Shown here: piece by piece, positions 1-64,000 of the stretch
How the letters are laid out: each line of letters starts with the position of its first letter
Numbering within the stretch: position 1 is the first letter of the stretch
From: a virus
Reading direction: 5' to 3' (one strand)
Virus record (IMG/VR): IMGVR_UViG_3300036785_000296
Coordinates: 10,005-74,004 of that record
DNA: 64,000 nt
Program-made: the position numbers and the translations under genes
Notes under the pieces: model-generated
What the model was told of the DNA's origin: nothing
What the model saw: the letters and a program-made list of their open reading frames with translations, nothing else
Databases searched by the model: none

Positions 1-208
1 CCGCCTCGGCCATCGTCTTCTGCGCCGACCAGAGGAAGCCGTAGAGGTGCTCGAACACGAAGCCGACCGGGTCGTGCTGATAGACCAGCAGCTTAGAGGT
101 CTTCTCCCTCCGCCTCCGGTCCTGCTCCGCCCTCGCCGCCGCCAGCACTGCCTGCGCGCGCTGCAAAGTCAGCGAGCCGGTCGATGAAGTTGGATAGCTG
201 AGCGTCAC
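1..208 (-). CDS. terL: Terminase large subunit, N-terminal fragment (runs off left edge)
   Basis: Manual translation from GTG 208 (or TTG 166): ...RRREKTSKLLVYQHDPVGFVFEHLYGFLWSAQKTMAEA; Y..DP..F...W..Q is typical of TerL N-termini; overlaps 3' end of terS. Confidence 0.7.
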   Translation of the reverse strand, partial: MTLSYPTSSTGSLTLQRAQAVLAAARAEQDRRRREKTSKLLVYQHDPVGFVFEHLYGFLWSAQKTMAEA

Positions 209-638
209 TGAGGCTCTCGAACCGAAGCGGGATGGCGCCGCCATCTTCGCCCGTGTGCCGCTGCGTTGTCACCCTCCCGAAGCGCTTCGGCTGCTTGTGC
301 GCCGTCGTCCACTTGATCGCGTCGATGGCCACCCGCGCCGCGTTGGCGTCGATCTTCCCCTGCGAGGTCAGGTAGGTGATGCGCTCGGCTTTCTCGGCAT
401 CGCTGAGCGCGCTGTACTCCTTCGCGCGCAGGTACATGTCCGCGAACTCAGGGTGCGCGTCCATCCACTGGTAGACGGTGGACCGCCCCGGCATGTCGTC
501 GTCATCGTTGCAGATCGTCCAGAGGTCTCTGCCCTGACGCAGGCGGCTGCACAGCTCTTCGGCTAGCTCTGGGGTGTAGGTGGTGGGCGCCCCTGGCCTA
601 CGCTTCTCGGCGAACGGATCGAACGGCTTCTTGGCCAT
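93..638 (-). CDS. terS: Terminase small subunit (Sf6 gp1-like HTH)
   Basis: GAPTTYTPELAEELCSRL..G....IC....MP..STVY.W....PEF...Y..A motif; directly upstream of TerL. Confidence 0.85.
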   Translation of the reverse strand: MAKKPFDPFAEKRRPGAPTTYTPELAEELCSRLRQGRDLWTICNDDDDMPGRSTVYQWMDAHPEFADMYLRAKEYSALSDAEKAERITYLTSQGKIDANAARVAIDAIKWTTAHKQPKRFGRVTTQRHTGEDGGAIPLRFESLSDAQLSNFIDRLADFAARAGSAGGGEGGAGPEAEGEDL

Positions 639-653
639 GTGGGGCGAAAGAGC

Positions 654-683
654 GGGGCGACGCCGGGAATGGAGCGCCGCCCC
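654..683 (-). terminator. 10-bp GC stem-loop with weak U tract just upstream of terS
   Basis: Minus strand GGGGCGGCGC-loop-GCGTCGCCCC then GCTCTTTC. Confidence 0.35.
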
Positions 684-713
684 CAGTTTATCGCAGCACG
701 CGGGGGTGCGCTG

Positions 714-842
714 CTAGTCCTTGTCGGCGGCCTGGGCCTCTTCGGCCTCTTCGTGTTCGTCCGCCTCGTCGGCCTGGGCCTCGACCTTCTCGTCTTCGAC
801 CTTCGGCTCTTCGTGATGCTCGGCGTCGTGGGTGTCGCTCAT
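714..842 (-). CDS. Small acidic hypothetical protein (42 aa)
   Basis: MSDTHDAEHHEEPKVEDEK...; purine-rich GGAAGGA RBS before ATG 842. Confidence 0.5.
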   Translation of the reverse strand: MSDTHDAEHHEEPKVEDEKVEAQADEADEHEEAEEAQAADKD

Positions 843-1096
843 GGTCGTCCTTCCTGCGTCACGGGTGCTGATCCGGCGCGCCTTGTCCTGCCTCAAGCGA
901 CGCTTGAGCGCGGCGTCCTCCAGCCTTCGCTGGTCTGGCGAGCGCCGATCCCCCATAGCCCAGGCCCCAAAGAGCCCCCGGCCGGTTGCGATGGGCCGGG
1001 AGCCAAGTTGGTCGATCAAGTCGTAGTCGGAACCTCCGACCGCCCCATGAAGACCGGCCGAAGGTCCAGCCACGCTCACGCTTTCTGATATCGTTG

Positions 1097-2032
1097 TCAA
1101 GCGCGCCGCCGCTGATGGACATCGTTCCAGTCGCCCTTGTCCTCGTCGGGCAGACGCACGATCACCCTGACCTTCTGGCCGCGCGCGACACGCCGCGCCA
1201 GATCGTAGGTCGCGCCCTCGCCGGTGTAGTAGGGCGGCCCGTCGCGGTCGCCGTAGATATGCAGCAGCCTGCACTCGGGCGGCGGCTCCCAGTTCGCCAG
1301 ATGATGCGCGTCGAGCGCCGCCCAGGTCGGGATGCCAAACATCTTCGTGCAGCTCAGCGCGGTCTCGACGCCCTCGCTGACGCCCATCTCTTCGGCCACT
1401 GGAGCGAGGCGCACCGCCCCGCCCACCGGGAAGTCGCCCTTCGTGGTGATCTTGGCCTCCTCCAACGGCGCCTTGCGACCTTCGGGGGTCAGCAGCACTG
1501 TCTGGAGCTGTAGCGCTCGCAAGCCATCCGCGCTCAGCACGCGCGCGATCAGCGCGGACCATCGCGCCCCTGCCCACTCATATGTCCCCGCCCGCAACTC
1601 TCTCGGGTACGAGCCCTTCGTGTCGCAGCGGTAGTCGAGATATTGACCAGCAACAGACCCCGGCTCAATCGGCACCGTGTTCTTCCACATCCTGGCGCGG
1701 GCCAGTCGCCAGACCTCCGCATCTGTGGGCGTGCGTAGCGTCGGTGCTGTCATCGGTGCGATCCCTGCTGCCTTGATGATCTCCTCGACGGCGGTCCAGT
1801 AGTCACAGCCAAGCCTGTCCATCACCAGCTTGAGCGGCTTCCCGGCGCCGCAGTGCGTGCATATCCACGTCCCGGTGCCGTCCTTGTCATCGAAGCGGAA
1901 CGAGGTCTTGGCGTCGCAGAGCGGGCAGGGGCCGTGCTTGTTTCGCAGCAGCGCGCCGTCGAAGCCTGCGGCGATGGGCAGGATGTCGCGCCAGCGCCCG
2001 TTCAGGGTGTCGAGATCAATGTGCTGCCTCAC
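1097..2032 (-). CDS. DNA primase (P4-alpha-type zinc-binding domain + TOPRIM)
   Basis: KHGPCPLC...FRFDDKDGTGTWICTHCGAG zinc ribbon; EGVETALS and GDRD/DWND TOPRIM motifs; GTG 2032 preceded by GAAGGAG. Confidence 0.88.
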   Translation of the reverse strand: MRQHIDLDTLNGRWRDILPIAAGFDGALLRNKHGPCPLCDAKTSFRFDDKDGTGTWICTHCGAGKPLKLVMDRLGCDYWTAVEEIIKAAGIAPMTAPTLRTPTDAEVWRLARARMWKNTVPIEPGSVAGQYLDYRCDTKGSYPRELRAGTYEWAGARWSALIARVLSADGLRALQLQTVLLTPEGRKAPLEEAKITTKGDFPVGGAVRLAPVAEEMGVSEGVETALSCTKMFGIPTWAALDAHHLANWEPPPECRLLHIYGDRDGPPYYTGEGATYDLARRVARGQKVRVIVRLPDEDKGDWNDVHQRRRA

Positions 2033-3524
2033 GGCGCTCCTTCTCCTTCGCCCGGCGGATGTTGCGGCTCTTGACCCACGAGCGCACGAAGGGCTCGATT
2101 TCGGTGGCTGGCGCGACCTCCCGAACGCGACTGTCGTTCGGCCAGACGCCGTACTTCTCCCTGTAGCTGTGCGCCCACCATCCCGGCTTGTAGCCAAGCT
2201 CGATCTCGAAGGCCTTGAGCCCGGCGGCCCAGGCGGCCTTCTCGGTCCACGGCGCCTCCTTGTTCGTCTTCTTGCGCGTCAGCTCGCTCAGCTCGCCGTC
2301 CTGCACCTCCACGTCGCGCGCCTGCGGCGTGGGCTCGAACCCGCACTCCAGGCAGCGCTTGGCGAACTTCGGCAGCAGCGCCGTGCAGTTCGGGTTGCTG
2401 CACTCGCGCGGCAGCGAGGGCTTCTTCTCGACCTCCTCCTTCCGGGGCGTGCCGTCGTGCAGGCGCGTGTGGTGGATTTCGTCGGGGAAGCCGAGCCGCA
2501 GGATCGAGTCCGAGTGGTCGAGGATCAGCAGCTCGTCCTTCGACGGATGCGTGCGAAGGCCCCGGCCCATGATCTGCACCAGCAGCATCTCGCTCTTCGT
2601 CGGCCGCGCCAGCACGATGCAGGCGATGGTCGGCCAGTCGATGCCCACCGTCAGCGTGGCGATGTTGCAGACCACCTCGACCTCGCCGCTGGCGAAGCCC
2701 TTCCTGATCTCCTCGCGCCGCCACTTCGGCGTGCCGCCGTCCTGATAGGCGACCCTGACGCCCGCGCCCGAGAACTGGCGGTGCAGCGAGAGGGCGTGCG
2801 CCCGGTCCACGCCGAACACCAGGGTCGGCATCCCCTTGCCACGCTGGAGCCACGTCGAGACCACGTCCGCCGTGATCGAGCCGCGCTGCATCGCCTCACT
2901 GAGCTGACCCTCCACGTAGTCCGGACCATGCGTGGTCGATGCCGTCTTGACGCCGCTGAGATCGGGATGGCTGGGCGCGAACACCCTGAACTTGCATAGG
3001 CGGCCGACACGGATCAGGTCCGCCGTCGTCGCCGAGACGATCAGGGCGTTGAACCAGCGGCCCAGTCCGTTCGACCAGGGCGTTGCCGAGAGCCCGATCA
3101 CCGGCGTCTCCAGCCAGTCCTCGATGATCCGCTTGATCACGAGAAACTGCTCGTGGCACTCGTCCACCAGGATCAGGTCCGGCCGCCGCAGCTTGTCGAG
3201 CTTCAGGCCCATCAGCGTCTTCACGCTGACCACCTGAACCGGCTGGGCGTAGTCGGTCATCTGGTGAGACGCCTGCATGACACCGACGCAGCCCCGAACG
3301 CCCTCCTCCCAGAGCATCCGCACCGTCTGGTCGATCAGGTCGATGCGCGGGACCGTGATCCAGACCCGCCGACCCCTCTCCAGCGCGCTCTCCACGATCT
3401 TCGCCGCCAGGACGCCCTTGCCGTAGCCCGTGGGCGCCATCAGCACCGGCCGCGTCCGCTTCTCGCTCAAGGCGAGCCGAAGCTTGTCCATCGCCACCTG
3501 CTGGTAACCGTAGAGGGCCCGCAT
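2016..3524 (-). CDS. SF2 DEAD/DEAH-box helicase (RadD/YejH-like) with C-terminal Zn finger
   Basis: APTGYGKG, DECH, GLSATP, QIMGRGLR motifs; C..C / C..CG C-terminal. Confidence 0.92.
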   Translation of the reverse strand: MRALYGYQQVAMDKLRLALSEKRTRPVLMAPTGYGKGVLAAKIVESALERGRRVWITVPRIDLIDQTVRMLWEEGVRGCVGVMQASHQMTDYAQPVQVVSVKTLMGLKLDKLRRPDLILVDECHEQFLVIKRIIEDWLETPVIGLSATPWSNGLGRWFNALIVSATTADLIRVGRLCKFRVFAPSHPDLSGVKTASTTHGPDYVEGQLSEAMQRGSITADVVSTWLQRGKGMPTLVFGVDRAHALSLHRQFSGAGVRVAYQDGGTPKWRREEIRKGFASGEVEVVCNIATLTVGIDWPTIACIVLARPTKSEMLLVQIMGRGLRTHPSKDELLILDHSDSILRLGFPDEIHHTRLHDGTPRKEEVEKKPSLPRECSNPNCTALLPKFAKRCLECGFEPTPQARDVEVQDGELSELTRKKTNKEAPWTEKAAWAAGLKAFEIELGYKPGWWAHSYREKYGVWPNDSRVREVAPATEIEPFVRSWVKSRNIRRAKEKERREAAH

Positions 3525-4090
3525 GGCTCAGCTTGCCTCGCCCCTAGCACTCTTCCTGAGAGACCCAGACAAACCGCTGGCCAATGGACAGACATCCTGG
3601 CCTTGAGAGGTTGTCCTCCACGCATGTCGGGCATGAGGGTTCGTTCGAGCGCCCATCCTGGGTCCCTCGCTGTCTGTCGCTTTTTCAGGGGAAGCTGGCG
3701 ATGTACCCAGCGCGGCCTAGGCCTCGGCGCGCGCCTCGAAATGCGAGCAGCCGACTACGGCGGCCGGGGCTCTCCGGACGATGCGTCGGCGGACAATCTG
3801 TGGATAGCCTGTGCGAAAAGTGAGGAGAGGCCCTCTTGACCCGGTCCCGTTTCGCTGTCTAGGCTTGGTGTCACGTTGGTCTCGTCGCTGTCACAGGCGA
3901 TATCAACTAGGCGGTGCCGGGGTCGGTTCAGGACCCCGCCCGCCGCTCAACTTCCCCCCGAAACAGCAGCTCGCGCAAGCCCCCTTGCGATCACGATTTG
4001 CGACAACAGGCTGAGCCGCCGTGCGCGCGCCAGGAGCCTTGCTGCGCAGCACGGGTACGAGGACACCAGCGCCCCGCCCCTCGTAGATTG

Positions 4091-4100
4091 GTCTAATACC
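4091..4100 (+). repeat. Dispersed motif GTCTAATACC copy 1 (intergenic, next to promoter)
   Basis: Exact 10-mer also at 28452(-), 47043, 53933, 63762. Confidence 0.8.
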
Positions 4101-4102
4101 TA

Positions 4103-4135
4103 CTTGATATCAAACCGTGTCGCTGCCATATGTGA
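4103..4135 (+). promoter_or_regulatory. Putative sigma70 promoter for rightward genes, overlapping GATATC
   Basis: CTTGAT...CATATG immediately before ATG 4139 (possibly leaderless). Confidence 0.45.
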
Positions 4136-4138
4136 TTT

Positions 4139-4558
4139 ATGTCAGACGAACACACCTACGAACACAATCGCGTGTGCGCCCAGTGCGGCAAGCCGATCCC
4201 CGACGAGCGCGCCAAGCGCGTCCTCTACTGCGACAAGGTCTGCAAGCGGGCCTTCCACAACGTCAGCCAGTGTCGCGGCCAGGAGATCATGGCGTTCCTC
4301 GAAGCGCAGCGCAGGCACTGCCGCGCCAAGTCGGGCAAGAACTCGGAGCACTACGAAATCCAGAAGTTCGCGCGCCAGCAAGTTGCCGAGCTTCTCGCCG
4401 ACTACCTGCGGGCGGACAAGCTCAGCGGCCGGGACGCCAGCCTGATCGTGAGGGCGCGGATGGAAGAGGGCGTGCTGGTCATGGACAAGCGCCGCCGCCA
4501 GGATCGGCCGCAGCTCAGCTCGAAGCCCTGGTTCATGGAGAAGGAGCAGAGCGCATGA
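4139..4558 (+). CDS. Zinc-finger protein
   Basis: CAQC...YCDKVC motif. Confidence 0.65.
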   Translation: MSDEHTYEHNRVCAQCGKPIPDERAKRVLYCDKVCKRAFHNVSQCRGQEIMAFLEAQRRHCRAKSGKNSEHYEIQKFARQQVAELLADYLRADKLSGRDASLIVRARMEEGVLVMDKRRRQDRPQLSSKPWFMEKEQSA

Positions 4559-4752
4559 GCAGGGAGAAGCCCATCGCGTGGCTGATCCGCGAGGACTTCG
4601 GCGTCAACCGCCCGCGCGTGATGGCGGGCAAGATGTACGTCAGCGAGGACGCGGCCAGGGCGGCGGCGGTGCGGCTGACCAACCGGCACCGGCTCTGCAC
4701 CGCGTTCCCGGTGTTCAACCCGACGCCCAAGCAGTTGGGGTGGGTCACATGA
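4555..4752 (+). CDS. Hypothetical protein
   Basis: ATGA overlap, AAGGAG RBS. Confidence 0.6.
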   Translation: MSREKPIAWLIREDFGVNRPRVMAGKMYVSEDAARAAAVRLTNRHRLCTAFPVFNPTPKQLGWVT

Positions 4753-4973
4753 AGGGCTGGGCCGTCGCCGAGGCCCAGCACGGGATCGTCGTCAACTCGG
4801 TGGCCGACAGCCGGCGCAGCGCCATCGTCAACTGGTTCGCCGTCAGCGGGCCGCGCGTGGTGACGCTCGACTCGGCGACCGACGAACAGATCGAGGGGGT
4901 GTGGCGCAGGCTCGCGCCGCGCTATGGGGCAGAGGTCATCGAGGTCGAGGTCACCCCATGCCACCTGAACTGA
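4749..4973 (+). CDS. Hypothetical protein
   Basis: ATGA overlap with previous gene. Confidence 0.6.
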   Translation: MKGWAVAEAQHGIVVNSVADSRRSAIVNWFAVSGPRVVTLDSATDEQIEGVWRRLAPRYGAEVIEVEVTPCHLN

Positions 4974-5617
4974 ACGCGGCGATCCGTGGCATCCCGATGC
5001 CGGAGCTGATGCAGAAGCTGCCCGTCGATGAGCGCGGCTTCCCGGTCCCGTGGTTCGTGGCGTGGTTCGGGGACAAGCCCGACTTCCGGGTCGCGGACGA
5101 GCGCAAGTGGTTCGTGGCGATCAAGAAGGACCGCTGCTGGCTCTGCGGTGGGCCGCTGGGCAGGCTCAAGGTCTCGGTGATCGGGCCGATGTGTACGATC
5201 AGCCGCTCGACCGCCGAGCCGCCGTGCCACCCAGGCTGCGCCCGCTACGCGGTGATGACCTGTCCGTTCATGACCAAGCCCCGGATGCGCCGCAACGAGA
5301 AGGACTTGCCCGAGGAGCGCCAGCCGCCGGGCGGCGTGATGATCGAGCGGAACCCCGGCGTGATCGCGCTCTGGGCCTCGCTGCGGATGAGCAAGATGTT
5401 CGACGCGGGCGACAAACGCCTGCTGCTGGAGGTCGGCTCGCCCCACTACGTCGAGTGGTACAGCCAGGGCAGGCTCGCGACGCGCAAGGAGTGCATGGAG
5501 GCGATCCAGTCAGGCCTGCCGCTGCTGCGCGCCGAGGCCGAGCGCGATGGCGACGAAGGGATCGCGGCGCTCGGGCGGATGACGCTTGAGACGATCTCAA
5601 TGCTGCCGGGAACCTGA
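4958..5617 (+). CDS. Conserved phage Cys-rich hypothetical protein
   Basis: RGFPVPWFV, CWLCG, EPPCH..CA.YA...CPF motifs; GAGG RBS. Confidence 0.7.
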   Translation: MPPELNAAIRGIPMPELMQKLPVDERGFPVPWFVAWFGDKPDFRVADERKWFVAIKKDRCWLCGGPLGRLKVSVIGPMCTISRSTAEPPCHPGCARYAVMTCPFMTKPRMRRNEKDLPEERQPPGGVMIERNPGVIALWASLRMSKMFDAGDKRLLLEVGSPHYVEWYSQGRLATRKECMEAIQSGLPLLRAEAERDGDEGIAALGRMTLETISMLPGT

Positions 5618-5618
5618 G

Positions 5619-5804
5619 ATGGCGTTCACCACCCCCGAGCTGATCCGCGAGATCAGGCGCGAGCTGAAGCAGCGCGAGCGGGTTTACCCCAGGCTGGTCG
5701 CCCAGCACACGCTGAGCCAACAGCTCGCCGACGAGCAGATCGCCAAGATGCAAGCGGTGCTGGCGATCCTGCTCAAGCTGGACGAGGCCGAGCGGCTGAT
5801 ATGA
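5619..5804 (+). CDS. Small conserved phage protein
   Basis: REL..RERVYPRLV motif; tight packing. Confidence 0.65.
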   Translation: MAFTTPELIREIRRELKQRERVYPRLVAQHTLSQQLADEQIAKMQAVLAILLKLDEAERLI

Positions 5805-6031
5805 AGCTGGTCTGGGTCTACCGCGCGCCGGGCGGCTGGAGCATCCGGCGTCAGTCCGATGGCGCGTATCTGCTGAGACGGGATAGCCGCTACGGCGCGC
5901 TCACCACCGAGCTGAAGAGCCTGCCGGCCGCTAAGCTGGAGGCGCAGCGCATCGCCGATCAGGAAGACCCCGAGGATGCGCGGAAGCGGCGTCGGGCTCG
6001 GGCTTGGCGCCCCCGCAAAGCGAGGCCGTGA
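5801..6031 (+). CDS. Hypothetical protein
   Basis: ATGA overlap. Confidence 0.55.
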   Translation: MKLVWVYRAPGGWSIRRQSDGAYLLRRDSRYGALTTELKSLPAAKLEAQRIADQEDPEDARKRRRARAWRPRKARP

Positions 6032-6195
6032 TGGGACGCAAGGTGCATCGGGGCGTGATGATCGAGCATGAGCCGCCGCTGATGCGGCGCGAGGACAAGA
6101 AGCCGCCGCCGCCCGGCGACCGCGTGCTGAAGGGCAAGGACGGCTCGAAGTACTTCATCGACGGCGCGTCGGGGCGCGTGACGAAACTGAGCTAG
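6031..6195 (+). CDS. Hypothetical protein
   Basis: TGATG coupling; stop shares CTAG with convergent gene. Confidence 0.5.
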   Translation: MGRKVHRGVMIEHEPPLMRREDKKPPPPGDRVLKGKDGSKYFIDGASGRVTKLS

Positions 6196-6428
6196 AGCCA
6201 GCTATCCTTGATCGACTTGCCGCTCACCATGATCACCGGCGCTCGGTAGGCCCGGCCCATGTGAAAGGCGCAGTAGTTGGCGATGCCGCAGGGTCGGCCG
6301 CAGAAGCCGAAGCCCGGCATGCTCGGCGTGCCGATGGGCCACTTGCAGACGCCGCGCCGCAAGCTCTCGACGCTGGCGATGGTGGGCGTCAGCTCCGGCG
6401 CCAGCGGCTGGAGGAGCTTGCCGGACAA
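6192..6428 (-). CDS. GcrA-like protein, C-terminal (sigma70-interacting, Cys/His) domain only
   Basis: CKWPIG.P....FGFCG......YC.FH...AY signature of GcrA C-terminus; TTG start with GAGG RBS right after the resolvase stop. Confidence 0.78.
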   Translation of the reverse strand: MSGKLLQPLAPELTPTIASVESLRRGVCKWPIGTPSMPGFGFCGRPCGIANYCAFHMGRAYRAPVIMVSGKSIKDSWL

Positions 6429-6429
6429 C

Positions 6430-6936
6430 TCAGCCTCGCAACTTGAACGCTGGCCGGAACTGCATCGCCGCCTCCGGGGCCAACAATCGAAGAGTGGAGA
6501 GCCATACGCCGAAAGCATCGGCCTCGTCGTGGTAAGAGATGGTGAGCCCGTACTGCTGCGCCGCCGCCACCATCTCGGGCTTCGAGGCACGCCCGCCGCC
6601 GGTCAGCGCGATCTTCACCTGTTGGGGCGACACGCGGCGGCAGGGCATCTTCTGCTCGCGGCAGACGAGGCCGGTGATCGCCTGGAGGCCGAAGGTGATC
6701 TCCACCGACGCATGGCTGGTGAAGCGCGCCAGGACCGGGCGCTCCCAGACGATGAGGGTCGGGTGGAAGTCGCGGACGACGCCGGTCAGCCAGTGGTGGT
6801 GCGCCTCGAAGAACGGCTCAAGCTCGGCGCCGCCGCCGCGATGCGGGTTCTGCCGCGAACCCACGGCTGGGAGGCGGCTTCCGTCGCCGACACACCAACC
6901 TGTTCGAGTACCATGATCCAATGCGAGCAGTCTCAA
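6430..6936 (-). CDS. RuvC-like Holliday junction resolvase
   Basis: LALDHGTRTGW, IVWERP, GRASK, HDEADAFGVW catalytic motifs. Confidence 0.85.
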   Translation of the reverse strand: MRLLALDHGTRTGWCVGDGSRLPAVGSRQNPHRGGGAELEPFFEAHHHWLTGVVRDFHPTLIVWERPVLARFTSHASVEITFGLQAITGLVCREQKMPCRRVSPQQVKIALTGGGRASKPEMVAAAQQYGLTISYHDEADAFGVWLSTLRLLAPEAAMQFRPAFKLRG

Positions 6937-7436
6937 GCGACCCTCGCGAACTCCCGGTGATGCTCCTGCGCGGCGGCGACATAGGCCGCGTGCGCCGCTT
7001 CAGCGGTCTTGAAGTAGCCGAGCCAGAGACGCTTGCCGGGAGCGATCCGTATCTGGGCCTGATAGACGCCGCGCCACGCGACGAAGGTCACGCCCTTGAA
7101 GCCCGACGTATTGCCGGGCATGCGGCCCTTGTTCTGACCGTTCTGCGACTTGGTCGCCTCGCGCAGGTTGGCCCAGCGGTTGTTGAGCGTGTCGGCGTCG
7201 TCGTGATCGGCCTCCGGGTCCGGCCACCGTCCCGTCATGTAGAAGAACGCCAGCCGGTGGGCACGATACTGGCGCCCATCGATACCGATCACCCAGTAGG
7301 TCTGGTTGTGGCCGCGCCAGAGGCCGCCTGCCTCGCAGCCACGCAGGCCCGGCTGCCCCCGCAGCCATGTGAACACGCCCGTCTCCGGGTCGTAGTGCAG
7401 CAGCCGCTTCAGCCGAACCTGCGTGAGGCCCGTCAC
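6933..7436 (-). CDS. HNH-AP2 homing endonuclease
   Basis: YDPETGVFTW, AHRLAF, DH.D....NNRWANLRE, NTSGFKGV, LGYF.TAEAAH.AY. Confidence 0.9.
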   Translation of the reverse strand: MTGLTQVRLKRLLHYDPETGVFTWLRGQPGLRGCEAGGLWRGHNQTYWVIGIDGRQYRAHRLAFFYMTGRWPDPEADHDDADTLNNRWANLREATKSQNGQNKGRMPGNTSGFKGVTFVAWRGVYQAQIRIAPGKRLWLGYFKTAEAAHAAYVAAAQEHHREFARVA

Positions 7437-7942
7437 GACACCGGACGGAGCTTGGTGGCGTTCGCTTCCTGGCTACGGTTCCATCCTGACATCCAGTCGG
7501 TCATGCGCTCGGGCGGGCAATCGGATGGCGGCTTGCCGACCGCGCCCTTGCCGGTGGTGCCTGCCAGGAACCCACGCAGCTCCCAGTCGGCTCTGGCGCG
7601 CTCGGTCGGTTCCATCTCGGGGAACAGCTCGATCTGCGCCTCTTCGGGCCGCTTCGGCAGCAGCTCGGCCAAGTCCATGTAGCGCAGCAAGGTCTCGATG
7701 AAGTCCCTGATCTCCTGCGGCTCCCAGGTCAGCATCTCCATGATCTGGTCGGCGTGCTGCAACTCGATGCCCGCCGCCTTGGCCTCCTTGCGGATTTTCT
7801 TGCGGTCGGCGAGCGAGAGGTCGCGCTTGCCGTCCGCCTCGATCATCCGCTTCAGGTGACGGCGGAAGACGTCCTGCGTGATCCCGTTGGTGTCGTCGCC
7901 CATCGGCAGCTCGCGGTCGTCTTCGCTCAGCTCTCTGGCCAT
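7433..7942 (-). CDS. GapR/DUF2312-like nucleoid protein fused to RMF-like C-terminal motif
   Basis: DRKKIRKEAKAAGI...LLRY (GapR-like) and GFLAG..GK......CP......W.SGW (RMF-like); GGAGAG RBS. Confidence 0.55.
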   Translation of the reverse strand: MARELSEDDRELPMGDDTNGITQDVFRRHLKRMIEADGKRDLSLADRKKIRKEAKAAGIELQHADQIMEMLTWEPQEIRDFIETLLRYMDLAELLPKRPEEAQIELFPEMEPTERARADWELRGFLAGTTGKGAVGKPPSDCPPERMTDWMSGWNRSQEANATKLRPVS

Positions 7943-8030
7943 GTCGCTCTCCGGGTTTGGCCCCCGCGCAATGTCGCGCCGCAGCCGGGCGCCGTCCACG
8001 CATCAAGGGCACGGCTCCACAGTTTATTTT

Positions 8031-8070
8031 GATATCGTCATTGACAGAAGTGATGTCACAAACCTATGTG
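8031..8070 (+). promoter_or_regulatory. sigma70-type promoter with upstream GATATC and internal inverted repeat GTGA-TG-TCAC
   Basis: TTGACA 8041-8046, CTATGT 8064-8069; AT-rich divergent intergenic region. Confidence 0.65.
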
Positions 8071-8097
8071 ATCGCACATGAGCAGCGGAGCACCGAT

Positions 8098-8763
8098 GTG
8101 AGCGACGAGAGCGAGCCGACCTTCAAGGACACGCCCGAACAGGTGGACCCGATCCGCCACGCGGGCCGCACCATCATCATCACGAAGACGGGCGAGCGCG
8201 CCCTGCTGATCGGCGGCACCGGCAGGCCCGGCTGGGTGGCGGCCTCGACCGAGTTCAGCAGACACATCATGCGCCACTACGCGGTGGAGGACGTGACGCT
8301 GGCGCCGGCCCGCGAGTACGGGCGCAAGGGCTACGATCTGAGGGAAGACCTCACCCCGATCATGACCGGCCTGACGGCGGTGCCGAACTTCAAGCCCCAC
8401 GAGGGCGACCCACTGGACTTCCTGAACGGCCTGACGCTGGGCGGCCAGTGGACGGCGCCCAACGCGGGCTACGCCAAGGTCTACCACGAGGGCCAGGAGC
8501 ACAGCGGCTGGGCGAAGTACTTCCTCCGCACGACGCAGGGCGGCCAGTTCGACGGCACCGGCGACGTGATCATCTACGCCTCGCCGCGCTGGTCGAAGGA
8601 CGCGGCGGGCAAGCAGATCAAGAGCGGCGGCGCGATCATCGGCCACTTCGCGATCTGCAAGCACGAGAAGGTCGAACACGCGGGTGCGAACCATCGGCGC
8701 GGCTGGCATCCTGGCCATTGTTCCAAGTGCGGTCTCGACCTGACCGTGGACAGCGGAGACTGA
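8098..8763 (+). CDS. Hypothetical protein with C-terminal C..H / C..C motif
   Basis: GTG start after GGAG; GC-rich third codon positions. Confidence 0.65.
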   Translation: MSDESEPTFKDTPEQVDPIRHAGRTIIITKTGERALLIGGTGRPGWVAASTEFSRHIMRHYAVEDVTLAPAREYGRKGYDLREDLTPIMTGLTAVPNFKPHEGDPLDFLNGLTLGGQWTAPNAGYAKVYHEGQEHSGWAKYFLRTTQGGQFDGTGDVIIYASPRWSKDAAGKQIKSGGAIIGHFAICKHEKVEHAGANHRRGWHPGHCSKCGLDLTVDSGD

Positions 8764-8764
8764 A

Positions 8765-9091
8765 ATGCCCAGACCGACTGCCGCCGAGCGCGACAAGCAC
8801 CTCACCCGCGAGGAGCGCGAGTTCCGCAAGAAGCGGGCCGAGCTGGAGGCCTACCAAGACCTCCGCGACGACGTGATCACCCTGGTCGCCAACTCGAACT
8901 TCACCTTCGAGGCGATCCACGCCGCCTGCGGGCCGCACCCCTCGACGCTGAAGAAGTGGGACGCCAAGGATGTCGACAAGCCGCAGCTCGGCAAGATGCG
9001 CTCGACGCTGCGGATCATCGGCTACGACATCGGCATCATCGAGCGCGGCGCGTCGAACGTCGTGGCGCTGCGGAGGGAGAGCGCAGCGTGA
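8765..9091 (+). CDS. XRE/Cro-like HTH regulator
   Basis: TFEAIHAACGPHPSTLKKW....DKPQLGKM...L..IG pattern. Confidence 0.55.
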   Translation: MPRPTAAERDKHLTREEREFRKKRAELEAYQDLRDDVITLVANSNFTFEAIHAACGPHPSTLKKWDAKDVDKPQLGKMRSTLRIIGYDIGIIERGASNVVALRRESAA

Positions 9092-9243
9092 AGGTCCGCG
9101 AGATGCGCCAGTTCACGCTGCGGATGCCGCCCGACATCCGCATCTGGCTGGAGCTTCAGCGGCAGAAGCTCGGCAAGCGCTCGCTCAACGCCACCGTCGT
9201 CACGCTGCTTGAAACAGTCAGGAAGCAGGAGAAAGCAGCGTGA
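9088..9243 (+). CDS. Arc-family ribbon-helix-helix repressor
   Basis: QFTLRMPPDI...L......RSLNA.VV.LL. Confidence 0.75.
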   Translation: MKVREMRQFTLRMPPDIRIWLELQRQKLGKRSLNATVVTLLETVRKQEKAA

Positions 9244-9611
9244 CGCGGAAGGCGACCCTGGCCGAGCGACGCCGGACGTGTCCGGCCTGCGGCGGGACCT
9301 TCTACGCGGCGAAGCCGTCGAGCAAGCAGTGCTACTGCGGCCACAAGTGCGCGTTCATCGTCATCGGCGAGACCGTGCGCGCGGCGGCGAACGCGCCCGA
9401 GGTGCGGGCGAGGATGGCTGACGCCCGGCGCGGCCGAGGCAGCTACGCCTACGTCAAGCGTGGCGGTCGGCACGAACACCGCGTCGAGGCTGAGCAGAGC
9501 CTTCGGCGGCCACTCCTGGCCAACGAGATCGTGACCATCAACCGAACTGTCTATCCGAACCGGAGGGCCTACGTGCGCGCCGAAGGGTTCGTCCGAAGGG
9601 AAAATCAATGA
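9240..9611 (+). pseudogene. Degenerate HNH homing endonuclease remnant
   Basis: CPAC..YC..KC and EHRVEAEQSLRRPL..NEIV present, but the following HH..D....N catalytic segment is missing. Confidence 0.5.
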
Positions 9612-10990
9612 AAATCATACATTTAGTTGCGGAGAACGTGAAGCGGCTCGTCGCCGTGGACATCACGCCCGAGGGCCATGTGATTGAGATCACAGGCGAA
9701 AATGGAAGTGGGAAGACCAGCGTCCTCGACGCGATCTTCTGGGCCATCGCGGGCGAGCGGCCAATCCAGAGCCACCCGATCCACGATGGCGAAGAGAAGG
9801 CGCGCATCCGGCTCGACCTGGGCGAGTTCATCGTGACGCGCCGCTTCGACGCCGTGGCGGGCGGCGGCTTCACCACCAGCGTGAAGGTCGAGAACGCGGA
9901 CGGCGCCAGGGTCGCCAAGCCGCAGACCATGTTGGACAGCCTGATCGGCGCCCTGGCGTTCGACCCGCTCGCCTTCGCGCGCTCGAAGCCGGCGGATCAG
10001 TTCGAGGAGCTGAAGCGGCTGACCGGGCTCGACTTCAACGCGCTGGAGGCGGCGAACAAGGCCGACTTCGAGACCCGCACCGGCGTGAGTCGGTTGATCC
10101 GCGAGTATCAGGCGCTGCTGAGCAGCATGCCGCCGGTCGAGGCGCCCGGCGCGCCGGTGGACGAGGAAGCCCTGGTCACCGCGCTGCGCGATGCAGGGCC
10201 GCACAATACCGACATCCAGGCGCGCAAGCAGCGCCGTGACACCGCCGAGGCGCGCATCGTGGCCATCGATCAGGAGATGACCAAGCTGCTTCAGGAGAAG
10301 ACCGACCTAAGACAGCGCCTCGACAACGCCGGGCCGCTGGCCGCGCTGATCGACACCAACGCCATCGTGGAGAAGCTGAGCGCAGCGAGGGAGGGCAACC
10401 GGCTGATCGCCAAGGCCAAGGAGCGCGCCGACATGGTCGCCAAGATCGCCAGCGTCGAGCAGCAGGCCCAGGCGCTGACGGCGGGGATCGAGGAGCGCGA
10501 GCGCGAGAAGCGCAGGATGATCGCGGGCGCCGAGATGCCCATCGAGGGCCTCTCCTTCGGCGACGGGATCGTGACGCTCGGCGGCCAGCCGTTCGATCAG
10601 GCCAGCGATGCCGAGCAGCTCCAGGCGTCGGTCGCCATCGCGGCGGCGATGAACCCGAAGCTGCGGGTGATCCGGGTGCGCGACGGCTCGCTCTTGGACG
10701 ACACCTCGATGAGCGCCCTGGCCGATTTCGCCGCCCAGCGCGACTATCAGGTCTGGATCGAGGTGGTCGATAGCGACCGGCCCGGCGCCATCATCATCGA
10801 GGCGGGCAAGGTCGCGGGCGTGGTCGGAGACGACGGCGGCCCCCAGCGTGTCCCGCCTGCGGAGCGCGGCAGGGCTTCGTCGGCATCTGCGAACGGTGCG
10901 CCCGAGGCTTCGCAGGCGAGCGCGGGCTCTACCCAGCCGACGTCCGCGCCGCCGTCGAGCGCTGGCGATCCCGATGAACTGGATTTCTGA
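9608..10990 (+). CDS. SMC/SbcC-like AAA ATPase
   Basis: ENVKRL, GENGSGKTSVLDAI Walker A, coiled coil, AS.AEQ signature, DGSLLD. Confidence 0.85.
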   Translation: MKIIHLVAENVKRLVAVDITPEGHVIEITGENGSGKTSVLDAIFWAIAGERPIQSHPIHDGEEKARIRLDLGEFIVTRRFDAVAGGGFTTSVKVENADGARVAKPQTMLDSLIGALAFDPLAFARSKPADQFEELKRLTGLDFNALEAANKADFETRTGVSRLIREYQALLSSMPPVEAPGAPVDEEALVTALRDAGPHNTDIQARKQRRDTAEARIVAIDQEMTKLLQEKTDLRQRLDNAGPLAALIDTNAIVEKLSAAREGNRLIAKAKERADMVAKIASVEQQAQALTAGIEEREREKRRMIAGAEMPIEGLSFGDGIVTLGGQPFDQASDAEQLQASVAIAAAMNPKLRVIRVRDGSLLDDTSMSALADFAAQRDYQVWIEVVDSDRPGAIIIEAGKVAGVVGDDGGPQRVPPAERGRASSASANGAPEASQASAGSTQPTSAPPSSAGDPDELDF

Positions 10991-10991
10991 A

Positions 10992-11261
10992 ATGACCGAG
11001 CTTTCGGATGACGACGCCAAGGCGCTGCTGGTCGCGGCCAACTCGATCACCGGCGCGCTGATGGACGTGGCGCAGTGGCTCCAGCCGGAGGCGGTGGCCG
11101 CCACCTCCATGACGCTGGCGGAGACGGTTCTCGCCAAGGTCATCGCGGGCGCAGCCACCATGTCGGATCACTCGCTGGACGAGATCATCGAGCGCTGCCA
11201 CGAGCACATGACGGTGCTGGCGAAGTACTACTACCTCAAGCTGAGCGAGGAGCGGGTATGA
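10992..11261 (+). CDS. Hypothetical protein
   Basis: Tightly packed ORF. Confidence 0.55.
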   Translation: MTELSDDDAKALLVAANSITGALMDVAQWLQPEAVAATSMTLAETVLAKVIAGAATMSDHSLDEIIERCHEHMTVLAKYYYLKLSEERV

Positions 11262-11500
11262 CCGCTGACGAGATCGACATGGCCGCCGTGCGCGAGTGCC
11301 AAGCGGTCGCCAGCATGGCCGCCGAGCACACCAGTCCCGAGAACCCCGGCGCGACCGCGCTGGCGATCATGATCAGCGCCTATTCGCTCGCCCTCGCCGA
11401 GTACATGAAGGCTGGCGTGATGACCCTGGAGCAGGCGCTGAGCGGCGTGCGGAGGGACTTCGACATCATCGAGAGCGAGCTGCGGAAGGTGACGCCATGA
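11258..11500 (+). CDS. Hypothetical protein
   Basis: ATGA overlap, GAGGAG RBS. Confidence 0.6.
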   Translation: MTADEIDMAAVRECQAVASMAAEHTSPENPGATALAIMISAYSLALAEYMKAGVMTLEQALSGVRRDFDIIESELRKVTP

Positions 11501-12432
11501 GCTTCCTAGTCGCGAAGTGGGAGGGCGTGGTGCCCGAGCCGGGCCTCTACCTGGGCACGCCCGAAGAGCGCTACCACGACGACCCGACGCCCGAGCCCTC
11601 GCTGAGCGCATCTGTCGCCAAGATCGCCTTCGAGAAGGCGCTGTCGAAGGCCCAGGCGGCTCACCCCCGGCTGCGCCTGCCGGACTATCCGGAGGACGAG
11701 ACCGGCGAGGAGGAGCGCTCGCCGATGTGGTATCAGGACGTCGGCTCGGCGGTTCACTCGCTGTCGCTGCGCGCTGGCCAGCAAGTCGAGTGCGCGCCCT
11801 ACCAGAACTGGCGCTCCAAGGACGCCCAGCAGTACCGCGCCGAGTGCCGCAACGCCCGCCGCATCACGCTGATCCCACGCTACTACGACATGGCCATGCG
11901 GATGGCGGCCAAGCTCCAGCCCAGGCTGATCGACCTGATGGGCTCGGACTTCGCCGCCGAGGCGATGGCCGCCTCGCGCGACACGAAATACGGCTACTGG
12001 GTCCGCTCCCTGCTCGACGGGACCTCGGTCGATCTGCGGCAGATCGTGGAGCTGAAGACCACCGCCCAGGACGCCAGCCCGGCCGCTGCCGGCCGCACCG
12101 TCAACCGCAACGGCAACGTCTTCCAGAGCCAGTTCTATTTGAGAAACCTCGACAACCTTGATCCCGGCGGCATGGGCAAGCGCCGCTTCAACTGGATTTT
12201 TCAGGAGTTCTCGTACCCCCACGAGATCGCCATCCTCCACCCCGATCCGGCGCTGTCGAGCGCGGGCGACACCAAGGTCGAGGCGGCGATGTTCCTGTGG
12301 TCGAAGGCGCTGAAGAGTGGCCAGTGGCCCGGCTATCCGAAGGAGAGCCAGTCGGTCGGGCCCGAGCCCTGGATGCTCCGCGATCTGGAGGAGCGGATGA
12401 TGATGGACGAGGAGCTTCAGGATGCCTTCTGA
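11497..12432 (+). CDS. RecE/exonuclease VIII-like PD-(D/E)XK nuclease (DUF3799-like)
   Basis: PGLY....E.YH....PSLSAS, GSAVH, R..LD.......ELKTT, Q..FY, WPGY. Confidence 0.8.
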   Translation: MSFLVAKWEGVVPEPGLYLGTPEERYHDDPTPEPSLSASVAKIAFEKALSKAQAAHPRLRLPDYPEDETGEEERSPMWYQDVGSAVHSLSLRAGQQVECAPYQNWRSKDAQQYRAECRNARRITLIPRYYDMAMRMAAKLQPRLIDLMGSDFAAEAMAASRDTKYGYWVRSLLDGTSVDLRQIVELKTTAQDASPAAAGRTVNRNGNVFQSQFYLRNLDNLDPGGMGKRRFNWIFQEFSYPHEIAILHPDPALSSAGDTKVEAAMFLWSKALKSGQWPGYPKESQSVGPEPWMLRDLEERMMMDEELQDAF

Positions 12433-12697
12433 GATCAACTGGTACGACCCGCAGAAGCAGCTCCCGCACGACGGCGAGGAATGTCTGATCATGCCGCACA
12501 GCCGTGGCGGCCTCATCACGGCCGGCGTCTTCGGCCCGATCAGATGGAAAGCCAACATGAACGGCACGGGCCTATGGCTCGATATCTTCCGCGATCCCGA
12601 GGCTGGGACGATGATCTCGCCGATGGACGTGGGCTGCTGGACGCTGTGGGACCCCATCGCCCCGCCCGAGGGCCTGCCGACGCCGAGGGAGCTGTAA
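12422..12697 (+). CDS. Hypothetical protein (DUF551-like Trp pattern)
   Basis: W......LP..GEECLI ... V..W..W. Confidence 0.55.
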   Translation: MPSEINWYDPQKQLPHDGEECLIMPHSRGGLITAGVFGPIRWKANMNGTGLWLDIFRDPEAGTMISPMDVGCWTLWDPIAPPEGLPTPREL

Positions 12698-12698
12698 G

Positions 12699-13844
12699 AT
12701 GTCTGACTGGGAAGCGACGCCCGCCAAGCGCGAGCATGTGCCGCTGCTGGTCGGCATCTTCGGACCCTCGGGTGGCGGCAAGACTTACAGCGCGTTGCGT
12801 CTCGCCAAGGGCATCCAGAGCGTGGTCGGCGGCGAGGTCTACGGCGTCGACACCGAGAGCCGCCGGATGCTGCACTATGCCGACGATCCCGACCTGACCC
12901 GCGACGGCTGGTCGTTCAAGCACGTCGAGTTCAAGGCGCCGTTCGGCAGCTTGCGCTACCTCGAAGTGCTGCGCTGGTGCGTCGACCAGGGCGCCAAGAC
13001 CGTCATCATCGACAGCATGTCTCACGAGCACGGCGGCGAGGGCGGCTACCTCGATGAGCACGACAAGGACTTGGACAGGTTCGGCGGCGCCGACGAGCGC
13101 AAGCGCGAGCGCAACAACATGCGCGCCTGGATCAGGCCCGCGACCGAGCGCAAGAAGCTGATCCGGGGCCTCTTGCAGCTCGACGCGAACTTCATCTTCA
13201 CCTTCAGGGCCAAGGAGACCGTCAAGCCGGACGGCGGCGGCGGCGTCACCGAGATGGGTTTTGTCCCCGAGGCCGGGGACGCATTTTTGTACGAAATGAC
13301 CGTCTGCTGTCTCTTGATGCCGGTCGCGGGCGGCGTGCCGACTTGGACATCGAAGATGCCCGGCGAGGCGCAGATGATCAAACCGGCCAAGCAGTTCATC
13401 GATCTCTTCGCCGGTGTTCGCCGCCCGCTCGATGAGAAGCACGGCGCCGGGCTCGCGCTCTGGGCCAGGGGCACGTCACCGAGCCCCCAGCCCGCAACGC
13501 CTGCACCGGACGCTACGCCCCCTGCCGCAGGCCCAGCCCCCACCGCTCCTGTGGAGACTGTCTCCGAGCCTGGAACGGAAGCTGGTACGCCGCCTACTGG
13601 CGCCGCAACTTCGGAGCAGCCCGCTGACTGGGACCACGAGGCCTGGGCGAAGGCGTTCAACGAGTTCCTGCGTGCGGTGACGACCGTCGCCGACTTCGAC
13701 GCGCTCTGGCAGGACCCGTCCAATCAGGCCCTGCGCGCTCAGCTCAAGACCCGCGATGCGTCACTGGCCAAGAGCCTGCACGCGGCCAGTACGTCGATCC
13801 GCAAGGCGCTGCGCTCGAAGGAGACGGCGAGGGAAGAGTTCTGA
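12699..13844 (+). CDS. Sak4-like AAA ATPase (candidate recombinase)
   Basis: GPSGGGKTYSAL, DTE, IIDSMSHE; adjacent to RecE-like gene. Confidence 0.75.
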   Translation: MSDWEATPAKREHVPLLVGIFGPSGGGKTYSALRLAKGIQSVVGGEVYGVDTESRRMLHYADDPDLTRDGWSFKHVEFKAPFGSLRYLEVLRWCVDQGAKTVIIDSMSHEHGGEGGYLDEHDKDLDRFGGADERKRERNNMRAWIRPATERKKLIRGLLQLDANFIFTFRAKETVKPDGGGGVTEMGFVPEAGDAFLYEMTVCCLLMPVAGGVPTWTSKMPGEAQMIKPAKQFIDLFAGVRRPLDEKHGAGLALWARGTSPSPQPATPAPDATPPAAGPAPTAPVETVSEPGTEAGTPPTGAATSEQPADWDHEAWAKAFNEFLRAVTTVADFDALWQDPSNQALRAQLKTRDASLAKSLHAASTSIRKALRSKETAREEF

Positions 13845-14977
13845 TGCCGAGCGCCGACACCCCAGGCGTCCCGCCGAAGGACGTGCCGCGTCCCGACGAA
13901 GACCTCCATACGTGCGCCATCATGCTCGACCCAGGCTCGCCGCATCAGGACGACCCACCCGTCACCATCGTCATCTACCCGCTCGACTACGCCGCCGGTG
14001 GCCGCATCTTCAAATGGCTCCAGGGCCAGATGGCGCTCGCCAGGGAGGCACACGGTGGCTAGCTCGACCTTCTACCGGCATGACATCCCCGAGCGGGCGA
14101 CGCATCTGGTGCGCGGCTACATCGGGCGGGCGCTCCTGGCCGAGGTCTGGGCGCAGGGCTGGGGCACGGTCGAGACCGAGATCGAGGTGTTCAAGAGCCA
14201 GGAACACTGCGACCGGATCGAGGTGCAGTGGCTGGGCAACCCCTACGCCAGCGGGCCGCTGCGTGCGCGCGGTCACGTCGAGACGGTGTGGACCCGTGGC
14301 TGAGCCGCCCACCCCCCAGGAAGTCCGCAGCGCGGTGGAGCAACGCTACTACGTGCAGCCCAGCGGCATTGGCTGGCAGGTACGGGACAACGAGACTCAG
14401 CGGGTTGTCGAGCGCGACGGCTCGCTGTTGATCTTCAAGACGCAGAGCGCAGCCAACCGCGCGCGTCGTGCGATGCTCCACCCGGATGCCTTGCGTCAGC
14501 GGGAGCCCAAGCCGTGACCCCCACCCCCGAGGAGGTCCGCAGCGCGGTGATCGGCTTGCAGGCGTTCTGCGATGACCCCATCAACTCGAACCTGATGTTC
14601 GCCGTCGCTCGGGCAAAAGCCGTCCTCGCCGCCCACGCCCAGCAGCAGGCCATGCTGAAGGAGCTTCTCGGAACCGCCGAAGCCATCAACGGATCGCTCG
14701 ACCACTGTGAGGAACAGCAGCGCCCTTGGGAAGACAAGCAGCCGGAGCCGCTCATCTTTGCGAAGGTGCGCGAGATGCTGAAGCCATGATCCTGCGGACG
14801 TGCGGCGACTGCCGCCACCTCGACCCGGCCACGGTCCCCACCCAGTCGGCCCGCAAGGTTCGGTACTGCACCAAGCGCTGCACCTGGGAGTACGAGGCGA
14901 CGCCGCGCGGCGAGTTCGAGAGCGAGTGGTGGTGCTCCTTCTGGGAAGCCATTGCGCCCGGCCGCGTGAGTGCATAG
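13844..14977 (+). CDS. Five overlapping small hypothetical genes (13844-14062, 14055-14303, 14296-14517, 14514-14789, 14786-14977)
   Basis: Successive start/stop overlaps; third and fourth share TPxEVRSAV near the N-terminus. Confidence 0.55.
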
Positions 14978-15003
14978 ATATCTTGTGAAGGTCCGGATGG
15001 ACC
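14951..15003 (+). promoter_or_regulatory. Early-promoter cassette variant with GGTCC-GGAT-GGACC hairpin
   Basis: ATAGATATCT plus GGA-loop hairpin like the cassettes at 50785 and 54282. Confidence 0.55.
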
Positions 15004-15018
15004 GCAGAGATATCCAAC

Positions 15019-16293
15019 ATGATGAAGCAAGTTGACGGCAACGCCCTGCGGGACTGGGTGCAAGTCGCCCCGGAGCAGGAAGGCGACGAGCCCCACTACG
15101 TCCGCGCCGAGCGCGATGAGCCGGTCGAGGCCCACCTTCAGGTGCGGCCCCAGTTCGTCGGCGACCTCCTGAAGCGGGTCGCGAAGTTCCAGAAGATCGC
15201 CGCCCGGCACGGCCAGGAGGTCAGCGCCAGGAAGATCGGCGAGGTCATGGCGCCTCACCCGGTCTTCGGCAAGAAGCGCCCCCAGCGGCGCGAGGTCTGG
15301 GCGGTGGTGGTCCCCCCGATGGTCGGGGTGAAGGGCCGGATCGTGGGCCACTTCGAGCAGGCCGAGGACCGCAAGAGCCAGTACGTCCACGTCTTCCACG
15401 AGGCCGAGCGGGCCGCCTGCGAGGCGCTCCTGCCCCGCGCTGGCCAGTGCGACCACTGCCACAAGCAGCGGGCGCGGGTGAAGTCCTTCGTGGTCGAGCA
15501 TGAGGGCGAGGTCAAGCTGGTCGGCTCGAACTGCCTGATGGACTTCCTGGGCGTCGATCCCGGCTGGGCCCTGGCGGCGGCCGAGTGGTTCGAGGCGGCC
15601 GAGCGCAGCGAGAGCGAGGGCGGCTGGGGCGGCGGCGGCCACTACCGTGACCTGATGTCCCTAGTGGACGGCGCCTACAAGGTTGCCAAGAAGCACGGCG
15701 GCTACCCCCAAGGCGACGACCGCTACTGGTTCCGGAACCACGCCCAGATCGTGGCCTTCGGCCCCAAGAGCGCCTCCGACCGGGAGGTCGCCAAGGAGTA
15801 CGCCGGGTTCAAGCCCGAGCCCATCGACCTCCAGGCCCTCGCCGACTACGTCGAGCAGGCCTCCGGCGACTTCGGCGCCAACCTGCGGATCGCGATGGAG
15901 CAGGACATGATCCACGCCAAGCGCTCGGCGCTGGTGATCGCCGGGGTGGCCATGTGGGTCGGCCGCTCCCTGAAGCGGAAGGACGAAGAGGTCAAGGCCG
16001 CCAAGCTACCCGCGCCCAAGGCCTTCGCCGAGAAGGTCGGGAGCCGGATCGACTTCGAGGCCGAGGTGGTCCGCGCGATCCCCCGGCAGGGCGACTTCGG
16101 GATGAGCCTGATCATCGCCCTGCGCTGCGCGGACGGTCGGCAGGCGGTGAACTTCCACTCCGGCTCGTTCCGCCCCGAGGCTGGCAAGCGCTACAAGGTG
16201 CGGGCGAGCATCAAGCGGCACCAGCCCGCCTTCAAGGGCTTCGGCGAGGAGAGCGTGCTGAGCCGGGCGGTCTACGAGGAGATCAAGGCATGA
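15019..16293 (+). CDS. Conserved phage protein with CDHC/VGSNC motif and possible C-terminal OB fold
   Basis: 424 aa ORF downstream of cassette; GC-rich third codon positions. Confidence 0.7.
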   Translation: MMKQVDGNALRDWVQVAPEQEGDEPHYVRAERDEPVEAHLQVRPQFVGDLLKRVAKFQKIAARHGQEVSARKIGEVMAPHPVFGKKRPQRREVWAVVVPPMVGVKGRIVGHFEQAEDRKSQYVHVFHEAERAACEALLPRAGQCDHCHKQRARVKSFVVEHEGEVKLVGSNCLMDFLGVDPGWALAAAEWFEAAERSESEGGWGGGGHYRDLMSLVDGAYKVAKKHGGYPQGDDRYWFRNHAQIVAFGPKSASDREVAKEYAGFKPEPIDLQALADYVEQASGDFGANLRIAMEQDMIHAKRSALVIAGVAMWVGRSLKRKDEEVKAAKLPAPKAFAEKVGSRIDFEAEVVRAIPRQGDFGMSLIIALRCADGRQAVNFHSGSFRPEAGKRYKVRASIKRHQPAFKGFGEESVLSRAVYEEIKA

Positions 16294-16451
16294 GCGACTA
16301 CCGGGACGACTACGACGACGAGCCCGCCTGCTCGAACCCGAAGGGCCACGAGTGGGCCTACACCGGGGCCGAGTACGGCGGGGACGACGAGCGGTGGCAC
16401 GGCGAGGGTCGCTGCTACTGCATCCACTGCGGCGCTGACGGCGACGCCTGA
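16290..16451 (+). CDS. Small acidic Zn-binding protein
   Basis: C....GHEW ... YCIHCGADGDA. Confidence 0.55.
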   Translation: MSDYRDDYDDEPACSNPKGHEWAYTGAEYGGDDERWHGEGRCYCIHCGADGDA

Positions 16452-16477
16452 AACCAGAGAGAGAAGGGAACCACAAC

Positions 16478-16918
16478 TTGGGCTACACACACTATCACCC
16501 GCAGGGACGGGACTTCACCGCCGCCGAGTGGCAGCGCCTCACCGACGCGGCCACGAAGATCGTCGCCGAGTTCGGCCAGGGCGTGACCGCCGCCCCGCTG
16601 GCCTGGGAGTACGACGAGCCGACCAAGCCGCCGCAGATCGACGGCGACGTGATCCGCTTCAACGGCGTCGGCGAAGATGGCCACGAGACCTTCCTGCTGA
16701 CCCGCATCCGCGAGCCGTACTTCACCTTCTGCAAGACGGCCAGGAAGCCCTACGACGTGGTCGTGGTCGCGATCCTGATCGCCGCCGACGCCATCGCCCC
16801 AGGCGCCCTCGCCATCGGCTCGGACGGCGACGCCGACGACTGGCAGGCCGGGCTCACGCTCGCCAGCCGGGCGATCCCGACGCTCGCCGCCGAGGTGCCT
16901 GCGGAAGTCCGCGAGTGA
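16478..16918 (+). CDS. Conserved phage hypothetical protein
   Basis: MGYTHY, IRFNG....HETF, FCKTARKPYD.VV motifs. Confidence 0.75.
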   Translation: MGYTHYHPQGRDFTAAEWQRLTDAATKIVAEFGQGVTAAPLAWEYDEPTKPPQIDGDVIRFNGVGEDGHETFLLTRIREPYFTFCKTARKPYDVVVVAILIAADAIAPGALAIGSDGDADDWQAGLTLASRAIPTLAAEVPAEVRE

Positions 16919-17142
16919 CGCCCGACAACCTCTTTGCCTGGGTGACGACCCTCCCGAACGGCGAGGTCAACGTGATCGGCGCGTGGGTGCCGAACGTCGG
17001 CGCTTTCACGCCGCTGGTGGTCGCCACCGAGCGCACCGCCCGGCAGCTCCAGCGGTTCGCGGAGGCGCACCGCGCCTCGACCGGCCAGCCCTGCCGCTTG
17101 GTGCGGTTCACGGCGGCCGAGACGCTGGTGGAGGTGCCGTGA
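16915..17142 (+). CDS. Hypothetical protein
   Basis: GTGA overlap. Confidence 0.55.
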   Translation: MTPDNLFAWVTTLPNGEVNVIGAWVPNVGAFTPLVVATERTARQLQRFAEAHRASTGQPCRLVRFTAAETLVEVP

Positions 17143-17492
17143 ACGAGCCCGTCAAGATCGAGAAGCGGCGGCGCTTCCGGCAGGCCGACGTGGTCGAGCG
17201 CTACCGGCTGCAAGACGGCGTCTGCGACCTCTGCCCGGCCGAGCTGACGACGTTCATCTGCGACCATCGGGTCCCGAGGGCGATGGGCGGCAAGACCAAC
17301 CTCGCCAACCTGTCGCTTGTCTGTGAGGCCTGCGCTGCGAAGAAGGACCCGGCCGACATCAGCCGGATCGCCAAGGCCAAGCGCCAGGGCGCGCCCCGCA
17401 AGGTCGCCAAGCGCCCGATGAAGGGCCGGGGCTTCGACAAGCGCGTCCACCACCACATGGACGGCACGAAGAGCCCCAGGAGCGGGCGCTAG
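17139..17492 (+). CDS. HNH endonuclease
   Basis: CDLC, DHRVPRAMGGKT..ANL..VCEAC. Confidence 0.75.
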   Translation: MNEPVKIEKRRRFRQADVVERYRLQDGVCDLCPAELTTFICDHRVPRAMGGKTNLANLSLVCEACAAKKDPADISRIAKAKRQGAPRKVAKRPMKGRGFDKRVHHHMDGTKSPRSGR

Positions 17493-17604
17493 CCGTGCGC
17501 CAACAGCCGCGCCGGGATGGGCTGGTAGGATGGGACCCCGCAGGGCAAACGCCTCTGTACGGGCCCTTCCTGGGGCCTCCAGGGGCATCCCGGCGGAGGG
17601 AGCC

Positions 17605-18030
17605 ATGAGCGAGTTCGTTGAGACCCGCTGCGCCCGCTGCAAGGAGCGCTTCTGCCTGACCGCTGAGACCGACGCGCTGCTGCGGCGCAGCGGGCAGAGC
17701 TTCCACTGCCCGTGGGGTCACCCGCTGCACTTCAGCCTGGGACCGAGCGAGGCGGACAAGCTGCGGCTCGACCGCGACCGCCTGAAGCAGCAAGTCGCCC
17801 AGCGCGACGACGAGATCAAGCAGGAGCGCGGCTGGCGCCAGGAGGCCGAGGCGGCGGCCAAAGGCGCCGAGCGCCGGGTCTCCGCCGCCAGGGGCCAGAT
17901 CACCAAGCTGAAGAAGCGCGCGTCGGCGGGCATCTGCCCTTGCTGCAACCGGCACTTTCAGGAGCTGCAAGCCCACATGGCGACCGAGCACCCGACGTTC
18001 GAGGCCGAGCCCATCGTGCTGGAGCCCTGA
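17605..18030 (+). CDS. Cys-rich coiled-coil phage protein
   Basis: CARC, FHCPWGH, GICPCCNRHF..L..HM..EHP; GGAGG RBS. Confidence 0.7.
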   Translation: MSEFVETRCARCKERFCLTAETDALLRRSGQSFHCPWGHPLHFSLGPSEADKLRLDRDRLKQQVAQRDDEIKQERGWRQEAEAAAKGAERRVSAARGQITKLKKRASAGICPCCNRHFQELQAHMATEHPTFEAEPIVLEP

Positions 18031-18191
18031 CGCTTGTCCACAATCCGGCGCTCTCCTGTGGAAAAAGGCGACATTTTGTCCGAAGGGGGATGACAGCCGT
18101 CACAGATCACTGGTACGTGTCCATAGCCAAGTTCGCTTGGTGGGGGACGGCGCGACCCAACTTCGCGTCTCATTTCAGGATACCTGACAAC

Positions 18192-18533
18192 ATGAAGCAT
18201 CTTCTTCTGGCGGGCGTCGCCGCCATCGCGATGTCGTTCGCCGGCATCGCCGCTGCGGCCACCGCCACCACGGCCACCGCAACCAGCGGCGCGGCCAGCG
18301 GCACCTTCAGCGTCCAGGCCGGGCCGGGCACGACCATCGCGGCGTCGACGTCCACGAACACCTCGAACGGCAACGCCCAGGCGCTGTCGCTCCAGCCGGT
18401 GTTCTCGGCGACCAACGCCAACTCGACCACGAAGGGCTCGGCGTCCAACGCCTCGACTTCGAACGCGGCTTCGCTCTCGGGCGGCTTCTCGTTCCAAGAC
18501 GGCACGGCGACTTCTTCGGCGCTGGCTCACTGA
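18192..18533 (+). CDS. Exported Ala/Ser/Thr-rich protein
   Basis: Sec-like signal MKHLLLAGVAAIAMSFAGIAAA; low-complexity mature region. Confidence 0.7.
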   Translation: MKHLLLAGVAAIAMSFAGIAAAATATTATATSGAASGTFSVQAGPGTTIAASTSTNTSNGNAQALSLQPVFSATNANSTTKGSASNASTSNAASLSGGFSFQDGTATSSALAH

Positions 18534-18606
18534 GCCTCGCGAGCCGGTCTCTGCCCGCGCCCCCCAGCACCCGCTAGGGCTTCGCGGAACGAGCCGGCAA
18601 CGAAGG

Positions 18607-18646
18607 GAGGCGGGGGGAGAACAGGCCCCTCGCCTCTTTCTCTTTC
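18607..18646 (+). terminator. Intrinsic terminator/attenuator-like hairpin between the two exported-protein genes
   Basis: GAGGCGGGGG/CCCTCGCCTC stem followed by TTTCTCTTTC. Confidence 0.5.
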
Positions 18647-18667
18647 AAACCCAAGGTGGGGCTCCAG

Positions 18668-19654
18668 ATGAACAAACTCCTCGCGACCACTGCGGTCGCG
18701 CTCCTCCTGGGCGGCCCGGTGCTCGCCCAGCAGACCTCGACCTCCGACGCGACGTCGACCGCCCAGCAGAAGCAGGGCGAAGTTCAGACCCAGAACCAGT
18801 CGAACGGCGCGAACACCAACGGCCCGCAGACGACCACGGTGGGTCCGCAGACCTCGACCTCCAACTCGGACAGCAAGGCCAACTCGGGCTCGCTCTCCAA
18901 CGCCAACAACGGCGGCCAGCAGACCACGGTCGCGCCGGTCTCCACGTCGGCCAACGACACCTCGAACTCGAACGCCCGCTCGAACGCCGAGACCACCTCG
19001 ATCTCGGTGGCCAAGGGCGGCACGGGCGGCTCGGCGACCGGCGGGGCGGGCGGCTCTTCGACCTCGACGTCCGGTGGCGGCAGCGCCACCTCGAACGCGG
19101 CGGGCGGCAACGCGACCGGCGGCAACTCCGCAGCGACGGCCAACCCCAACGCCAACAACGCCGGCAACGCCCAGAACATCACGTTCAACAGCCCGGCGAC
19201 GCCCACGCACACCTCGGCCGACATCAAGAGCGCGCCGACCGTCTACGCGCCCGCCCTGGCGACCACCCTCACGGAAACGTGCATGGGATCGTCCAGCGCG
19301 GCGGGCAGCGGCATGGGCTGGGGCCTCTCGTTCGGGTCGACCTGGGAGGACAAGGCTTGTGAGCGCAGGCTCAACGCCGACCGGGTCGCAGGCCTCTTCG
19401 GGGACCGGGAGGCGGCCAGGGCGATCATGTGCGGCGACAGGACCGTGTACGAGGCCTTCGAGCGCGTCGGCCGCCCGTGCCCTGGTAGCCCGAACTACCA
19501 TCCGGAGCAGAAGGAGTTCTATCCGGCGTCGCCCGCCGACGTGCCGCCGCCTCCGCCTCCGCCTCCGCCGCCCCAGGCAGCGCCGCCGCCGCCGCCCGAA
19601 ACGATGGCGCCGATCCCGAATAACTACGAGGCGCCGAGGACGCCCCGGAACTGA
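18668..19654 (+). CDS. Exported Ser/Thr/Asn/Gly-rich protein with C-terminal 4-Cys domain and Pro-rich tail
   Basis: Signal MNKLLATTAVALLLGGPVLA; C.GS.S.......G.SFG.T..D..CER...MC...CP domain. Confidence 0.75.
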   Translation: MNKLLATTAVALLLGGPVLAQQTSTSDATSTAQQKQGEVQTQNQSNGANTNGPQTTTVGPQTSTSNSDSKANSGSLSNANNGGQQTTVAPVSTSANDTSNSNARSNAETTSISVAKGGTGGSATGGAGGSSTSTSGGGSATSNAAGGNATGGNSAATANPNANNAGNAQNITFNSPATPTHTSADIKSAPTVYAPALATTLTETCMGSSSAAGSGMGWGLSFGSTWEDKACERRLNADRVAGLFGDREAARAIMCGDRTVYEAFERVGRPCPGSPNYHPEQKEFYPASPADVPPPPPPPPPPQAAPPPPPETMAPIPNNYEAPRTPRN

Positions 19655-19779
19655 TCCCGCCGAAGACCATCCCGCCCCCCACCTATAGGATGGTCGACCC
19701 CCGCGCGGGCTCTGGTCGGCACGGTCCCTCCCCCCTCACAATCCCCAGGAGGGGCCGTGTCGATTAGCCAGGAGACACC

Positions 19780-19989
19780 ATGACCGATCCCGTCATCATC
19801 GCCGCCGCCGCCGTGCTGCTGATCCCGCAACTCGCGCCGGGCATCGATCCCATCGACTGCCAGCAGCCGCCAGCCCACCCGACCACCGTCCAGCACGCCA
19901 ACCCGCGCGCCCTGGCCGCCGCCCGGCCCAAGGGCAACCACATCAGCGTCCGCTGGAAGGGCTCGCACCATCATCATCATCATCGATGA
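19780..19989 (+). CDS. Small protein with hydrophobic N-terminus and His5 tail
   Basis: AGGAGA RBS; ATGA overlap with next gene. Confidence 0.5.
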   Translation: MTDPVIIAAAAVLLIPQLAPGIDPIDCQQPPAHPTTVQHANPRALAAARPKGNHISVRWKGSHHHHHHR

Positions 19990-20192
19990 GCGATGACCGC
20001 GACGCGCTGCGCTGGATCGCGGCGCTGCCGCTGGTCAGCGAGTTCAAGCCCCCGCAGATCAAGAGCATGCACCAGTTCATGGCGGGCTGGCACGCCTACG
20101 AGCTAGCGGTGAAGGTGGCGCGCGCGGCGCTGGAGGAAGACCAAGCCGACGCCGATCAGGCCCAGGCTACATCGGACCCTGGATCGCGGTGA
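19986..20192 (+). CDS. Hypothetical protein
   Basis: ATGA overlap. Confidence 0.5.
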   Translation: MSDDRDALRWIAALPLVSEFKPPQIKSMHQFMAGWHAYELAVKVARAALEEDQADADQAQATSDPGSR

Positions 20193-23100
20193 CCAACCAG
20201 ACGCCCGCCGTCCCGGTCTTGGAGCCCAGCCACTTCATCCGCACGCTGGTGATCTGGTTCTGGCTCCCGAGCGTCAGCGTCGGAGTCGGCGCTCTGATCG
20301 GCGCGTTGCCGCCGGTCGCGGACACGCCCCAGGTGATCGTGTAGGGCGTCGCCGTCCACTGCTCGAAGACGATGTCGAGGTCTAGCTCCAGATTGGCGGG
20401 GAGCTGCGGCAGGTTCAGCGTCGCGCTGACCGTCACGTAGAAGTAGAGCGACTTCGTCCCGCCGATCCCTGAGTAGCTGTTGCCCACCGACACCGTGAAC
20501 GGGTTGGCGTTCAGGTTCTGGGCAGTGGGCGCGATGGAGGGCCCCGGCCCGGTCGGCAGCAGCCGCCGATGCGCCACCGGCTGGCTGTCGCGCGAGAAGA
20601 CGCTGGTCGGCGTGAGCAGCGTGCTCGGCTGATCCTCGCTGTCCATCGGCCCCATGCGCGAGGCTCGACCCAAAGGTATCTGGCCGCCCTGGAACTGCTT
20701 GACGCCCAACATCGCGTCGAAGTCGATGGGTATCCAGGCGACGCCGCCGCCCGCGCCCCCAGGCCCGCCGTCCCAGATCGGCTGGCCCCAGTAGCCGGTG
20801 AGGTCGCTCGCGGTGGTCCCCGAGGCGACCGGCTTGCCGTCGTAGGGATGCACGAGGCTGAAGGCGTTCGTGGACGACATCAGCACCGCGCCGGTGTTCG
20901 GGCCGGTGAACATCCAGTCGTAGCCACTGTTCGGCGCGTCGTTGAGCTGCCACGTCGAGCCGGTCTGCCCGGCCGTGCCCGAGAGCAGCGCGACGAGCTG
21001 CGTGCCCGCAGGCACCGTGCCGTTCTGGCCGATCAGGTAGTCGCCAGGGTGCGGCGCGGCGCCCTGGTTGCCATTGGTGACGGTCAGCACGTTGCCGGTG
21101 ATCGAGCCGCCGAACTGCGCCGACTGCGGATAAACCTGCGGCGCATCCACCGTGTAGCCGCCCGCGCCACCGGCCGGGCCGCTGGTCTGCCCGCTGACCC
21201 TGGTGCTGACGCCCGGCGCGGCGCTGATCGCCTGTCCCACCCGGAGCGGCTGCGTCGGCGTCGTGGTGACCGTCAGCGTCGTGCCGAGGATCGAGCCGTT
21301 GAAGTTGCCGCCGAGGCTGACCGCACCGATCTTGCCGATCAGCGCGCCGATGTCGCCCTGCGGCTTCTGGACCCTGAACCGCTGCGCGCCGCAGACGACC
21401 GCGTAGGCGCCGACCGGGGGGAGCGTGTTCCCGGCGATCCAGTTGCTGCCCTGCTTGACGCTCCAGCCGTAGCCGGGGCTCCCCCTCAGAGTGGACGAGG
21501 TGCGGCCGAAGTTGGCCAGCGGCACGCCAATCCAGTTGATCGGCGCGGTCCCCGTCTGGCTCTGGATTTTGAACGCGGTCGCATAGGTCGGCCAACTGGC
21601 GGCCTTTGCCACCAGGGTGACTGTGTTCGTGGTGCTCGACGCGATGCCGTTCCACTGCGTGTAGCCGTTGGAGCCGTAGCGCATCGCGATGGCCCAGCCC
21701 GCCCAGGCGTTCGCGGGCCAGTTGGGCTGCGCCGTCAGCGCCGCGCCGTCCGCCACGACGACGCCCGCTGCGCCCGCCAGGGTGTAGCTGCCCGCTTGGC
21801 CGCCGGTCCCGTAGGCGAAGCCGCTGACGGTCACGCCGCCCGGCACGCCCGCCCCGCCGATCACGTCGCCGATGTTGAGCTGCCCGCCGTTGGCCCCCAT
21901 CGCATCCACGGTCAGCACCCCGCCCGAGATGGCGCCCGTGAACGGCGTCGAGAAGGTGATCACCGTCTGGGTGGCGGCGTCGAGCTGTCCGAGGGTCCAG
22001 TCGGGTCCGCTGTCGTCCACAGCCATGACGAGGGCGAAGTTGTTGCCCCCCGCCAGGAGGCTGTAGCCCAGGTTCTGGTGCTGCGCGTTGGCGTTGCCAG
22101 CGACCGGATAGCTCCCGAAGCCCGCGTTCTGCGCCATCGTGTAGGCGTGCAGCTCCGTCGCGGAGTTGATGTCGATGGCCGCGACGATGCTCTCCGAGCG
22201 CGTGCCGACCGAGTAGCTGTTCTCGGTGCCGACCTCGGTCGAGTAGATGTCGGCCCCGTCCATCGTGATCTGGTTGACCTGGGGATAGGCGTAGAAGTTG
22301 TAGGGGTTCGCCTCGAAGAGCGTATTGACGGTTGAGAAGCAGCCCGCCCCGCCGTTGTAGATGCTCCGGCCAGGGCAAGCGGTGAAGTTGCCGCCGATGA
22401 ACAGGTTGGCGATGGCGTTGGGCCCGCCGTTCCAGACCCCGTGCAGCGTCGAGGCGACGAAGAGGTTGATGAAGACCTGGGTGTCGGTCTGCGCCGCGCC
22501 GCCAGCCTTCGCGAGCGCCACGCCGCCGTAGCTGCTCGGCCCGATCCCGCCGATGAACCAGTCGCGGAAGCTGTTCGCCTGGGGCGCAAGGCCGGTCACG
22601 AACGGCTTCTGGTTCGGATTGTAATCGACGCTGACGAGCCAGTCGGTGCAGCCGGTGCTGGCGTCGCTGATGGAGAGGTTGTCGACGCTGCTGTAGGAGA
22701 TCGCGTTGAGGAGGACCGCCTGCCCGGCGGTGTTCCACAGCGAGGACGCGATCTGCTGGGCGCCCATGTTGCCGTGCCAGCGGATGACGCTCGACAGCCG
22801 ATGCTCGAAGACGAGGTCGAGCCCGACCCCGACGCAGGCGAGCTGCTGGTTGGTGTCCATGTAGCCGTTCGGACACCAGCCCGCCCGGTTCAGCGAATAC
22901 TGGCCACCCTGCTTGTTCCAGAACGCGCCGCCGACCACGTTCATCTGCTCGCTGGGCACATCCTGCGCGCAGACGCCGACGATCCAGTTGCCGACAGCGC
23001 CGGGGCCGGTCGAGGCCGCCAGGATGTAGCACCCCGGCAGGATCACGCCGAAGGGCGCCACGCCGCCGGGGGGCGCAGCGATCAGATCGCCGATCTGCAA

Positions 23101-24162
23101 GGCGCCCGAGTAGACTTGGTTCACCACCAAGAGCGCGCCGTTGGGGTTGGTGATGTAGCAGTGGAACTGACAGCCGGACGGCGTTGCGGTGCAGGGCTGG
23201 CCCCCCGTCCCCGGATCGGTGCCCAGCGAGCCGGTGCCCTGCGGAATGCCGACGCCGTAGTGGACGCCGTCGCCGTAGTCGTAGCAGACGATGGTCCCCG
23301 CCGCGATGTTGTTGCCCGCGATCTGCTGGCCGACCACGAGGCTGTGCGGCCCGCTGATCCAGGCCGAGACAGTCAGGATCGCCGAGGCGATGGCGCCCTG
23401 GAAGACGGCCGGCGGCGAGGAGCGCGCGGCGGCGCAGGCGTAAATCCACTCCTGAAGGCAGACGTAGTCCCAGTAGGTGCCGGGCGGGTACATGCCGCTG
23501 CCGTCCGGCAGGCCGACCCACTGCGGGTTGTTGATCACGTCGGTCGCGGTGATCGCCGCCGCCGAGCCGTCGCCCAGGAAGCCGCTGGGCCTTGAGTAGA
23601 ACCACTGGGCGTTCACGCGGCTCTCGACCAGCCTCGACCAGGGCTTGCCGCTGGCGTCGTGGATGCAAGTTCCGCCGTCGTCGCGCTGACCTGTCGAGCC
23701 GGGCGCGAACGTGCCGCCCAGCAGCGGGTGGCTCAGCGTGATGAGGTTCGCGGTCGGCCCGAACGTGGTCCCCCGGATCGCCGCGTAGCTGGTCACCGTC
23801 GCCGCGCTGCCGGACGCACCCCCGGCGCCGGCGCCGCCCGAGCTGACCCGCCACGTCGCCGCCGTGCCGGTGGGGTTGCTCACGACCAAGCAGCTCAGCG
23901 CGGCGTACTGGACAGGCGTCGTGAACGCGCCCTGCGGGCTGACCATGTTGGCGCCCTGCGCGGTGATCTGCCCGGTCCCCATCTGGAGCAGCTCGACCTC
24001 GAAGCCCGGCGGCAGGTTCGGCGGCAGCGTGACGACGACCGGCGCGTTCGCGGTGAAGCCGAGGACGGCGTGGTTGTCCTTCGGCTGGACCGTGTAGCTG
24101 GTCGCGGCGATCTGCTGGATCAGCGTGACAGGCTGGTTGGCCTTCAGCGTCAGGCGGTCCAT
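20167..24162 (-). CDS. Long tail fibre/tailspike receptor-binding protein (1331 aa)
   Basis: Last gene of tail operon; Gly-rich; repeated F.G(A/S)I.G..LTV modules; central possible beta-helix region. Confidence 0.8.
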   Translation of the reverse strand: MDRLTLKANQPVTLIQQIAATSYTVQPKDNHAVLGFTANAPVVVTLPPNLPPGFEVELLQMGTGQITAQGANMVSPQGAFTTPVQYAALSCLVVSNPTGTAATWRVSSGGAGAGGASGSAATVTSYAAIRGTTFGPTANLITLSHPLLGGTFAPGSTGQRDDGGTCIHDASGKPWSRLVESRVNAQWFYSRPSGFLGDGSAAAITATDVINNPQWVGLPDGSGMYPPGTYWDYVCLQEWIYACAAARSSPPAVFQGAIASAILTVSAWISGPHSLVVGQQIAGNNIAAGTIVCYDYGDGVHYGVGIPQGTGSLGTDPGTGGQPCTATPSGCQFHCYITNPNGALLVVNQVYSGALQIGDLIAAPPGGVAPFGVILPGCYILAASTGPGAVGNWIVGVCAQDVPSEQMNVVGGAFWNKQGGQYSLNRAGWCPNGYMDTNQQLACVGVGLDLVFEHRLSSVIRWHGNMGAQQIASSLWNTAGQAVLLNAISYSSVDNLSISDASTGCTDWLVSVDYNPNQKPFVTGLAPQANSFRDWFIGGIGPSSYGGVALAKAGGAAQTDTQVFINLFVASTLHGVWNGGPNAIANLFIGGNFTACPGRSIYNGGAGCFSTVNTLFEANPYNFYAYPQVNQITMDGADIYSTEVGTENSYSVGTRSESIVAAIDINSATELHAYTMAQNAGFGSYPVAGNANAQHQNLGYSLLAGGNNFALVMAVDDSGPDWTLGQLDAATQTVITFSTPFTGAISGGVLTVDAMGANGGQLNIGDVIGGAGVPGGVTVSGFAYGTGGQAGSYTLAGAAGVVVADGAALTAQPNWPANAWAGWAIAMRYGSNGYTQWNGIASSTTNTVTLVAKAASWPTYATAFKIQSQTGTAPINWIGVPLANFGRTSSTLRGSPGYGWSVKQGSNWIAGNTLPPVGAYAVVCGAQRFRVQKPQGDIGALIGKIGAVSLGGNFNGSILGTTLTVTTTPTQPLRVGQAISAAPGVSTRVSGQTSGPAGGAGGYTVDAPQVYPQSAQFGGSITGNVLTVTNGNQGAAPHPGDYLIGQNGTVPAGTQLVALLSGTAGQTGSTWQLNDAPNSGYDWMFTGPNTGAVLMSSTNAFSLVHPYDGKPVASGTTASDLTGYWGQPIWDGGPGGAGGGVAWIPIDFDAMLGVKQFQGGQIPLGRASRMGPMDSEDQPSTLLTPTSVFSRDSQPVAHRRLLPTGPGPSIAPTAQNLNANPFTVSVGNSYSGIGGTKSLYFYVTVSATLNLPQLPANLELDLDIVFEQWTATPYTITWGVSATGGNAPIRAPTPTLTLGSQNQITSVRMKWLGSKTGTAGVWLVTAIQGPM

Positions 24163-24172
24163 GACGGGCTCC

Positions 24173-24619
24173 TCAGACGATGTTCCACTGGCCTTCGGCG
24201 CGGACGATCCTGAAGCGGTCGAGCGCCACGTTGCAGAGCAGCGTGGTGTCGGTCAGGACGCCGCCGACCATCGGCTCGCCGTTCTGGGTGACGATGCTCG
24301 CCGCGTTGGTGGGCGGCACGGTGTCGGTGTGGATTTCCACCGCGTCGCCGTCGTTCACGCTGTCCAGCAGCGGCAGCGTCAGCACGTAGCCGCCGCCGTG
24401 GACGTTCAGGAAGTAGGCCGAGCCGACCTCAAGCGCCTGGGCGGCGCTGATCACCACAAAGCCGAGGATGTCCGCCATCGTGTAGCGGGTCGCCGGGTAG
24501 CCGGGCCGCGTGGCCAGCAGCCCGGTCGGCTGGCCCATCGAGCGCGGGACCAGGGCGTAGTCGCTCAGCTCGCGGCCGACGACCGTGCGGGGCGCGGGAA
24601 GCGCGGCTCTACCTGCCAT
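24173..24619 (-). CDS. Tail-fibre-associated structural protein
   Basis: Position; Y.LTLP......GD.VEI fibre-type motif. Confidence 0.6.
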   Translation of the reverse strand: MAGRAALPAPRTVVGRELSDYALVPRSMGQPTGLLATRPGYPATRYTMADILGFVVISAAQALEVGSAYFLNVHGGGYVLTLPLLDSVNDGDAVEIHTDTVPPTNAASIVTQNGEPMVGGVLTDTTLLCNVALDRFRIVRAEGQWNIV

Positions 24620-24620
24620 C

Positions 24621-25535
24621 TCAGCCCACCTTCTCGAAGAGCACGTCCACGTAGACCTCCGGCTCGCCCGAGCCCATCGACACGTTGGTGCCGGGGACCG
24701 ACCCGGTGGCGTTCGTCACGTAGCTGTCGACCTCGACCGACGAGGTGGCGGCCAGCACGAAGACGCCCTGCGCGAACGCCTGTAGCACGCACTCGTTGGT
24801 GCCGCCGACCGACCAAGCGTTGTTCAGGCCGACCGCCACCGTCGCGCCAGCGGTCATGTTCCGCACCCTGATCTTGTGCGACCACGCGACCGTGCCCGCC
24901 GCGCACTGGAGGACCGCCATCGCGCTCACCTTGTAGCGGCCCGCCGGCAGCGAGACTTGGTTCCCGGCGACCGACGCGCCCGCGATGTTGTTGGCCGCGT
25001 CGGCGTAGTTGAGCACGCGGGTGCCCCAGGCGGCCGGCGCGATGCTCTCGGCGCCGCCCTGGTTCTGGAAGTGCGCCTGGGTCGGGATGACGACGCCCAT
25101 CGCCGCCAGCAACTGGGCGTAGGTCGCGTCGACAGGCGGCCCCGCCACGAGCGCGGACTTGACCGTGCCCGCCGGCATGTTGGCCAGCCTGGAGTTGGGG
25201 ATGCTGGTCGCGCCCCCGGCGATGGCGTTGGTCAGGTCGGTGACGAAGGTCGCCAGCGACATGGAGCCGTCGTCCATCACGTTGACGCCGCTGTTGGCGA
25301 CGAACTGCGCGAGGCCCGCAGCGATGAACGCGCCCTGGTGGACAGCGCGGTTGTAGATCAGCGGATCGGCGACACCGGCGACCACGCCGTTGGCGGTGCG
25401 CGCGTCGCCCAGGTAGGTGGCGATTGCCGTCATGTTGGTCTGGAGCGACGGCACCCACGGGACGAACTGGTTGGCGCCGGCGGCCAGCGCCTCGACGTCG
25501 CCCTCTTGGAGCACCGGAGCTTCTGCGTCGGCCAT
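24621..25535 (-). CDS. Proximal tail fibre/baseplate-attached protein
   Basis: GVADP..YN.A..Q..FIAAGLAQF motif typical of the gene after DUF2612. Confidence 0.7.
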   Translation of the reverse strand: MADAEAPVLQEGDVEALAAGANQFVPWVPSLQTNMTAIATYLGDARTANGVVAGVADPLIYNRAVHQGAFIAAGLAQFVANSGVNVMDDGSMSLATFVTDLTNAIAGGATSIPNSRLANMPAGTVKSALVAGPPVDATYAQLLAAMGVVIPTQAHFQNQGGAESIAPAAWGTRVLNYADAANNIAGASVAGNQVSLPAGRYKVSAMAVLQCAAGTVAWSHKIRVRNMTAGATVAVGLNNAWSVGGTNECVLQAFAQGVFVLAATSSVEVDSYVTNATGSVPGTNVSMGSGEPEVYVDVLFEKVG

Positions 25536-25546
25536 TGGATGCTCCT

Positions 25547-26221
25547 TCAGTAGCTCGCGAGCGGCTCAGTCCAGTTGCCCGTGCCCCAGCCGCCGAACTG
25601 GGCCGCTGGCGTCGGACTGTCCCAGGCGAAGATCACCGGCGGCGCCTGATTGTAGATGTTCAGCCTGACGCCCGCTGGCTTGATGTTCACGTAGTTCTCG
25701 GTGATCAGCGACTTCTGCACCGGCGTCAGGCTGGGCGGGATGTAGAGGCTCATCGACATATCGCCGCCGTCCGAGATGTAGAACGTGGCCCCAGGCGCGA
25801 GCGCGGCCAGGATCGCATAGGCGCCGCTGATCGAGCCGTCCCAGTGGTTCGCCAGGATCGTCGCCTTCAGGTAGGCCCGGTAGTCGGCGTCGGAGAGCGC
25901 GTTGAGCGTCGAGCCCGACTCGTAGGGTCCGAACCAGTAGCCGTGGCCCCAGCCGTGCGCCGCATCGCCGCCCCAGGTGAACCAGTCCACGGCGGCTGGG
26001 ACCTTCAGGTAGCGGCTCGCGCCGACCCACTGCCCGACGATGTCGAGCTGCTGGCCGACCGCCACGTCGAGGTCGAACAGGCCGGGCATGTCGCACTGCT
26101 CTTCGATGATCTCGGCGATGGGCTCGATGATCGCCAGGAGCGACGCCATGAAGTTGGGCTTGTCGCTATGTTCTGAAGTGACAAGTCCGGTGTAGGCGTC
26201 GGTGGGCGGCACGTCGGTCAT
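25547..26221 (-). CDS. Baseplate wedge protein (DUF2612)
   Basis: FDLDVAVGQQLDIVGQWVG.SR, LSD..YR..LKA.I..NHWDG, KPAGV. Confidence 0.88.
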   Translation of the reverse strand: MTDVPPTDAYTGLVTSEHSDKPNFMASLLAIIEPIAEIIEEQCDMPGLFDLDVAVGQQLDIVGQWVGASRYLKVPAAVDWFTWGGDAAHGWGHGYWFGPYESGSTLNALSDADYRAYLKATILANHWDGSISGAYAILAALAPGATFYISDGGDMSMSLYIPPSLTPVQKSLITENYVNIKPAGVRLNIYNQAPPVIFAWDSPTPAAQFGGWGTGNWTEPLASY

Positions 26222-27417
26222 GTGACCAGCGTCAGCGTGATGTTCGCCACCGGCAGGGCGGCCTGCTGGTTCCAGGCGATGGGCACGTCGGCCGTCGCCA
26301 GCGGCTGGCCAGCGAGCGCGATGGTGAGCTGATCGGCCTCGATGGTGTAGGTCCCGCCGCCCTGCGCGTTGGGAAGCCGCGCGGCGGCGAGGAGGTCGAG
26401 CAGGTAGACGTCGCCGCCGACCGGCAGGCCCGCCACCCAGGCCGACATCGCGTTCTGCACCGCTGTCCCGGTCGAGTTCAGGTAGCCCGCGAGCGGCTTG
26501 ACGTTGACGGCGGCGATCAGCGTCGCGCCCGGCTGCGCCCGGCTGAAGTTGATCGTATCAGAGACGCCGTTCTGATCGGTCACCACCACCTGGGTGGTCC
26601 CGAAGGTGCCGGTCCCCAGCTTGTTCGTCGCGATGGCGTTGGCGATGTCGGTGTCGAGCCCGCCCGCCACCACGAACGCCACGCTGTGGCCGGGGATGCC
26701 GTTCGCGTCCGGCCCCGAGGTGTCGTTCTCGTAGCCCTGGACTTCGGTGACGCCCGAGACGTTGGCGACCGCCGCCCACATCGCCTCGAACGGCGTCTGC
26801 GCCGCCAGCGAGGTCGAGACCGCCTGCCGCTGCCGGAGCTGCGCGTCGCTCTCCACGGGGGCGCCGACCGTCGCGGCGGCGGCGTTGGTCACCGACGCCC
26901 AGCCCTGCGTCGGCGTGACGATCCCTGTGACGGTGCCCGGCCCGGCGATGATCGGCCCAGGCTGGAGCGCCGTCGCGGTGACCGTGATCGAGCCGCCGAC
27001 CGGGATATTGACCGTCGCGGGCAGCGCCCACTGGTCGCCCTGCGGCACGCTCTGCACGACGCCGTTGACGATGGTCGTCGGGTTGCCGAACAGCGTCACG
27101 TCCACGGTCGAGTGCGAGGACCCCTGCCGCGTCAGGCCGTTGATCTTGACGTTCGAGCTTAAGCCCGCACCCACCCCCGTGGCCGGGCTGAAGCTGTTGT
27201 AGACCGCGATGGCCGAGCTGTTGGCGTCGTTGATCGCGGCGGCGAACACCGCCAGGAGCTGCCCGTCCTGGCTGTCCGGTTGGAGGTAGGCGTCCGGCCC
27301 GTAGATGTTCTGGTAGCTCGCCACCAGCGAGGCAAGCACGTCGTCGTAGGTCGGGGCGCTGATCCCGGTCGGGGTGACCTGGGCGGCCAGCGTCGGGAGC
27401 GGGTAGGGACCCGGCAT
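26218..27417 (-). CDS. Baseplate J/gp47-like protein
   Basis: DSQDGQ, NGL.R, ESDAQLRQRQ, YENDT...DANGIP.HS. Confidence 0.9.
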   Translation of the reverse strand: MPGPYPLPTLAAQVTPTGISAPTYDDVLASLVASYQNIYGPDAYLQPDSQDGQLLAVFAAAINDANSSAIAVYNSFSPATGVGAGLSSNVKINGLTRQGSSHSTVDVTLFGNPTTIVNGVVQSVPQGDQWALPATVNIPVGGSITVTATALQPGPIIAGPGTVTGIVTPTQGWASVTNAAAATVGAPVESDAQLRQRQAVSTSLAAQTPFEAMWAAVANVSGVTEVQGYENDTSGPDANGIPGHSVAFVVAGGLDTDIANAIATNKLGTGTFGTTQVVVTDQNGVSDTINFSRAQPGATLIAAVNVKPLAGYLNSTGTAVQNAMSAWVAGLPVGGDVYLLDLLAAARLPNAQGGGTYTIEADQLTIALAGQPLATADVPIAWNQQAALPVANITLTLVT

Positions 27418-27767
27418 CAGAAGACCGTCGCCACGGTGGTCTGCCCGTAGACGGTGTTCACCAGCGCCGCCGCCAGCCAGTTGCGCGCCGAGGTGAACTG
27501 CGAGGCGTAGGCGACGAGGTCGGTGACCCCCTGCGTGCCCAGGATCACGGCCTGCGCCGCCCGATCAGCGGTGAACCGTCCGCCCTCAGTGAAGACCTGG
27601 GTCGCGTAGGTCATCCCCACCGTCTTATCGAGAAACCACTCCCCCTGCATCAGCTTGAGCCGGGTCAGGATCGCCTGCCCGACAGCGGCGGGCGAGTTGA
27701 CGAGGAAGTTCGCGTCGCCCTGGCCGAAGCTGTAGTCGCCGTTGGCGTCCAGTGCCCGGTATCTCAT
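27417..27767 (-). CDS. Baseplate wedge/sheath initiator
   Basis: MRYRALD.NGDY.FG, TRLKL..GEWFLD, TVYG. Confidence 0.8.
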   Translation of the reverse strand: MRYRALDANGDYSFGQGDANFLVNSPAAVGQAILTRLKLMQGEWFLDKTVGMTYATQVFTEGGRFTADRAAQAVILGTQGVTDLVAYASQFTSARNWLAAALVNTVYGQTTVATVF

Positions 27768-28258
27768 GCCGCCTCCCTCATCGAGCCGGGCGGGGTCCCG
27801 AGGTTGCAGAACGGGTCCGTGCCGGGGATGTTGATCGACCAGCCGTTGGCCGAGGCGAGGCTCTCAATCGCCGCCGTGGTCGCGGCAAGCTGGCCTTCGA
27901 GCGCCATGAGCTGCGCGTTGAACTTGGCGATGGGCGCGACCATCGGCAGCAGCGCCGCGTTGATGTAGTCGCTGATCCAGGTGACGATCTTGGCCAGATC
28001 GGCCGCAGGCGCGGCCAGCAGCGCCTGGAGCGGCCCCAGGAACGCGAGCTGCGAGGTGATGGTGCTCTTCAGGAGCGCGATGTCGCCGTAGGCCGCGTCG
28101 ATCAGCTTCTGAAGCTCGGGCGGGACCTGGGCGTTGGTCGAGCCGTGATAGGCGTTGATCTGCGCCTGGAGGTCGGTGAACCACTGCGTGTTCAGCGTCG
28201 GGAAGCACAGCGGCATCGAGAGCGGATCGATCTCAGGAGAGGTTGGTGATGATCCCAT
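27764..28258 (-). CDS. Hypothetical helical baseplate-region protein
   Basis: In-operon ORF with overlaps. Confidence 0.55.
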   Translation of the reverse strand: MGSSPTSPEIDPLSMPLCFPTLNTQWFTDLQAQINAYHGSTNAQVPPELQKLIDAAYGDIALLKSTITSQLAFLGPLQALLAAPAADLAKIVTWISDYINAALLPMVAPIAKFNAQLMALEGQLAATTAAIESLASANGWSINIPGTDPFCNLGTPPGSMREAA

Positions 28259-28916
28259 TCTGCACCGTCACGGTCTGGCCTGTCGGCGTGGTGAACGAGC
28301 CCGACGCCCCGTTGCCGATCATCGCGCTGGCGCCGACGCTCAGCGATCCGGTGATCGAGACCGCACCGGACTTCGGGTTGAAGGCAAGGCTCTGAGAGCC
28401 ATCCACGGAGCGCAGCTCTACTACGTCCGGGGAGGGTAGCCGACCCCCGTGGGTATTAGACGGAACGCGCGGTTGGCTGAACGGGCCAGGGATCACGAAG
28501 CCGTCCGAGAGATCGTGCATGCGGCACTCGGCAGGCGGCTGCACGCCGCCTTGCTGCCACCACCAATCGATGCCGCGCGAGGCGAAGATGACCAGCACCT
28601 CGTCGCCCGGCGTCAGCGGGAAGCTCAGTACCGCGCCGCCGCCCTGCGGGAAGACCACCGGGCAATCCATCAGCTTCGGGAAGTTGATGAAGTTGGTGAT
28701 GAAGCTGCTGACGCCCTTCTGCTTGTTGTGGAGCTTCGGGTCGTCCACCGGCTGGGTGAAGCGCGCCTGGATCGCAACCTGCACCTCACACGTCATGGCG
28801 GTCGGGTTGTAGGTGAGGATGAGCCCCGGCATGGCGGTCCACATCCGCGCCTGGAGCCCGGCCAGCGCAAGCCGGAGGTTCTCCTGGGGTTCGTTGGCGA
28901 CCTCGCGCAAGTCCAT
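28233..28916 (-). CDS. Baseplate central spike (Gp138-like)
   Basis: WTAMPG, CPVVFP.GG, PGDE.LVIF..R.ID.WW..GG, R.HDLSDGF, VTVQNGIIT C-terminus. Confidence 0.88.
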   Translation of the reverse strand: MDLREVANEPQENLRLALAGLQARMWTAMPGLILTYNPTAMTCEVQVAIQARFTQPVDDPKLHNKQKGVSSFITNFINFPKLMDCPVVFPQGGGAVLSFPLTPGDEVLVIFASRGIDWWWQQGGVQPPAECRMHDLSDGFVIPGPFSQPRVPSNTHGGRLPSPDVVELRSVDGSQSLAFNPKSGAVSITGSLSVGASAMIGNGASGSFTTPTGQTVTVQNGIITNLS

Positions 28917-29890
28917 CAGGAGAGCCCGGTGTGGCCGGTCGAGACGACATACGGCGTAGTCTGTGCCTGCTGGGGGTCGGTCGAGAGGCAGAGAAGGTCG
29001 GAGTACCAGTCGTTGCCGCGCGTGTCGCCTGAGTGGGTGATCTCGATGATCCGGTACATGCCGTCCGCGCTGATGATCGTCCGACTGCCTTCGGCGGCGA
29101 GGCCAGCTTGGTTTGCAACCGCACCCTCTCCGAAGACTAGATTGAGCTGCTGCTGGAGCGTGTCCCCATTGTTGATGCGGACGCGCTGATGACACTCCAG
29201 CCGCCCGTTGAGCAGGACTTGGACGCGGACGCCTTCGTCGGTCTGCTCGGGCCAGTTGACCATGCCGGTGGCGCCGTTGATCTCGACCGGGTCCAGCGAG
29301 GAGTAGCCGTTGTAGGGGACGATGACGATCTTGCCCCTCTGGATCGACCACGTACACATCATGTGCATCGCCTGATCGCGGGCGGCGTCGTCGCCGTTGG
29401 TGAAGAGGGTCCTGCCGCGCGGGCTTTGGTTTCGCAGCTCCTGCGGAAGCTGGTCTTCACTCGGCATCTGGCCGATGGGCAGCTTCAGCGCCTTGGCGAT
29501 GGCCTCCCAGCGCTGCTGATAGGTCGAGCCGTTGCCTATGGCGGCGTAGACCATCTGGTAGGCGAGCGCCCGGTCGCCATCAATCGCCGTGATATCGATG
29601 TAGCGCTCGGCCTTGTCGCCGTCCCAGCCGCGCCGGACCTGAACGATGGTGCCCTCGAAGATGGTCGGCGGGTTCTCCTCGTAGCCCGCGTTCAGGATCA
29701 GGTCGGTGAACTCACCCTGTACGCGCCCCACGTTCCGCTCATCGAGATTGTAGAGCCGGACGTTGCAGATGTTGCCGGTCTGCATGACCCACGAGGTGGT
29801 CGAGAAGGTGAAGTGCATATCCGAGACGTCGAGCCCGGCTTGGTTGCTGGTGAGGGCGAGCTGAACGTGCCGGAGATATTGCTGCGTCAT
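28916..29890 (-). CDS. Baseplate hub protein
   Basis: YNL, LNAGY, IF.G.I, DGD, WSIQ.G, G.Y.I....HSGDTRG.DWY. Confidence 0.85.
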   Translation of the reverse strand: MTQQYLRHVQLALTSNQAGLDVSDMHFTFSTTSWVMQTGNICNVRLYNLDERNVGRVQGEFTDLILNAGYEENPPTIFEGTIVQVRRGWDGDKAERYIDITAIDGDRALAYQMVYAAIGNGSTYQQRWEAIAKALKLPIGQMPSEDQLPQELRNQSPRGRTLFTNGDDAARDQAMHMMCTWSIQRGKIVIVPYNGYSSLDPVEINGATGMVNWPEQTDEGVRVQVLLNGRLECHQRVRINNGDTLQQQLNLVFGEGAVANQAGLAAEGSRTIISADGMYRIIEITHSGDTRGNDWYSDLLCLSTDPQQAQTTPYVVSTGHTGLS

Positions 29891-30201
29891 GGCGTCACCC
29901 AGTACATCGGACAGTCCGTCCCCAGGTTGTCGAAGGTCGGGTCAGCGGTCGGGTCCTGCGCCGTCTGCATCCACAGCTCGCCGATGAAGCCCAGGTAGCC
30001 GTACTGTTCAAGCAAATCGTGGCCCGCGACCATCGGGACGCCCTGCACCAGCGGATTGCCGCCGCCGTCGCCGATATCCAAGAACCAGCCGCCCATGCCG
30101 CAGGGGTCGTCGCGCCAGACGATCTGGAAGGTGTAGGGCAGGCCGAGCGAGATCGTGAAGCGCTCGTTGACGCCAATCAGGGGGATGACGGCGACCGCCA
30201 C
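29887..30201 (-). CDS. Baseplate plug-like protein
   Basis: GWFLDI......LV.G.P.V.G.DLL.QY.YLG, P.FDNLG. Confidence 0.75.
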   Translation of the reverse strand: MAVAVIPLIGVNERFTISLGLPYTFQIVWRDDPCGMGGWFLDIGDGGGNPLVQGVPMVAGHDLLEQYGYLGFIGELWMQTAQDPTADPTFDNLGTDCPMYWVTP

Positions 30202-30887
30202 TAGATGACCGCTGGGACGGTGGCGCCGCTCGCCTGCGCCTGCTTGGGGCCGCCCTGAGAGACGCCGGAGGTCTTCTGCGGGTCGGCCTGCTTCCCCGCC
30301 GATGGCGGCCCCGGCGTGAAGGGGTTCAGTTCCCCGGTTTTCACGATGATGACCTCCTGGCAAGAAATCTGGAGCATGAGCGCATGCTCGGTCGACTGGT
30401 CGTTCGTCATGCTGATGCTCGCCATCAGCATGTTCTCGTAGAGCCGCTTGCCGGTCTGGATCGGGAAGGTGAGGCGCGACTTCTGGAGATCGCGGAGCTG
30501 ATCGTAGACGTGCTGGACGTAGCCCTCGCCCCACGACTGCGACTGAGCGTTCGTCGTCATCATGGTGAGATCGAGCCGCGCAGGCTCCATGAAGGAGTGG
30601 TCGGTGATCTGCGCGCCAGCCGCCACCGGGTGCTGGGTGATCTGAAGCGTGTCGGTGCCGCTCTCCCTGATCGTCATCAGGGCGGTGACCGGCCCCAGGT
30701 AGCGGAACTTGTCGCCCCAGACCCCGCCGTTGCCCGCGTTGCCCGCCAGGAGCGCACCCAGCAGACCGGGCAGGGCGAGGTTGACATTGAGCGGCCCGAT
30801 GGTGACCGGCTGCACCACGCCGGGCGCCGGCGTCGGCTGAAGCCGAAGCGCCCGACCGCCCACAAGCACGAGGGGCTGCTGGTTCAC
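30201..30887 (-). CDS. Dit-like tail tube initiator
   Basis: IT.HPV..GA.ITDH....PA, TGKRLYENML. Confidence 0.8.
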   Translation of the reverse strand: MNQQPLVLVGGRALRLQPTPAPGVVQPVTIGPLNVNLALPGLLGALLAGNAGNGGVWGDKFRYLGPVTALMTIRESGTDTLQITQHPVAAGAQITDHSFMEPARLDLTMMTTNAQSQSWGEGYVQHVYDQLRDLQKSRLTFPIQTGKRLYENMLMASISMTNDQSTEHALMLQISCQEVIIVKTGELNPFTPGPPSAGKQADPQKTSGVSQGGPKQAQASGATVPAVI

Positions 30888-32560
30888 GCTACCGCCCTTG
30901 GCCGCGTGTGCCGCGCATTGAGGTGGCGATTAATCTCGCGCATGGTGCCGGGCGGGTCGGTGGCGCGGATGTTGAAGTTGTTGGTCTGGGAGCCGATGGT
31001 CGGGCCGCCCCCAAGCGAACTCAGGTAGACGAGGCCTCGCCGGATGTCGCCCTCCGCCTGAACATGGCCCTCACCCTTCTTGTCCGGCCGCATGACGTTG
31101 TAGACGTAGGCATGCTGCGCCTGCGCGGCGGTCACGGCGGCACGCACCGAGGCCCAGCCTGGGTCGGTCTGGTCGAGGGTGTTCAGGTACTCGATCATGT
31201 GGCCAAACTTCTCTTCGGTGGTGCCGCCTGCCCCGTACTTTTTGAGGTAGCCAGCCTTGCGCGTCCCGAGGAGCTGCTCGATCCCGAGCGCGCCGTATCC
31301 TTTGGGACCGATGGCGGTTGGCGTGCCACCTTCGCCGAGGACGCCCATCGCAATGCCGCGCGCCTGCTGAGCCGTCCACTTGCCGGACGCGATCAGCGCC
31401 GCCTCGACGCGGTGCGCCCAATAGAGCTTGTAGGCCGCCGTCTCGCCCTTGCCCCGCCCGAGGCGCGGCGGCGCGGCGCCTGACGGCGGCGGTTGCGGCG
31501 GCGGCGCAGCGTGCGTCGGGGCGTCGTGAGGATGGGTCGGCGGCGGCGGCGGCGTCGGCGAGCCAGCGCCAGCGCCGTGATGGGTCGGCGCCGGAGGCTT
31601 GGCCCCGCCGCCAGCACCGGCAGCGCCTCCGAAGCCTGCGAAGCCTCCCCAGCCCGCAAAGCTCGCGGCGGCTTGGCTGATCCCGGTCCCAATCGCGCTG
31701 GGGAGGATCAGGTTCTGCGGGACGCCCTTGGCGGTCGCGTCGGCCCAAGACCTAGCGATGCCTTCGATCCCGCGCGCGACGCCGGAAAGAGAGTTGGCGA
31801 ACTGGACCCCGACCTGCACGCCCTGCGTCATCAGGCCCAGGAAGGGGTCGAGCGCGCCGATCTTGAGGTTGCGGACGTCCTCACCCAGTTCGCGCATCGC
31901 GGTCGAGGTGGCGTTGGCGTCCTTGGTCGTCTGGTCGAGGTTGGCGCCGAAGTCCTTCTGGCTCTTGATGCTTTGGTCCCAGAACTGCTTGCTCTTCGAG
32001 GGGTCCCATTGGCTGACATCGCCGAAAGTGATCGGGAGACCGGACGCCTGTAGCAGCGCTGCCGTGCGCGACTGTTCGGCTGGGGTGCCGTGCGCGCCCC
32101 TGGCGAGCGCGTCCATCATCTTGCGGCTGGCGACCTCCGGCTTATCGGAGGGCAGCACGCCGGCGCCCGGCGCGACCGAGTTGGCCCACTGCGCGAAGGC
32201 CACCGGCTGCATCAAGGCCTTTTTCTGCTCTAGGTACTCGCCGAACGCCTGTCCCTTTTCCGGCGCGAGACCCATCTGCTTGTAGACGTAGGACAGCGCC
32301 GAGATGTTCTGGGCGGTGTCCTGCAAGCGGCGGCCAGCGAAGTAGAGCTGATCGAGCTGCGAGGTCAGCGCCAGCACGCCCTTCACCATCTTGGCCGCGT
32401 CCTTGCCGACGCTTTCGGCCACGTCGGACCAGATGTTGCCGAAGGCGACCGCCTGGGTGGCGTTGCTCTTCAGGGCCTTGGTGAAGTCGCCGAGGGTCTT
32501 CTGATCGACCTTGAAGCCAAGCTCCGCGAGGAACTCCTGAATGACCGTGGAGTCAGGCAT
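30884..32560 (-). CDS. Tape measure protein with C-terminal phage-tail-lysozyme-like domain
   Basis: I.EFL.ELGFKVD start; A.GI...V.GE...P.A....GALGI.Q..G.R region; follows chaperones. Confidence 0.75.
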   Translation of the reverse strand: MPDSTVIQEFLAELGFKVDQKTLGDFTKALKSNATQAVAFGNIWSDVAESVGKDAAKMVKGVLALTSQLDQLYFAGRRLQDTAQNISALSYVYKQMGLAPEKGQAFGEYLEQKKALMQPVAFAQWANSVAPGAGVLPSDKPEVASRKMMDALARGAHGTPAEQSRTAALLQASGLPITFGDVSQWDPSKSKQFWDQSIKSQKDFGANLDQTTKDANATSTAMRELGEDVRNLKIGALDPFLGLMTQGVQVGVQFANSLSGVARGIEGIARSWADATAKGVPQNLILPSAIGTGISQAAASFAGWGGFAGFGGAAGAGGGAKPPAPTHHGAGAGSPTPPPPPTHPHDAPTHAAPPPQPPPSGAAPPRLGRGKGETAAYKLYWAHRVEAALIASGKWTAQQARGIAMGVLGEGGTPTAIGPKGYGALGIEQLLGTRKAGYLKKYGAGGTTEEKFGHMIEYLNTLDQTDPGWASVRAAVTAAQAQHAYVYNVMRPDKKGEGHVQAEGDIRRGLVYLSSLGGGPTIGSQTNNFNIRATDPPGTMREINRHLNARHTRPRAVA

Positions 32561-32726
32561 CGTCCTTCGTGGCCTCGTTCAGGCGGAAGTCGTTCTCGTC
32601 CTGCGCGTCCAGGGCGTTGTTGCAGTCCCAAATGAACTCCAGCTTGACGCTCGGGTCCAGCAGGCTCTCGGCCTTCAGCATACCCCGAAGCACGGGCCGC
32701 CATAGCCAGTCCTCGTCGTCCGGCAT
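32553..32726 (-). CDS. Tail assembly chaperone, frameshift-extension part (gpT-like)
   Basis: MPDDEDWLWRPV..GM....SL.D....L..I...N.ALD; in -1 frame of upstream chaperone. Confidence 0.75.
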   Translation of the reverse strand: MPDDEDWLWRPVLRGMLKAESLLDPSVKLEFIWDCNNALDAQDENDFRLNEATKDDA

Positions 32727-32764
32727 CGAGACCGGCTCGAAGCCGGCGGGCGTCTTTCGCCGAC

Positions 32765-33184
32765 TTACGAAGCTAGGGCTCCGGCGGGAATAAAACCCCC
32801 GGCGTTCTCCAGCACCGCCTGGATCACCAGCCTCACCATCAGCGGCATCGTGATCCAGTCGAACATGAAGCTCGTGCCAAGCGTGATCGGCGCGAGCGCG
32901 TTGCCCTGCTCTGGGAGCCTCACCTGAACGACCGACAGCGAGGTGAAGATCACGTAGTTGGCGTCGGCTTCCGGCATCTCGGCGAGCGCCTTGGCGACGG
33001 GCTCAACGAGCTGCGCCACCATCTCCAGATCGTTCTCATCGAAGATCACTGCGCCGGTGATGAACGGGATGAAGTCCTTCAGCGAGCCGACCAGCGGCGC
33101 GATCTTGCGGACGATGTGGAAAGCCCGGAGCGGGTCGAGGGTGCCGATGACGAACTGGCGTCCGTCCGATGGGTATTCGCGCAA
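32765..33184 (-). CDS. Tail assembly chaperone (gpG-like)
   Basis: Between tube and tape measure; FHIVRKIAP motif. Confidence 0.8.
   Translation of the reverse strand: MREYPSDGRQFVIGTLDPLRAFHIVRKIAPLVGSLKDFIPFITGAVIFDENDLEMVAQLVEPVAKALAEMPEADANYVIFTSLSVVQVRLPEQGNALAPITLGTSFMFDWITMPLMVRLVIQAVLENAGGFIPAGALAS
32792..32798 (-). promoter_or_regulatory. -1 programmed ribosomal frameshift slippery site G-GGT-TTT
   Basis: X-XXY-YYZ heptamer near the end of the chaperone gene; -1 frame open into MPDDEDW. Confidence 0.8.
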
Positions 33185-33192
33185 GTGTCACC

Positions 33193-33723
33193 CTATCCAG
33201 GGAGCGGGATGCTTATCCCTGTGCCGCCGAGGCCAGGGATTGCAACCCCCAGCGTGATGGCGCCGAGCTGCGGCGAGCCCGAGCCGATCAGGTCGTCGCG
33301 GCTGATGGCGTCGAACACCCACTCCATGATCCCGCCGTCCTTCGAGTAGGCGACCGGCGCCTGCTTGGCGAAGGCGCAGTTGCGGAGCGTGATCTGGTCG
33401 CCGCGCGCGAAGTCCTGCACCGTGATCAGGTTCTGGCCCCACATCGCGCTCGACTGTTGCTGGAAGTTGTAGACCGCCGAGAGCTGCGCGTTGGCCGGGC
33501 TGGTCTTCAGCAGCCGGACGGTCGCCCTGGCCGCCTTCGAGGCGTGCAGCGAGTGCATCCCGCTGCCGTCCGCCCCGATGGTCATGGTGTTCTTGTCCTC
33601 CATCATGTCCACGGTGATGCCTTCGTCAGCGTTGCCGACGCCGGAGCCCAGCGAGAACGAGCCGCCGGGCCCGCTGAACGACACCTTCACGTCCGTGAAA
33701 CTATAAGTTTGTGACGCAGCCAT
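33193..33723 (-). CDS. Tail tube protein (DUF3277)
   Basis: YSF.DV, EGIT, NTMTIGADG.GMHSL, LLKTSP.NAQL. Confidence 0.88.
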   Translation of the reverse strand: MAASQTYSFTDVKVSFSGPGGSFSLGSGVGNADEGITVDMMEDKNTMTIGADGSGMHSLHASKAARATVRLLKTSPANAQLSAVYNFQQQSSAMWGQNLITVQDFARGDQITLRNCAFAKQAPVAYSKDGGIMEWVFDAISRDDLIGSGSPQLGAITLGVAIPGLGGTGISIPLPG

Positions 33724-33733
33724 CGCTCAGCTC

Positions 33734-35317
33734 CTACGGGTTGACAGTGACTGCTATGTTCGCCGTGTGGACCGCCCCGGCCGTCTTCGCCGCCACCTGA
33801 TAGGGCACGCTCTTTCGCGCCGCCCGGTCGGCCTGCGCTTGGCTGATGATCGGCGGCGTGTAGACGTAGTAGCCCTTCGACAGGTAGCTGCCGTTGGTGA
33901 TCTGGCCGAACCCGCCAGCGTTCCACTGCCCAGGCCCGATGTAGCCGTTGGTCACGTACTGCGCGCAGGCCGCCTCGATGGCGTTGGCGCCCTGGTGGTT
34001 GCCGCCGTCCGTCTGCGGCAGCTTCGGCACGCCCGCCAGGAGGTTGAAGTAGTCCACCTGAATGGAGTTGCAGAGCCCGTCCGCGCCGAAAATCTCGTCA
34101 ACGAAGATTTCGTTCGCGCCGCTGCCGGGCGTGATCGAGGTGCAGATCATGCAGCCGTTCACCACCACCGGCACGCCGTTGTTGAACACCGCGTAGTAGT
34201 TGTAGCCCGAGGCATCGAGCGCGTTCGCCTGGGTCGCGGTGAGCTGCTCGGGCGTGATCCCCGGCTCCTGCTTGTAGGCCGCCGTGATCATCGTGTTCGC
34301 GCCGCGCAGGTTCACCGTCGCGAAGAGCGCGATCAGCGAGCACGCCGCGAAGCTGCACGCCGCCCAGGCGCTGCCGAAGGTGCTGGAGAAGTTCGGCGGG
34401 TTGCTCGACCACTGCACGAAGGTGCGCTGGTAGCCCGAGTTGTGCAGCACGGTCCCCACGTCGGTGCCGACCGCCGCGTTGAGCGCGTTCGGGTCGTTCG
34501 TGGTCAGGCCGTAGATGTGCGGCGCGGCGGTCTGGGTGGCCGCCTCGATGTACGCCGCGATGGCCTCGACGTCGGCGACCGCGAGGTGCGGGCAGGCGTC
34601 GGTGTTCAGCGCGTACCAGTAGGTCGCCTGCTGGTCGCAGGCCTGCACCGCCTGGAGCGCCGTCTCGGCCGCGATGCCGCTGATCGACTGGCCGCCGCTC
34701 GCGGCATTGGTATTCAGCAACGGGCCGAGGTCCGTGCCAGCGGTCGGCGCCGTGGTGACCGACATCGAGGAGGCGGGCCCGCTGGTGCCCGACTTCAGCA
34801 CGAACTGCTGGCCGTTCCACGTACACGTCGAGCCCGCGAGCCCGCTCTGCATCGCGGCCTGGATCAGGGCGGCGACCGCATTGAGGTTCGCCGCCGTCGC
34901 GAGGTTGACCCCGGTCACGTTGACCGCCGCGCCGCCGTTCATGGCGACGTGGAAGCCGCCGTTCACGACGCCGGTGAAGTTGCTCATCGCCTGCTCGGCG
35001 CTCGTCAGCGGGGCGCCGAGGCAGCGCCCGGCGCTCGCCTGCTGGGCCCAGCGGCCGATGTAGAGCAGGTTCGGCTGCGGCAACTGGGAGAAGAACGCCT
35101 GCGCGGCGAGGTACTCGGGCGGCCATGCGCCGCCGACCTGGGGGAACGCCTGGGCGACCGCGCTCAGCGAGTTGAACGACATGATCCGGCTGACGGGATC
35201 GATCACGGTGCTTTCGCCAAGGATCAGCGTCGAGTTGAGGTTGGCGAAGCCCGCCAGGGCGGCGGAAAGGCTCAGACTGACGTTGATCAGCCGGGAGGTG
35301 GACAGACCCTGCGGCAT
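33734..35317 (-). CDS. Tail sheath protein (DUF3383)
   Basis: PEYLAA..FFSQ.PQP..LYIGRW, KQEPG, K.PQTD.G, Q.QADR.ARKS, AGAVH. Confidence 0.9.
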   Translation of the reverse strand: MPQGLSTSRLINVSLSLSAALAGFANLNSTLILGESTVIDPVSRIMSFNSLSAVAQAFPQVGGAWPPEYLAAQAFFSQLPQPNLLYIGRWAQQASAGRCLGAPLTSAEQAMSNFTGVVNGGFHVAMNGGAAVNVTGVNLATAANLNAVAALIQAAMQSGLAGSTCTWNGQQFVLKSGTSGPASSMSVTTAPTAGTDLGPLLNTNAASGGQSISGIAAETALQAVQACDQQATYWYALNTDACPHLAVADVEAIAAYIEAATQTAAPHIYGLTTNDPNALNAAVGTDVGTVLHNSGYQRTFVQWSSNPPNFSSTFGSAWAACSFAACSLIALFATVNLRGANTMITAAYKQEPGITPEQLTATQANALDASGYNYYAVFNNGVPVVVNGCMICTSITPGSGANEIFVDEIFGADGLCNSIQVDYFNLLAGVPKLPQTDGGNHQGANAIEAACAQYVTNGYIGPGQWNAGGFGQITNGSYLSKGYYVYTPPIISQAQADRAARKSVPYQVAAKTAGAVHTANIAVTVNP

Positions 35318-35320
35318 CGA

Positions 35321-35542
35321 TCAGCTCCTCTTCGACCGCGTCGGGTGCTGCGGCTCGTCGTCAGGATGGTCGGCAAGACCCTCCATCGGATGATCCTCGC
35401 CGCTTGGGCCGCGCGCCTCGACCACGTACTGCGGCATCGCGCCTGCGACCTCGTCCGTGTAGTAGCGCTTGCCGGCTGGGACGCTCAGCGTGCGGTAGCC
35501 GAGATCGAGTGGGAAGGCGACCGGAACATCGCACTCTTTCAT
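35321..35542 (-). CDS. Small hypothetical protein
   Basis: GAGGAG RBS, in operon. Confidence 0.55.
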   Translation of the reverse strand: MKECDVPVAFPLDLGYRTLSVPAGKRYYTDEVAGAMPQYVVEARGPSGEDHPMEGLADHPDDEPQHPTRSKRS

Positions 35543-36129
35543 GGCGCGGCTCCTCTCGGGGGACCATCGTAGCTCACGCTCACGGCCTCTGTCTTCACCG
35601 TCACGTCGAGGGCGACGATGTCGCGGATCGGGTAGGTGCGGTTGATGATCCGCCGGATCGAGAACGGCAGCTCGCTGGTCTGCATCCAGCGGTTCTTGAC
35701 CAGATCGCCGCCGCGCTGGAGCTGCCCGACGCTGACGAGCCCCATGCCGTTGGCGAAGAGGGGCTCGCGGTTCTGGGCGAGGCCCAGGCCGTCGCGCATC
35801 AGCGAGGCGTTCGCCTGACAGTGCGGCCCATAGAACGTCGTGGTGATGTCGAGCGTCTCATGCCGGGTGACGATGCTGACGCCGTCTTCCTCGTGCTCCT
35901 CGACCGCGTAGGTGTCGCCCTCGCGCATGCTGACGCCGACCGCCGCCCAGTCCACGCCCCACTCGGGGATGTTCGGCGGCTCCGGTTGCCAGCGCGGGTA
36001 GACGAGGTGGCCGGGCATTCCGGTGATCCCGACGACGAACGCCTGGAGGAAATCATCGAGCGCGTCGTCTTCCAGCGGGTCGCCCGCCAGGGGAAGCAAC
36101 GGCCCGCCGGTGGATGAGTCAGCAGTCAT
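35539..36129 (-). CDS. Tail terminator/neck protein
   Basis: GITG....LV.PRWQP.PP..P, FYGP, RDGL...QN. Confidence 0.8.
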   Translation of the reverse strand: MTADSSTGGPLLPLAGDPLEDDALDDFLQAFVVGITGMPGHLVYPRWQPEPPNIPEWGVDWAAVGVSMREGDTYAVEEHEEDGVSIVTRHETLDITTTFYGPHCQANASLMRDGLGLAQNREPLFANGMGLVSVGQLQRGGDLVKNRWMQTSELPFSIRRIINRTYPIRDIVALDVTVKTEAVSVSYDGPPRGAAP

Positions 36130-36550
36130 CGGCCGACCCGGAGCCGCTCGCCCACTGGTCCCAGCCGGTGCCGTCCGGCGGCTGGTCGAGGTGATCCATC
36201 GAGCTGCACTCGGCCTTCACGAAGCCCGCGCCGTAGTGGCTCCAGTTGTAGACCTTGTTCACCACGAACTGGGTGCCGTTCCAGAGGACGATGTCGGGCT
36301 GGAAGCCGGGGCTGATCCCGCGCACGCGGAACTTGGTGATGATCGCGATGAGCTGCGGCAGGTTCTGCTGGTCGGGCCCCCGGATCATCGGCTGGTCGGT
36401 CTGCGGCTGCACCGAGGCGATGATGGTGTGGACGGTGTTCGACGTGGTCATGCGACCGTTCTCGCCGATCACCTCCGCGCGGCGCAGCAGTTGGATCGTC
36501 TCCACGAAGTCCGGATCGAGCAGAAGTTCGCTGACATCCACGTCAGGCAC
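36119..36550 (-). CDS. Head-tail adaptor/closure protein
   Basis: DV.ELLLDPDF, D.V.WNG, W.HYGAGF; GTG start after GAGGAG. Confidence 0.75.
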   Translation of the reverse strand: MPDVDVSELLLDPDFVETIQLLRRAEVIGENGRMTTSNTVHTIIASVQPQTDQPMIRGPDQQNLPQLIAIITKFRVRGISPGFQPDIVLWNGTQFVVNKVYNWSHYGAGFVKAECSSMDHLDQPPDGTGWDQWASGSGSADDC

Positions 36551-36848
36551 GGTCGGCGCTCCTCCAGTACGCGCGCATGGCCCTCGCCTTCTTCGCAAGG
36601 GCGTCAGGACTGTGCGTCTTGCCCCGGTGGGCCTGCCGCATCCGCTGCCTGTACTCCGGGTCCTGCCACTTCAGCTTCATGGCGGCCGACTGCGCCGGGT
36701 TGCCATGCAGCCGACGGTGTTCGGCCGATCTCGCCAGGGTGACGGGGCTCGGCACCCTGCCCGCCGTCACCCGCTTCAGGCCAGCGATCCGAGCGGCCCT
36801 GATCTCAGGGTCTTTCCAGCTTCGGCGAGTGCCTTCAGAGTGACCCAT
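36543..36848 (-). CDS. NUMOD3-like basic DNA-binding repeats (homing endonuclease remnant)
   Basis: W.DPE.R repeats and HRGKTHS motif, no nuclease domain. Confidence 0.5.
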   Translation of the reverse strand: MGHSEGTRRSWKDPEIRAARIAGLKRVTAGRVPSPVTLARSAEHRRLHGNPAQSAAMKLKWQDPEYRQRMRQAHRGKTHSPDALAKKARAMRAYWRSADRA

Positions 36849-37670
36849 TCAGGACGCCAGCATCTCGCCGGAGGATTTAGCACCTTTCTGTCGGACGGCG
36901 TAGGTGACCGAGTTCAGGAAGGTCCCGGTATTGATCAGGGGCTGGATGCCGTAGAGCCCCTGCGCCGCGCTCGGCGCCATGCCGCCTGCGACCGCCGCCA
37001 TGTACTGGGTCTCGGACTTGCGCCGACGCCGAGCCTTGCGCTGCCGGAAGCGCGCGGCGACCGTCGAGGCCGCCAGCGGCGTGAAGGCGGCGGTCTTGAT
37101 GTACTTCTTCACCGCGTCCCGAGCGATGGCGCCGACCCGCGCGTGCGCGCCGTGGATCGGCTGCGGATTGAAGGTGCGGAGCGAGCGCCGGGTCGCCTCA
37201 AGGTAGACGTTCAGCACCTCCTTGCGGGCGCTCATGATCCCAGGCGCCAGCCACGGGCGGGCCGGGATGTTCGCTGCCGGCGATCCCTTCTCCATGATGA
37301 GGCCGATGGTGGCGTTGTTGATCGGGCCGCCGTCCTGGCGCTGCGCGGTGTCGGCGGCGACCCCGACCAGCACCTGCTCCCTGGTGAACTCCTTCAGCGC
37401 CTTCAGGAGGTCGTTCAGCCTGTCAGCCGTCTTGGTGACGGTGACGTGCGGGGTCTTGCTCTGTTGCTCACCCTGGCCCTTGCGCCGCTGCGCCCGCTTG
37501 CTGACCTCCTCGTCGGCCTCGCCTTCGGCGGCGCCCTCGTCCATCCCTTCGGCGGCGCCAGCGGCTCCTTCCGCAGCAGCCTCACCGCCAGCAGCAGCAG
37601 CCTCGCCGCCTGCCGCCGCAGCCTCGCCAACGCCCGCAAACAGCTCGGGGATCGCCGCGAGGAACGCCAT
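36849..37670 (-). CDS. Neck/tail completion protein with Ala/Glu-rich N-terminal extension
   Basis: V.VG, NA.IG...E.GSP..NIPARP.L, PLI.TG; GEAAAAG tandem repeats at N-terminus. Confidence 0.75.
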   Translation of the reverse strand: MAFLAAIPELFAGVGEAAAAGGEAAAAGGEAAAEGAAGAAEGMDEGAAEGEADEEVSKRAQRRKGQGEQQSKTPHVTVTKTADRLNDLLKALKEFTREQVLVGVAADTAQRQDGGPINNATIGLIMEKGSPAANIPARPWLAPGIMSARKEVLNVYLEATRRSLRTFNPQPIHGAHARVGAIARDAVKKYIKTAAFTPLAASTVAARFRQRKARRRRKSETQYMAAVAGGMAPSAAQGLYGIQPLINTGTFLNSVTYAVRQKGAKSSGEMLAS

Positions 37671-38107
37671 CAGAGTTGGATCGCGCCAGCCCCGAAGAGC
37701 TGCGCGAAGTGATACCAGCGCCGCCCGTAGATCGTGCCGTTGAGCGCGCCCGCGCCCTCCTCAATCGCCGACTGCACCGCGTAGCTGATCGAGACCTCGC
37801 TCACCGACTTGGACTGCACCGGGCCGCCGATCTGGCCAGGATTGCCGCCCGCCACGCCGTGCTTCAGCGACTGCGCCTCTTCGGTGATGAAGTGCGCGGC
37901 CAGCAGCTCGATGCCGAGCGGCAGCAAGTCCTTCCAGACGCACGGGTTGTTCAGCCGCTGCGACACCGCCAGCCAGTAGTTGAGCGTGCCGTTGGTGTAG
38001 ACCGAGGTGTCGGCGAACTCGGGGAAGTCCTTGCGGAACTGCTTGGGCGTCACCGGCGCGTAGAGGACCGTCGTGTCGAACGGGACCGGGAAGTAGACTT
38101 GGCTCAA
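37670..38107 (-). CDS. Head-tail connector (DUF4054)
   Basis: FR.DFPEF.D, L..AH, SKSV.EVS.SY, T.YG.R. Confidence 0.85.
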
Positions 38108-38391
38108 GGCACGCGCCCCCGGCCCACGCGCTTCAGCGCATCGAGCGAGGCCACCTCCTTGTAGGGCTTCTGCGTGGGCCGCTCAGGGCCGGTCGGGCTC
38201 GGATCGGCCTTCGGCTCGTTGCCGCCGAGGATCGTGTCCAGCGACTGCGGGTCGGTGAGGATCACATCGCCGGTCTCGCGCGCGTTCGAGAGCGCGGCGG
38301 CGACCGCTTGCTTCTGCGGATGACCGCTCTTCACCATCTCGCTGATGTTCGAGGACACTGTCTCCTTGGAGGAGCCGGGCTCTAGCGGCAT
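38104..38391 (-). CDS. Small conserved head-region protein
   Basis: MPL..G.S..TVS.NI.E....[12 protein letters not shown] motif. Confidence 0.7.
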
Positions 38392-38903
38392 GGCAGCGCC
38401 TCTTCTTCCCTGACGCGCCGCACATGATAGCGGACCTCGTCAGCGAACCGCCAGGGGGCGATGCCTCGCTGGTTCAGGTTCCGAAGGTGGAAGTAGAGCG
38501 CCTCGCGGAAGTGCCAGAGCCACGCCGGGACAGGGTTGCCGTGCCCGAACGCCTTGCGGCCGGTCAGAGCGACGGCTGCGCGGTTCTCGGCCGCGAGCGC
38601 CAGGACGGCGTCGCACTGCGCCTGCTTGAGGACGAGGTGATCACGGACTGTTTCAAGCAGTGAGATCGCTTGGTTGCTCGCCACGGTCCAGTGCTCGACA
38701 TCCTTGCAGTCGCGATGCAGGCGGGAGTGATACTGGACGTGGCCTACCCCAGTCACATCTGACAGCCAGCGGCTGAGCGCAGGGTTGGTGTTCGCCACCT
38801 TCACGACTGGGAAGACGTAGCCCCCCGTCCGCTGGAGCATGATCGAGCCTTCACCGTCGATGATCCCGGCCAGATAGCCCTTCTGGCTCTGGGTGAGGGG
38901 CAT
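38382..38903 (-). CDS. Free-standing LAGLIDADG homing endonuclease
   Basis: [12 protein letters not shown] motif; L.LK..Q. Confidence 0.85.
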
Positions 38904-39370
38904 CAGGTGTGGCGACGGCTCGTCCTGGCCGTCTTGTCGGCGTCGGACTCGGGCTCGTGCGGCCCAGGCGCAGCGCCGTGCGGCGGCGGCGTGACCTTCG
39001 TGGCGGGATCGGGGTTCGGCGGCTCCTTGCCGCTCGCTTTGGCCTCCTCCTCGGCCTCGTCCGCCTGCACCTCCATCGCGTCGGCGAGCGCCGCAGCTTC
39101 GTCCGCCCTGGTCCGCTGGGCGTCGGCGGCAGCGCGGAGCTGCTCGGCGTAGGCCTTCGGGTCGAGCTGACCCTGGACCGAGTTGGCCTTGGTGAACCAG
39201 TGCGCCGCGACCTCGTCGGGGAGCTGCTGGATGCCAGCCTCGACGGCTACGACGCGCGGCCCGGCGGCCTGGGCGCGGTTGGCGTAGTCCGTGTCGTTCT
39301 CGCCTTCGTTGCGCGGCACTTGGCCGAGGTTCAGCGTGAACGGCCGAACGATGTTGACGGTCTTCGTCAT
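38903..39370 (-). CDS. Capsid-adjacent protein (STY1053-like)
   Basis: V.PFTL....AG......EVA.HWF. Confidence 0.65.
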   Translation of the reverse strand: MTKTVNIVRPFTLNLGQVPRNEGENDTDYANRAQAAGPRVVAVEAGIQQLPDEVAAHWFTKANSVQGQLDPKAYAEQLRAAADAQRTRADEAAALADAMEVQADEAEEEAKASGKEPPNPDPATKVTPPPHGAAPGPHEPESDADKTARTSRRHT

Positions 39371-39990
39371 GCTTCAATCTCCGTGCCCCAACGCTTGGCG
39401 TTCAGCGCGGCGGCGTTCCTCTTGGCCGCCGCCCGCACCCTCGCTTTCCATTCTGGCGTCCAAGGGCGGGGCTTGCCCTTTTTCGCCCGGCTGAGCTTCG
39501 CACGCGCTTCTGGCGTCGGCGAACGTCCTGGCAGGCCGCGCCTCGCCGTCATCCCCAGCCGGTACGCGGCCGAGGCGCGGACGCCTGCGGCGATCTTCGC
39601 TTTGGTCTCCACGCTATGCGGGACGCCCAGGCGGCGCTGGTTCCCTTTCAGGCCCGCCGAGACCTTGGCGCTGATCCGGCCACGCACCTCCAGCGATGGA
39701 TCGATCAGGCCTTCGCCGCCCGCCGTCCCGTTCACCAAGCCGTCGAACGACGCGATCCAGAACCGCTCACGCTCGTGCCAGTCGTCGCCCTCGCTCAACG
39801 TCTCCAGCACCACGAGCCCCGGCCTGCGCCCTTCAACGGCCAGCTTCGCGATCCACTTGTGACGGTGGCACTTCAGCTTGCGCGCCTCGCACACATGCTC
39901 TCTGAGCCGCCGCTCTGCGTCTTTGGTCGTATAGCCCACGTAGCGGACCACGTCGGGCTCGGCAGGGTCAAAGAGGCCGTAGATGAACAT
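39367..39990 (-). CDS. GIY-YIG homing endonuclease with NUMOD3 repeats
   Basis: FIYGL.......VRYVG.T, RLREH, ERFWI, LVN...GG, HSVETKAKI. Confidence 0.85.
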   Translation of the reverse strand: MFIYGLFDPAEPDVVRYVGYTTKDAERRLREHVCEARKLKCHRHKWIAKLAVEGRRPGLVVLETLSEGDDWHERERFWIASFDGLVNGTAGGEGLIDPSLEVRGRISAKVSAGLKGNQRRLGVPHSVETKAKIAAGVRASAAYRLGMTARRGLPGRSPTPEARAKLSRAKKGKPRPWTPEWKARVRAAAKRNAAALNAKRWGTEIEA

Positions 39991-40013
39991 GAACTTATCG
40001 CGCTAAGTCCTTG

Positions 40014-41111
40014 TTACAGACCGTCAAAATATTGGGCTGTCTCGGGATAGACGAACTCGACCACCCCCAGGCGGCCGAAATACGTGGTCGTCTGGAAGAT
40101 GGCCCGGTACTCCAGCGGGGTGCGCTGGAGCGGGGTCATCGGGTAGCGGACCCGCAGCGGGTCCTTCGTGTAGACCACCATCCGGTCCACGGTCCCCAGC
40201 ACGCCAGGGGTGCCGCCAGCGCCGCGCCCGATCAGCCACTTCAGCGGGCTGATCCGCAGCTTGCCGCCCGACTGCGTGGTGATGTTGTTTTCGAGCACGT
40301 ACTTCAGCGTGCTGATGTTGCCCGCCGTCGACACCTTCTGGCTGACGATGAAGCCGAACTGAGCGGGCGGGATCAGCACATCGGCGGGCGGCACGGCCCA
40401 CGCGCTGTTCTGCCAGACCGTGGTCAGCGCCGTATTGAAGTCCGCCAGGATGTCGTCCGGCGTCTTGGTCGACCAGTGCGGCGAGCCGCTCGACGCACCG
40501 TTCGCGAGGTTGTTGGCGCCGATGACGTTCGAGTTGCAGAGGCCGAAGTACCCGAGGTCGGTGTCGCCCGTGTACACCATCTCGTCGGTGTCCATCTGGT
40601 GCTTGAGCTTCAGGCCCTCGTACTTCTGGGCGTCGACCGGGCGGCCGAGCTTCTGCGCGCTCTCCAGCTCGGGGATCGTGTAGCTGACCTGTTCGCCCCA
40701 GAGGGTCAGCGGGTAGGCGGTCTTCGAGATATCGAGCTGCATGGCCGCGATGGCGTTCGCGTCCTTGCCGATCCACGACTTGCCTGCGGGCTTGACGCCG
40801 CCGGTCGAGGCGAAGGTCGAGTTCGTGAACGAGCTGACCTCGTCGGCGATGGTCACGTCCTCGCGAAGGTCGATGTCACGGGACCATGACACCGACACCA
40901 GGGGCTCGTGCAGCGTCTGGTCGAGGCGCTCAAGCTCGCCGACGAGGAACGCGCCCGTCGAGTCGATGGTGCGCGCATCGAACGTCATCAGGTTGTCGCG
41001 CGTGCGCGCCCGGATGATCGCGGGCTTCTTCGGGACCCAGAGACCGCCGCCGAGACCCGGCAACAGGGGGCTCGCTGCCTCGAAGTGGCTGGCCGGTTCG
41101 TGAAGCATCAC
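40014..41111 (-). CDS. Major capsid protein (DUF2184)
   Basis: DSTGAFL.GELE.LD, W.RDI.LREDV, YT..EL..AQ.LGRP.D.QK, RMVVY. Confidence 0.92.
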   Translation of the reverse strand: MMLHEPASHFEAASPLLPGLGGGLWVPKKPAIIRARTRDNLMTFDARTIDSTGAFLVGELERLDQTLHEPLVSVSWSRDIDLREDVTIADEVSSFTNSTFASTGGVKPAGKSWIGKDANAIAAMQLDISKTAYPLTLWGEQVSYTIPELESAQKLGRPVDAQKYEGLKLKHQMDTDEMVYTGDTDLGYFGLCNSNVIGANNLANGASSGSPHWSTKTPDDILADFNTALTTVWQNSAWAVPPADVLIPPAQFGFIVSQKVSTAGNISTLKYVLENNITTQSGGKLRISPLKWLIGRGAGGTPGVLGTVDRMVVYTKDPLRVRYPMTPLQRTPLEYRAIFQTTTYFGRLGVVEFVYPETAQYFDGL

Positions 41112-41117
41112 GCCCTC

Positions 41118-41657
41118 CTAGATGTTGTACATGATCTCGACTTGACCCTGGATCGTGGGCGGGCCAGCCGAGGAGTTGGTGGCGTCCGCCGGGCCGGTGA
41201 AGTAGCAGCCGGGGATCGCCGCGCCGTTCGCCGCGATGGACGCATCGCCCAGGTCGCCGACCGCCGAGCCAGCGGTCGCGGTCAGGCAGACCCAGACGGG
41301 AGCGTCCTTGACCGCAGAGCCGAAGCCCATCTGGACCGTGAAGTAGCCGCGCCGGGCCCGGTCGCCGATGGTCCCGAACTGGGTCATGGGCGCGCCGGTC
41401 AGGAACGCCGCCCCCGGCCAGGAACTCGACTGGATCGGGAACGGGCGGACCAGCAGGCCGGTGATCAGCGAGACGGTGTCGGCAGCGGCCAGCGGCACGA
41501 ACAGGCCCGCCACGGTCTTGCCGAACCTGCCGTAGGCCGTGAACGGGTTGGCCGGGTTGAGCGCGACCGGCTCGATGGTCGCTTGGTCCGGGCGGTTGAT
41601 CGCGCCGGGGATGCCTGCCGGCATCCGGTACATGTAGGCGTTGCCGAGAGCGGCCAT
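41118..41657 (-). CDS. Capsid decoration/cement protein
   Basis: RMPAGIPG...R, G.LVRPFP, RGY.TV, E..YNI; immediately upstream of MCP. Confidence 0.8.
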   Translation of the reverse strand: MAALGNAYMYRMPAGIPGAINRPDQATIEPVALNPANPFTAYGRFGKTVAGLFVPLAAADTVSLITGLLVRPFPIQSSSWPGAAFLTGAPMTQFGTIGDRARRGYFTVQMGFGSAVKDAPVWVCLTATAGSAVGDLGDASIAANGAAIPGCYFTGPADATNSSAGPPTIQGQVEIMYNI

Positions 41658-41666
41658 GTTGGTCTC

Positions 41667-43250
41667 CTAAACCCGGTCCTTCCAGAACTCGCGATTTCGC
41701 TTGTTCAGCTCCGCGTTGCTCGGCGGCCCCCTGTCGCCCGGCCGGGGCAGGCGATCATAGGTGGCGGCGCCGGAGATCACGCCATTGTTCCGCATGGCCG
41801 ACATCGCCGCGACGGCGTTGAAGGCGGTCGTGATGGCGTCGCACGTCAGGCCGACGAGGTTCGGGCTCTCGCCCAGCACCCGGCGGACGATCTCCGACTT
41901 GACGTCGTCGGTGCGGAGCGCCTTGGCCAGCACGCGGCGCCGCAGCAGGCACGTCCCGTTCACCGCGTCGGCCGCGTCGTAGGTCGGCATCCGCGTGCCG
42001 GGGCAGATAATCTCGGCCTTGGCGACGGTGTCGCGGAAGTCAGCCAGCAGCTCGGCCGAGTCCATCACCTTGCCGCCGAACGGCCCCTTGCCCAGGCCCT
42101 TGTCCTTCTCGTCCTTCTGGGCCTTCGCGCCGAACGGCCCCTTGCCGAGCGCGTCGGTGGTGTCCTTGGGCTCCTTGCGGCCTTCCTCGCCCTCCTGATC
42201 CACCTTGGTCAGCTCGGCCTCGTTGGGCTCGCTGTCCTTCGCGGGCGTCCCGTCCGGCTCCTTCTCAAGCTCGGCCGGATCGAGCTGCTGCACCGCGCCT
42301 CCCTCGTCGTGCTCGCCGTTGCCCTCGCCCGCGCCCGCGCCGCCGCCGAGCTTGGCGAGCGCCGCCTCGACCTTGTCGAAGCGCGCGTTGTTCTGCGCGA
42401 CGTGCTGCTGGAACCACGGGGGCGTGTCTTCGTGGGCCTCGCCCGTGGGCTGATCCTTGCTCTCGACCGGCCCGGCCGCGCCCTCCGGCCCAGCGCCCGC
42501 GCCGTTGGGCTTCTCGGCGCCGCCAGGGAGATGGATGTGGATGTGCTGGTCGCTGTCTTCCCGCTCTTCAGGCGGGGTCTCGCTGGTCGGGTCCAGCGTC
42601 CGCAGCGCGCTCTCCACACCCGCCTCGTCGCGGGCCCGCACCATCCGCATGATCCGGTCGGTGAGGCTGTCGCCATGCCCTCGTGCCATGTCAGCGTCTC
42701 CTATGGCGCACCGGGGACCACAGCGCCCGTGATCCACCAGCGCGACGTGATTGTAGATGATGTTCCGCTGACGCGCCTGCCCCGGTTCGGTCTGCTCGTA
42801 GCTCGCGTCGTAGCCGCAGCTCACTTCCTTCTTGCCGCGCCGGACAGCGTCGATCCCTGCCTGCTTGGTGACCAAGAAATCGGCGAGGAGCATCTGATCC
42901 ATCGGCCCCTCGCCCCGGCGAGGGTTTAGGACCACCCCGACCGTGTGGTCGCTCCAGTTGCCGGGATGCACATCCTCTTCAGGGTGATCGTCCACGATGG
43001 ACTTGCCGTTCAGGCTGGCGATGGTCTCCGGCCGGAAGACCTCGTCGGCGTCGCGGTAGGCGGTGATGATCCCGTCCGGCCCAGGCGTGAGGTAGTTGCC
43101 CTCGTCGTCCTGAAGCTCGCCCGGCGCGTAGAACATCGAGCCGGTCCTGGCGACGGGCACGCCCTCGCAATAGAGGAAGCCCTCCGGGGTCATCGACTGG
43201 GTCAGACCGACCGTGTCCGTCGTGTAGACCTCGCGGTCGAACGATCTCAC
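41667..43250 (-). CDS. Prohead protease/scaffold (DUF2213)
   Basis: TPEGFL.C..VP.ARTG, VF.PETIAS, HP, EVSCGYDA, NHVALV..GRCG..C.IGD. Confidence 0.9.
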   Translation of the reverse strand: MRSFDREVYTTDTVGLTQSMTPEGFLYCEGVPVARTGSMFYAPGELQDDEGNYLTPGPDGIITAYRDADEVFRPETIASLNGKSIVDDHPEEDVHPGNWSDHTVGVVLNPRRGEGPMDQMLLADFLVTKQAGIDAVRRGKKEVSCGYDASYEQTEPGQARQRNIIYNHVALVDHGRCGPRCAIGDADMARGHGDSLTDRIMRMVRARDEAGVESALRTLDPTSETPPEEREDSDQHIHIHLPGGAEKPNGAGAGPEGAAGPVESKDQPTGEAHEDTPPWFQQHVAQNNARFDKVEAALAKLGGGAGAGEGNGEHDEGGAVQQLDPAELEKEPDGTPAKDSEPNEAELTKVDQEGEEGRKEPKDTTDALGKGPFGAKAQKDEKDKGLGKGPFGGKVMDSAELLADFRDTVAKAEIICPGTRMPTYDAADAVNGTCLLRRRVLAKALRTDDVKSEIVRRVLGESPNLVGLTCDAITTAFNAVAAMSAMRNNGVISGAATYDRLPRPGDRGPPSNAELNKRNREFWKDRV

Positions 43251-43843
43251 GGCGCCGCCCTTTCCCGCGCTCGGCGCAGAAGCTGCACCTCCGACATCCG
43301 CGCCAGCGTCTCAGCCGTGTGCTGCTTCGGCCCCCTATGCGGGTAGCGCTTGATCGCCAGTCCCAGCTTCCTCCGGTGTTCGTCGCTGCGGGCAGGCAGT
43401 TTCTGGCCCCGCTTCGACGCGCTGATCCTCGCTCGGGTCTCGGCCGAGACGAACCGCCCGGTCTGGGCCGCGCGCACGCGCTCCTTGCCCTCTGGCGACA
43501 TCGGGTTGGCCTGCTTGCCTGCTCTGATCCTGGCCCGCCCGGCCTCATCGAACTTGTAGCCTGCCGCTCCCCCGCCACCGTCTGTGAGGTTGTAGCCCGC
43601 TGGCTCTCGGCACCCGTGGTAGGCGATCCAGAAGCGCTCGCGCTCATCGAGCTGTGCCTGCGTGTCGCATCGCTCGATCTCGGCTACCGAGAAGGCATCG
43701 GCGCCGTGCTTGCGGATGGCGCGGCCGATCATCCACTTCGACTTCGCGTGGCGCGCGAACCGGGGCGCGAGCCCCTCGCGGGTCTGGCCGACATACTTCC
43801 GCCCGTCGATCAGGTTCGTGATCAGGTAGACGACAGCGACCAT
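43247..43843 (-). CDS. GIY-YIG homing endonuclease with NUMOD3 repeats
   Basis: VYLITN..DGRKYVGQT, RF..H, E.FWI, GYNLT.GG, SAETRARIS. Confidence 0.88.
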   Translation of the reverse strand: MVAVVYLITNLIDGRKYVGQTREGLAPRFARHAKSKWMIGRAIRKHGADAFSVAEIERCDTQAQLDERERFWIAYHGCREPAGYNLTDGGGGAAGYKFDEAGRARIRAGKQANPMSPEGKERVRAAQTGRFVSAETRARISASKRGQKLPARSDEHRRKLGLAIKRYPHRGPKQHTAETLARMSEVQLLRRARERAAP

Positions 43844-43855
43844 GATCGCGCGCCT

Positions 43856-44623
43856 CTATCCGAAGACCGCGCGCGAGCCAAGCCGGGGCCACACGGGGCG
43901 GGGGTGGCAGCGGCAGTTGGCGAACCGGCCCGCGTGCGCCGTGTAGCCCTGGATCGTCGGCGGATCGTCCCAGCGCACGAACTTGCCCTGCATCGCCCGA
44001 TGCTCCGGCCGCACCGCCCCGTCCTCCATGGTTTCCCAGTAATATCCCTCCGAGCCGGCGCTCCTGGCGCGCACCTCCACCATGCTCGACGCCGTACTGC
44101 TGACCATCGTCCTGGCCAGCATCGTGGCGTGCGAGCGGCTGACCTCGCCCGAGCGCATGATCTCATCGATGTAGACGGTCGAGCGTTGCGGGTCCGACAG
44201 GCCCTGTTGCACGATGAAGCTGATCCGTTGCGCCGCCTCCTGTGGGATGGACCTGATCTGCCGGGCGTTCTCCTCAACCAGCCGCGTCAGCCACTCGCCG
44301 ACCGGCACGTTCCGCAGCTCGCGCTTGATCTCGTCGCTGATCTCGCCCGCCTGCTGCATCCAGGCCCGCGCCTCCTTGCCCTTGACCTCCGCCGCCATCC
44401 GCGTCGCGGTGCTATCCGCCCACGGGCCCACCGCCTCCTCCAGCCGCGCCAGCGCTTCGGTGATCTGCGGGACGTTGGCCGGGTTCAGCGGATCGTCAGG
44501 ATGCGCGCGGACCCAGGCCTTGATCAGCTCGCCAGAGATGTTGCTGAGCTTGCGGAGCTGCGCGCCGACGAAGGCCTCATGGCGCCGGACCTTCACCAGA
44601 TAGTCAGGCCGCTTGCGCGCCAC
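43856..44623 (-). CDS. Head morphogenesis protein (MuF/SPP1 gp7-like)
   Basis: LART, Y.W.T..D..VRPEH....GK...WD.PP, H.G...NCRC. Confidence 0.9.
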   Translation of the reverse strand: MARKRPDYLVKVRRHEAFVGAQLRKLSNISGELIKAWVRAHPDDPLNPANVPQITEALARLEEAVGPWADSTATRMAAEVKGKEARAWMQQAGEISDEIKRELRNVPVGEWLTRLVEENARQIRSIPQEAAQRISFIVQQGLSDPQRSTVYIDEIMRSGEVSRSHATMLARTMVSSTASSMVEVRARSAGSEGYYWETMEDGAVRPEHRAMQGKFVRWDDPPTIQGYTAHAGRFANCRCHPRPVWPRLGSRAVFG

Positions 44624-44625
44624 CT

Positions 44626-46200
44626 TTACGTGTCCTCGAAGACCGGCACCCCGTCGTCGTCCAGCAGCGGGATCGCCTCGTCATCGAGGATGCCGCCGAC
44701 CACGGCGTGGCGATGCACGACGCGCGCCGTCATGCCCAGCACCTGGGCGTAGGCCAGCGAGCCCATCACGATCTGCGCGTCGCGCGCCGCGCCCTGCTCG
44801 ATGACCGTCTCAGCGACGAGGCCGAAGGCGGCCGTGACGTCCTGCGCCGCGCCCTGCTCGGCGACGCTCTCTCCCCTGCTGACGCCGCCCGAGGGCGTGT
44901 CGAACGCCCTGCCCGCCTCGTAGATCGCAGGCCGGGTGACCGAGGAGACGACGCTCGGAGTGTCGAGGGCCGCGCCGCTCTCGGCGACGGCGAGCGGCAA
45001 GAGCCCGGCGCTGGTCACCACGTCGGCCGCCGCCCCAGCCTCGCTCACCAGCGTCAGGGAGGTCTCGACCACGCCGACGTGGGCGATGGTCAGCGGGTTG
45101 CCTGGGCCGGGCCCCGTGAGCACCCGGTAGTTGGCGGTGTCGGTCGACGTCAGCACGTCTTGGTTCGTCGCATCGGCGAACCAGCCGGTGAGCCCCGCGC
45201 CGATGGTGGCGCTCTGGTTGCCCGCCACGCCATTCTTGCGCGTCGTCAGCGTCCCCGGCCCCGTCATGGCGTTGGCGGTGACGTTGACCTTCAGGCCCGA
45301 CATCGCGACGGGAAAGCCGTGCGGCGTGGCCGCCGCCGCGTCGCTCCCCAGGCCCACGCCGAGGGTGCCGCCCACCAGCGGGTAGTAGGCGGTGAAGTTC
45401 GCGCCCATCCCGCTGGCCGGGTAGCAGAAGAGGTCGTTGACCGGGGCGCTCGGGTTGACGAAGCCGATGGCGGCGCAACTTTGGCTGACCACGCCGCCGC
45501 CGGCTAGCATCGTCGCGCAGAAGAGGTCGCCGACGTTGACCGTCGTCTGGGTGGTGGTGTCTTGGAAGACGCCCGTGAGCCCAGGCCCGATGGTCGGTCC
45601 TTGGGCGCCGAGCGCCCCGTTCAGATAGAGGGTGAACTTCTGGGCCGAGGTCATCGCGTTGGCGGTGATGTTGACGCTCAGACCCTGAAGCAGCCCGGCC
45701 ACGCCAACTTGCTGCTGCACGGTGGCGGTCACCGTGTTCAGCACCTGTCCGAGGCTACCGACGGGGTTGAAGTACTGACGGTTGTTGGCGCTGATCGTGT
45801 TCGTGGTGCTGCCGGTCGGGCTGGCTGCGTAGATCGCCGCGTGCGGGCTTGAGCCCAGGCGCATCTGTAGACGCGAGACGGTCGCGGCAGCGGCTGCGGT
45901 CCAGGCCAGATCGATCAGGTCGCCCTGCGCCACCACGTCGCCCGCGCCCGACGTCAGCGCCGTGTCGCTGATGCTCTGGTTGGCGTTGGCGCCGTTCTGG
46001 CGGAGCTGCCCGGTGAACGTCCCGGCCACCGTCAGCGCCGTCAGCCCCAGGAGCGTGCCCGCGACCGGCATCCTAAGCTGCGCCGCCGCCTCGGTGGCCT
46101 GCTTCGTGTAGGTCGTATTGCCGCCCAGGACGCCACTGAAGGTCCCGGCGGCCTGCGCCACAGCGCCTAGAGAGGCGGTCCCGAAGAGGGAATAGCCCAT
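44626..46200 (-). CDS. Gly-rich virion appendage/fibre-like protein with internal repeats
   Basis: Three NG.....TI..GLTG.F.D-type domains and five E.G.A.D repeats. Confidence 0.65.
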   Translation of the reverse strand: MGYSLFGTASLGAVAQAAGTFSGVLGGNTTYTKQATEAAAQLRMPVAGTLLGLTALTVAGTFTGQLRQNGANANQSISDTALTSGAGDVVAQGDLIDLAWTAAAAATVSRLQMRLGSSPHAAIYAASPTGSTTNTISANNRQYFNPVGSLGQVLNTVTATVQQQVGVAGLLQGLSVNITANAMTSAQKFTLYLNGALGAQGPTIGPGLTGVFQDTTTQTTVNVGDLFCATMLAGGGVVSQSCAAIGFVNPSAPVNDLFCYPASGMGANFTAYYPLVGGTLGVGLGSDAAAATPHGFPVAMSGLKVNVTANAMTGPGTLTTRKNGVAGNQSATIGAGLTGWFADATNQDVLTSTDTANYRVLTGPGPGNPLTIAHVGVVETSLTLVSEAGAAADVVTSAGLLPLAVAESGAALDTPSVVSSVTRPAIYEAGRAFDTPSGGVSRGESVAEQGAAQDVTAAFGLVAETVIEQGAARDAQIVMGSLAYAQVLGMTARVVHRHAVVGGILDDEAIPLLDDDGVPVFEDT

Positions 46201-46203
46201 CGG

Positions 46204-46533
46204 CTACCCCTTCCTGGCGTAGCTGGCCGCCCCTTCGTGCTGCGCGAGGTAGTCATCCAGGCTCAGCTTCGGGACTTCGGCGATCTCGCCGTTCGGCCCA
46301 TGCGCTCGCCCGTGGCGATCATCGCCGACGACTTCGGTGATGATGTCGTCCCGAGCCACGCCGGTGTCCTCCAGCGCCTTCCTGGCGAGGCTCATCGCCC
46401 GGTTCTCGCCCGCCACATCCTCGTGGCTCGCGCCCGCGCCCGCATGGTAGGCACAGGGGCGCAGCAGCTCGGTGGGCTCGCCGTCCGGCTCGCGGATCGC
46501 CAGCACGCAGCCGCAGTGCGCTGTCCACTCCAT
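46204..46533 (-). CDS. Hypothetical protein (C.C..C..H motif)
   Basis: TGATG coupling to upstream gene. Confidence 0.6.
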   Translation of the reverse strand: MEWTAHCGCVLAIREPDGEPTELLRPCAYHAGAGASHEDVAGENRAMSLARKALEDTGVARDDIITEVVGDDRHGRAHGPNGEIAEVPKLSLDDYLAQHEGAASYARKG

Positions 46534-47117
46534 CAGAGACCCACCGAGTAGCCGACCGTCACGGTGTCGTTGGCCAGGACCGAGCGGTCGCCGCCCTGGA
46601 AGAGCCCGGCGCTGATCAAGACGCCGCCAGCGTTCATGACGCCGTTCGTCGCGCCCGCGCCACCGACGAGGAAGCAGCCCTTGATGATCCCGGTCCCGGT
46701 GATCGCGAAGCCAGGGTTCGCGCTGAGCGACTTGACGCCCGCCGAAGCCGCCGCCCAGGCGCACGCGCCACGGGTGCTGCTCATGGTCGGCGCGTTGGTG
46801 GTGCCCGCCTCGGTCCAGCCCGCGTGGCTGGCCATCGTGTCGGCCGCCGAGATCGCCGAGTAGCCGACCGACGAGATCAGCCCCATGAACTCGACCGCCG
46901 TGTAGGCCGCGCCCGCCAGCGCCTGATCGAGCATCAGGTTCTTGCCGACCGTGACCACCGTATTCGCGAAGCGCTCGCGCCAGCGCAGCCGTCCCTCGGC
47001 GTCGTGGCACCATGCCTCGAACTGACCCCTGGCCGACAGTTGGTCTAATACCAAACCAGACCGGGAGATGGCGGGGTAGATATCATCATGCGCCGCGAGA
47101 ATGTCGCGCTGATCCAT
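46533..47117 (-). CDS. Conserved phage structural (fibre-associated) protein
   Basis: N.VV.VGKN..LD, GL, A.DT..SH.GW.E, GD..V...DT..V.Y. Confidence 0.7.
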   Translation of the reverse strand: MDQRDILAAHDDIYPAISRSGLVLDQLSARGQFEAWCHDAEGRLRWRERFANTVVTVGKNLMLDQALAGAAYTAVEFMGLISSVGYSAISAADTMASHAGWTEAGTTNAPTMSSTRGACAWAAASAGVKSLSANPGFAITGTGIIKGCFLVGGAGATNGVMNAGGVLISAGLFQGGDRSVLANDTVTVGYSVGL

Positions 47118-47118
47118 C

Positions 47119-47385
47119 TCAGTCCTCCCGCGCGTCGATCACGGCCTGGGCCGCCTGATCGATGTCCTGCTGCGTGACGGCGCCGTCCTGCACCGCCTTC
47201 GCCGCCTTCGCGACGCGCTGCTCGGCCGCCGCCAGATCGCGCTGCATGACCGCCTTCGCGCCCTCGTGCGGCGTGGTCTCGATCAGCGTCTTCAGCGTCG
47301 CCAGATCGGCCGCCGCGTTCTGCGCCTCCTGCTGCGGGCCCTCCAGCTTGGCGAGATCGGCTTCGAGGCTCTTCAGGTCGGCCAT
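47119..47385 (-). CDS. Small coiled-coil protein
   Basis: GGAGG RBS; heptad pattern. Confidence 0.6.
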   Translation of the reverse strand: MADLKSLEADLAKLEGPQQEAQNAAADLATLKTLIETTPHEGAKAVMQRDLAAAEQRVAKAAKAVQDGAVTQQDIDQAAQAVIDARED

Positions 47386-47386
47386 G

Positions 47387-47809
47387 TCAGCCCTCCAGCG
47401 CCATGATGATCAGGGTGTCGGCGATGTTGCCGACCGCCAGCAGCGGCGCCGCCACCTTCAGGTCTTCGTCCGCGACGTAGGCTACCTGCGAGAGCGTCAG
47501 CACGCCATCGATCTGGCCAGCAGGCACCAGCCACTGGCCGATGGCGACGCCGCCGGAGCTGACCGGGCAGACGTAGTCGCTGGCGGGCGCGACGCCGACC
47601 CGCATCCGGCAGTTGGCGAGCACGACGGTCTGGGCGTCGATGAACTCGTACCAGAAGAGGATCGCGCCCGGCGGCGGCTGGCCCTCGCGCACGCCGATGA
47701 TCTCCTGCGCCGCGTCCTGGCCGGTCAGCCCCTGCTCCCCGGTCATCGAGATGATCAGGGTCGGGGGCGGCGCCGGCGGCGAGCCGGGGACGATGTCAGC
47801 GGCCGACAA
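47387..47809 (-). CDS. Structural hypothetical protein
   Basis: In operon; TGEQGLTGQD collagen-like stub. Confidence 0.55.
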   Translation of the reverse strand: MSAADIVPGSPPAPPPTLIISMTGEQGLTGQDAAQEIIGVREGQPPPGAILFWYEFIDAQTVVLANCRMRVGVAPASDYVCPVSSGGVAIGQWLVPAGQIDGVLTLSQVAYVADEDLKVAAPLLAVGNIADTLIIMALEG

Positions 47810-48230
47810 CGGCGAACCTCCTGACGGGCACGGGCATCACCTGGGTCGGCTCATCGGTGTAGGCGCGCACGATGAACATCCCCTCCCAGCGCACGACGCC
47901 GTTGTCATCGCCGGTGGTGATGTCGCGCAAGCTGAAGTAGGGGCCGACCTTCGGGTTGCCGCTCATGTCGACCAGCGCCACGTCGCTCTGGGTGAGCGTC
48001 AGCATCTGCTGGTCGGGGTGACCGAGGATCGGCTTCAGCAGCGTCTGGAAGGCGCCGTCGACCTCGAACTCGTAGACGCTCTGGCTGACGTCGAGCGGGT
48101 TGCCCGCGCCGTCCTGAAAGGCGATGGCGAGCGGCGCCGCCGTCCGACCGTGGAGGCGCAGATTGCCGCAGCCGTCGATCCAGGCGGGCTGATAGACGAC
48201 GACCTGGGCCGGAGGAGGGGTCGTGGCCAT
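47796..48230 (-). CDS. BppU/Ig-like structural protein
   Basis: D..G.PLDVS, LTLTQ, EG.F.V; GAGGAG RBS. Confidence 0.55.
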   Translation of the reverse strand: MATTPPPAQVVVYQPAWIDGCGNLRLHGRTAAPLAIAFQDGAGNPLDVSQSVYEFEVDGAFQTLLKPILGHPDQQMLTLTQSDVALVDMSGNPKVGPYFSLRDITTGDDNGVVRWEGMFIVRAYTDEPTQVMPVPVRRFAVVGR

Positions 48231-48281
48231 GCCCGGCTCCTCTACCCTAAGAGCGCCTCCCGCGCGAGGGTCCGCCGCGAG

Positions 48282-48378
48282 CTGATATCAGTGGGCCCTT
48301 GAAATGTCTGGTCGCGATACCTATATGTGGTAGGTGAGGCGCGGCCGGAGTGGTCGCGACGAAGGCCCCGGAGGAGCC
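48282..48378 (+). promoter_or_regulatory. Early promoter cassette 1
   Basis: CTGATATCAG; CTTGAA-N17-CTATAT; GCGGCC-GGAGT-GGTCGC hairpin; GGAGG SD. Confidence 0.8.
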
Positions 48379-49251
48379 ATGAACATAGGTCCCGTCATCC
48401 GCCCGAAGACCGGGCACAACCGCTACTGCGGGCCGGCGGCGCTCAGCGCCATCTGCCGCATCGACACCGCCAAGGCGGCGGAGGTGCTGCGCGAGGTCAC
48501 CGGCAAGAAGTCGATCAAGGGCGTCTGGGAGGCCCAGATGGTCCGCGCCCTGATGAAGCTCGGATACCGGGCGCTTCAGATGCCGACCCCCAAGGAGCAG
48601 TCCCTGGCGGCGTGGCTGAAGACCAGCAACCTGAAGGTCCGTGGAGCCAAGGTCTACCTCGTCGCCGCCGGCAACCACTTCGTCACCATCCAAGGGCGAC
48701 GCGGCGTCTGCACGCTCTCCGATGGCGAGGTGGTGGCGCTCAGCAAGCTCAAGAGGCGCCGGGCCAACGTTCGGTCGGTCTTCGTGATCAGCAAGAAGAC
48801 AGCGCCGCCGCCCGTGCAGCGGGTGCCCGGCGTCAAGCCGAAGGTCCCCGCCAAGCTCCTGCCGCTGAAGACCGTGGCTGCGGCCGAAGCGTCCCTGGCC
48901 AAGGCCAAGATCGCCGCCGACGCCGCCCTGGCGAAGCTGCGCGCGGAGGAGCTGCGGCTCGCCGCCACCAAGCGGTGGGTCGCCGAGCAGAAGGTCCGCG
49001 ACGAGAAGAACGCGGAGGCGCGAGCCCGGCGGAAGGCCAAGCTGCTGGCCGCCGAGCACGGCATCGAGATCGAGATCGACCAGATCGAGCCGGGCTACCG
49101 CCACTACTGGGTCACCGGGCCGGAGGCGATCTACCCCGGCGACGAGGGCGATCCCTGGAAGGGCGACCATATCGGCCACGGCTGGGAGGAGGTGCTCGAC
49201 CGGGTCGAGGTCTACGTCGAGGACATCAAGAAGCGGAAGGAGGTGGCGTGA
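48379..49251 (+). CDS. Papain-like (C39-type) cysteine peptidase domain + coiled coil
   Basis: RYCGPAALSAI ... GNHFVTI. Confidence 0.6.
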   Translation: MNIGPVIRPKTGHNRYCGPAALSAICRIDTAKAAEVLREVTGKKSIKGVWEAQMVRALMKLGYRALQMPTPKEQSLAAWLKTSNLKVRGAKVYLVAAGNHFVTIQGRRGVCTLSDGEVVALSKLKRRRANVRSVFVISKKTAPPPVQRVPGVKPKVPAKLLPLKTVAAAEASLAKAKIAADAALAKLRAEELRLAATKRWVAEQKVRDEKNAEARARRKAKLLAAEHGIEIEIDQIEPGYRHYWVTGPEAIYPGDEGDPWKGDHIGHGWEEVLDRVEVYVEDIKKRKEVA

Positions 49252-50408
49252 TGTCCGAGACCTACGTCAAGACCTTCAAGCCGAGCCCGCGCGGCCCCAA
49301 GCTCCGCTTCGCCGACGAGACCCTGGCCGAGCGCTTCCGCGACCCGAAGAAGGACGGTGAGGTCTGGCTGGCCCGCGAGCTTGGCCAGCACGCCCCCGAC
49401 AACTCGGTGGTGCGCCGCATCCTGCTCGACGCCAAGCGCTACGTCATGGACGACGACGCGCTGAAGCTGGCAGTCGATCTCTCGGAGAGCTGGCCGCGCC
49501 AAGTCCTGCATCAGCTCGACGCCATCGAGATGCCAGCAAAGGAAGGGGTGTGGATCGAGTTCAGCTCGCAGACCCTGACACGGCAGCGGCTGAAGTATGG
49601 GACCCTGGAAGACGCGCCCGCTGATCGCCCGCCCACGGCGCGCTGCGGGATGCTGATCAAGGACCGGGGCGACGGGCTGATCCAGACGTGGTGCATCGAG
49701 GACGGCGACCCCGACGAGTTCGGCCAGCGCGAGGGCCTGATCGTCGCGTGGCCGATGAGCTACTGCATCAGCCTCAACGGCCCGCGCGAGGCCCATCGCG
49801 GCCAACGCGGGCAACCGGGGTGGACCGCGCTCTGCTGGGGCTACGGCTCACAGGTGGAAGACCTCGCACTGCTCGACGGGCGCGCGTGGCCGACGATGGA
49901 CCCGAGCTTCATGAAGCTCTTCGCGCAGCAGCAGGGCGTGGGCAAGCTCATGCACGAGCTGCGCGGCTGGACCCGGCTCACCGTCGCGATGCTGGCGCTG
50001 CTCTCGACCGTCGCCTCCATCGTGGAGGTGCCGCGCCCTGCCGGCCACGCGCGGATCGGCGGCCTGATGCGGCCCCGGCTGAAGAGCGACCGGCTGGTGA
50101 TCTACGTCCCCCGCACGATCCGCAAGCCGGTCCCGTGGGCGCGGAAGATCATCCACCAGAGCGCCCAGCACCGGCGCCGCCTGCACGAGGTCTCCAAGCA
50201 CTGGCGCCACCTCGACCATCTGCCGAAGGCCCCAGGCTGGGAGCCGGTCCTCATCGGCAACAAGTGGATGTGGCGCAAGGAGATCGCGTTCCACCTCCGG
50301 GGCGACCCGGACCTGGGGGTGGTCGAGCACCGCGAGACGTTCGTCAAACTGAACAAGCGATACCGTCAGATCACGGAGGAGACCCATCATGGCGACAACG
50401 ACACGTAA
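49251..50408 (+). CDS. Conserved phage protein with C-terminal H.V..HWR....W.....H.RGD..LG motif
   Basis: AGGAGG RBS; TGATG coupling. Confidence 0.7.
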   Translation: MSETYVKTFKPSPRGPKLRFADETLAERFRDPKKDGEVWLARELGQHAPDNSVVRRILLDAKRYVMDDDALKLAVDLSESWPRQVLHQLDAIEMPAKEGVWIEFSSQTLTRQRLKYGTLEDAPADRPPTARCGMLIKDRGDGLIQTWCIEDGDPDEFGQREGLIVAWPMSYCISLNGPREAHRGQRGQPGWTALCWGYGSQVEDLALLDGRAWPTMDPSFMKLFAQQQGVGKLMHELRGWTRLTVAMLALLSTVASIVEVPRPAGHARIGGLMRPRLKSDRLVIYVPRTIRKPVPWARKIIHQSAQHRRRLHEVSKHWRHLDHLPKAPGWEPVLIGNKWMWRKEIAFHLRGDPDLGVVEHRETFVKLNKRYRQITEETHHGDNDT

Positions 50409-50803
50409 GCGATACTGGATGAGCGCGGTGGACGAGTTCGACTCGTTCGGGCGGCTGATCGTCGGCGAGTTCATCGACGGGCGGATCGGCCCGCAGTGCG
50501 GGAACACGCTGGCCTGGGCGATCTTCACGCCCGACTCGTGGAAGCACTTCGGCTTTGGCAGGCTGGGCACTGGCTACGGCCAGCGCTACGTGAAGCAGCC
50601 GGACGGCCGGTGGCTGAAAGTCGACGGATAGGATCATGACCGACGCACAGCTCGCAGCAGCGGCGACGATCCAGGCGATTGCCGAGGAGTTCAGCGAGAC
50701 CGAGAAGCGCTGGAGCCCAACCGATCTGCGCCGCCAGGGCAGGCGGCTGCTCGAAGCGCTCGAAGCCATCGTGCCGAAGGAAACGATATCTCCCCTTGAA
50801 TAG
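50389..50803 (+). CDS. Two small hypothetical genes (50389-50631, 50636-50803)
   Basis: RBS GGAG; tight packing. Confidence 0.55.
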
Positions 50804-50875
50804 GAAGGGTAGAATAGATATCTAAGACGTGCGGCCGGAGAGGTCGCGCGAGAGAGGTCTGGAGGACCGAACAGC
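50785..50875 (+). promoter_or_regulatory. Early promoter cassette 2
   Basis: GATATC, CTTGAA, ATAGATATCT, GCGGCC-GGAGA-GGTCGC and GGTC-TGGAG-GACC hairpins. Confidence 0.8.
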
Positions 50876-52560
50876 ATGAAGAACCTGAACGCCTACAAGG
50901 CGATCCTCGCCGAAGCCGAAGCCGCCGCCGTCGAGGCGATCAAGGCCAACGCCGGACGCGAGAACCGCTTCGCCTTCGACTGCGGCTTCGCCTGGGCCGT
51001 GATCGAGGACGGTAGGTCCGATCTCTACAAGGCGGCCAAGCAGGCCAAGTCCGGCGAGCCCGGCTACGGCCACAAGAACTACGGCGCGCCCGGCTGGCAA
51101 GTCTGGATGCCCGGCCGCCACGGCTCCGGCTTCAACGGCCAGAGCGTCGGCATCTTCGAGGCGGGGGCCCGCGCCTTCGCGGAGGTGCTGAAGAAGCACG
51201 GCTTCGCCGCCCACTGGTCGAGCCGTCTGGACTGACCCCGGAGAGAACCATGATCATCGTCCAAGTCCACCACAACCAGACCGGCAGCGCGCTCTACGAG
51301 CACGTCGCCAACGTCAGCTACCAGGGCGAGGATGTCGAGCACGCGCTCGACTACGCCTGGGAGCGCACCCAAAACATCGACGGCTCTTGGTCGCGCGGGA
51401 TCACCTACCCGGACGGTCAGCGCAACGCGGACTACTCCGCGCACATCGAGCGCCTCGCTCCGCTGCCGGTCTACGACGGCAAGACCTTCGGCCTGCGCTC
51501 CTCGATGGTCGGCGACCGCTTCGTGATCGAGGGCGTCGGCGCCTGGAAGGTCGCCGGCTGCGGCTTCGAGAAGGAGGCCGCATGAGCGCGAGCAAGACCG
51601 AGCAGCGCGTGCTGCGGAACGTGATCCGCAAGCTCGGGCCAGACGCCCAGGTCAGCGGCGAGGGGCGCGAGCACCTGAAGGCGCTCCGCATCTACCTCGA
51701 CACCTGGGTGATCGCGCCGCTCGAACTGCTGGCCAAGGAGGATCGGACTTCCTGGGACCTCCGCCACGCCGACGATCTCGCCCGATGAGCCGCGAGATCG
51801 ACCGCCTGAAGTGCAAGGCCAGGAAGCTGTACCGCCGGATGATGCGCGAACTCGACACCGTGGACTGCGGCATCTCGATGCTCAGCTTCATCCGCCCCAG
51901 CTTCGGCCGCCTCGTCGCCGAGTACGACGCCACCATCGCCCGCCTGCGCGAGATCGATCCCAGCTTCCCCAAGGAGAAATCCCGATGATCACCCAAGCCC
52001 AGCGCGACCGGGCCTACCACGTCCTGATGGCAGCTCTCGCCGAGGAGGCCGCAGTCCGCGAGCTGCCCGACGCCGAGCTGACCGAGAAGTCCAACGCCAT
52101 CTGGGACGACTGCTACGGCGACAAGGAGACCCCATGACCGCACCGACCCACGTCCAGGGCCACGCGGTGACCGCCGCCGAGCCCGCCCTGCGCGGCGGCT
52201 ACATCCTGCTGGTTGACCAGGGACCGGGGCGTCAGCTCCGCTGGGTCACCGGCTGGCTGGCCACCGGCGAGACCGTCCCGGCCTACCGCAACTACTTCCA
52301 CGCCGAGGGCGCAGCCCGGCTGGATTTCACGCAGCGCTGCGAGAGAGGATGCTGACCCCATGAACGACACCTTCGACCTTCACTTCTCGACCGAGAACGC
52401 GGCCTTCGAGGACGCGCCGCTGACCGAAGTGGCGCGCATCCTGCGGAACCTCGCCGACCGCGTCGAGCGCATCACCGGCGGCTATCCGGCCGGCACGGTT
52501 GTCGATGTGAACGGCAATACCATCGGCCACTGGTCCCACAACGCCAGCGGCAGGGCCTGA
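50876..52560 (+). CDS. Seven small early genes (50876-51235, 51250-51585, 51582-51788, 51785-51988, 51985-52137, 52134-52355, 52360-52560)
   Basis: ATGA overlaps, GGAG RBSs; phage-type motifs such as CGFAW, RSSMVGD and NAAF..EVARIL. Confidence 0.7.
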
Positions 52561-52650
52561 TATCAAACCCTTGCATTTTGGCCAGGGAATACATATCTAA
52601 GTGATGCGGCCGGAAGCGCCGCGAGAGATGAGCCTGGAGGGCTCAAGACC
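52559..52650 (+). promoter_or_regulatory. Early promoter cassette 3
   Basis: GATATC, CTTGCA, ATACATATCT, GCGGC-CGGAAGC-GCCGC and GAGCC-TGGAG-GGCTC hairpins. Confidence 0.8.
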
Positions 52651-53242
52651 ATGACACTCTCGGAAGCCGTCGAACTGCGGGACTTCATCGCGGCCCTAGG
52701 CGGCTGCGAGCACGCCGCCGTCAAGCGACACCGCGCCGGCTACAAGCTGGTCGTCCGCTTGGTCGGCGAGCCGCCCCGCAGCTACGTCAACCACGACCGC
52801 GCCTTCAACCACTACTGCGCCTCGCTGGACGAGGAAGACGCATGAGCCACCTCCCCTTCCACTACGTGAGCCCGGCGGGCAACGAGGTCTGGAGCCGCGA
52901 GCCGATGAGCCCGGCCGACCTGATCGAGCATGACGCGATGATCGCGGCGATGCCCGACGAGCCCGAGCCCGACTACGACGAAGACCCCGACGCTGACGGC
53001 TACGGCTGGGAGCGCAAAGCCCTGAGAGGGATCGAATGACCGTGTCTTGGAAGCCCGAAGTGATCGCCGATAGCACCGGCAAGTGGGCGGGCAACGCCCT
53101 GCGCTTCGCCACCAAGGAGGAGGCCGAGCAGAACGTCCTCGCCCTCTCCCTGCGCTGGCTCGCCGTCCGCGAGACCCGCGTGGTCGAGTGCGACGATCCC
53201 GTCAACTACGCATGGCGCGATGGCGCGCTCGTGCAGGTCTGA
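52651..53242 (+). CDS. Three small early genes (52651-52845, 52842-53039, 53036-53242)
   Basis: ATGA overlaps; SWKPEV....W..NALRFAT.EEA motif in third. Confidence 0.7.
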
Positions 53243-53259
53243 GAAAGGACCCCCCGATC

Positions 53260-53799
53260 ATGGCCCGTAGAGCAGCAGGCTCCCGCAACCACCCCGTCCA
53301 GGCCGACCTCGCAGGCGCGCTCGGCGACGGCACCTCCGAAGTCGAGGAGCTGAAGAACGAGATGGAGGAGTGGGCCGAGAGCCTGGAGAGCAACAGCATG
53401 GAGCATCTCCCGAAGTACGACGAGGTGACCGAGGCCAAGGACGCGCTCGAAGCCGGGCTCGACACCCTCCAGGGCATCGAGGTCCCCGAGTTCTTGGAGA
53501 GCATCGACGCCAGCTACACCCAGGACACCCGGCGCAAGGCCCAGTCCCGCTCCTACCGCCTGGGCAACGCCACCAACGCCATCGAGGCCGCCAAGGACGC
53601 GGCCAACTCCTGGCTGGAGGAGAACGACGAGCTTGAGCTGATGTCCGACGCCGACGCCATCGAGGATGGGGCCGAAGAGGTGACCCAGGAGATGGTGGAC
53701 GAGCGCCGCTCGCAGCGCGACGACGCCGAGCAGTTCGCCAGCGAGGTCGAGAACGCGCTCGGCGAACTGGAGAACGTCAGCTTCCCGAGCATGTACTGA
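53260..53799 (+). CDS. Highly acidic helical protein
   Basis: About one quarter Asp/Glu; AAAGGA RBS. Confidence 0.7.
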   Translation: MARRAAGSRNHPVQADLAGALGDGTSEVEELKNEMEEWAESLESNSMEHLPKYDEVTEAKDALEAGLDTLQGIEVPEFLESIDASYTQDTRRKAQSRSYRLGNATNAIEAAKDAANSWLEENDELELMSDADAIEDGAEEVTQEMVDERRSQRDDAEQFASEVENALGELENVSFPSMY

Positions 53800-54314
53800 T
53801 GAACGAGCAAGCCATCGCCTCGATCCGCGAGTACCTCGAAGCCCTGGAGTCGCTGGCGGCCAAGTACCTGCGCTCCGGCGCCCAGTCGCCGCACCGCTTC
53901 CTGCTGGATCAGGGGCGCGCCTTCCGGGTTGGGTCTAATACCTACAAGGGTCGGCGCGACGCCCCGAAGGAGTGCTACAGCAACGCTGGCAGGCGCGCCA
54001 TGCAGCCGGACAGCAAGCTCCTGTACGCCGAAGGCTACACCACCAGCGTCGGCTACATCCCGATCCCGCACGCTTGGCTGGTCACGCCGGACGGCGAGGT
54101 GATCGACACCACGCTGAAGGGCGGCGACGAGGAGTATGGCGAGCGCGGCTACTTCGGTCTGGCGTTCACGCCCGAGTACGTCGCCAAGACCACCGCCAGG
54201 ACCGGCTACTGGAGCCTGCTGGACGACATCGCGCCCACCCGCCACGACATCATGCTAGGGAACACCAGCGGCATGCTGGCGGATATCTCGCTCTTGAAAT
54301 CCGGCCCGGAATAG
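53799..54314 (+). CDS. Transglutaminase/papain-like Cys-His-Asp protein
   Basis: ECY.NA, YAEGY, PIPHAW, VID.T, YFG. Confidence 0.6.
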   Translation: MNEQAIASIREYLEALESLAAKYLRSGAQSPHRFLLDQGRAFRVGSNTYKGRRDAPKECYSNAGRRAMQPDSKLLYAEGYTTSVGYIPIPHAWLVTPDGEVIDTTLKGGDEEYGERGYFGLAFTPEYVAKTTARTGYWSLLDDIAPTRHDIMLGNTSGMLADISLLKSGPE

Positions 54315-54369
54315 ATATCTATGAGGTGCGGCCGGATGGTCGCGTGACCCACGGATCGGAAAGACCCAG
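54282..54369 (+). promoter_or_regulatory. Early promoter cassette 4
   Basis: GATATC, CTTGAA, ATAGATATCT, GCGGCC-GGAT-GGTCGC hairpin. Confidence 0.8.
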
Positions 54370-56780
54370 ATGCTGCCAGCCCAACTCCTCGCCAAGCTCC
54401 AGACCGAGATCATGGCCCTGGAGATCGCCAAGGTCGGCGGCTCGAAGCTCGCCGAGCTGAAGGCCCAGGCCGCCCAGGCCAAGGCCGTCGTCAACGCCAA
54501 GTAAGGAACCCCTGATGAGCCTCCACAACGAACTCTACGGCCGAATGGTGATCGGCCAGCCCGAGCCGGAGATCGGCATGGGCGCCTCGATCCTCTCCTA
54601 CTCCGACCGCCACGCCGCCAGCGTGATCGAGATCGCCGAGAAGTACCGGGTCGGCGGCAAGGGGTCCTACGCCTCGCTGGCGGAAGCCAAGCTCGCCGCC
54701 CAGGCGCTGTTCGAGCGCAAGGGCGTCGTCGTCGGCATCGAGCGCGCCGAGATCGTCATCGCGGTCCAGCGCGACCACGCCAAGCGCGTGGACGACAACG
54801 GCATGAGCGAGAGCCAGGAGTACGAGTTCAGCCCCAACCCGAAGGGGATGATCGACCACTTCCGCAAGGCCAAGGACGGGCGCTGGGAACAAGTCTGCCG
54901 GAGCCAGAAGGGGCACTGGAGAAAGAGCGGCGGCTACGGCCTGCGGCTCGGCGAGCGCCTCGCCTACCACGACTTCAGCTTCTGAGGAGGGAGCCCATGA
55001 GCAAGTACCGACAGACCCACCTCGAAGTGAAGCGGCACCTCGGCGAGCCCGCGCGCATGACTGCGATCTGCGGCTTCGACTACACCTGGGAGAAGAACTT
55101 CACCCAGGACGAGGCCAAGGTCACCTGTCCAACGTGCCTGGGCCACATCCACCGGCGGCTCCTCGCCGAGCGCCCGGCCGACGCCCCCAAGCTGGCGCTC
55201 GACATCGACCGCGACCAGTTCAACGGCGCCTACCGCTACGTCTACAGGGCCCTGCTCGGCGGCGAGCACGTCGCCTGGGTCGTCTACGACGGCGCCTACG
55301 GCAAGGCGCGCTGGCGGCTCTGCGTGATCAACCGGCCGAACGACAAGGACAAGCGCACCATCGGCTACCAGCTAGCCCGCGACGAGGACGAGGTCGGCGC
55401 CTACAGCCGCATCTCGCTCGGCTTTCCGACCAAGGAGGCCGCGCTGATGGCGGTCCCCGAGCTGCGCGCCGGTGGCCGCCTGCGGACGCTGCCAGAGCTG
55501 AACGAGCTGCACGCCGACTCCCAGCGCCGCCAAGCGCGCTGGAAGATCGAGCGGGCCGCCGAGGCCAAGCAGGAGGCCGAGGATCGCGAGATCATGCTGG
55601 CGGGCATCGAGAGCCTGCTGGCCAGGGGCGACCTCACCAACATCGAGCGCGCAGCGGTCACCCTGATGCAGCGCCGCATCCCCCAGGCCAAGGAGGCCGC
55701 ATGAGCATCTTCGATGACGTCCTCAAGCCGATCTTCGCGCCGGGCAACCTGCGCGACGTGATGCGGCGCTACGGGGAGGCGGGCCGGGTCGATCTGGTCG
55801 GCACCTTCCCGAAGGCCGACGCCGAACATCTGGTCAGCGTGCTGAAGGCCGTTGGCTACGACGTGTTCATCCGCGAGGAGCAGGCATGATCCAGCGCCTG
55901 AACGTCGAGCCGGACGGCTTCTGCCGCATCTACTACCGCGACGGTCGAGGCCCGCTCTACTGCTGGCAGAACGACCACGACGAGCGCTGGAGCTTCTACC
56001 GTTGCAGCCGCGACGGCGAGCCCAGCCACATGGTCGTGCTGCGCGATCAGCCGCTCTGCCCGCAGGGATCGCCGACCGCCGAATGGCTCGCGCTCCGTGG
56101 CGAGGTCGGCCTATGAGCGGCCCGCTCTGCAAGGTCTGCGGCAAGCCGGTGCCGAAGACGACGAGCTACCACGAGTTCGGCGTCGAGCACATCAGTCGCA
56201 GCCCGTCCTGGGTCTGCCACCCGGAGAAGCCCGCGACGCGCGAGGAGGCGCAGCGCCTCGTCAACGGCCAGATCATCTCGATCAAGATGTCCTGGCGCGG
56301 CGACAGCCCGCGCTACGTCGCCAGAGCCAACGTCTGGGACGGCGAGAGCTACGAGTGGGACGGGAACTTCCACGCCCAGTCGTGCGCCGCCGCCTTCGGC
56401 GCCGCGATGGCTCTCCAACATCCCACCTTCGGCATGCCCGCCTACCACGCGGCGATGAAGGAGCGCGCATGACCATGACCTGGGTGCGCCTGCATCCCGA
56501 AGCCACCTTGGAGCACGTCGGCCTGATCCCGTCGTTCCTCGACGCCGACGATCCGCGCCCGGCGGCCGAGCAGTTCAACGCGCGCTACCAGTTCGGCGGC
56601 TGGAGCCCGCTGCCCCGCTTCACGCTGATCGAGGGCCTGGGACTGAGCTACCCCGGCGACCCCATCCTCGCGCCGCTCTACGCCACGCGGCTGCACGACG
56701 AGATCGTCGTGATCTACAGCGCCGGCTTCGTCGCCATCGTCCAGCCGGGCGGCACGTTCGAGGTGTCGAGGCTGGATTGA
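54370..56780 (+). CDS. Seven early hypothetical genes (54370-54504, 54515-54985, 54997-55704, 55701-55889, 55886-56116, 56113-56472, 56469-56780)
   Basis: RBSs and ATGA overlaps. Confidence 0.7.
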
Positions 56781-56863
56781 TACCCGCGCATTGACTACGT
56801 AAGCTGCCCTGATACCAGCGAGCGCTTGCACTTCAGGGGGAGGACCCGAGCCAAGGAACCCAG

Positions 56864-57097
56864 ATGAGTACGACCGAGACCGATGATCGCCGACAGCTCG
56901 TCCTGCGCCTGCCGCCCGATCTGTTCGCGCGGATCGAGCGCTTCACGTCCGACCGGGGTGGCTCGCGCCACAGCGCAATCCTCTACCTGCTCGACCTGGG
57001 CATCGGGAACGACACCGAGATCGCCCGCCGCGTCGACGTGGTGAAAGCGAGGATCAAGGCGAAGCTGGAGCGCGACCTCGCGGACACGGCGGTCTGA
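56864..57097 (+). CDS. Ribbon-helix-helix (Arc/CopG-like) protein
   Basis: QLVLRLPPDL..RI........SR.SAI..LL. Confidence 0.7.
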   Translation: MSTTETDDRRQLVLRLPPDLFARIERFTSDRGGSRHSAILYLLDLGIGNDTEIARRVDVVKARIKAKLERDLADTAV

Positions 57098-57133
57098 TAT
57101 CAGATTGCAACGTCGCGCCCGCGTCGCCATATC
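57093..57133 (+). promoter_or_regulatory. Promoter for acidic 63-aa gene with TCTGATATCAGA palindrome
   Basis: ATTGCA-N18-CATATC, GAGGAG RBS downstream. Confidence 0.6.
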
Positions 57134-57154
57134 AAGAGTGAGAGGAGTGCTGGC

Positions 57155-57346
57155 ATGGCCAGGAAACCACTGAGCGACGAGGAGAAGTACAAGCGAGCCT
57201 ATGACGGCTTCGACCTCAGTGACGACGACTTGGAGGGGGACGACCCCGACGACGCCGAGATGGATCGGTACATCAAGAGCGTGCAGGACGGCACCTACAA
57301 GCCCGAGGAAGACGCCGACCTGATCGAGCCGAAGAAGCCCGCCTAG
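57155..57346 (+). CDS. Small acidic protein, candidate antitoxin of the zeta-like kinase
   Basis: 21/63 Asp/Glu; convergent with zeta gene, stops share CTAG. Confidence 0.6.
   Translation: MARKPLSDEEKYKRAYDGFDLSDDDLEGDDPDDAEMDRYIKSVQDGTYKPEEDADLIEPKKPA

Positions 57347-64000: not shown

Follow-up and report, generated by a model that had tools for sequence, protein, structure and literature searches.

The window analysed here, a stretch of 64,000 nucleotides from the IMG/VR record of an uncultured soil phage with a 74-kb genome, contains an array of 25 genes on the + strand, flanked on both sides by − strand blocks of structural genes (portal, sheath, protease). None of the 25 array genes matched a Pfam family above cut-off, the only matching PHROGs are three of unknown function, and domain searches of the + strand cluster turned up neither an HTH nor any other DNA-binding domain. 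Reading of the sequence revealed a cassette of ~90 nt in four + strand copies, each opening a run of small ORFan genes, and the cassettes split the array into five transcription units (Table 1).

The repeated cassettes

The layout of a cassette is as follows: a GATATC box, TTGnnn, an nATATC −10, the hairpin GCGGCC-GGAnn-GGTCGC, an SD and an ATG. The box lies 5–9 nt ahead of the −35 (TTGAAA, TTGAAT or TTGCAT), which is separated by 14–17 nt from a −10 reading (G/C/T)ATAT(C/G). The hairpin H1, GCGGCC-loop-GG(T/C)CGC, follows the −10 after 6 nt, or after 13 nt in copy 1. A first-pass annotation had placed cassettes at 48282, 50785, 52559 and 54282. All four are real and the last three positions are exact, but the first cassette begins at 48284; the accompanying idea of a common promoter and 5′ leader module heading operons of small genes is borne out.

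Table 1. Coordinates of the gene array, cassettes and related promoters (positions in the window).
Feature	Position	Strand	Elements and basis
Gene array	48379..57346	+	25 tightly packed genes (29–385 aa); GC3 frame plot and ORF list
Cassette 1 (type 1)	48284..48381	+	GATATC box 48284–48289; −35 TTGAAA 48299–48304; −10 TATATG 48322–48327
Cassette 1, H1	48340–48358	+	CGCGGCC-GGAGT-GGTCGCG; RNAfold
Cassette 1, SD	48370–48376	+	GGAGGAG; ATG 48379 of g1 (290 aa)
Cassette 2	50785..50878	+	GATATC box 50785–50790; −35 TTGAAT 50796–50801, containing the g4 TAG stop
Cassette 2, −10	50817–50822 or 50819–50824	+	GATATC or TATCTA, respectively
Cassette 2, H1	50829–50849	+	GUGCGGCC-GGAGA-GGUCGCGC; RNAfold
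Cassette 2, H2	50856–50868	+	GGUC-UGGAG-GACC, SD in loop; RNAfold; ATG 50876 of g5
Cassette 3	52559..52653	+	GATATC box 52559–52564, fused with the g11 TGA stop; −35 TTGCAT 52571–52576; −10 CATATC 52592–52597
Cassette 3, H1	52606–52622	+	GCGGC-CGGAAGC-GCCGC; RNAfold
Cassette 3, H2	52630–52644	+	GAGCC-UGGAG-GGCUC, SD in loop; RNAfold; ATG 52651 of g12
Cassette 4	54282..54372	+	GATATC box 54282–54287; −35 TTGAAA 54294–54299; −10 GATATC 54314–54319, overlapping the g16 TAG stop
Cassette 4, H1	54328–54343	+	GCGGCC-GGAU-GGUCGC; RNAfold; conserved leader GUGACCCACGGAUCGGAAAGACCCAG; ATG 54370 of g17; no H2
Promoter 5 (cassette-class, no H1)	57096..57157	+	TGA stop and GATATC box 57096–57101; TTGCAA 57105–57110; CATATC 57128–57133
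Promoter 5, leader		+	21 nt; SD GAGAGGAG; ATG 57155 of g25 (63 aa)
Cassette-class promoter without H1	8031..8069	+	GATATC-GTCA-TTGACA-N17-CTATGT
Doubtful variant	14974..15021	+	ATAGATATCT 14974–14983, including the TAG that ends the preceding ORF; hairpin GGTCC-GGAT-GGACC 14990–15003; second GATATC 15009–15014; ATG 15019

The cassettes also emerged from an unbiased repeat search, as family D8 (28 nt, three copies, 86–93% identity) and as family D4, which pairs cassette 2 with cassette 3 over 68 nt at 74% identity, with no gap between the −10 and the ATG. The 74-kb genome has 19 GATATC sites, about a three-fold excess over shuffles (6.0 ± 2.5, maximum 12), and ATAGATATCT with at most two mismatches occurs 18 times against 6.3 ± 3.0 expected. 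An nhmmer profile trained on eight copies found no further copy in the phage genome and matched two copies outside its training set, in the related contigs L089 (E 2e-14) and L088 (E 1e-11). In the profile alignment the four cassette types diverge widely in −35 region, spacer and leader, and H1 is present in all of them. Rfam covariance models gave no match to the cassettes at E ≤ 1.

The sequence TGATATC carries the TGA stops of g11 (52558–52560) and g24 (57095–57097), whereas g4 and g16 have their stops within a −35 and a −10, respectively. H1 is missing from two other promoters of this class (57096 and 8031) and from a probable third (4106); therefore, H1 is no general requirement of the promoter. 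The one at 57096 has an orthologue in contig L001 (11627, GATACC...TATATC). A variant that the first-pass annotation had listed at 14951 is doubtful. It has only ATAGATATCT in common with the cassettes, its hairpin is a different one (z = −1.0 against shuffles), it has neither a −35 at usable distance nor an upstream box, and the cassette profile does not match it.

Promoter type, relatives and gene exchange

The −35 and −10 of the cassettes fit the Caulobacter RpoD consensus, TTGaCgS/GCtANAWC. That of RpoD (σ73) is quoted as TTGaCgS-N10-14-GCtANAWC (PMC8144410); the cassette −10 ends in ATATC and the spacing falls within 10–14, whereas TTGAAA and TTGCAT are weaker −35s and the upstream GATATC box is additional. 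Owing to their Caulobacter-type −10, none of these promoters is picked up by a scan with the E. coli consensus. The distance from GATATC to the −10 is held at 32–33 bp in nine of 11 promoters, despite the shifting position of the −35. L087, a more distant relative, has a repeated cassette of its own, with a perfect TTGACGTCC at −35, as in Caulobacter, an A-rich tract where the GATATC box would sit, and hairpins in the leader whose loops read ACGU or AUGA. A GcrA-domain ORF is encoded by the phage (E 1e-10), and 26 of the 29 phage records matching it are Caulobacter phages. The host is thus probably a Caulobacter-like alphaproteobacterium. No RNA polymerase or sigma domain was found in this phage.

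Orthologous cassettes are present in three related IMG/VR contigs, L001, L088 and L089, from one soil data set. For cassette 1, H1 is identical in L089 and reads GCGACC-GGAGT-GGTCGC in L088; an extra cassette in L001, Cx′, is also of type 1. In L001, the cassette 2 orthologue C2′ has GCGGCCC-GGTGT-GGGCCGC, C3′ has both hairpins identical to those of cassette 3, and C4′ is 93–97% identical to cassette 4 over 54306–54365, with flanks that align at 40–70%. Cassette 2 is less conserved among the relatives than its flanking genes, which speaks against the reading that we prefer below.

The genes behind the cassettes are exchanged. In L088, the gene behind cassette 1 is replaced by an unrelated 198-aa gene that has no homologue; L001 has unrelated genes behind C3′ and Cx′ and an additional gene directly upstream of C4′. 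Among the soil contigs there is a joint at 48326, inside cassette 1, followed by 669 different letters up to 49305. Other indels, in g9, g19 and g21, lie away from cassettes. Cassettes that are kept with unrelated genes behind them match the modular shuffling of PeSL-type elements.

The leader hairpins and what they could bind

RNAfold predicts H1 in all ten copies. If the +1 is set 7 nt beyond the end of the −10, by promoter geometry only, H1 starts 0–2 nt from this predicted +1 in seven copies and ~6 nt from it in the three type-1 copies of the window, L089 and L088, which would leave a single-stranded 5′ end in these three. The second hairpin, H2, is restricted to cassette types 2 and 3. 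It had been claimed at 50856 and 52630 with the SD in its loop, and folding reproduces it at both sites; cassettes 1 and 4 have none.

Conservation of pairing was claimed for stems that differ between copies. For H1 this holds less well than stated, as the stems of true copies are almost identical. The sole variable core pair is G-C, G·U or A-U and never a mismatch, and paired cells amount to 90%, against 28–50% with the partners slid, but the covariation falls short of significance when compared with shuffles (109/500). Selection on pairing is modestly supported for H2, in which two pairs are changed on both sides, in compensatory fashion, between types 2 and 3. In one leader out of two the predicted fold is no more stable than in shuffled sequence (z from +0.1 to −1.4); those of cassettes 2 and 3 reach z = −3.06 and −2.18.

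The near identity of the stems, the often unremarkable folding energies and the recombination at the cassettes shown by the gene swaps would all suit young duplicates homogenised by gene conversion or recombination, with a functionless H1 hitchhiking on the promoter. We regard this as rather unlikely, given that H1 is kept in four types that differ in −35 region, spacer and leader, and that relatives with 45–89% protein identity retain its pairing through changes from G·U to G-C, from G·U to A-U, and by an inserted C:G pair.

Since the 5′ arm of H1 is nearly invariant in sequence, a sequence-specific recognition site in DNA or RNA is equally compatible with the conservation. One such proposal is a DNA operator, the imperfect palindrome GCGRCC-N4-5-GGYCGC, centred near +10, at which a repressor would shut the four ORFan operons together after the early phase; the paired GATATC boxes, 32–33 bp apart, are perhaps bound too, by a phage or host repressor. 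The invariant left arm and a location over +1 to +20, as is typical of operators, speak for it. The single variable position, R in the left arm and Y in the right one, would fit a degenerate half-site as well as a stem, and the nearly fixed distance and the over-representation of GATATC are in line with an operator. We give the operator a small though real chance. Its arms would be spaced by 4, 5 or 7 bp, which dimeric DNA binders rarely tolerate; G·T combinations occur in four of nine distinct copies and the A··C combination never; the + strand cluster yielded no DNA-binding domain; and the same-class promoters at 57096 and 8031 have no palindrome. A related suggestion, which we hold with little confidence, is that the invariant GUGCGGCCGGA hairpin may be the RNA (or DNA) operator of a putative phage- or host-encoded regulator of the four ORFan operons in a host lineage lacking CsrA, for example an early shut-off factor with a logic like that of T4 RegA/RegB; the GATATC pair would provide a second, transcriptional input.

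The loop of H1 is 4, 5 or 7 nt long and has GGA on its 5′ side in nine of ten copies. A GGA-recognising regulator of CsrA-like architecture was among the functions suggested at first pass; in a Csr/Rsm-like form it would bind H1, and H2 with it, and repress or time translation of the early genes. The resemblance to targets of CsrA and RsmA/E lies in a hairpin-loop GGA with another at the SD ~20 nt downstream; here the two are 16–24 nt apart, and the GGA of H2 sits in a loop closed by U·G. The proposal is not supported and appears very unlikely. The phage has no PF02599 (CsrA) protein, nor was a PF02599 match found in Caulobacter vibrioides, the host being probably Caulobacter-like; CC precedes the loops, where Csr sites have an A(N)GGA or ACA-GGA-UGU context; an ordinary SD accounts for the second GGA; and the leader loops of L087 are of other sequence. 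Moreover, the orthologue L001-C2′ lost the GGA, its loop going from GGAGA to GGUGU while the stem was strengthened by one C:G pair.

Antitermination of the boxB or put kind, another function suggested at first pass, is largely refuted, and we consider it highly improbable. As in λ nut (boxA/boxB) and HK022 put, the stem-loops are promoter-proximal in phage early transcripts; cassettes 2 and 3 have two of them right after the promoter, ahead of long co-directional gene arrays, and the signal would act against terminators inside the operons. However, the terminator scan found no intrinsic terminator on the + strand from 47500 to 58000 that would have to be overridden. The leaders have no boxA, the sole exact CGCTCTTA lying on the other strand at 48248–48255 and not being conserved in relatives. 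The loops are fixed neither in length (4–7 nt) nor in sequence, unlike a constant GNRA-like pentaloop, H2 is missing from cassettes 1 and 4, and Rfam offered no match.

A proposed role: early promoter with a protective 5′ hairpin

We propose that the cassette is an early promoter joined to a 5′ leader hairpin that would protect or insulate the message, a reading that we judge somewhat more probable than its alternatives taken together. The cassette would be a self-contained early expression module read by the host RNA polymerase, on which the phage would depend. Its promoter would be of the alphaproteobacterial host RpoD type, with TTGnnn at −35 and nATATC at −10. The AT-rich TGATATCA box, 32–33 bp upstream of the −10 and often carrying the preceding stop codon, would lie at the proximal subsite of an UP element and may act like one. 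The predicted start of transcription coincides with the base of H1, a GC-rich stem-loop of 6–9 bp, or lies no more than 2 nt from it. H1 would most likely act as a 5′-terminal hairpin, guarding the 5′ end against RppH and 5′-end-dependent RNase E. It would also insulate the short leader, keeping the SD open to ribosomes irrespective of the gene that follows; in two cassette types, the loop of H2 would display the SD. The position of H1 at the predicted +1 makes mRNA stabilisation the best fit among the three functions proposed at first pass.

RNase E acts more slowly on RNAs with a base-paired 5′ end, and the ompA and papA mRNAs are stabilised by 5′ stem-loops (review PMC3997798). Like these E. 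coli 5′ UTRs, the cassette transcripts would have a short stable hairpin at or near their predicted 5′ end, followed by a short leader and an SD; unlike them, type-1 copies would have ~6 unpaired nt before the hairpin, and one hairpin sequence is common to several operons. The T7 gene 10 leader is another 5′-terminal stabilising stem-loop.

The closest match is to the PeSL (promoter-early stem-loop) cassettes of the T4-type phages RB49/phi1, PST/T4 and nt-1/KVP40 (PMC2839356, PMC4122927), of which the present cassettes are a high-GC counterpart, not a new regulatory system. In both, a unit of ~100 bp is repeated in an ORFan region between core gene blocks, with a host σ70-type early promoter in the intergenic repeat (here four copies and three H1-less promoters), an AT-rich element before the −35 that contains the preceding gene's stop codon (here g11 and g24), a GC-rich stem-loop and, last in the unit, an SD and ATG. 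In both, genes are gained or replaced at cassettes between related phages (here C1, C3 and C4′). They differ in the stem-loop: that of PeSL is in most cases placed between the promoter boxes or across them and stops transcription arriving from upstream, whereas here H1 comes after the −10 at the predicted transcript start, lacks a U tract and is not among the hits of the terminator scan. The host here is of a high-GC alphaproteobacterial type, and the phage is not T4-like. As the ~90-nt unit is repeated, it would also serve, like PeSL, as a seam for the exchange of ORFan genes between related phages.

The cassettes reveal no new regulatory principle. The promoter and stem-loop cassette design, and the gene shuffling linked to it, were described in T4-type coliphages of AT-rich genome; the present cassettes extend both to soil phages of high GC content, whose hosts are apparently Caulobacter-like alphaproteobacteria, and to a form with the hairpin inside the transcript. 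Promoter, 5′ hairpin and SD-in-loop together would make a small expression module that could be moved between genes in such hosts, and the cassettes offer a testable case of whether phage early messages are protected by 5′-terminal hairpins from alphaproteobacterial RNase E-based decay.

The cassette and its place in the genome

The window covers bases 10005–74004 of a virus record rated complete, with 74,004 bp, direct terminal repeats and 68% G+C. Its minus-strand genes include those for a portal (PF06381), a DUF2213 protease/scaffold and a sheath-like protein of family DUF3383. The cassettes sit among 25 closely spaced plus-strand genes, which form a 9-kb array that splits this structural gene set; helicase, primase and ATPase genes lie elsewhere. 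None of the 25 array genes has a Pfam match above cut-off, and three match PHROGs of unknown function.

The layout of the cassette is as follows. A GATATC box is followed, after 5–9 nt, by TTGAAA, TTGAAT or TTGCAT, a spacer of 14–17 nt and a −10 of the form (G/C/T)ATAT(C/G). Six nt further (13 in copy 1) comes the first leader hairpin, H1, with the sequence GCGGCC-loop-GG(T/C)CGC, then an SD-bearing leader and the ATG. The first-pass annotation had placed this arrangement at four sites, and all four hold, with the position of the first box corrected by reading. A blind repeat search returned family D8 (28 nt, three copies, 86–93%) and family D4 (68 nt, C2 vs. C3, ungapped from the −10 through the ATG), and GATATC is three-fold over-represented (19 observed vs. 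6.0 ± 2.5 expected). An eight-copy profile found no further cassette in the genome and detected two copies in related contigs on which it had not been trained. From the sequence, we take the cassette to be a genuine, conserved module of early promoter and leader.

Coordinates of the promoters and neighboring features (window positions unless a contig is named)
Feature	Position	Strand
C1, GATATC box	48284	
C2, GATATC box	50785	
C3, GATATC box	52559	
C4, GATATC box	54282	
Gene array	48379–57346	+
Promoter 5, same class, no H1	57096–57157	
Promoter 5 in relative L001, no H1	11627–11567	−
Same-class promoter, no hairpin	8031	
Probable same-class promoter, no hairpin	4106–4141	
Doubtful cassette variant	14951	
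GATATC pair	14977, 15009	
GcrA-domain ORF	6195–6428	−
Zeta-toxin-domain gene	57343–58677	−
Structural operon leader	48231–48283	−
boxA-like sequence	48248–48255	−
Rhodo-rpoB match	48173–48266	
Repeated promoter unit of relative L087	397, 1768, 4997, 9923, 10574, 13358	+

Promoter class and host

No RNA polymerase or sigma domain was found in the phage by domain searches, so it must transcribe with the host enzyme. The −10 ends in ATATC, and the 7-mer-to-8-mer spacing is 11–14 nt in the cassette promoters. This −10 and spacing agree with the Caulobacter RpoD consensus, TTGaCgS / GCtANAWC, in the form quoted in PMC8144410. A Caulobacter-type −35 match, TTGACGTCC, is present in a more distant relative, L087 (IMGVR_UViG_3300036846_001111). 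A promoter scan with the E. coli consensus found none, because the −10 of the cassette promoters ends in C. An N4-type hairpin promoter was rejected, as a host-type promoter lies upstream and a virion RNA polymerase is absent.

The GcrA-domain ORF (78 aa) matches PF07750 at positions 97–147 only, the C-terminal part (E 1e-10). Its phage matches are nearly all to Caulobacter and Brevundimonas phages, and 26 of the 29 are Caulobacter phages. Searches of the phage for RegB (PF10715) and GapR were negative. A blastn search of INPHARED phages gave no relative, and the portal protein matches phages of many hosts at only ~50% identity. The runs bearing the sequence are soil metagenomes.

In nine of eleven promoters, the GATATC box lies constantly 32–33 bp upstream of the −10, the position held by an A-tract in L087, and it often contains the preceding gene's stop codon. 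We read the box as a putative AT-rich element of the UP type; it may alternatively be a protein site.

The site at 14951, previously listed as a variant, shares only ATAGATATCT and has a different small hairpin; its membership is doubtful because it has no usable −35 and the profile does not detect it. Nearby, a 42-nt intergenic gap holds a pair of GATATC boxes with the small hairpin GGTCC-GGAT-GGACC between them; the boxes are separated by exactly 32 bp, matching the box-to-−10 distance of the cassettes. Promoter 5 drives the gene for an acidic protein of 63 aa, and this gene abuts the zeta-toxin-domain gene at its end. In L001, the −35/−10 spacer of promoter 5 contains a perfect inverted repeat, TCACGC-CC-GCGTGA; its counterpart in the window is CGCG-CC-CGCG. 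At 4106, TTGATATCAA and CATATG are followed about 7 nt further by an ATG. A 139-aa protein that weakly matches the DksA/TraR zinc finger may be translated here from a leaderless mRNA. In its leader, the 28-kb structural operon of the minus strand has TTAGGGTAGAGGAG, a sequence conserved in the related contigs L088 and L089. The exact boxA-like CGCTCTTA there is not conserved in relatives, and the Rfam match to Rhodo-rpoB is weak and sub-threshold (E 0.82).

The leader hairpins

In RNAfold predictions, each of the ten copies forms H1, and types 2 and 3 alone form a second hairpin, H2, with the SD in its loop. Leader stability is clearly in excess of shuffles for C2, its L001 copy C2' and C3 (z = −3.1, −3.0 and −2.2), and not clearly so for the other leaders. 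Of the cells in the alignment of all ten H1 copies, 90% are paired vs. 28–50% with slid partners. Four core pairs are invariant, and the single variable one is G-C (4), G.U (4) or A-U (1), with no mismatches. In C2', H1 has an extra C:G pair, G.U becomes G-C, and the loop changes from GGAGA to GGUGU. Between types 2 and 3, H2 differs on both sides of two pairs around an invariant UGGAG loop. The earlier suggestion that stems change while pairing is kept is modestly supported for H2 and weaker for H1, whose one-pair variation is not significant against column shuffles. A generic scan of the genome gave about 24 hairpins with a GGA loop and a stem of at least 6 bp, so that such a hairpin is in itself unremarkable.

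With +1 placed 7 nt beyond the final −10 base, H1 starts 0–2 nt from this predicted +1 in seven copies and about 6 nt from it in the three type-1 orthologues. This geometry, the variable loops (4, 5 or 7 nt) and the wobble pairs lead us to favor a reading in which H1 forms an RNA hairpin where the message begins. Such a hairpin is a known way of slowing 5'-end-dependent decay (PMC3997798). H1 would slow this decay of the message and, as part of a modular cassette, would leave the SD free regardless of the gene that follows. H1 could possibly be a DNA operator instead, GCGRCC-N-GGYCGC covering +1 to +20, a reading disfavored by the arm spacing of 4, 5 or 7 bp.

Two roles proposed in the first-pass annotation are not supported. 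An antitermination signal is at odds with the absence of plus-strand intrinsic terminators in 47500–58000, of boxA from the leaders and of an Rfam match, and with an H1 loop that is not fixed. As to Csr-like control, the phage lacks CsrA, and the CsrA-family control search gave no match in Caulobacter. A literature search on CsrA absence in Alphaproteobacteria found nothing usable. GGA is lost in one orthologue, the bases around it do not fit a Csr site, and the SD accounts for the second GGA.

Retention of the cassette among relatives

The cassette is confined to one small lineage, all from one soil metagenome set. A contig search with the pattern GCGGCCNGG matched a single true relative, and corrected patterns, run on viral, metagenome and genome contigs, returned the same relative and otherwise chance matches. 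L001/L070 (IMGVR_UViG_3300036798_000144) is syntenic with the window phage at 45–89% protein identity and carries C2', C3', C4', P5' (promoter 5) and an additional type-1 cassette, Cx'. C1 orthologues occur in contigs ..._000120 (L089) and ..._000717 (L088). Homologues P0002–P0007 of g5, the gene behind C2, are encoded on 73-kb JGI contigs and Logan contigs; the upstream regions of distant IMG/VR homologues are unrelated.

The 198-aa gene behind C1 in L088 is unrelated to that of the window, as are the genes behind C3' and Cx' in L001, which also has an additional gene immediately before C4'. C4 keeps 93–97% identity across 60 nt between flanks that align at 40–70%; unlike C4, C2 is less conserved than the adjoining genes. 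Among the contigs listed, soil contigs break at 48326, within C1, and continue with 669 other letters. These comparisons indicate that the cassette is retained while the downstream gene changes. Soil runs X1–X3 show many strain variants, joints and replaced segments across 48200–57400, and run X3 skips from 51739 to 53799 (both among the contigs listed). In the soil population, this ORFan array shows high plasticity.

In T4-type phages, the promoter-early stem-loop (PeSL) cassettes are likewise kept while the gene behind differs (PMC2839356, PMC4122927). In contrast to those, the stem-loop here is downstream of the −10 and not terminator-like.

L087 lacks this cassette. It has six copies of its own unit, AAAAGGAC-TTGACG-TCCTGGCAAGTnCCCTG-TAywGA, with GACGTC overlying the −35. 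The leader of two copies contains the hairpin GGGCG-N4-CGCCC, one copy places the SD in a loop, and the unit at 13358, with its ATG 9 nt past the −10, is apparently leaderless. Judged by these sequences, H1 has a sequence and a GGA loop specific to its lineage. From the L087 unit and the cassettes of the window lineage together, it follows that repeated host-type promoter cassettes are general in the group.
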